Shown here: one piece after another, positions 1 through 25,066 of the stretch | Position numbering within the stretch: the stretch's first letter is position 1 | Layout: each line of letters opens with the position of its first letter | Origin: an uncultured archaeon | GTDB taxonomy: Archaea > Asgardarchaeota > Lokiarchaeia > Sigyniarchaeales > SOKP01 | Assembly: GCA_964583985.1 (NCBI GenBank) | Contig: CAZOYD010000050.1 | Span: 1-25,066, forward strand | Length of the DNA: 25,066 nucleotides | Reading direction: 5' to 3' | Program-made: the position numbers and the translations under genes | Notes under the pieces: model-generated | Told to the model about the DNA's origin: nothing | The model's database searches: none | Seen by the model: the letters and a program-made list of their open reading frames with translations, nothing else

Positions 1-8
1 GTTTTTTA

Positions 9-1295
9 TTACATATCAAGCTTTTTTTTAATCACTATAGCAATGGTTATAAATAGCACTGAAACAAGCAATATTAAATTATAACCTGGAATTATTGGTG
101 TATCGAGTCCTCCATCCGTTATCGTCCAAGAAAAGTTAGCAATAATAAATTGCCTTGCATCTGCTGCTTCACTGCTAAATTTTGAACGACCTGCGTGAAA
201 GTCTACTCCAATTTGCAAGGGTAATTGCGACCAACCTAATAACAAATTATCATAATTAAGCGTCGATAGTGTAACTGCTAATAACATATTACTCATGGTT
301 GTCACACTTGAGACGTCCCAAGTACCAAGGGACTGGTCGAATTTTATAGCAAAGCTGAACATCGAACCCATATCTGTTACACTCGAGACGTCCCAAGTAC
401 TAAGGGACTGGTCGAATTTTATAGCAAGGTGGAACATCGAATTCATGTCTGTTACGCTTGAGACATCCCAATTATCAATGGGCTGATTGAATGAACGAGC
501 ATCTTGGAACATGCAATTCATATCTGTCACGCTTGAGACATTCCAATTACTAATGGGCTGGTTGAATGAATATTCCCCCCTAAACATCCCATGCATGTTT
601 GTTGCGCTCGAGACGTTCCAAGCACCGATAGGTTGGTTAAATGTTCCCTTCCCTGCCCATATACAGAACATCCATCCCATATCTGTTACATTCGAGACAT
701 CCCATCCATTCATATTGCCGCTATCACCAAGGTTAGGGCAGTTAAAAAAAGCGCTACGTAGAGTGGTAGTTCCCGTTAAATTTAAATTATCGATAGCTGT
801 GATTACTAAATTTTCACACCCTTCAAAATAAGATCCTGAATTTCCTAATCGTAAGCATCCCCATTGTTCGATCTCAATTATCTTTAACAGATCTCCTTCA
901 TCATTAAAACACCAACCAATGATCATTCCTGTGATCGTAATGGTGTAAATCCCCTCGGACGCATAGGTATGTGTAACGTTAGGGTCACTAGAAATCGTGA
1001 TTATATTGCTGTTTCCATCGCCCCAAAATACCGTGAAGGAGTAATTTCCATTCCATTCCAAAGGCAAGCGGACTTGATTACTGTTGCTGGAACCCGAGCT
1101 AGTCTTTGTTGTGTTCCAAACTGAGATAAAATCGTTTGGATCTGATGTGATAGGTTTAATAAACTTACTTTTTGTAGTTATTGGCTTTTGCTCGTGAGAT
1201 AGAAACGTGAAAACTGAAAAGTTAACTAATACCAGGGATAATACTATGAAAACTCCAACAAACTTTAATGATTTGTTTTTCATCAACTTAATCAC
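9..1295 (-). CDS. Surface protein: N-terminal signal/TM, PKD-like domain, DUF285/BspA-like repeats, C-terminal Loki-CTERM-like anchor
   Basis: Hydrophobic N-terminus; PKD-like FTVFWGDG..THTYASEGIYTITITG; IEQWG..FEGCENL; six W(D/N)VS(S/N)xTxMxxM repeats; ends PIIPGYNL + hydrophobic helix + KKK. True start is probably ATG 1283 or TTG 1286, because the track's GTG lies in an SD-like GTGA. Confidence 0.88.
   Translation of the reverse strand: MIKLMKNKSLKFVGVFIVLSLVLVNFSVFTFLSHEQKPITTKSKFIKPITSDPNDFISVWNTTKTSSGSSNSNQVRLPLEWNGNYSFTVFWGDGNSNIITISSDPNVTHTYASEGIYTITITGMIIGWCFNDEGDLLKIIEIEQWGCLRLGNSGSYFEGCENLVITAIDNLNLTGTTTLRSAFFNCPNLGDSGNMNGWDVSNVTDMGWMFCIWAGKGTFNQPIGAWNVSSATNMHGMFRGEYSFNQPISNWNVSSVTDMNCMFQDARSFNQPIDNWDVSSVTDMNSMFHLAIKFDQSLSTWDVSSVTDMGSMFSFAIKFDQSLGTWDVSSVTTMSNMLLAVTLSTLNYDNLLLGWSQLPLQIGVDFHAGRSKFSSEAADARQFIIANFSWTITDGGLDTPIIPGYNLILLVSVLFITIAIVIKKKLDM
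280..715 (-). repeat. Coding tandem repeats, 75-bp (25-aa) period (DUF285 repeats)
   Basis: Trp codons of the W(D/N)VS units lie at 318, 393, 468, 543, 618 (75-bp spacing) and 702. Segments 310-352 and 385-427 match at 42/43 nt. Confidence 0.9.
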
Positions 1296-1483
1296 ATTTT
1301 CTTATTTTTGACATTTTTGAATTTCTTAAGTTATGTTACATTTTTATCAATTATTGAAAATAAAGATATCGAAATCGCAAGAATATTGCATATTAGTAAA
1401 TTATAATAGGTATATAACCATGAATCTATGATTTTATAAAAGAATATTATATCCTTTCAGAGTTGTTTATTTCAACAGAGAGT

Positions 1484-1519
1484 TGTATCTCATAATGTTT
1501 GATATAATTATGAGACACA
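1484..1519. promoter_or_regulatory. Inverted repeat, candidate operator upstream of the surface-protein gene
   Basis: TGTATCTCATAAT-10 nt-ATTATGAGACACA; arms complementary at 12/13 positions; intergenic. Confidence 0.4.
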
Positions 1520-1772
1520 GAAAAAAGCTGAAATAGCTGAGAACTTGAAACAAGAATTACTAAAATTTATAGTTTAAATTTAGTTTAAATAAAATCCATC
1601 TAGTAGACTCGAGATATATGGTGATTTAAGATTACCAATGGGGAATTCATTGCATACAAGGGTTCTCGTATGACTGATTTTCAGATTCAACTCATGTGAT
1701 TTAAAAAGTTAACATAAAAGGATGGAAAAAAATGGAAATTCGTTATTTCTTCCTTTTTGAAATTTTATGAGA

Positions 1773-1919
1773 CTAAAGAAATCGTATTTTTATGAGATTG
1801 AGACCCTTACCACAATTAGGGCACTTAACTTTAAAGGTAGCTGGTTCGGGTAAGTTATTCCAATCAATTTCAACATTACAAAAAGGACATCTTTCGCTCC
1901 TAAGTTCTACTTCTGTCAT
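1773..1919 (-). CDS. Small zinc-ribbon protein, 48 aa (not in ORF track)
   Basis: Manual translation: MTEVELRSERCPFCNVEIDWNNLPEPATFKVKCPNCGKGLNLIKIRFL*. Pattern CPFC-x18-CPNCG; ATG at 1919, TAG at 1773-1775. Confidence 0.8.
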   Translation of the reverse strand: MTEVELRSERCPFCNVEIDWNNLPEPATFKVKCPNCGKGLNLIKIRFL

Positions 1920-1941
1920 CAAGTGAGATTTAATAAAGTCT

Positions 1942-1955
1942 TATTTAAAAAAAAA
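1942..1955 (-). promoter_or_regulatory. T9 tract overlapping TTTAAATA: candidate terminator of the MPN gene and/or TATA box for a leaderless zinc-ribbon mRNA
   Basis: Minus strand reads TTTTTTTTTAAATA. It lies about 37 nt after the stop at 1992 and ends 22 nt before ATG 1919, which has no SD. Confidence 0.35.
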
Positions 1956-1991
1956 GAGAGCGTTCTTATTTTCTAAAGTGATTATAAAAGT

Positions 1992-2942
1992 TCAGTATTT
2001 CTTAGCAATTTCTGCTAGTTTATCATTCAAATTTGAAACTGTTTCATGCCAAGATGATAAAATTTCTTCCACTCTTGGTATTGTGGTGCTTCTTTCTTTA
2101 TATTCTAGATACTTGGTAAATTCTTTCATGTTTTCAATTTTAATGAATGTTTCTGCGACATATTGGCGAATGCTCCGAACTTGATTCTGGAGAACTTCTT
2201 GTATTCTTTGGGACTCTCCTTTTCTAATGAGTGTTCTAATATATTCTTCAGTGCCAAGTAGCATTGAATTGAGTTCATTAATTCGTTGTTCAATAAATTG
2301 GTTATAAGTTTCTAATAAATTTTCTCTTGGAAAGAAAGTTGCGATATCTATTATGAACTTTTGGGTTTGAGCGATCAATTGTTCCATTGTCTCAAAGCCT
2401 AAAACTTTAAAATCTATTGGAGAATAAGATGCAACAATTCCTTTTGACACGTCATCTAATCGAAATATTTTAAATCCAGGATCGTGCTCAAGCTGAATTA
2501 CTGGATCCCCTTTTCTACTTGGTAATTCGATTTGACGAATCAGGCGTTCAGGATTGAAAACTAAGGAAATTGCTAAGGGATTATTTGTTTGGAAACTCAG
2601 AGTTGTTTTAATATCTATATGACTCATCATTACTTTAAAACCGGGATGACTATGCCACCACCCAACTGTAAATTCTCCTTTAGAGAATGCCTCTTCATCA
2701 ATAATATACAATGCTTCATAATCTTCATCACTCCACTTGTATTGATCAATTACTGCGTCTTTATCTAATTCTTGATGCATTATTGGATAAGCTTGTGTGA
2801 TGATGACATCATCCCCTTCGTTTTTACCGATAAAAATGCCACTTACTTCTAACCAATCATCTTTTGGAATCCTTTGATTCGCAAACCTCACGGTTGCTGC
2901 AACAATGGTATAATATGCTTCTTTAGGAATTATAACTGTCAT
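1992..2942 (-). CDS. MPN+/JAMM (Mov34/PAD-1, Rpn11/CSN5-like) metallo-isopeptidase with helical C-terminal region
   Basis: LEVSGIFIG carries the catalytic Glu; VGWWHSHPGFKVMMSHID is an intact HxH-x7-S-x2-D; followed by LVFNP and FKIFRL. Confidence 0.9.
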   Translation of the reverse strand: MTVIIPKEAYYTIVAATVRFANQRIPKDDWLEVSGIFIGKNEGDDVIITQAYPIMHQELDKDAVIDQYKWSDEDYEALYIIDEEAFSKGEFTVGWWHSHPGFKVMMSHIDIKTTLSFQTNNPLAISLVFNPERLIRQIELPSRKGDPVIQLEHDPGFKIFRLDDVSKGIVASYSPIDFKVLGFETMEQLIAQTQKFIIDIATFFPRENLLETYNQFIEQRINELNSMLLGTEEYIRTLIRKGESQRIQEVLQNQVRSIRQYVAETFIKIENMKEFTKYLEYKERSTTIPRVEEILSSWHETVSNLNDKLAEIAKKY

Positions 2943-3065
2943 TTCAATATCACAATACTAGTTCCCATATTTATCTTTATTTTTTTGGATGTTTCTAACA
3001 CATTTATATGTATATAATTTATATACTACATTATCTGAATAACTAACAATAATTAATTGATTAAA

Positions 3066-3707
3066 ATGACCGAACAAGGTTTTATTCCTTTGAGTAGTCA
3101 GTTGGGAATACCTGGCACTTCTTATCGTGTTCAATTAGGATTGATCAATGATAAATGGGCTTCAAGACTTCTGAAGGGAAATGATATTATTGATTCTTTT
3201 ATCTATAAGGATGAAGATGTTGGAGACCAAGGTTTTCCAAATCAAAATATGATTGTAGGATGGGTATTAAGAACAATCGCCATCCCAAATATTAATCCTC
3301 ACCAAATTATGAAAACCACTCAAGTTTTGGTAAAACAAGCTAGGGAAAAGAAAGACCAGCAAAAAGTTGTGGCTCCTATTTCCGAAACAAGAGATGTTGA
3401 GTTAGAAAAAGTGCCTGAAAATGAATTGAAGAGACCGAAGGTTCAAGGATGGGTTAAAGAAGAAGGAATGAAAACTGTTGATGAGTTAGAAGCCGAAAGA
3501 AGAGAAGCTTTTCAAGTAAGATTAGCAGCTAAGAAAGAAGAAGAAAGATTGAAAGCAGCTACTCCAGAATCAACAATTAAGACTACAAGACAGCTCCCAT
3601 CTATTCCTAAAGCTACTCAAGAAGTAGAATCCTCGAAATTTTGCCATTCATGTGGTAAAGATTTGGATTTTAAATTTTGCCCTTATTGTGGTAAACCTTT
3701 ACTGTAA
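3066..3707 (+). CDS. Hypothetical protein with charged helical linker and C-terminal zinc ribbon
   Basis: C-terminus FCHSCGKDLDFKFCPYCGKPL. ATG at 3066 preferred over the track's TTG at 3057. Divergent from the MPN gene. Confidence 0.8.
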   Translation: MTEQGFIPLSSQLGIPGTSYRVQLGLINDKWASRLLKGNDIIDSFIYKDEDVGDQGFPNQNMIVGWVLRTIAIPNINPHQIMKTTQVLVKQAREKKDQQKVVAPISETRDVELEKVPENELKRPKVQGWVKEEGMKTVDELEAERREAFQVRLAAKKEEERLKAATPESTIKTTRQLPSIPKATQEVESSKFCHSCGKDLDFKFCPYCGKPLL

Positions 3708-3907
3708 TATAATCGTAATTAGAACCAAATCCTCTTTAATTTTTCATATTTACATTTTACTAGTATTAAATAGAATTATATTGGTCATTTAGAATCCCTC
3801 TCTCTGGTCTGAATTCAATTACATTCATTCAATTTTAAATCATTCTTAAATTTGTATTTATTTTTCATAAGACATACATTATTAGTATTTAAAAGTAATA
3901 CAAAAAT

Positions 3908-5659
3908 ATGGAAGAAATTAAGAATTCTAAAGATCCGATTCTAGCGGGACATGGTATTGCTAATTTTTTAAGATCGCATGGAGTTGCACATGTTTTTGGA
4001 ATTCCAGATGGTCATACTTTAAGCCTTTATGATGGAATTTTGGCAACTGAAGGGATTGAACATATATTATTTAATGATGAACGGAACGCGGCATTTGCAG
4101 CAGATGCATACTCAAGAGTATTGGGATCATTAGGCGTTTGTGATGCAGGAGCAGCAGGTTCCATGAATTTTTCCATTGCTTTAGCTGAAGCAAAAGGTTC
4201 TGCGTCTCCTGTTTTAGCAATTGCAGGAGTAGTAAAATCCACTGATTTTTTAAAAAATATTCCCCATGATATCAATGTCACTAAAACTCTTGAAGCGGTA
4301 ACAAAATGGACTGGAACAGTACTTAATCCTGAACATTTGCCTCGTTTTTTAAAATATGCTGTTAAGCAAGCCATTAATGGCAGACCAGGTCCTACAGCTC
4401 TGGTGATCTCTGAAGATGTAATGAATTCTAATGAAATAAAATTAAAGGAATTCATACCTAGGATTGGAGGAAGCTGTTCATTAAATTCTTGTAGAGCTAT
4501 TGCAGCTCCTAATGAAATAGAACAAGCAGTTTCAATGATTGAAAATTCAAGTCAACCTGCAATTTATTGTGGCTCAGGTGCATTAATATCAGGAGCTTTT
4601 GAAGAGGTAAAAATGCTTAGTAAAATTCTTCTAGCTCCTGTTTTTTCTACAATTTCTGGTAAAGGCATAATGATTACAAATCAATCAGATGAAAATCTTT
4701 ACTTTGGTACAGTAGGGTTATTTGGAGAGAAACCGAATCACAAATTTATACGCACTAAATCAGATTTATTGATTGTGGTTGGAAATCGTCTTACTGAAGA
4801 TGATACAGCTAATTTCAAAGTCCCGAGTAAAAGAATGGAAATGATTCAAATAGATGTTGAAGCCAGTGAAATCGGATTATCCTATAATCCATGGGGTATT
4901 ATAGGTGATCCAAAAGAAACTTTGAAGTTAATGATAAATGAATTAAATGCACGCAAAATTCAAAGTCTCGATAAAAATGGAGAAATATTAAAAAATAGAA
5001 TGAAGAATATTGAGATTCTTAGAAGAGACCATATATTATACCGAGAATCTGATAATTTATTGTGGATGAATGCCAATCCCATCAAACCTCAAAGGATTTT
5101 GAAATCCATAGCAGAGTTAATGGGTAAAGATGATTATTTAGTTACTGATGCAAGTGCAAGTTCTAGATGGATCGGCCCATATTTTCCTATAAAAAAGATC
5201 GGTCGTCGGATAATTACTCCCCGAGGAGTTGGACCCACAGGTTTTGGAATTGGAGCTTTAATCGGAACGAGTATAGCATCAAAGCAATTAAATTCTAATA
5301 AAAATAATTCAAGAACAATTTTATTCACTGGAGATGGAGGTTTGATGAATGGTGGTATAACGGAACTTGAAACAATTCATAAATTAGATTTAGATTGCAT
5401 TATTGTCATAATAAATAATTCTTTGCTTGGATTTATAAAATTCGGTCAAGCTATGCTTTTTAAACATAGATATTACGAGGTTGAGCGCCCTAAAACGGAT
5501 TTTGCAAAAATTGCTGAAGCATTTGGAGGCATCGGATATCATGTAGATCAACTTACTCAACTAGATCTTACTTTAAAAGACGCTTTTCAAGGTGAAGGAT
5601 TCAAAATAGTCGATATTTCTGTTGATCCATTGGAACTTCTTCCTCCGAATTATTATTAA
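3908..5659 (+). CDS. Thiamine pyrophosphate-dependent enzyme, acetolactate synthase large-subunit-like family
   Basis: HVFGIPDG; DERNAAFAADAYSR with the conserved Glu; GRPGP; central DLLIVVGNRL..IQID; TPP motif TGDGG..IINN. Confidence 0.88.
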   Translation: MEEIKNSKDPILAGHGIANFLRSHGVAHVFGIPDGHTLSLYDGILATEGIEHILFNDERNAAFAADAYSRVLGSLGVCDAGAAGSMNFSIALAEAKGSASPVLAIAGVVKSTDFLKNIPHDINVTKTLEAVTKWTGTVLNPEHLPRFLKYAVKQAINGRPGPTALVISEDVMNSNEIKLKEFIPRIGGSCSLNSCRAIAAPNEIEQAVSMIENSSQPAIYCGSGALISGAFEEVKMLSKILLAPVFSTISGKGIMITNQSDENLYFGTVGLFGEKPNHKFIRTKSDLLIVVGNRLTEDDTANFKVPSKRMEMIQIDVEASEIGLSYNPWGIIGDPKETLKLMINELNARKIQSLDKNGEILKNRMKNIEILRRDHILYRESDNLLWMNANPIKPQRILKSIAELMGKDDYLVTDASASSRWIGPYFPIKKIGRRIITPRGVGPTGFGIGALIGTSIASKQLNSNKNNSRTILFTGDGGLMNGGITELETIHKLDLDCIIVIINNSLLGFIKFGQAMLFKHRYYEVERPKTDFAKIAEAFGGIGYHVDQLTQLDLTLKDAFQGEGFKIVDISVDPLELLPPNYY

Positions 5660-5781
5660 TTTAAAAAAATTCATATTTAAAATTTAAACATACAAGTACG
5701 AAAATTTCAAAATTTAAATGAATTAAATTATATATTAACTAAAGTTAACTACTAAATATTGTTAAAAAGTGATGAAAAACC

Positions 5782-7269
5782 ATGGTAAAAATTGGAGAAG
5801 AATTCCCAGTAATCATTAAATCATTAGCATATTACAAAATGCTTATTCACGTGCTGCGTTTTGGTTCGAAAGTTTTAGACCCTAATCAATGCAAGGAGGT
5901 TATGGGAGGGTTAATTGGGCACATTAAAATAAAGGGAGATAAAGAATTCTTAGTCATTGAAGATGCTATTCCAGTTTCCCATGGTGGTGCTATCGAAGTG
6001 AGATATTCTTCAGAGCAATTAGGATCCTTTGAAAGAATTGATAGTCGCGTTTTTGAAAAATTTGGAGATCAAGGTTGGTTTAGCTGTGGATGGTATCACT
6101 CGCATCCTAACCTTACACCATTTTTCAGTGGAACAGACATACAGAATCAATTATTTTGGCAAGCTAGAAACCCGGCAGGAGTTGGACTCGTATTTGATCA
6201 TGCTTTTTTAGAAAAAGAAGGAAACCTTGGATTTAAGGCTTTTAGATTAGATGATCCATCAAAAGCTAGAAATACGAATTATCATGAAGTAAAAACGGTT
6301 GTGGAATCCCCTGATGATGTTGGGTTTTATACCAATTTAATAGATTTAATCGGAAATGTGTATTCCAAGGAAATTCCAATACTAGAGCTTAATGAAACAA
6401 CGAATTTTTTTGATGATATTTTTATTCCTAGTAATGATCAATTATTGATCAAAAAACCAGAATTGAACCTAAAACAAGTGATAAATTCATTTAAAGAGGG
6501 CATTTCGAGTTTTATAGAACAATCAATGGATCCATTAATTACTGTTTTGAATACATGGAGTCAAGAAAACCTTAAAAAAACATTTCAAAACAGCATAAAA
6601 ATGAGAAAAGATCTTGTTGAGTTAAAATCCAATTTGAGCAATGGGATGACAAGCATACAAAAGACATTCAATCAATCACTTCATGATAAATTGGAGAAAT
6701 TAGATGACTTTATCGATAATCGTCTTGACATTTTCGATGAAAAACAAGACAGTTTAAGAGAAAAAATGACTATATTTGAAGGAGATATTGACGTTCTTAT
6801 AAATAACACATTACAAGATAATATCACGAATATAATGGAAGGAATTCTAACCAGTTTCAAAAATTCATCATCAAAGTTATTGGAAATGGATAAAAAGCAA
6901 GCGTTTATAATCAATAGTCTTGAAAAAAGTAATATCTCACTTCAAGAAATGATAAAAACGTTAGAACCGTCAAAGGTTAGAATCCTTGGAGGAATTGATG
7001 CGTTAAATAAATCAATCATTGAGAATGTTAAAAAGAAATTAAAATTGACAGAAACTAAATTTGAATCCCTTGAAAATGATTCAAAAAAACTCCTCTCAGA
7101 TCTAAAAGCTGCGCTTTTAGTTTTAGAAGGTTCCAAAGAACCTTTAGAACAAAAGATAGATCGTCTGGAAATGGATAAGAAGAATTTACACGAAAAATTA
7201 AAAGAAATAAAGGCAGAAAATGCGGAACTATCGAAGAAAATTAAAGAAATAGAAAAGGAGGATCAATAA
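5782..7269 (+). CDS. MPN+/JAMM (Rpn11-like) protein with long coiled-coil C-terminus
   Basis: KEVMGGLIG; GWYHSHPNLTPFFSGTD is an intact JAMM motif (His codons at 6097 and 6103); LVFD, FKAFRL; about 270 aa of heptad-rich helical tail. Confidence 0.9.
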   Translation: MVKIGEEFPVIIKSLAYYKMLIHVLRFGSKVLDPNQCKEVMGGLIGHIKIKGDKEFLVIEDAIPVSHGGAIEVRYSSEQLGSFERIDSRVFEKFGDQGWFSCGWYHSHPNLTPFFSGTDIQNQLFWQARNPAGVGLVFDHAFLEKEGNLGFKAFRLDDPSKARNTNYHEVKTVVESPDDVGFYTNLIDLIGNVYSKEIPILELNETTNFFDDIFIPSNDQLLIKKPELNLKQVINSFKEGISSFIEQSMDPLITVLNTWSQENLKKTFQNSIKMRKDLVELKSNLSNGMTSIQKTFNQSLHDKLEKLDDFIDNRLDIFDEKQDSLREKMTIFEGDIDVLINNTLQDNITNIMEGILTSFKNSSSKLLEMDKKQAFIINSLEKSNISLQEMIKTLEPSKVRILGGIDALNKSIIENVKKKLKLTETKFESLENDSKKLLSDLKAALLVLEGSKEPLEQKIDRLEMDKKNLHEKLKEIKAENAELSKKIKEIEKEDQ

Positions 7270-7272
7270 AAG

Positions 7273-8616
7273 ATGGCTAAAAATGGAGATATTTTGGGAA
7301 ATGTGGATATTCAACCAAGTGCTTTTAAAAATATGATATTTCATATATTAAGGTTTGTAAACGAGATAAAAGATGAACCCACAGAAGTCATGGGGTTGTG
7401 TATCGGCAATTTCAACTCTGAAAATGATACAGTGACTATTACTGATTCAATTCCATTATTACATGGAGACACAGTAGAATTAGGATTATCCCAAGAACTT
7501 CATGATTTATTTGAAGAAGTAAAAGCATCTCATGAGTCCATTATAGGTTATTATGTTTCTCATCCGGGTTATGGCTTATTTATGACTGATTCTGATAAAA
7601 AGATTCAACAATATTTTCAAACTAAAGAAAATCCAAATGCAATCTGCATCGTATTCGATCACACACTTATCAAAGACAAATTTGGTGTAAAAGTTTTTAA
7701 ATTCAAAGATTATGAAAATACAGAAGAAATCGTTGAAATATTGCTGAATATCCTAATTCCTGATAATCTTGAATATTTCAAATGGGTTCAAGCACTTGTT
7801 GAAAATTTCCAAAGAAAAGAACCAATGATTATCAAGGAATATCTTGAAATCCAAAAACCCCTTCTTGAACAATTACAGGAAATCCCTCAAATGTCTGATA
7901 TGATTGAGGAATCAAAAGAAAAATTATCTTCTCAAATGGAAAAATCAATAACTGGTATTAAAGCTGGTGCGACAACACTAGCAGATACTTTTATCGATAA
8001 TTACGTGAATCATTTAGATGCATGGCTAGCTGATATAGAAGAAGGGAGTCTAAAAGGTATGAATTTCATCCAAAGTTCTCTTAATCAGCTGAAAAATACA
8101 ATTGGTAAGGGATTAGATGGCTTGGAAAAATATTTTCAAAGAAAGTTTAATGAAATCACAGCTGTATTTGTCGATGGCATAACTGAATCTTTAGAGTCAA
8201 GGATTGAAAATCAAAAAGACTTAGAAAAACATTTAACTTCTCAGATTGAAAATATTATTTCTAACTCTAAAGAAGTTATAAACCAAAAAATGAGAGAATT
8301 GATAACGGTTTTAGAATCCCAAGCTACTCAGTTAGAAGAACTAGCAACAAATCATGATATAAATGCTAACCGTATAGAGGAATTAATCGATAATAATACG
8401 AATAAAATTTCATCGCTATACTCGATGCTAAACGCCTTATCTGAAGATATAAAAAAAAGGCTTGGAACTTCCAGTCCTCAATTTGAGAAAGCATTGTTAA
8501 ATGAAATTGAGAATCAAGGAATCAATTTCGTGCCAATCAATGAAAAATATGGAGAAATAGAACTTTTGATTGAACGGCTCCAAAATCTCATATCAGAATT
8601 TAGACAAATGAAGTAA
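7273..8616 (+). CDS. MPN- (degenerate JAMM) protein with long helical tail; paralogue of the upstream gene
   Basis: TEVMGLCIG; IGYYVSHPGYGLFMTDSD has first His->Val and Ser->Thr; IVFDH, VKVFKF. Starts 3 bp after the upstream stop, with GGAGG upstream. Confidence 0.88.
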   Translation: MAKNGDILGNVDIQPSAFKNMIFHILRFVNEIKDEPTEVMGLCIGNFNSENDTVTITDSIPLLHGDTVELGLSQELHDLFEEVKASHESIIGYYVSHPGYGLFMTDSDKKIQQYFQTKENPNAICIVFDHTLIKDKFGVKVFKFKDYENTEEIVEILLNILIPDNLEYFKWVQALVENFQRKEPMIIKEYLEIQKPLLEQLQEIPQMSDMIEESKEKLSSQMEKSITGIKAGATTLADTFIDNYVNHLDAWLADIEEGSLKGMNFIQSSLNQLKNTIGKGLDGLEKYFQRKFNEITAVFVDGITESLESRIENQKDLEKHLTSQIENIISNSKEVINQKMRELITVLESQATQLEELATNHDINANRIEELIDNNTNKISSLYSMLNALSEDIKKRLGTSSPQFEKALLNEIENQGINFVPINEKYGEIELLIERLQNLISEFRQMK

Positions 8617-8637
8617 AATTTTCTAAATCCTAATTAT

Positions 8638-8907
8638 TTAAAATTTTAAGGTAGCTAATGATGCCACATTTAGTTTATATTTAGGAATATTCGTATTGAG
8701 TCTCTTTAATTGATTTTGTTTAGCTAAATTATTTAGAATTCGTCCTATTCTATCTACACGGATATTGATGCCATAATTTTCCTTTAATACCGAATTTATT
8801 TTATATGATGAAAGAATTACCATACTTGAGATGTTTCGTTCACAGAGCATCTCAATCGCTTGTTTTATGTATAATAGTAGTGTTTCTTTATCGTGCTTAT
8901 TATCCAT
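8638..8907 (-). CDS. Small basic protein, probable winged-helix fold
   Basis: Three amphipathic helices (TLLLYIKQAIEML, SSYKINSVLKENYG, VDRIGRILNNLAKQ) followed by a hairpin-like LKRL..PKYKL; fills the gap between neighbours. Fold is inferred. Confidence 0.65.
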   Translation of the reverse strand: MDNKHDKETLLLYIKQAIEMLCERNISSMVILSSYKINSVLKENYGINIRVDRIGRILNNLAKQNQLKRLNTNIPKYKLNVASLATLKF

Positions 8908-9059
8908 CGGTAATATAAAATATCATTCAAACTTTTTAAAAGTTTCATCTTAAACAAATTAAACATTTTTTGGGTTAATTGGGAATTTATTTAAGAAAAA
9001 ATACATTAAATAAAGATAATTTATATCTCTACGTTAATATAAATATACATGGGGTTAAA

Positions 9060-11381
9060 ATGAAAGCACGTGAATACTTATCCCAGTCTAAAAAAAAACT
9101 AAAGCGTTTATCTGATAAAATTTTATATCAAGAGATCACAACTGATAGTCAAGAACCGCCAAAATTTTATTCTTATGGAAGGAAATTTATAGGTTTATAT
9201 GTCTTTTTTCTTTTTTATTCCTTTATCATATTATTTGCCATTAATTATCCTAGACATCCGTTTGTTTTATTTCTAACAATGCAAAATCCTTTTGCATTTG
9301 GTAACGCCATTATTGGACTTTATCTTTCTCTTTCTATTCTATATAGTATAGATCAAGTTCGTAATTTTATGTTTGAAAAAAACACAGTGATTAAACAAAT
9401 AGCACTTTATGGGGCATTGATAAGTGGGTATTTTTTCCTGTTTTCATACATAACCTTTAGTGGTGCAAACATCATGAGTTATCTTTTAGGCTTATCAACA
9501 GTATGGTTAATACTCTTAGGAACTCGTTTTTACATGTATTCCCGTAAATTTGCAACGAAAATTGAAGCTCGTTTTATTACTAAATTTACAGTTACAAGGA
9601 GTGCTGTTGCATTTACAACTCCTTATTTCATATTAGCCGTGTTAGTAATTTTAGCTTTATTTTATCGAAGTTTGCTAGTTTTTTTATCACTTGATTTCTT
9701 TGCTATAGCGGCTCCAATAGAAGCTGTTACTGTATATCTCTTAGAAATGAGATTAGTAATGCCACTTATTTATTTTAGTTTGATTCTAACGTTACTTTTC
9801 ATTCTATTTGAATTCATATTCACACGCAGGAAAGCGGAAACGAAAAGAGCTGGGTTATATGATAACTTTACTTTTTCTTTAATAGTGTTATTTATATTCT
9901 TTTTTCAGTTGCTACAAGTCAGTATATACTTGATAATGCGCGAAGAAACGATTTCTGCTATTAAAACGACTGTGGGTGCAACAAGTGCAACGGTTACTTA
10001 CATTTTTATATTTGAATTTATAATTTCAATGTTCTTCCTTTACCGCATTGTTAAAAAATTAGGCCTTTCAATTGGATGGCGATTATTAATATTTAAAAAA
10101 GACGGTTTAATATTACTGATATTAGGTTGTGTTTTTGCTCAGACACTTTCTCGTTACGCCCTTCAAAATCAAATTCCCTATCAAGGGATTACAGAGATAG
10201 GGCTAATTTTCATGTCAGATAAATATCTTGTATCTATTATCATAATCATTTTTCTTGGTATCACATTATTGATATATTATTTGAAACCCCATGAAACATC
10301 AATGTTTATTAGATTACAGAAAGAAACGGTCTCTGAAAAAGAACAAGACTCAGATATTGTGCTGAAATTAATAAGGAGTGAATATATTCGAAGAGGAGAA
10401 GCATTTCCTATTGATATTTTGGAAAGAGAGTTAATTAAAGCAACAAGACTTCCTAAACAAAGGATTTATGCAATAATCAACACGCTAGCTTATGATAATA
10501 TTGATATAAACATAAGAAATAAGAAGGATGATTTGGGAAGAAATAGAAAATATATTGATTTTGTCTCAGTGACAGAGAAATTTGATCGTAAAGGAGTTGC
10601 TCAAAAGAAAGCAAAAAAGTATCTCAGTCAAAGATTATTTGAAACCATGTCTAAAAGAGAAACATCACTCAAACTGGGAGGGAATTTACAATCCAATGAA
10701 TCATCTAATCAATTCTTGAATTCTTTGTCAACTGACTATACCAAGAAACAAGTAGAAGAAACAAAAATAAAAGAACAACAGGAACAGAGTGCTTTTTCAT
10801 TCGTTCGGAAAGAAATTCCTCAGTCACTAAAGAATAACATAATTCAAACGTTAAAAAAAGAATACACATATAGAGTCGAAAATGCAGATAAATATCAAGA
10901 TTTTCATTTTAGCATATCCGAAATAGCCTCTGAAATTCAAACACAAACTAGGATAACTGTTGGTGAACTCTATCCTATTCTTGAAATTCTCAAGGAATCA
11001 GACATTGAGTTCGAATTGTTGGATAATCCCGAAGAACCCGATGATAAATTAATTAGTTTTTTTCCCATTGCTGATGAAGATTTAAGTTATCAAATATTAA
11101 ATTTTCGTCCTGAAGAATATGCCAAAATAAAAACACGTGTAACAAAACAATTCCTAAAATTCTTTAATCGCAAAAAAGCTAAAGCCACTTTAACCAAACT
11201 TAGGAAAGAAATAATCGATGGGAATGAGGCGAATGACTCTTGGAAACAAATTTTGACAAGATTAGAAAATTACTTCGCAGATTATTCTAGTACTCATTTA
11301 AAACTCATCAACGGTGAAGGTGGAGAGAAAATATTTGAGCAATTTCCTAGAAAAGATATTGATATTTTTGATATTAAATAG
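9060..11381 (+). CDS. Polytopic membrane protein (about 10-11 TM) with a large soluble C-terminal region containing two winged-helix-like repeats
   Basis: Successive hydrophobic segments up to LLIYYLKP, then about 360 aa hydrophilic. Probable start is ATG 9060 after GGGG (track start is TTG 8979). Confidence 0.8.
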   Translation: MKAREYLSQSKKKLKRLSDKILYQEITTDSQEPPKFYSYGRKFIGLYVFFLFYSFIILFAINYPRHPFVLFLTMQNPFAFGNAIIGLYLSLSILYSIDQVRNFMFEKNTVIKQIALYGALISGYFFLFSYITFSGANIMSYLLGLSTVWLILLGTRFYMYSRKFATKIEARFITKFTVTRSAVAFTTPYFILAVLVILALFYRSLLVFLSLDFFAIAAPIEAVTVYLLEMRLVMPLIYFSLILTLLFILFEFIFTRRKAETKRAGLYDNFTFSLIVLFIFFFQLLQVSIYLIMREETISAIKTTVGATSATVTYIFIFEFIISMFFLYRIVKKLGLSIGWRLLIFKKDGLILLILGCVFAQTLSRYALQNQIPYQGITEIGLIFMSDKYLVSIIIIIFLGITLLIYYLKPHETSMFIRLQKETVSEKEQDSDIVLKLIRSEYIRRGEAFPIDILERELIKATRLPKQRIYAIINTLAYDNIDINIRNKKDDLGRNRKYIDFVSVTEKFDRKGVAQKKAKKYLSQRLFETMSKRETSLKLGGNLQSNESSNQFLNSLSTDYTKKQVEETKIKEQQEQSAFSFVRKEIPQSLKNNIIQTLKKEYTYRVENADKYQDFHFSISEIASEIQTQTRITVGELYPILEILKESDIEFELLDNPEEPDDKLISFFPIADEDLSYQILNFRPEEYAKIKTRVTKQFLKFFNRKKAKATLTKLRKEIIDGNEANDSWKQILTRLENYFADYSSTHLKLINGEGGEKIFEQFPRKDIDIFDIK

Positions 11382-11428
11382 CTTGAATGAATAAATAAAG
11401 CATTATTCATTTTGTTTTTTGATATAAA

Positions 11429-12712
11429 GTGGTTAAAATCAAATCTGAATCTTTTTTTTCAAAATCGTTTCTTGGGTTATCATCATTTCAGATGTTAGCC
11501 ATGTTCCGCCGGGGGCTCTTTTACACGTATTTATCAATCTATTTTAGAAGTTTTTTACACTTATCAGTTACAGAGACAACTCTTTATGCCACCCTACCAA
11601 TGATAATGAGCGTGATCTTCCAAAATTTCGTATGGGGACCTTTAAGTGATAAATTGCAAAAACGTCGAACTTTAATCATCCTAGGAGAAGTGTTGGCCGG
11701 AATTGGGACAATTTTAGTTTGGTTTATTCATTATGGAATTTCAAATCTTCTTATTGCTGGTTATGTGATTATCATCGGATTATCGATAATAGAAATCTTT
11801 TGGAGCATGAGTAACATTGCTTGGTCAGCTTTAATTAGTGATATGTACCCTTCTGAGGAACGAAGTAAAATTATGGGAAGACTGACTAGTCTTGGGGGAA
11901 TGGGTCGAATTTTTGGCATTTCTATTGGTGGAATATTATATGATTATGGATTTGGCTTTCGAGATGGTCCGTTATTTTTTTTTGCATCAATGGTCATGTT
12001 TATTTCCACATTTCCCATGCTGTTAACACCTGAGGGAGGAATCCATCATCAAGATCAAGTTGAGATAATTGAAAAGACTGCCGAGATAAATAATCACGGT
12101 AATGGATCTTACAAAAAGGTCTTTATTATATTCATTATTTCCTTGCTCTTCATTAATTTTGGAAGAAATAGTATTTCTGTCCCATATTCTCAATTTCTTG
12201 TTTTACCAACTGGGTTTGCAGTAGATAGCATCATGCTTAGTTGGATTGCAAATACTAGATCGATTTCAGTCCTCTTAATTGGATTTTCAGCGGGTTTTTT
12301 AAGCAAGAAACTGGGCCACTCAAGAACATTAATATTGGGATCATTAATAGCTATATTATCATTAGTATTTACAGCAGTTGCCACTGATTTAAGCATGATA
12401 TTTGTAGGGAGCTTTTTAATGGGGACTGGAGAAGTAATAATATACGCATCATCTTATGCCATTGCTTCTAACTTAATCCCTGAAAAAGTCAGAGCTAAAT
12501 TATTCGGAGCTTACAACACTACCTTTTTTTTGTCGTGGGGTCTTGCGTGCACTTTAATATCTGGACCAATGATAGATGCTTTATTAAAATCAGGTGTTCT
12601 TGAAACATTAGCATATCAAGCATCATTCATTTTAGGAGCGTTGATTACCTTAATGGGTTTAATAATTTTTATATTATTAGAAATTATTATGCGTATTAAG
12701 GAAAAAAGCTAA
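11429..12712 (+). CDS. Major facilitator superfamily transporter
   Basis: About 12 TM in two halves; motif A WGPLSDKLQKRR and AGFLSKKLGHSR; PSEERSKIMG and PEKVRAKLFG. Confidence 0.92.
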   Translation: MVKIKSESFFSKSFLGLSSFQMLAMFRRGLFYTYLSIYFRSFLHLSVTETTLYATLPMIMSVIFQNFVWGPLSDKLQKRRTLIILGEVLAGIGTILVWFIHYGISNLLIAGYVIIIGLSIIEIFWSMSNIAWSALISDMYPSEERSKIMGRLTSLGGMGRIFGISIGGILYDYGFGFRDGPLFFFASMVMFISTFPMLLTPEGGIHHQDQVEIIEKTAEINNHGNGSYKKVFIIFIISLLFINFGRNSISVPYSQFLVLPTGFAVDSIMLSWIANTRSISVLLIGFSAGFLSKKLGHSRTLILGSLIAILSLVFTAVATDLSMIFVGSFLMGTGEVIIYASSYAIASNLIPEKVRAKLFGAYNTTFFLSWGLACTLISGPMIDALLKSGVLETLAYQASFILGALITLMGLIIFILLEIIMRIKEKS

Positions 12713-12739
12713 TTTAAAAAGATAAAATATCATAAACAT

Positions 12740-12760
12740 AAAAAAAATAAATAAAAAAAA
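12740..12760 (-). terminator. Oligo-T tracts downstream of copA (archaeal-type terminator)
   Basis: Two T8 runs on the minus strand, 12-32 nt after the stop, between convergent genes. Confidence 0.45.
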
Positions 12761-12771
12761 TTATTTCTTAA

Positions 12772-15700
12772 TTAAATAACTTGCATTGGTTTACCATGGT
12801 GTTTTGGGATTGGCTGAGTTCCACATGAGGAGCCCATCCAACAAACTAATTGATCATCTTCTTCGTGCATAGGTTTACCACAATGCTTTGGTAAATCTTG
12901 CTCAAAACCACATTCAACACATTTTAATTTTGCCAATTTTTCTTTAACCTCTTTTTTGTTAGATTTAACACTCTCTTCTTTAATTTCAACATATTTATCT
13001 GGTTCTTGCTTAAATTCCATCAAACAGGAGTTACTGCAGAAATAATATTTTTCTCCCTTATACTCATATTCAATCCAATCCTCCGGTTTTCCTTTCATTC
13101 CACAAATTGGATCAGTTACAAGATTTTCTGATGTTGATTGTTTTTGCATTAGTTTAGGATTGATCTTATCAAAATTCATATATTTTTCCGGATTAAGCTT
13201 AAACTCTTTTTCACATCCTGCGCTGCAGAAATAATATTTTTTATCTTTGTATTTGTATTCAATTGATTGGCTTGGGACGATCTCCATGCCACATATTGGA
13301 TCTATTACCCTTTCTTCAGTTAATAACTTAAATTCTTGTATTTGTTGTTTTGTTTTTGGTTCATAGCGTTTCAAGAACAAGGCATTAGTAACCACTGAAA
13401 CAGAGCTAGAAGCCATAAAAACAGCGGCTAAATATGGGAGAAGAAAGTACCCTGTCAAGGTATATAACAGTCCAGCTGCCAATGGAATACCAATAATGTT
13501 ATATATTAATGCCCAGAATAAGTTTGTGATCATTTTTCGATATGTCTTTTTTGATAGATTAATTGCTGCTACCACATTTCTTAAATCTCCTCTCATCAGA
13601 ACAATATCTGCAGTTTCTATCGCCACATCAGTCCCAGAACCTATTGCAATCCCAACATCTGCTTGTGCTAATGCAGGTGCGTCATTTATACCATCTCCTA
13701 CCATAGCGACATGAATGTCTTCAGCAGATTCTTGCAAATTCTTTATAGTAATAGCTTTTTCATTTGGTAATACTTCTGCAAATACATGGTCTTCATCAAA
13801 ATTTAGCTCTTTCCCAATACTCATGGCAGTTTGTCTATTGTCTCCAGTTAACATGTAAATATCTAAGCCTTTTCTTCTTAATTCCTGAAGAGCATATGGA
13901 GTTTGATCTTTTACTTTATCAGAAATTCCTAATATTCCTTTTACTTGATTATTAATACTAATTAAAATTGTTGTTATACCTCTTTGCTGATATTCATTGA
14001 ATTTATCTTTATACTCTTCAATTGAGATATTATTATCTCCAAACAGTTTTTCATTACCCAGATGAACTTTGTTATCAGATATTATCGTAATAATACCTTT
14101 CCCAGGAATCGCTTCGAAATCAATTGGAGAAATTAGTGATAAACCTCTTTGATTTGCTTCTTCAATTATTGACTGTCCAATTGGATGTTCCGAACCCATT
14201 TCAGCACTCCCTGCATAAAAAAGTATATCATTGTCACTCATACCTTCACTTTTTAGGTTCTTTTCGGAATAAATAATAGAGACTTTTGGTTTCCCTACTG
14301 TCAATGTTCCAGTTTTATCAAAAACTATGGTGTTAATATCATTCACAGCCTCTAAAGAGTCTCCTCCCTTCATTAAAATACCGTTTTCTGCTCCTTTTCC
14401 CGTACCAACCATTATTGCGGTTGGAATAGCTAATCCTAAAGCACACGGGCACGATATTACAACAACAGAAGCAAATACAAGTAATGACTTTTCTAATCGT
14501 AATGACGTTTCTAATCCGTTTAGACCAATGAAAAACCAGTAAAGGAATGCACCAATGGCAATAATTACTACTATAGGAACAAAATAGTTACTCACTTTGT
14601 CAGCTAAGCGTTGTCGAGATCCTTTCCGAGCTTGAGCCTCTTTCACAAAATCAATTATCTGAAATAAGAGCGTATCCTTTCCAATCTTTTCAGTAACTAA
14701 CCTAATTAACCCAGTTTGATTTATTGTTGCACCAATAACTTTATCATCGATTGATTTTTTCACATATTTGCTTTCACCTGTAATCATAGATTCATCTATT
14801 TTTGTTTTTCCTTCAATGATCCTTCCATCTACGGGTATTTTCTCTCCGGGTCTAACTATTAGTTGATCACCAATTTCAATTTCCTCAATTGGAATTTCAA
14901 TCTCTTGACCATCTTTAAATAGAGTGGCAGTTTTTGGTTGTAAGCCAATTAGTTTCTTTATTGCTTCAGATGCTTGTCCTTTAGTTTTATGTTCTAAGTA
15001 TTTACCGATCAAGATGAATGCGAAGATCATGCTCATCGCATCATAAAACACGTCTCCAGAGGTAAAGATAAAGGTAGTCAATAAGGAATAAACGTACGCA
15101 GTCGTAGTTCCTAATACGATTAGAACATCCATATTTGTTGATTTGCTTTTTAATGATTTATAAGCCCCTCCTAAGAAAAAAGATCCAGAAATAGCATAGT
15201 TTGCAGTAGAAAGAATTGCTAAAATAAGATTCCGCGTAAAAGTTGGTGGAACTATAAAGTTTATAGGAGAAATTATTGCCGCAAATATTATTGAAATAAT
15301 AAGAAGTCGTAATCGGTATTTCATTTCTTTTTTGTGTTGCTCAAGTTCTTTGTCCACAGCGCTAGCGGCTTTTTCGATTTTATATCCAAAATTTTTCACC
15401 CTTGAGTAAATTTCTTGCTCATCCGATTTCAATTCATTGAATTCAATAAAGAATTTTCTAGCTTCATAGTTACTTCTCACATTATAAATTCCGTCAATCA
15501 TTCTTGTTTTGTTTTCTAAATTTTCAAATTCTTCTTTAGTAACTGTACTAACTACTTTAAGATCCATTTTAGCTAAGTTTCCTTTATATCCTAAATCTTT
15601 AATCGCTTTATTAAAGGTATCATAATTCGTTATATTTGGATCGAATTCTACTGTAGCCTCCTCATTTGCAAAATTTACAACAGAACTAGAAACCCCGTTT

Positions 15701-15789
15701 AAATCCTTTAATTTAGTTTCGATCTTCAAAGCACAGTTCGCACAAGTCATTCCACTGAGTTTAATTTTAACTTTATCTTTAGATTCCAA
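12772..15789 (-). CDS. copA: Copper(I)-translocating P1B-type ATPase with N-terminal HMA, two C-terminal YHS/TRASH domains and a Cys/His tail
   Basis: GMTCANC, TGES, CPC, DKTGT, SEHP, GDGIND; YN and MASSS TM signatures of the P1B-1 class; two DPICGM..YYFCSxxC domains. TTG start preceded by GGTGG. Confidence 0.93.
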
Positions 15790-15933
15790 ATAAAACCACC
15801 GATTTAAATTTATTATTAAAAAGTATCTAACTACTTTAAAATAGGTATGGATTATAAATTGTAAACGTAAATGCCCAATTTAGTAAAAAGAAGAAGATTT
15901 CAAGATATTAATTAATATATTATTAATATTGTT

Positions 15934-15960
15934 AGAGGAAGTCTTAAAAAGACCTCCTCT
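15934..15960 (-). other. 12-bp stem-loop between iscU and copA
   Basis: Minus-strand RNA AGAGGAGGUCUU-UUU-AAGACUUCCUCU is fully paired with one G.U pair; 40 nt after the iscU stop. Confidence 0.6.
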
Positions 15961-16000
15961 TAAGGTTTAATTTAAAATTCTGATTGAGATTTAAAATAAA

Positions 16001-16384
16001 TTAAGTGTAATAATTTTTCCTATATTTGTCAATAGCGTCACGCAACGCATCAGTCGCGAGATTACTACAATGCAATTTAATAGGAGGTAATCCATCTAAA
16101 GCATCAGCAACATCATTTTTCGTGATATTATATGCTTCGTCAAGTGTTTTACCTTTTGCTAATTCAGTTATCATGGAGGATGTAGCGATTGCAGCTGCAC
16201 AACCAAATGTCTGAAAGCGAATATCTTCGATAATCTCCTTATCATTTTCTTTTTTGACTTTTATATAAATATACATCAAATCTCCACAAACAGGGTTCCC
16301 ATGTTCGCCCACGGCACTTGCATCTTTAAGTTCTCCCATATTTCTTGGTGATTTAAAATGATCCATTACTTTATCAGAATACAT
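16001..16384 (-). CDS. iscU: Fe-S cluster assembly scaffold IscU/NifU-N
   Basis: YSDKVMDHFKSPRNMG, GNPVCGD, FQTFGCAAAIATSS, LPPIKLHC; GAGGCGG SD. Confidence 0.96.
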   Translation of the reverse strand: MYSDKVMDHFKSPRNMGELKDASAVGEHGNPVCGDLMYIYIKVKKENDKEIIEDIRFQTFGCAAAIATSSMITELAKGKTLDEAYNITKNDVADALDGLPPIKLHCSNLATDALRDAIDKYRKNYYT

Positions 16385-16426
16385 GTTTAACCGCCTTCTT
16401 TAAGTATCATCCTATTTATATAAATA

Positions 16427-18790
16427 TTAATTCAATATTATTAATTTCCTTTTTTTTGGTAAAGAAACTTTTTCAACCCCTAATTCCTTCACGTAATCTA
16501 CAACTTCAATTAAATTCTTTGCAGATTGGTGAAAGAAGCATACTTCTTTAGGTTCTAAGGCTTTAATCATTTCAGCTAATTGATTTTTATCAGCATGAAG
16601 TTTTATTTGTAATTGCGGAGCAAACGTATTTATTAGCATTGCTCGAAATGGAACACTCCACGATTCGGTAAATGTAATTTCTTGACCTCCATTTATTAGA
16701 TTTAATCCGGGTTCTTCGTGAATTGAGCCAGCAAGAAACACCAAATTGTGAGGATTACGGCCAATTACATTGATGATGTTCCGAATGATACCGTAGGATA
16801 AATCTGGTGGGTGACTGATGATTATGTTATTTTTTTTCTTTAAAAAATCTAAATCATTCAGATCAAACCATCTAAATTTTATAGAATTAAAGGGATTTGC
16901 TTTATCCTTTATCAATTTAGAAATTGGACCGTAAATGTATTGATAACGATGATTAATTACTTGAATATTTTTTCTTACCATCATATCTACATAAATATTG
17001 GGACGCTTTGTGAATCCTTTTTGTCTCAATTGTAACTTCCTAAAGTACCTCCAAAATATAAGCATGAACGTAATTGCTAAACTCGAGGGATCTGTCCCAA
17101 TTAACACGTTATCTTCGTATTCCGCTTTTTGTTCCATGAATAAAATGAGGCTATGAAATTGATCAGAGATATTCCCATGATCTTCTTTTGCACTAGTTCC
17201 ATCTATTAACAAATAATCAATTGGTCTTGAAATTTGTTCTAAAAACCTTTTAGTTCCAGAAAAAGGAGTAATATCATTGTAAGTATAATCTCCAGTATAA
17301 AGGAAACGAAATTCATTAACTTTTATTAAAATCATTAAAGCTCCCGGCATGTGACCAGCATGAAAGAATGAGAAATAACAATTTTTTTCTTTAAATTCTA
17401 ATTTTTCACCATTCTCTACATATATTACATTCTTGACTATGTTGCGATATTCTTCTTCCTCAATTTCTTCAAAAGTTTCTTGTTTTAAGAATTTTGAATC
17501 TCTTAAGAGGAATAGATCCATTGTTATCCGGGAACTTAAGATTGGAACGTCGGGATACATTTGTATTAATTTTTTTAGTCCCGAAACGTGATCATAATGA
17601 CTATGTGAAATAAAAATCGCATCAATTTTAGGCAAAAATAAAGATTTTTCCTTTAAATCATTAATTTCGGAATCTTCAAATTGAGTTCCTTGTTCTTGTA
17701 TTTCTTGGCTTAGTTCTTCATTGTGAAGTTCTTCATTTTCTGCTTCCTTTATCAATTCGGGTAAGTTATCGAGATAATCAATAATATTTTGAAAATCATT
17801 GTATTTCTTAATTGGGAAATTCATGTCATTGGGTTCATTTTCTTCGGTATCATCAGGTTCATACTCTGAAATTCCGCAATCCAGAAGAAAATTTAAATCC
17901 CCTAAACCTAGAATATGACAATTATGATTAGGTTTTAATACAATAGGATAGATAGAAACCCTAATTTTTTCATTTTTAATTTTTGAGAGAGAGATGTTGT
18001 TAAAATAATTGGAATCATACCTTTTTTCTATTTTATCGATTGCGAGGGAGATCTCACTTTTTCCGACGGGGACACCAGTGATATAAAAATACCATCCATA
18101 TTTCTTAACCAATTTCTCAAGATTATCATACATTTTATCTCCATTTAAAGCCTTTATTACAATTACTTTTTCTTTTATGTAATAGATGATATTTCTAATT
18201 GATTTTTTTTCTTCTATTGGTACTAATAGATTATTGTCAAAAAGATCATCCAAGACTTCCAATATATTCATTTGAGGGATATTTTTTGACTGTATTAGTT
18301 TAGAATAATGAAAATATTCTTTAGTATGATATAAAGAACGCATATTTAGTTTTTCTTCAACTGAGATGGTTAGATCTTCAAAAATGTAATCTTGTGAGCC
18401 TACAATCTCTTCCTTCTTCTTTTGCTTTTCCTTTTTTTTCTTTGGTTCTGAAATTTGTTTTTTTTCGTTTTCTGAAACAAAGAAAAACCATCCATACTGG
18501 TTAATTAACTTATCTCGATTCCATATAATATCCTTACCTGATGTAGTAATAAGAATAATAATTCTATCATTTGAAGAATAAATTACCTTAGAAATAGATT
18601 TTTTAGATTTTTTAGAAATTATAGTGTCCTCGGAAAAAAAATGTGTAAAAACATCCGTTATTGATTTTTGTATAATACCCCTCTTTTCCATATAACGTAA
18701 TTTATCCTTATAAATTTTAATTTTATAAGAGGAGCTTAATATATCTACTTCTTCAAGGATAATCGTGTTATCTGCAAATTTATATTCCAT
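16427..18790 (-). CDS. Metallo-beta-lactamase/beta-CASP family nuclease with duplicated N-terminal domain
   Basis: LLDCG, SHSHYDH, AGHMPGA, LYTGDY, LIDGT, LHAD, FFHQ correspond to MBL motifs I-IV and beta-CASP motifs A-C. Confidence 0.88.
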   Translation of the reverse strand: MEYKFADNTIILEEVDILSSSYKIKIYKDKLRYMEKRGIIQKSITDVFTHFFSEDTIISKKSKKSISKVIYSSNDRIIILITTSGKDIIWNRDKLINQYGWFFFVSENEKKQISEPKKKKEKQKKKEEIVGSQDYIFEDLTISVEEKLNMRSLYHTKEYFHYSKLIQSKNIPQMNILEVLDDLFDNNLLVPIEEKKSIRNIIYYIKEKVIVIKALNGDKMYDNLEKLVKKYGWYFYITGVPVGKSEISLAIDKIEKRYDSNYFNNISLSKIKNEKIRVSIYPIVLKPNHNCHILGLGDLNFLLDCGISEYEPDDTEENEPNDMNFPIKKYNDFQNIIDYLDNLPELIKEAENEELHNEELSQEIQEQGTQFEDSEINDLKEKSLFLPKIDAIFISHSHYDHVSGLKKLIQMYPDVPILSSRITMDLFLLRDSKFLKQETFEEIEEEEYRNIVKNVIYVENGEKLEFKEKNCYFSFFHAGHMPGALMILIKVNEFRFLYTGDYTYNDITPFSGTKRFLEQISRPIDYLLIDGTSAKEDHGNISDQFHSLILFMEQKAEYEDNVLIGTDPSSLAITFMLIFWRYFRKLQLRQKGFTKRPNIYVDMMVRKNIQVINHRYQYIYGPISKLIKDKANPFNSIKFRWFDLNDLDFLKKKNNIIISHPPDLSYGIIRNIINVIGRNPHNLVFLAGSIHEEPGLNLINGGQEITFTESWSVPFRAMLINTFAPQLQIKLHADKNQLAEMIKALEPKEVCFFHQSAKNLIEVVDYVKELGVEKVSLPKKRKLIILN

Positions 18791-18890
18791 TTACTTAAAA
18801 CAATTTTTCAATTAAAAAAAGATTATTGGATAAAATTATATGTGAGAGAGAAAATTGTAGGATTTTTTGATGATTTGCTTCCATTTTAAA

Positions 18891-19295
18891 TTATTTATAC
18901 TTCGTATATTTAATTTCATCTAAAACAGTCATCAATTCACCAATGGGATAATTCTTATTTTTTATTATCATTTCAACATTAGGGAATTTTAAGCCACTTA
19001 AGAGATCCTTATAATTATCTTTAGAAAATTCTATTCCAATTAAATCAGGTAACGCTTTATTAGCATATAATGCACCAGTGAGCTCTTGAAATCTTGGATG
19101 AAGGAATTCTTCTATGGTTTTGCTAAACTTTATGCTAAGCAAAGGAGCAACTGAGATTAAATCAATAATTTCAGTTAAAATTTGAATTTGATTTTTGCTT
19201 AATTTGGCAATTCCGTATTCTTTTCCCTTTTTTTTATACTCATCCTTTATATAAAAAATATCATCTTTTAAAATATTATATTCATATTCTCTCAT
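18891..19295 (-). CDS. Hypothetical protein
   Basis: 134-aa ATG ORF filling the gap, co-oriented with neighbours; no motif recognised. Confidence 0.7.
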   Translation of the reverse strand: MREYEYNILKDDIFYIKDEYKKKGKEYGIAKLSKNQIQILTEIIDLISVAPLLSIKFSKTIEEFLHPRFQELTGALYANKALPDLIGIEFSKDNYKDLLSGLKFPNVEMIIKNKNYPIGELMTVLDEIKYTKYK

Positions 19296-19413
19296 GAGTG
19301 TATTTCTTCTATTATCTCAATTATTAAGATTATTTAGCACATTCTATTTTAAAAACTTTTATATATTATAGATACATCCTACGTATGTAAACTCAATAAA
19401 AGTGGTTTAATGA

Positions 19414-20055
19414 TTAATTATATAGTTTTAATAATTTTGAAATATCAATTGGACCTCTTATGTTTATTAAACTCACTAAATTTTTATCTAAAGGTTGAAT
19501 CAGTTGTTCTACTGAGACATAATTTATTTTCCATTGTTTATCGATTAAATTGAGTAAACCGTAATTTTCGTTCATTAAAATCTCTTTTGCGCGTTCAAAT
19601 CCTTTTTCAACTGGATAAATAGCAAAAAACGGTTCTAAAAATCCATTTCCCCATCGAGGGATGCTACAATCATATCCTTCAGATTGTTGAATCATGAATT
19701 TGATAACTTCAGCTTTAATCAAAGGCATATCACATGATAGAACGAAAGCTTTTTCAAAATTTAGCTTTTTTAGTTGTTTAAATCCCGAATAAATTCCAAG
19801 CATTGGCTTAAATATATGCTGGTGCTTGAAAATATCCCTATCATCAATAATAAACTTAATGTCTTCGGGGAATTCTATCATATCCCGATACTCATAAATT
19901 TGATCTTGTGAATGAGCAACGAGAAATACATCTTGATCAATACCTGATAACGTTTCAATTTGATGAAGAATTAACGGTTTTCCTAATATATTAATAACTG
20001 CTTTTTCAATCCCAAATCGAGTGCTTTTTCCTCCAATAAGTATAAGAATAGCCAA
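19414..20055 (-). CDS. mobA: Molybdenum cofactor guanylyltransferase-like NTP transferase
   Basis: LIGGKSTRFGIEKA, GKPLI, PMLGIYSG, VLSCDMP, LEPFFAIY. Start may be ATC at 20073. Confidence 0.8.
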   Translation of the reverse strand: MAILILIGGKSTRFGIEKAVINILGKPLILHQIETLSGIDQDVFLVAHSQDQIYEYRDMIEFPEDIKFIIDDRDIFKHQHIFKPMLGIYSGFKQLKKLNFEKAFVLSCDMPLIKAEVIKFMIQQSEGYDCSIPRWGNGFLEPFFAIYPVEKGFERAKEILMNENYGLLNLIDKQWKINYVSVEQLIQPLDKNLVSLINIRGPIDISKLLKLYN

Positions 20056-20258
20056 ATTCTTCTTATTTTCGATAAAATTTCACCTTGCTTTATATTGTTT
20101 AATTTTAATTAGTCTCTAAATACATCAATATTAATATTTTTCTTACTCAATAGATCATTAAAATTTTACTTTGGCATTAAATCATAAATAAATTAACTTT
20201 ATATGTTTTTATGTTTTTGATAATAATTATTTAAAGAGAATTAAATTGGATACGCTAC

Positions 20259-21563
20259 ATGAATCTACCGCTTTTAATATTCCTTTTTATTATATTTATA
20301 ATCATATTAATTAGTTATTCCTCAAAGAAATTTGATTTTGTGGCTACTTCTCTTCTGGGATGTTTTGTTGCGGGGACGGTAACTGGTTTAATCTATGGAT
20401 TAGATATAAATTACTTCATCGGACACATAGAATTTGAAGCTTTGATTGTAATATTAAGCATGAGCATTATTACAAAGATCGCTCAAGATTCAAATATATT
20501 AGAATATGTAGCCGTAAAGTTATTTAAAATATCAAAAGGGAATAGAACAATCTTTTTTTATCTAATATGTATTATAACCACGCTTTTGGCTGCAATTATA
20601 AGTGATGTAGTTGTTGTTTTAATATTAGCACCGGTGGTAATTCGTTTATGTAGATTTTTAAATACTCGAGCTGGAACTTATCTACTTGGAATGACAATTT
20701 GTATCAATATTGGTTCGATCATTACTCCATTTTCATCTGGAGAAAACATAATTATCTCAACTTATTTTCATTTAGACACCGTATATTTTATCGTATATTA
20801 TTGGGGATTTTCTTTTTTCTTATTATTTATTACGATATTTCTAATGAATAGATGGTATTTAAGAAAGGAACCAGAAATAAAGGAAGAACAAAAGAAATTT
20901 GTATTAGAATTAGTGGATGCAAACATCATGATTAAGAGTAGAAAAATGTTTTACTTTAATAGCACTGTTATTATTATTACAATAGCTCTTTTCGCTATAT
21001 TACCTTTATTATACCTTACTGCGGGAGTGGCTGCGTTTTTTCTCATTTTGGCAAATAAAAAGTTCACAAAAAAAAGAACCAGTGATTTGTTCAAGGATAT
21101 AGAATGGGAGATCATATTCTTTTTTATTTCGCTTTACGTGGTAATAGCTTGCATGTTAAAAGCTGGATTTAAAGAGATTTTTGAAAGCATCCCATTCCAA
21201 GCTTTAGATCCTTTCATGTTAAGTCTGATTATCCTCATTCTAGTCAGTCTTATTTCAGGTTTTGTGGCAAACACGCCAACAGCATTAATTTTCATACCGA
21301 TAATCGATTTGTTAATACAAACGTTTCATTTCCCTTCTGTTACATTATATTTTGCTTTCATTATTGCCATTAATATTGGAGGAAACTTAATACCTCAAGG
21401 TGCTGCTTGCGATATGATGACCTTAAAGATTGCTCAGAATAACTCCGTCGAGAATTTGAATTTTAAGAGGTTATTAAAAGTAGGGGCTACATTTGCGATT
21501 ATTCACGTGCTCTTATCTATAGTCTACTTGTTTTTATTAAGTCTATTTACTGGAGGAGTTTAA
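20259..21563 (+). CDS. ArsB/NhaD/SLC13 (ion transporter superfamily) permease
   Basis: Highly hydrophobic; NIGSIITPFSSGENII, DIEWEIIFFFISLYVV, SGFVANTP, NIGGNLIPQGA. Confidence 0.85.
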   Translation: MNLPLLIFLFIIFIIILISYSSKKFDFVATSLLGCFVAGTVTGLIYGLDINYFIGHIEFEALIVILSMSIITKIAQDSNILEYVAVKLFKISKGNRTIFFYLICIITTLLAAIISDVVVVLILAPVVIRLCRFLNTRAGTYLLGMTICINIGSIITPFSSGENIIISTYFHLDTVYFIVYYWGFSFFLLFITIFLMNRWYLRKEPEIKEEQKKFVLELVDANIMIKSRKMFYFNSTVIIITIALFAILPLLYLTAGVAAFFLILANKKFTKKRTSDLFKDIEWEIIFFFISLYVVIACMLKAGFKEIFESIPFQALDPFMLSLIILILVSLISGFVANTPTALIFIPIIDLLIQTFHFPSVTLYFAFIIAINIGGNLIPQGAACDMMTLKIAQNNSVENLNFKRLLKVGATFAIIHVLLSIVYLFLLSLFTGGV

Positions 21564-21568
21564 ATTGA

Positions 21569-22687
21569 TCAGGTTTTAAAGAAATCAATCATAATGAAAA
21601 TGAATTCCATGACAAAAATAAAAGTCAAGAGTATTTCTAAATATAATAAATATCCTTCCTTCTTATTTGTTTGAGCGTTAGTATAAATTTCTCCAATTAT
21701 ATCAAGGCGATGTCTGATACTATCACTCCATTGCTTCATTTGGAACAATTCTGAAAGATCTATATATATTTGAGCTAAAAAATAATTTCCAATCAATTTT
21801 GAGACATTTTCAATATTTTCTAATATGAAAGTTAAATCATATTTTATTCTCAATAATTTACCCACTTTTTTATTTAATCTCTTGAGCATGGGAGAACCAG
21901 TAGAATAGATCTTGCGGATATCTTCTTCTGCAATATTTAATCTTTTTTCCAACAATATATCTAATACGCGTAATCCCAGCAATTGATAATTCGCGATCTC
22001 TGCAACAAGTAAAATGTCTTCATAATCTCTATTAGGATCGAAAATGATGCCACGATCAAAATCCAAAATTACTAGATCATTTTTTAAAAACGATTTTGGT
22101 TTTCCCAAAGTCTCATCAATTTGAGTATCATGTAAGTCAAGATTAGGATCTTCTCCCTGTAATAAGCAAGCCAAGTATTTTTTATTTTTTTCGACCAACT
22201 CTGTAGGATTGATGTCATCAGTAATACAATAGAGTGTGTATTTTTCACGCTCAATCTTCTCCAATCCAAATTCTGGTTCTTCGATATGTTCTTTAATTCG
22301 GAGAAAAATTTCTTCACTTTGAAATTTTAAGTATTGATTAATATTATATTCGGTTTCTTGAATGGTAAATTTGATTCTCCTTAACTGGTGAAGTTCTTTT
22401 AGTGGAACATCTGCAAATCTTAATCGAGCTATTAATGAAATCACTCCATCTTCATATAATTTAATTTGAAGTGCTATTAAATTTATATAGCTCGATTCAG
22501 TTCTTAACTCTTGCTGTACTTCCAAATTCAAACTTTCTGGAAAAACGATATACGAGGGAGTGTCTTTTGTTTTAAAACTTTTTTTATCATGAATACCTGG
22601 GAAAATCGAACTTGCCGCTTGAAGAGAAATTTTTCTACCAACATCAGTTAAACGCATGAAAATTACTTCACCATTCAATATGACCAC
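21569..22687 (-). CDS. DUF155/RMD1-like protein with C-terminal TM helix
   Basis: ENVSKLIGNYFLAQIY..F..W..IRHRLD..Y..LEILLTFIFVMEF resembles the C-terminal pattern of RMD1/DUF155-related proteins. Start may be TTG 22678. Confidence 0.6.
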   Translation of the reverse strand: MVILNGEVIFMRLTDVGRKISLQAASSIFPGIHDKKSFKTKDTPSYIVFPESLNLEVQQELRTESSYINLIALQIKLYEDGVISLIARLRFADVPLKELHQLRRIKFTIQETEYNINQYLKFQSEEIFLRIKEHIEEPEFGLEKIEREKYTLYCITDDINPTELVEKNKKYLACLLQGEDPNLDLHDTQIDETLGKPKSFLKNDLVILDFDRGIIFDPNRDYEDILLVAEIANYQLLGLRVLDILLEKRLNIAEEDIRKIYSTGSPMLKRLNKKVGKLLRIKYDLTFILENIENVSKLIGNYFLAQIYIDLSELFQMKQWSDSIRHRLDIIGEIYTNAQTNKKEGYLLYLEILLTFIFVMEFIFIMIDFFKT

Positions 22688-23890
22688 CTAACTTCTAATT
22701 TGTTTATTTTGTAAAGGAGATATCTGCCTTAATCTTTTTATGACATGAGGTAATTGTTCAAGAAAATAATTAATATCCTCTTCCACCGTGAACCTTCCTA
22801 ATGAGATCCTTAAAGAGCCATGGGCATCTTGTGGGGGCAATCCGATAGCAAGAAGAACATGAGAAGGTTCCAATGACTTGGAGGAACAAGCTGAACCAGT
22901 GGAGGTTGCAATTCCTATTGAGTCTAAATCTAAAACAATGGATTCTCCCTCAATGTATTTAAATCCCAAATTCACATTATTGGGTAATCTTAATGTTGGA
23001 TGACCATTTAAATAACTATCTTGGATGGTTTCTAATACAGTTTTTATTATCATATCTCTAAATCTTGTTTGACACCTGATTTCTGTAGCCATTTCATCCC
23101 TAGCCAATTCAACTGCTTTTGCAAAAGCTGCTATCCCAGGTACATTTACGGTACTGGGCCTCATATCTCTTTCATGACCTCCACCAAACATGATAGGCTC
23201 AATATATTTTCCCCAACTTGAACTTATCCCTTTATTCCGTATAAATAGCATTCCAACGCCTTTAGGACCATATAATTTATGAGCAGATGCAGACAATAGA
23301 TCTATGTTTAACTCATTAACATCGATCGGAATTTTCCCAAAAGCTTGGACCCCGTCAGAATGAAAAAGTACATCATGTTTTTTGGCGATTTTACCGATCT
23401 CTTTAATAGGTTCGATTGTTCCAATTTCATTATTAGCAAGCATTATACTTATTAATATGGTTTTGTCAGTAATAGATTCTTCCAATTGATTTACATCAAT
23501 TAGACCTTGCTTATTTACGGGCAAATACGTGATCTCAAAGCCTTGTTTTTCTAAATTATGACAAGTATTTATTACCGCATGATGCTCGATATTACTTGTA
23601 ATGATGTGATTTCCCCGTGATTTATTTTTTCTAGCCACTCCCAAAAGTGCGATGTTATCCGATTCAGTACCTGAAGAAGTAAAAAATATATCATTTCTTT
23701 CAGCATTTATTAACGAAGCAATAGTTTTTCTAGATTTATTTAATGTTTTTGCTGATTTTTGTCCCATAGCATGTAAGCTAGAGGAATTCCCATAGTTTTC
23801 TTTCATCTGTTTATTAAATTCTTCTATTACGCGAGGATCCATTGGAGTTGTTGCGCCATAATCAAAATAAATATAATTCGAAATATCCAT
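22688..23890 (-). CDS. iscS: Cysteine desulfurase, group I (IscS/NifS)
   Basis: YFDYGATTP, TSSGTESDN, IEHHAV, ANNEIGT, SAHKLYGPKG (PLP Lys), STGSACSS (catalytic Cys). Confidence 0.96.
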   Translation of the reverse strand: MDISNYIYFDYGATTPMDPRVIEEFNKQMKENYGNSSSLHAMGQKSAKTLNKSRKTIASLINAERNDIFFTSSGTESDNIALLGVARKNKSRGNHIITSNIEHHAVINTCHNLEKQGFEITYLPVNKQGLIDVNQLEESITDKTILISIMLANNEIGTIEPIKEIGKIAKKHDVLFHSDGVQAFGKIPIDVNELNIDLLSASAHKLYGPKGVGMLFIRNKGISSSWGKYIEPIMFGGGHERDMRPSTVNVPGIAAFAKAVELARDEMATEIRCQTRFRDMIIKTVLETIQDSYLNGHPTLRLPNNVNLGFKYIEGESIVLDLDSIGIATSTGSACSSKSLEPSHVLLAIGLPPQDAHGSLRISLGRFTVEEDINYFLEQLPHVIKRLRQISPLQNKQIRS

Positions 23891-24210
23891 AATTGATCAA
23901 GATTCTTTTAATGCAATAATTAGCATACTTAAATTATTAACTCTTATAATTGGGTTTACATATAGTTTTGTTATCATAATAATCATAGTTTATGCAAAAA
24001 TCTTCTAATTAGATTCTTTTTTGTGTCTATTTTATATGGATATATTTAAATTGAACCACTTTTACTAGTTTTATGCATAATTTAGATCTTAAGTCAATTT
24101 CTAGTTAAAACATTATGAGTAATTATATGATGAGAACGAAACATTAATTTCAAAAATTATAAAAGATAGGATATTAAAGAATATCTAAAAAAAAGGGTTT
24201 AGAATTTAAG

Positions 24211-25066
24211 ATGGAAAGCAATAAGGTTAAAACGAATGAACAAAAATTAATAGAATCTAAGGAAAGATATCGCCTTATTTCTGAGAATGCAAATGATTTA
24301 TTTGCCGTTTTAAATAATAAATTTGAATTTGATTATATAAATGAAAAGGCTTATCAAAAAATTCTAGGCTATTCTAAGGAGGATATATTGGGGAAAGCAC
24401 ATTATGAGATTATTAATCCAGAAGATCATAAAATATCTCATAAAATATTAAGAGGAGGTTTTAAAAAGGGCGGATCAACGGGGGAATTAAGACTTCGACA
24501 CAAAAATGGAAAATATATTTGGGTAGAAACTAAAGTATCAGTCTTTAAAAATTCTGATGGTCTATTAAAAGTAATAACAATCTCAAGAGATATAACTGAC
24601 CGAATATTGTCAGAAAAACGCTTAAAAGAATCTGAAGAGAAATATAGATTAATATCTGAAGGTTCCGATGATTTAATATTAGCTTATAATGAAAAGATGG
24701 AAATAGAATATGTTAATGGGGAAACTCACGAAAGAGCTTTAGGGTATTTTGCTCCTCTTTTTTGGAATCAGAAATTTTTATTTTCCATCGTTCATCCAGA
24801 TGATACTAAGATTTTAGGATCTGCTATTAGAGAGGGATATAAAGGGGGGCCTTATAAACTACAAATCAGATATAAGCATGAAAAGGGGGATTATTTATGG
24901 TTTGAATTTAGAGGAAAAAAATTCTATGATAAAAATGGTTCTCAAAAATCGTTAGTTGTTGGAAGAGATATAACGGATATAAAGTTAGTTCAACAAAAAT
25001 TATTAGAATCAGAGGAAAAATTCAGAAATATTACTGAGCAAAATCTAATGGGGATTGGGATCTTAC
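24211..25066 (+). CDS. Multi-PAS (PAS S-box) sensor protein, truncated by window end (not in ORF track)
   Basis: Open frame from ATG 24211 to the end: MESNK..ESKERYRLISENANDL..LGYS..NPED..RHKNGKYIWVE..RDITD, a second PAS ESEEKYRLISE..HPDD..RDITD, and a third starting ESEEKFRNITE. Confidence 0.92.
   Translation, partial: MESNKVKTNEQKLIESKERYRLISENANDLFAVLNNKFEFDYINEKAYQKILGYSKEDILGKAHYEIINPEDHKISHKILRGGFKKGGSTGELRLRHKNGKYIWVETKVSVFKNSDGLLKVITISRDITDRILSEKRLKESEEKYRLISEGSDDLILAYNEKMEIEYVNGETHERALGYFAPLFWNQKFLFSIVHPDDTKILGSAIREGYKGGPYKLQIRYKHEKGDYLWFEFRGKKFYDKNGSQKSLVVGRDITDIKLVQQKLLESEEKFRNITEQNLMGIGIL

What the first reader, a model, noticed from the sequence alone, without database searches (positions are those of the whole stretch)
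5782..8616. Adjacent active/pseudo-enzyme MPN pair: candidate archaeal analogue of Rpn11-Rpn8 / CSN5-CSN6 / BRCC36-Abraxas
Seen: two co-oriented genes 3 bp apart, each an MPN domain plus a long helical tail. The first has a complete JAMM motif (E..HSHPNLTPFFSGTD). The second reads VSHPGYGLFMTDSD; its Zn-ligand His is GTT at 7555-7557, two base changes from CAT, so a single-base error is unlikely. Similarity continues into the tails (FKEGISSFIEQSMDPLITVLNTW vs IKAGATTLADTFIDNYVNHLDAW; LVELKSNLSNGMTSIQKTF vs LNQLKNTIGKGLDGLEKYF), which indicates a full-length tandem duplication. Known: the eukaryotic proteasome lid, COP9 signalosome and BRISC/BRCA1-A use MPN+/MPN- heterodimers joined by C-terminal helices. 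Inference: these two proteins form a heterodimeric isopeptidase regulated by a pseudoenzyme partner, either ancestral to or convergent with the eukaryotic pairs.
Basis: partly seen in the sequence, partly recalled or inferred. Interest (0 to 1): 0.85.

Follow-up and report, generated by a model that had tools for sequence, protein, structure and literature searches.

The report
Asgard active/decaying MPN protease twin pair
A Lokiarchaeia (Asgard) archaeon has two back-to-back sister genes for deubiquitinase-like zinc proteases on long helical stalks; the first always keeps its active site, while the second has lost it here and at least six separate times across relatives, so the eukaryote-style 'enzyme plus dead twin' design appears to be arising independently in these archaea.

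Summary
Observation confirmed. Gene A (5782-7269) has a complete JAMM site. Gene B (7273-8616, 3 bp later) has Val for the first zinc His, which is not a sequencing error. They are full-length paralogues: MPN domain plus a 220-250-residue helix.

Across 90 loci in 12 genera, A directly precedes B in 89, and A's five catalytic residues never change. B is not a fixed pseudoenzyme: 26 of 90 orthologues are intact and 64 are broken in many ways, by 6-13 independent losses. Dead B stays under purifying selection, and A and B are inherited as one unit.

The pair was found only in two Lokiarchaeia families; eukaryotic Rpn11/CSN5 branch elsewhere in the best tree (AU test not significant, p=0.09). 'Ancestral to eukaryotic pairs' is therefore unlikely; 'convergent' fits.

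Heterodimer prediction gave weak support (0.56 vs best control 0.00). Activity, substrate and regulation are untested.

Best reading: a heterodimeric JAMM isopeptidase on a fixed-length coiled coil, with B as scaffold and its own site decaying. No paper found. This scan noted the same pair in at least eight other genomes.

The parts
5782..7269 (+). Gene A: MPN+/JAMM protein, 495 aa. MPN domain about residues 10-195, linker, then a continuous helix about 245-493.
   Evidence: catalytic residues show 0 changes on the 90-taxon tree
6097..6138 (+). Intact JAMM motif of A (His106, His108, Ser116, Asp119; catalytic Glu39 lies upstream)
7257..7272 (+). GGAGG 11 nt before the ATG of B, inside the last codons of A, plus the 3-bp gap: suggests translational coupling (inference)
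   Evidence: sequence; A-B gap is 15 nt or less in 77 of 89 loci, median 5
7273..8616 (+). Gene B: paralogue of A, 447 aa. MPN domain about residues 10-182 with a broken zinc site, then a continuous helix about 225-446.
7555..7596 (+). Degenerate JAMM motif of B: Val95 (GTT at 7555-7557) replaces the first His; His97, Thr105, Asp108 and Glu38 are kept
1992..2942 (-). Gene C: third MPN+ gene, 316 aa, divergently transcribed; part of the conserved neighbourhood and a more distant paralogue of A/B
3057..3707 (+). Protein with a C-terminal zinc ribbon; in relatives it usually lies directly upstream of A
3908..5659 (+). Acetolactate-synthase-like gene (named from its sequence, not scanned) inserted between the zinc-ribbon gene and A in this genome only; not part of the system
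   Evidence: absent from all other loci examined, including the closest relative L031
8638..8907 (-). Small winged-helix-like protein, conserved convergent neighbour of B
   Evidence: (weak hit, E 0.045)
8979..11381 (+). Multi-pass membrane protein of unknown family with two winged-helix-like C-terminal segments (by eye); conserved neighbour

Best explanation
A and B arose by tandem duplication of one active, long-stalked MPN+ gene inside Lokiarchaeia, before families f1 and f2 split (shown, with tree caveats). They are co-translated (inferred) and form a 1:1 heterodimer through MPN helices 1 and 4 and a parallel coiled coil of nearly fixed length, about 220-250 residues or roughly 30-35 nm (inferred; weak model support). 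A is the Zn-dependent isopeptidase and probably cleaves ubiquitin or ubiquitin-like conjugates (intact site shown; activity and substrate inferred). B is kept as the structural partner. Its second active site became dispensable and was lost repeatedly, here by His-to-Val (losses shown; cause inferred). The complex works like BRCC36-Abraxas or Rpn11-Rpn8 in outline, but it is an independent parallel.
For: Synteny 89/90 with tight spacing. A: 0 changes at 5 catalytic sites; B: 61 changes. Between 6 and 13 independent B losses, depending on how weak nodes are collapsed. B intact in three f2 genomes and in basal f1 lineages. Dead B under purifying selection: dN/dS 0.13 (MPN) and 0.14 (tail) against the nearest relative. 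B/A rate ratio 1.32 on branches with intact B and 1.31 inside dead clades. The least-changing B residues lie in helix 1 and helix 4, which are dimer helices in CsRpn11 crystals (PMC6043591) and BRCC36-KIAA0157 (PMC4579573). Tail core length is nearly invariant: 186 residues in 80/90 A and 185 in 87/90 B. Both tails share one periodicity, 3.67 proximal and 3.55 distal. A and B trees have no strongly supported conflicts, while both conflict with the flanking-gene tree. Complex prediction: weak support, score 0.56, best of 3 controls 0.00; the mark was reached by 58/80 solved complexes and 2/110 mismatched pairs, but at 0.60 or under by only 7 of the 80 and both mismatches; runs agree in at least 65% of contacts, partner pLDDT at least 69. 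The genome has a ubiquitin-E1-E2 operon.
Against: No binding or activity data. The complex score is weak, may reflect likeness to solved MPN dimers, and no homodimer control could be run. CsRpn11 is an active monomer in solution (PMC6043591), so A may not need a partner. Co-transfer of adjacent genes can follow from linkage alone. In one genome (L033) four genes separate A and B. Intact B copies are lost more slowly than average B sites change (rough estimate), so B's site is not simply neutral everywhere. The ubiquitin operon has its own MPN gene, so A's substrate is open.
Confidence: 0.55

Rival explanations
1. B is a selected regulator or substrate receptor, a true pseudo-DUB. It switches A on, as KIAA0157 does for BRCC36, or binds ubiquitin without cutting it, and killing its site was favoured rather than tolerated.
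For: Loss always hits B, also in a second, shorter duplicate pair in two f2 genomes. Glu-to-Gln with all zinc ligands kept occurs in 18 genomes from three separate lineages. One specific dead motif is shared by two non-sister lineages (identity 0.89-0.93 over B residues 90-110, against 0.41 to their intact sisters).
Against: The substitutions are very diverse. 26/90 copies remain intact. The rest of B does not change rate after loss. [quoted passage not shown]
Confidence: 0.2
2. A and B do not bind each other. Each forms its own homo-oligomer or filament on the long amphipathic helix, possibly membrane-bound, and they are only co-regulated.
For: MPN domains often homodimerise (PMC6043591, PMC4579573). 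The tails have 11/3 periodicity and their profiles hit apolipoprotein A-IV (E 1.4e-11 for B, 1.2e-8 for A). A membrane protein is a conserved neighbour.
Against: A and B are co-inherited against their flanks, have matched tail lengths, and got weak heterodimer support. Apolipoprotein-type hits are expected for any long 11/3 helix; designed coiled coils and chemoreceptors also hit.
Confidence: 0.17
3. The pair is the archaeal ancestor of the eukaryotic MPN+/MPN- heterodimers (Rpn11-Rpn8, CSN5-CSN6, BRCC36-Abraxas).
For: Same outline architecture. Both MPN domains are closest to CsRpn11, Rpn11, CSN5 and BRCC36 among solved structures. The AU test did not reject a clade of eukaryotic Rpn11/CSN5 with A+B (p=0.09). 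B passes the Pfam UPF0172 cut-off.
Against: B was intact at the base of the lineage, so the dead state is recent and repeated. The B profile scores Rpn11/CSN5 at 39-48 bits but Rpn8 at 26, and CSN6 and Abraxas are not in the top 60. The pair was not found in the other Asgard families searched. In the ML tree the Lokiarchaeia expansion is a 100/98 clade and Rpn11+CSN5 lie outside it. The ubiquitin-operon MPN homologues also carry UPF0172 hits, so that hit is not specific.
Confidence: 0.04
4. B is a decaying pseudogene, or the Val is an assembly error.
For: Many different lesions in B's site.
Against: The frame is open and full-length in nearly all loci, dN/dS is 0.1-0.5, the codon is confirmed in two other samples, and the loss is shared with four relatives.
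Confidence: 0.02

Closest known systems
BRCC36-KIAA0157/Abraxas (BRISC, BRCA1-A core; PMC4579573)
   Same: MPN+ enzyme with an MPN- partner, joined by MPN helix 1 and C-terminal helices
   Different: The tail here is one predicted 220-250-residue helix, not a short helical bundle. B is a close full-length paralogue that is still active-looking in 29% of orthologues. No BRCC45/MERIT40 partners were looked for. Activation of A by B is untested. Independent origin.
Rpn11-Rpn8 (proteasome lid) and CSN5-CSN6 (COP9 signalosome)
   Same: Closest solved MPN folds and sequences for both A and B are Rpn11 and CSN5
   Different: B resembles the active subunits, not Rpn8/CSN6. No set of PCI subunits in the locus; the genome has only three PCI-like hits in two long ORFs. 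The eukaryotic MPN- subunits are uniformly dead.
CsRpn11 of Caldiarchaeum subterraneum (PMC6043591)
   Same: Top PDB sequence hit for both profiles; archaeal JAMM that processes ubiquitin; crystal dimer through helices 1 and 4
   Different: About 200 aa, monomeric in solution, lies in the ubiquitin operon, no dead twin. The paper states that the MPN+/MPN- organisation was not known in archaea. The equivalent in this genome is probably the MPN on contig C29, not A or B.
Homomer-to-heteromer transition after duplication (model, PMC11066126)
   Same: Explains a retained paralogue heterodimer without a new function
   Different: A simulation study; here the ancestral homodimer is only inferred

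Membership tests
JAMM/MPN+ metalloprotease (gene A) | MPN fold | tested here: met
   Pfam JAB over cut-off; AlphaFold secondary structure; structure hits to BRCC36, CSN5, PSMD14 clusters
JAMM/MPN+ metalloprotease (gene A) | Glu ... His-x-His-x7-Ser-x2-Asp | tested here: met
   E39 H106 H108 S116 D119; 81/81 fully scoreable orthologues intact
JAMM/MPN+ metalloprotease (gene A) | Zn-dependent cleavage of Ub/Ubl | not testable with these tools
   needs an assay; ubiquitin genes are present in the genome
MPN- pseudo-enzyme (gene B of this genome) | MPN fold lacking at least one JAMM residue | tested here: met
   Val95 for the first His; fold matches Rpn11/CSN5 chains. The equivalent single change CSN5-H138A is described as deneddylation-deficient (PMC13629279; equivalence of the position from my own knowledge)
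MPN- pseudo-enzyme (B as a family) | Catalytic loss fixed across orthologues | tested here: not met
   26/90 intact in f1; 3 of 4 main pairs intact in f2
Eukaryotic MPN+/MPN- heterodimers | The two MPN proteins bind 1:1 | tested here: inconclusive
   weak support 0.56 vs best control 0.00, no interface reported
Eukaryotic MPN+/MPN- heterodimers | Orthology of A to Rpn11/CSN5/BRCC36 | tested here: inconclusive
   ML tree separates A from Rpn11/CSN5 (100/98) but AU p=0.09; BRCC36 not in the tree
Eukaryotic MPN+/MPN- heterodimers | B related to Rpn8/CSN6/Abraxas rather than to A | tested here: not met
   A and B group together (99/90) with full-length homology; Rpn8 scores 26 bits vs 39-48 for Rpn11/CSN5. 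No MPN- eukaryotic sequence was available for the tree
Eukaryotic MPN+/MPN- heterodimers | Short C-terminal helical bundle | tested here: not met
   both models show one continuous 220-250-residue helix; single-chain models, so folding back in a complex is not excluded
Eukaryotic MPN+/MPN- heterodimers | MPN- partner needed for activity | not testable with these tools
   needs biochemistry
PCI complexes (lid, CSN, eIF3) | Six PCI subunits around the MPN pair | tested here: not met
   three PCI hits over cut-off, in two long ORFs on other contigs; none in the locus

The most novel reading that the evidence does not exclude
Lokiarchaeia independently built an obligate MPN+/MPN- deubiquitinase heterodimer on a 30-35 nm coiled-coil stalk, in which the dead twin activates or targets the enzyme. 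Living genomes preserve the stages (two active copies, Glu-to-Gln zinc-retaining copy, zinc-less copy), so the origin of a pseudoenzyme's regulatory role can be tested on parallel replicates.
Probability: 0.3. Interest if true: 0.8.

Novelty: new variant of a known kind. Interest (0 to 1): 0.6.

Why it matters
Eukaryotic JAMM complexes pair an active MPN with a dead one, and a 2018 structural paper says this organisation was not known in archaea (PMC6043591). In eukaryotes the intermediates are gone. Here one duplication has led to 6-13 separate inactivations of the same twin, with intact orthologues alive beside them. That makes an open question testable: does a pseudoenzyme begin as a passively kept scaffold or as a selected regulator? 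It also adds a long-stalk JAMM architecture to the Asgard ubiquitin toolkit. It says little about eukaryote origins directly, because the pair looks Lokiarchaeia-specific.

Tried and rejected
Sequencing error and pseudogene readings were rejected. My first count of losses after collapsing weak nodes was faulty and was redone. A homologue search from the ubiquitin-operon MPN returned only archaeal proteins among the 120 listed. Rpn8, CSN6, Abraxas and BRCC36 sequences could not be obtained by reference, so the tree has only Rpn11- and CSN5-type eukaryotic sequences; one is named CSN5 by its source and the Rpn11 label rests on motif. The careful mixture-model tree did not finish; the quick one agreed on the archaeal groups. 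Single long MPN+ genes in the sister order looked like the pre-duplication state, but reversed tails score nearly as well against the A-tail profile (10-22 vs 18-23 bits) and the tree does not place them as sister to A+B, so this stays unproven. The promoter scan was at chance level and bacterial-type only. No RNA holder was listed. An Atlas search of the membrane neighbour gave only an unnamed Promethearchaeota cluster. Inter-protein covariation was not attempted (about 90 pairs, too shallow). Five literature searches on Asgard MPN pairs found no description; the library lacks most subscription journals.

Full report
OBSERVATION. The window is a whole 25-kb contig of a 3.8-Mb genome. Its nearest named relative is a Promethearchaeota (Lokiarchaeia-type) MAG with a 77% identical B. 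Gene A (5782-7269, 495 aa) and gene B (7273-8616, 447 aa) are 3 bp apart, with a GGAGG 11 nt before B's start. Both carry a JAB/MPN domain over the Pfam cut-off. A has all five JAMM residues. B has Val95 (GTT, 7555-7557) for the first His and keeps Glu38, His97, Thr105 and Asp108. Contigs from two other samples match this stretch exactly, and the four nearest relatives have an aliphatic residue there too. Homology is full-length. AlphaFold models (mean pLDDT 77-78) show an MPN domain, a poorly ordered linker and one helix of 220-250 residues in each protein.

NEIGHBOURHOOD. The genome has six MPN genes. One lies in a ubiquitin-E1-E2 operon on another contig. In 90 loci from 12 genera of the family the usual order is: AAA-vWA gene (734 aa, often), MPN gene C (-), zinc-ribbon gene, A, B, small winged-helix-like gene (-), membrane protein. 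A directly precedes B in 89 of 90 loci; the gap is 15 nt or less in 77 of 89 scored. The gene at 3908-5659 is an insertion seen only in this genome. Three genomes (97%, 99% and 84% complete) gave no match to A, B, C or the membrane gene, and two others break at a contig end inside A. I saw no genome with only one of the pair.

CATALYTIC SURVEY. A is intact in 81 of 81 fully scoreable orthologues, with no change at any catalytic site on the tree. B is intact in 26 of 90; 46 keep both His; 64 lack at least one residue, by Glu-to-Gln and others, first His to Ile/Val/Leu/Ser/Cys/Thr, second His to Arg, or Asp loss. On an A+B tree built without B's motif columns, irreversible loss needs 13 events, or 8, 7 and 6 after collapsing nodes below 0.9, 0.95 and 0.999. 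In the sister family f2 the pair occurs in four genomes; B is intact in three and dead in one. Two of them have a second, shorter pair, again with the first gene intact and the second dead. The sample is uneven (two genera dominate) and kin are not independent, so the fractions are descriptive.

WHY B IS KEPT. dN/dS between this genome and its nearest relative is 0.13 for B's MPN and 0.14 for its tail, like A's 0.12 and 0.15. B evolves 1.3 times faster than A whether its site is intact or dead. The B positions that change least include helix 1 (A17, F18, M21, H24, R27, F28) and helix 4 (P163, L166, F169, W171, E177). Helices 1 and 4 form the CsRpn11 crystal dimer (PMC6043591), and helix 1 plus the C-terminal helices form the BRCC36-KIAA0157 interface (PMC4579573). 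The tail core has almost no indels, and both tails switch from 3.67 to about 3.55 residue periodicity, as expected for a parallel in-register coiled coil (inference). A and B trees share 32 strong splits with no conflict, while each conflicts with the tree of the two downstream genes, which follows genus labels. Two lineages of one genus carry A and B of another genus's type between native flanks. Linkage can explain part of this.

COMPLEX PREDICTION. Full-length A+B gave weak support: 0.56, best control 0.00. The mark was reached by 58 of 80 solved complexes and 2 of 110 mismatches, but at 0.60 or under by only 7 of the 80 and by both mismatches. Runs agree in at least 65% of contacts; partner pLDDT is at least 69. 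Solved MPN dimers exist, so the pass may be from likeness, and homodimers were not tested.

ORIGIN. Both proteins match active JAMMs best. The B profile gives Rpn8 26 bits against 39-48 for Rpn11 and CSN5. A orthologues were found only in families f1 and f2 among 250 phylum genomes. A JAB-family search of 37 genomes showed no comparable adjacent long-tailed pair outside this order, but it missed a known dead B, so dead copies can escape it. Three single-contig f2 genomes gave no A/B match. In a 96-sequence MPN tree, A+B with one short paralogue form a 99/90 clade inside a Lokiarchaeia-only expansion (100/98), and Rpn11+CSN5 sit outside. Forcing Rpn11/CSN5 together with A+B costs 28.6 log-likelihood units, but AU p is 0.09, so the tree alone does not exclude it. 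The stronger argument is that B was active after the duplication and died many times later, so this dead state cannot be the source of Rpn8/CSN6/Abraxas. Single long-tailed MPN+ genes in the sister order may represent the state before duplication, but this is not shown.

MECHANISM. Shown: duplication, invariant A site, recurrent loss in B, retention of B, joint inheritance. Inferred: co-translation, heterodimer on a long stalk, A as Ub/Ubl isopeptidase, B as scaffold whose site became dispensable after a homomer-to-heteromer shift (a route modelled in PMC11066126). Open: substrate, what the stalk reaches, and whether B regulates A. Hints of a selected role for dead B are the repeated Glu-to-Gln state with zinc ligands kept, and one dead motif shared by two non-sister lineages.

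VERDICT. Real, conserved, and not found in the papers I could search; PMC6043591 states that the organisation was not known in archaea. It works like a eukaryotic MPN+/MPN- core in outline but is not a member of those families. The scan's earlier notes describe the same pair in at least eight other genomes. I had reached this reading before looking and tested it independently. Interest 0.6.

Noticed in passing
L081:7314-7360, L082, L091; L208-L215 (orthologues of gene C, window 1992-2942): In 8 of 54 genomes of genus g11, a 30-31-nt insert with a bulge-helix-bulge shape lies at one site in the JAMM motif of gene C (gene checked in three, flanking pattern in the rest). Removing it restores the frame: a candidate tRNA-type mRNA intron. 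It is absent in this window. The scan has noted it before.
   Followed up: partly
L081:2995-4338 and L083:6962-8326 (B, residues about 90-110): These two B genes share a dead motif with a distant lineage (identity 0.89-0.93, against 0.41 to their intact sisters) while the rest of the gene follows the sisters: local recombination or strong convergence.
   Followed up: partly
L090; L026, L027, L079, L084, L086: A and B both group with another genus's alleles while the flanking genes group with the host genus: the two-gene unit appears to have been replaced at least twice.
   Followed up: partly
L036:946-2160, L046:3-1097, L201:5446-6835: Two further short (about 200-240 aa) MPN-like genes, with degenerate motifs where readable, lie directly upstream of A in three genomes.
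   Followed up: no
L204:5198-7271, L205:531-2631: A second, shorter A'/B' pair in two f2 genomes, again with the first gene intact and the second dead.
   Followed up: partly
L150:487-1395 and 4184-5119 (G306): A sister-order genome has an intact 312-aa MPN and a dead 303-aa MPN, convergent and 2.8 kb apart; a separate case.
   Followed up: no
L087:1183-3387, L060:1024-3228: A conserved 734-aa AAA (ChlI/MoxR-type) plus vWA gene follows gene C in many relatives but not in this window.
   Followed up: no
window 8979-11381: Conserved membrane protein with two winged-helix-like segments and no known family; missing together with A, B and C in three genomes.
   Followed up: partly
L099:1364-6655 (own genome, contig C29): Ubiquitin operon: three ubiquitin-domain genes, one with a hydrophobic N-terminal part that looks membrane-anchored, plus E1, E2 and an MPN+ gene.
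   Followed up: partly
own genome C9:61781-62683 (-): An 802-aa ORF with several PCI/winged-helix-like repeats.
   Followed up: no
window 16427-18790 and 12772-15789: A metallo-beta-lactamase-fold protein with a long unassigned N-terminal part, and a heavy-metal P-type ATPase-like protein with extra C-terminal Cys/His domains.
   Followed up: no
L089:5451-6958: The apparent split of A in G096 coincides with a run of N in the assembly, so it is not evidence of a broken gene.
   Followed up: yes

Follow-up and report, generated by a model that had tools for sequence, protein, structure and literature searches.

A predicted beta-CASP nuclease of Asgard archaea with a tandemly duplicated, probably KH-derived N-terminal module

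The locus examined here raises the question of what kind of beta-CASP nuclease it encodes and where the N-terminal part of its repeat-bearing protein came from. The window, i.e. the whole stretch of DNA that was analyzed, comprises 25,066 nucleotides of an Asgard archaeon of the Lokiarchaeia. It contains a gene for a metallo-beta-lactamase (MBL) nuclease of the beta-CASP group, P0001, for which we found more than 370 homologues with 66-85% identity across the full length. The original prediction, made for positions 18080-18784 (residues 3-237 of P0001), had described a tandemly duplicated, unrecognised domain that takes the place of KH domains. On balance we consider it probable that P0001 is a third CPSF73/aCPSF1-type nuclease, restricted to Asgard archaea and predicted to be active, which carries a duplicated, KH-derived module devoid of the GxxG loop. 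A paper describing this family was not found in the literature.

The tandem repeats and their single-copy relatives

Coordinates of the P0001 gene, its parts and the downstream gene (positions in the window; aa, residues of P0001).
Feature	Positions	Strand	Basis or remark
Whole gene, 787-aa beta-CASP MBL nuclease (P0001), stop codon included	16427..18790	(-)	ORF list and translation
Repeat R1	18467..18790	(-)	no GxxG; repeat alignment, model pLDDT 80-94
Lys-rich disordered linker R1-R2, aa 109-126	18413..18466	(-)	sequence; pLDDT <50
Repeat R2, aa 127-240	18071..18412	(-)	layout as in R1; structural alignments to aCPSF1 KH2
R2-to-MBL linker, aa 241-276	17963..18070	(-)	structural counterpart of aCPSF1-specific KHb-to-MBL linker (predicted model)
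MBL + beta-CASP catalytic core, aa 277-787, motifs 1-4 and A-C	16430..17962	(-)	Pfam Lactamase_B, Beta-Casp, RMMBL
Acidic insert separating MBL motifs 1 and 2, aa 305-388	17627..17878	(-)	net charge -19
Motif 2, HSHYDH, aa 396-401	17588..17605	(-)	translation; invariant in 49 sequences
Motif C, His754	16529..16531	(-)	translation; nearly invariant
IscU/NifU_N gene, directly downstream of the nuclease gene	16001..16384	(-)	Pfam NifU_N, E 1.4e-47

The gapless repeat announced by the original prediction is real. A BLASTP comparison of residues 1-118 with residues 119-247 gave one ungapped alignment of residues 2-106 with residues 134-238 at an offset of 132, in which 31 of 105 positions are identical and 59 of 105 are positive (E 2e-16). 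Profiles of R1 and R2, built from 120 homologues, match each other with a probability of 99.8% (E 3.7e-29), a similarity far greater than chance would give. The Lys-rich linker that had been noted between the repeats is also present (EKKQISEPKKKKEKQKKK).

Single-copy relatives of 555-731 aa are known from other Asgard archaea, e.g. P0176 (labelled Heimdallarchaeota), P0177 (Odinarchaeota) and P0178 (Helarchaeota). They have the same core, with 27-38% overall identity to P0001, and one copy of the extended KH-like domain, which is 30-34% identical to R2 and keeps the GWYFYITG strand and the linker that follows. When R1, R2 and the single-copy domains were placed in one tree, the three groups formed separate clades (support 100, 99 and 96), which shows that a single duplication event produced R1 and R2; because the tree is unrooted, it tells of one event and not of which copy is ancestral.

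Two charged segments always accompany the duplication. In 38 of 38 two-copy relatives the stretch between the repeats (residues 107-129 in P0001, 20-30 aa in the relatives) has a net charge of +2 to +10, and MBL motifs 1 and 2 are 61-124 aa apart, with a net charge of -2 to -28. The single-copy relatives have neither the basic linker nor the acidic insert, and the distance between motifs 1 and 2 is 22-39 aa in 11 of them. In the predicted model one part of the acidic insertion of P0001 forms a long helix, and another part is disordered.

The search for standalone copies, which the original prediction had proposed, brought up no clear case. An exhaustive representative search with the domain returned 34 matches, and all 34 were beta-CASP proteins or short apparent fragments of them. 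The shorter candidates were rejected as end-of-contig fragments or split genes. A protein of 136 aa, P0168, has the appearance of an N-terminus that was cut short. Fusions of the domain to other parts were likewise not found among longer proteins, an absence that counts for little. Within the genome, R2 HMMs were run against 10,035 six-frame ORFs and, whether or not the linker was included, returned nothing but the P0001 gene; neither another copy of the domain nor aCPSF1 was retrieved.

Fold of the repeats

Are the repeats KH domains? Pfam gave no domain in R1 or R2 at E <= 1, and scans with NCBIfam and PADLOC found none in the repeats either. The GxxG motif, which in KH domains forms a loop between the two core helices, is absent from the sequences of both, just as the original prediction had stated. 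The predicted structures (pLDDT 85.7 for the model of the N-terminus; pLDDT 86.7 and pTM 0.75 for the full model) tell of a KH fold nonetheless. In a PDB-wide structural search of about 48,000 representatives, R2 matched KH2 of the aCPSF1/FttA structure 3af5 with an rmsd of 1.5 A over 66 aa and 21% identity. When the top 1000 Foldseek chains were re-aligned with VIA-align, four independent aCPSF1/FttA structures took the lead, all on KH2: 2ycb_B (Z 7.5), 2xr1_A (Z 7.3), 9bct_J (Z 7.3) and 3af5 (Z 7.0), although the tool cautions that scores near Z 7 may reflect a common arrangement. With rmsd values of 1.5-2.1 A over 66-71 residues, these four are the best matches in the PDB. The leading matches in Foldseek's own ranking, a check suggested by the original prediction, were the same proteins with a probability of up to 0.94. 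The limits of KH2 were taken from PMC11616081 and PMC3095777.

The structures ranking next (uS3, Era, NusA, RbfA and DnaA domain I) are all type II KH folds. The KH-like core of R2 covers residues 172-240, with the invariant GWYFYITG strand at its end, and residues 43-114 of R1 matched KH-type folds with Z 3-4.1. In the models the fold is present in both domains, while a Pfam match and the GxxG loop are absent from them. The idea that an unrecognised domain replaces the KH domains does not survive this comparison at the level of the fold, although sequence profiles give no KH match. An hhalign comparison of the repeats with KH1, KH2 and the whole N-terminus of Asgard aCPSF1 was not significant (P 0.04-0.5), whereas the control, KH1 against KH2 of Asgard aCPSF1, gave P 4e-7. 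The best hhalign path, albeit not significant, was a collinear alignment of the GW strand. The ESM Atlas provided no usable match.

aCPSF1 has two N-terminal type II KH domains with a GxxG loop in the second (PMC3095777, PMC3553952). Its first KH domain, KHa, lacks GxxG like both repeats of P0001 and was overlooked by sequence analysis (PMC3095777). Since KHa itself has none, the missing GxxG does not exclude a KH domain. The repeats are best interpreted as degenerate KH domains that were enlarged and most likely lost the GxxG loop; compared with the KH domains of aCPSF1, each adds an N-terminal beta-hairpin and a helix. They are likely to be homologous to the KH domains of aCPSF1, a link suggested by the models and not given by sequence statistics. 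R1 and R2 are recent duplicates of one another (30% identity) and not the counterparts of KHa and KHb.

The segment that follows R2 points in the same direction. The full-length model aligns with aCPSF1 from residue 242 onwards (chain residue 138-148; Z 33-34), and its stretch 242-277 corresponds to chain residues 138-180 in 2ycb, 2xr1, 3af5 and 9bct. With CPSF73, INTS11 and TTHA0252 the alignment starts only at about residue 275. Judged from the model, the R2-to-MBL linker is structurally equivalent to the archaeal-specific helical linker between KHb and MBL of aCPSF1, which is described in PMC3095777. The top score of the family profile was obtained with aCPSF1 from M. thermautotrophicus (151.5 bits, E 2.7e-43). 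This alignment starts inside KH2, at 'lkklvkkyGWYfYiTGvpvgkseis', and the shared GW strand and SEI helix have a high posterior probability. With the aCPSF1 of the genome itself the profile alignment begins only at the MBL domain.

Catalytic core, paralogues and substrate

All catalytic motifs, including a His at motif C, are in place as originally predicted: D304 (motif 1), H396-S-H-Y-D-H401 (2), H480 (3), D501 (4), D530 (A), H732 (B) and H754 (C). Across 49 family members all seven show no or almost no variation, and MBL motifs 1-4 (D, HxHxDH, H, D) as well as motifs A (D/E), B (H) and C (H or V) are all as in beta-CASP proteins. The core superposes on the solved structures of aCPSF1, CPSF73, INTS11, TTHA0252 and Cas14 with Z 30-34. 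The best structural match, for the core (Z 33-34) as for R2, is aCPSF1/FttA (arCOG00543, TIGR03675; PDB 2ycb, 2xr1, 3af5, 9bct), the archaeal transcription-termination ribonuclease. It has the same motifs, with His at motif C, and the same order of parts as P0001, i.e. a pair of KH-type domains at the N-terminus, then a helical linker and the MBL domain with inserted beta-CASP domain; the Lys-rich linker and the acidic MBL insert (61-124 aa) are additions of P0001. The C-termini, compared over the last ~16 residues that hold the dimerisation motif of aCPSF1, have a similar hydrophobic pattern and a Pro, but the motif is not identical (IETRAPQNLETIRLK in Asgard aCPSF1, VEKVSLPKKRKLIILN in the P0001 family).

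CPSF73 and INTS11, the eukaryotic 3'-end processing endonucleases, have core motifs identical to those of P0001 (Z 29-33), and so does aCPSF2, the KH-less archaeal 5'-3' exonuclease (COG1236-type). None of the three has an N-terminal KH-type module. CPSF73 and INTS11 have dimerisation domains at the C-terminus instead and work as members of large complexes; aCPSF2 is core-only with about 420-450 aa (PMC3553952), and P0001 has an N-terminal extension of 276 aa.

The genome itself encodes a true aCPSF1 (881.6 bits with TIGR03675) and an aCPSF2-like protein of 431 aa, and the P0001 gene is therefore a third paralogue. P0001 reaches 74.9 bits with TIGR03675, in the core only, compared with a curated equivalog cut-off of 580.2. 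By profile, the core scores 102 bits with the genome's own aCPSF1 and 99 bits with the aCPSF2-like paralogue; by BLASTP the values are 42 and 74 bits, and the identity to the aCPSF2-like protein is 25%. These sequence scores do not place the core nearer to aCPSF1 than to the aCPSF2-like protein, and because of this it is only the N-terminal architecture that argues for descent from aCPSF1.

These data bear on the proposal, already implied by the original prediction, that a KH-less, aCPSF2-like core acquired the module independently. The higher BLASTP score with the aCPSF2-like paralogue would fit this, as would the missing KH signal in Pfam, NCBIfam and profile-profile searches, the length of each repeat unit (about 40 residues more than a KH domain) and the fact that common small folds can give a Z near 7. 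Against it, the top PDB match of the repeat is KH2 of aCPSF1, and the catalytic part likewise finds its best match in this protein family; the four independent structures agree, the linker that follows superposes on the aCPSF1-specific one, and the GW strand and SEI helix align with aCPSF1. We regard independent acquisition as unlikely. The prediction of a distinct beta-CASP subfamily does hold: the family is confined to Asgard archaea, stands beside a bona fide aCPSF1 and has an N-terminal module that is not seen by Pfam or NCBIfam.

RNA is the predicted substrate because of the family resemblance and the His at motif C. The family profile scores 95-151 bits with the RNA enzymes aCPSF1, CPSF73 and INTS11, 80-85 bits with TTHA0252 and Cas14, and 41-48 bits with Artemis; the RMMBL ('RNA specificity') domain of Pfam was detected weakly. 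That Artemis is among the weaker matches, that the beta-CASP superfamily includes DNA nucleases, and that KH-like folds also occur in the DNA-replication proteins DnaA domain I and DciA would suit a repair or processing nuclease of the Artemis/SNM1 kind. We judge this very unlikely, given the profile scores, a motif-C His as in RNA-acting members, the RMMBL match and the lack of repair genes nearby in the window.

Even less probable are two further roles, that of an inactive scaffold which partners aCPSF1 in the manner of CPSF100 or INTS9, and that of a Cas14-like effector of CRISPR type VII. P0001 does coexist with aCPSF1 in one genome, but all metal ligands are invariant, unlike those of CPSF100 and INTS9. 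The Cas14 structures gave Z 30-32 and there is a weak NCBIfam match to Cas14, but this match (model NF045584) scores 42.7 bits compared with a cut-off of 800, and the window contains no PADLOC match, no CRISPR array and no cas gene. Defence, scaffold and DNA-nuclease readings were thus all judged unlikely.

Distribution, gene neighbourhood and proposed function

The P0001 family is patchy and occurs in Asgard archaea only, whereas aCPSF1 is universal and vertically inherited, with a single orthologue in each archaeal genome; here it was detected in 40 of 41 genomes. A full-length profile was run on 299 other sampled Asgard genomes and detected the P0001 family in 63, of which 57 belong to one family. 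Among the 67 sampled genomes of this one Lokiarchaeia family, 57-59 carry the two-copy form, each of them once; the query with the N-terminus found 59 of the 67 and one match elsewhere, in G209, which is a phosphoglucomutase and hence a false positive. Single-copy forms are sparse in other Asgard lineages. The two-copy gene is usually located between iscS and iscU, and in 60 of the 70 related loci that could be evaluated, iscU follows on the same strand within 174 bp. The single-copy relatives do not adjoin iscU (three loci).

The favoured reading of P0001 as a third CPSF73/aCPSF1-kind nuclease suggests the following scenario. The gene is a fast-evolving third paralogue of Asgard archaea, and its product would be a zinc-dependent beta-CASP nuclease with an intact metal site. 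RNA is its most likely substrate, which it would cut endonucleolytically, exonucleolytically in the 5'-3' direction, or both. The N-terminal module may descend from KH2 and the linker of an aCPSF1-like ancestor; it would have lost the GxxG RNA-binding loop, and within one Lokiarchaeia family it was duplicated once in tandem. The repeats could dock the enzyme on a protein partner or bind RNA non-canonically, possibly via conserved basic and aromatic residues in the MRxLYHTKEY, EKKSI and KKYGW patches. The Lys-rich linker may add unspecific affinity for RNA, and the acidic MBL insert may modulate the enzyme, e.g. by pairing with the basic linker. A further step, which we consider a long shot, is that in one Lokiarchaeia family the KH domains of this second active CPSF73-like nuclease turned into protein-docking modules for specialised cleavage together with aCPSF1 or RNA polymerase, or of iscS-iscU transcripts.

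The archaeal beta-CASP ribonucleases have been sorted into aCPSF1, aCPSF1b, aCPSF2 and aRNase J (PMC3553952), and the P0001 family fits none of these. It represents neither a new fold nor a new kind of system, and its importance is moderate. It suggests that a KH module can be remodelled by loss of GxxG, extension and duplication of the domain and gain of charged accessories. The eukaryotic CPSF73 and INTS11 have likewise exchanged direct RNA recognition for recruitment by partners. If P0001 does pair with aCPSF1 or RNA polymerase, it would be a prokaryotic forerunner of the paralogue-based cleavage modules of CPSF and Integrator; if it processes iscS-iscU transcripts, the supply of Fe-S clusters would be tied to RNA turnover. 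The conserved position between iscS and iscU makes this a concrete, testable hypothesis, and the enzyme offers a defined biochemical target.

Two related repeats before an intact nuclease core

The gene under study (P0001) is a single open reading frame encoding a 787-aa beta-CASP nuclease. The original prediction had described two N-terminal repeats, which align without gaps, are joined by a Lys-rich linker, lack a GxxG motif and precede a complete set of catalytic motifs with His at motif C; here they are called R1 (about aa 1-108) and R2 (aa 127-240). This observation was confirmed in every detail. BLASTP of the first 118 against the next 129 residues gave one ungapped match (2-106 versus 134-238, 31/105 identities, E 2e-16), and profiles of R1 and R2, both taken from one 120-homologue alignment, matched each other with a probability of 99.8% (E 3.7e-29). 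The linker occupies aa 109-126, GxxG is missing from both repeats, and all catalytic motifs are present, with H754 at motif C. The motif residues are invariant or nearly so in 49 relatives; the two-metal metallo-beta-lactamase (MBL)/beta-CASP site of P0001 is intact.

Features of the P0001 locus, with positions in the window
Feature	Position	Strand	Basis	Remarks
P0001 gene	16427-18790	-		787 aa
R1-linker-R2 stretch	18080-18784			P0001 residues 3-237
Basic inter-repeat linker	18413-18466	-	charge, sequence	
Acidic insert	17627-17878	-	charge, model	
Catalytic residues of P0001				D304; HSHYDH 396-401; H480; D501; D530; H732; H754
iscU	16001-16384	-		directly downstream of P0001 gene
Spacer before iscU	16385-16426			42 bp
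134-aa ORF	18891-19295	-		directly upstream of P0001 gene
MobA-like NTP transferase	19414-20055			
iscS	22688-23890			four further genes between it and P0001 gene
75-bp tandem repeat	300-621			about 2.5 copies, 76-87% matches; inside ORF 9-1295 (-)

In P0001, Pfam detected MBL, Beta-Casp and RMMBL within aa 372-772 and no domain in R1 or R2. The best NCBIfam model, aCPSF1 (TIGR03675), scored 74.9 bits, below its cut-off of 580.2, and was followed by weak matches to Cas14 and RNase J; in a PDB sequence search, aCPSF1, CPSF73 and INTS11 matched with E values near 1e-8. The source genome, a Lokiarchaeia MAG of 3.8 Mb, contains its own true aCPSF1, which scores 881.6 bits, as well as a 431-aa aCPSF2-like gene; hence P0001 is a third beta-CASP paralogue and not the termination factor itself. 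Its core is about equidistant from aCPSF1 and the aCPSF2-like paralogue (102 vs 99 bits), BLASTP places it nearer the latter (74 vs 42 bits), and aCPSF1 and the aCPSF2-like protein resemble each other (176 bits) more than either resembles P0001. The recognized archaeal beta-CASP classes are aCPSF1, aCPSF1b, aCPSF2 and aRNase J (PMC3553952), and our literature search found no description of the family of P0001.

In two other Asgard genomes the aCPSF1 match is broken in two, with about 1 kb between the halves (G018:C16:10210-13266 and G039:C10:13392-16447). In G018 a single open frame of 1042 aa contains both halves, suggesting that this aCPSF1 harbours an intein.

Distribution and duplication history

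Database searches with P0001 found more than 370 relatives, all from Asgard MAGs; their annotations go no further than 'MBL fold metallo-hydrolase' or 'Cft2 family', and the top 120 share 66-85% identity with it over the full length. The predicted distinct subfamily is real: a conserved, uncharacterised group of Asgard beta-CASP proteins. A sample of 300 genomes from across the phylum included 67 from the GTDB family to which the window belongs; 57-59 of these have the two-copy form, with R1 and R2, one per genome. No copy turned up in one genus of this family (0/4 sampled genomes, 90-100% complete) or, with the full-length profile, in the sister family (0/7 genomes). Even closely related groups thus differ in whether they carry the gene. 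The lone weak match of the N-terminal query in a sister-family genome (G209) was rejected; it is a phosphoglucomutase. The GTDB contig collection holds 110 species-level genomes with the gene.

When 1.8 billion representatives were searched exhaustively with the N-terminal 245 residues, only 34 proteins came back. Besides fragments, nine of these are single-copy beta-CASP proteins (555-731 aa), labeled Heimdall-, Odin-, Helarchaeota or other Promethearchaeota, whose domain is 30-34% identical to R2; in the genome sample such forms occur in four other families only. No convincing standalone or otherwise fused copies of the domain appeared among the representatives, the databases or the source-genome ORFs. 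One single-copy protein (P0169, 731 aa) carries an insertion of about 70 aa in the linker from the KH-like domain to the MBL domain; here the shared scaffold has been elaborated in another way.

In the domain tree R1, R2 and the single-copy domains form three separate clades (support 100, 99 and 96), indicating that a single duplication preceded the radiation of the two-copy clade; the longest stem is that of R1. Two features accompany the duplication, each present in 38/38 two-copy and 0/11 single-copy members: the basic inter-repeat linker (net charge +2 to +10) and an acidic insert of 61-124 residues (net -2 to -28) between MBL motifs 1 and 2, which are 22-39 residues apart in the 11 single-copy members. 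The P0001 insert, with a net charge of about -20, is modelled in the full-length protein as a long helix with disordered segments on either side. It is possible, as a guess, that linker and insert pair electrostatically.

Fold and ancestry of the repeats

The AlphaFold2 model of residues 1-245, calculated with 50 aligned relatives (mean pLDDT 85.7), is disordered only in the Lys-rich linker. Each repeat is modelled as a beta-hairpin and helix, then helix, (short helix), strand, strand, helix, helix, strand. Three structure searches with this model concordantly placed the aCPSF1 N-terminal/KH2 region at the top. The best Foldseek matches in the PDB, weak ones (E 0.02, probability up to 0.94), were the N-terminal regions of aCPSF1 in 3af5, 2ycb, 9bct and 2xr1, with alignments of about 210 columns. 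A Foldseek-independent aligner run on 48,161 PDB representatives ranked 3af5 first (Z 7.0, rmsd 1.5 A over 66 residues, 21% identity; model 172-242 on chain 78-147). Below it came uS3, Era, NusA, RbfA, DnaA domain I and DciA, all type II KH folds; folds of this type match R2 and also R1 (aa 43-114). When Foldseek's top 1000 chains were re-aligned, four independent aCPSF1/FttA structures led (2ycb_B, Z 7.5; 2xr1_A, Z 7.3; 9bct_J, Z 7.3; 3af5, Z 7.0), and every match lay on KH2, which comprises residues 76-144 in T. kodakarensis FttA (PMC11616081) and 71-138 in MTH1203 (PMC3095777). Judged from these models, R1 and R2 very probably have a type II KH-like fold. The proposal of a new domain in place of KH domains therefore gives way to another reading: the N-terminal domain is most likely an extended KH domain without GxxG, duplicated in one Lokiarchaeia family. 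Since a Z near 7 may reflect a common arrangement, as the aligner itself warns, the repeat-structure match taken alone speaks for fold and not for descent.

The region behind R2 bears on descent. The full-length model (pLDDT 86.7, pTM 0.75) best matches aCPSF1 structures (2ycb_A, Z 34.0; 2xr1_B, Z 33.9). Alignments with aCPSF1 begin at model residue 242, and those with CPSF73, INTS11 and TTHA0252 only at about 275; the former thus take in the 35-residue linker C-terminal of R2, which superposes on aCPSF1 residues 138-180. The family profile scores MTH1203 highest (151.5 bits; CPSF73, 127 bits), and this alignment starts within KH2, with 'lkklvkkyGWYfYiTGvpvgkseis' paired to an MTH1203 stretch at high posterior probability. 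On the genome's own aCPSF1 the profile alignment begins at the MBL domain. With the GW strand as anchor, and reading the sequences by eye, the stretch from the second strand to the second helix is 8 residues in the P0001 repeat versus 12 in the genome's aCPSF1 (...SGKPGIVIGKKGM followed by NL...), so the GxxG loop appears to have been deleted.

In hhalign and HMM searches with the repeats alone, sequence similarity to the KH domains of aCPSF1 did not reach significance: hhalign gave P 0.04-0.5 (control, KH1 versus KH2: 4e-7), and R2 HMMs with or without the linker matched solely the P0001 gene among 10,035 source-genome ORFs. Weighing the fold matches against these null results, we lean only slightly towards descent of the N-terminal module from the aCPSF1 KH2-linker module, and far more firmly towards the fold.

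Genomic context and proposed role

Among the 80 related loci (L066-L145), 70 were evaluable for isc neighbours. IscU lies at most 174 bp downstream on the same strand in 60 of these. On the upstream side, 38 of the 70 encode an IscS-like cysteine desulfurase on that strand within 3 kb, and in 11 it is the immediate neighbour; the iscU neighbour is absent at all three single-copy loci examined. Because synteny within one family may be simply inherited, we treat a functional link of the nuclease to Fe-S and the isc locus only as a lead. The spacer before iscU contains a TATA-like TTTATATAAATA about 30 nt ahead of the ATG; close as the two genes are, iscU may therefore be transcribed from a separate promoter. 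The 134-aa ORF has no Pfam or PADLOC match and an upstream counterpart in only 16/80 related loci; the MobA-like gene is upstream in 35/80. Neither cas genes nor CRISPR arrays occur in the window, and PADLOC gave no match to a defence model.

By analogy with aCPSF1 and CPSF73, P0001 would carry out zinc-dependent RNA cleavage, as an endonuclease and/or a 5'-3' exonuclease. The KH domains of aCPSF1 select U-rich RNA, stabilise ribonucleoprotein complexes and are dispensable for catalysis (PMC3553952, PMC8716108, PMC11616081). The loss of GxxG from both repeat copies, for which the GxxG-less KHa of aCPSF1 is a precedent (PMC3095777), argues that R1 and R2 may serve in non-canonical RNA binding or in docking onto protein. 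The candidate surface for either role would be formed by conserved basic and aromatic residues located in the added hairpin-helix and near the GW strand.
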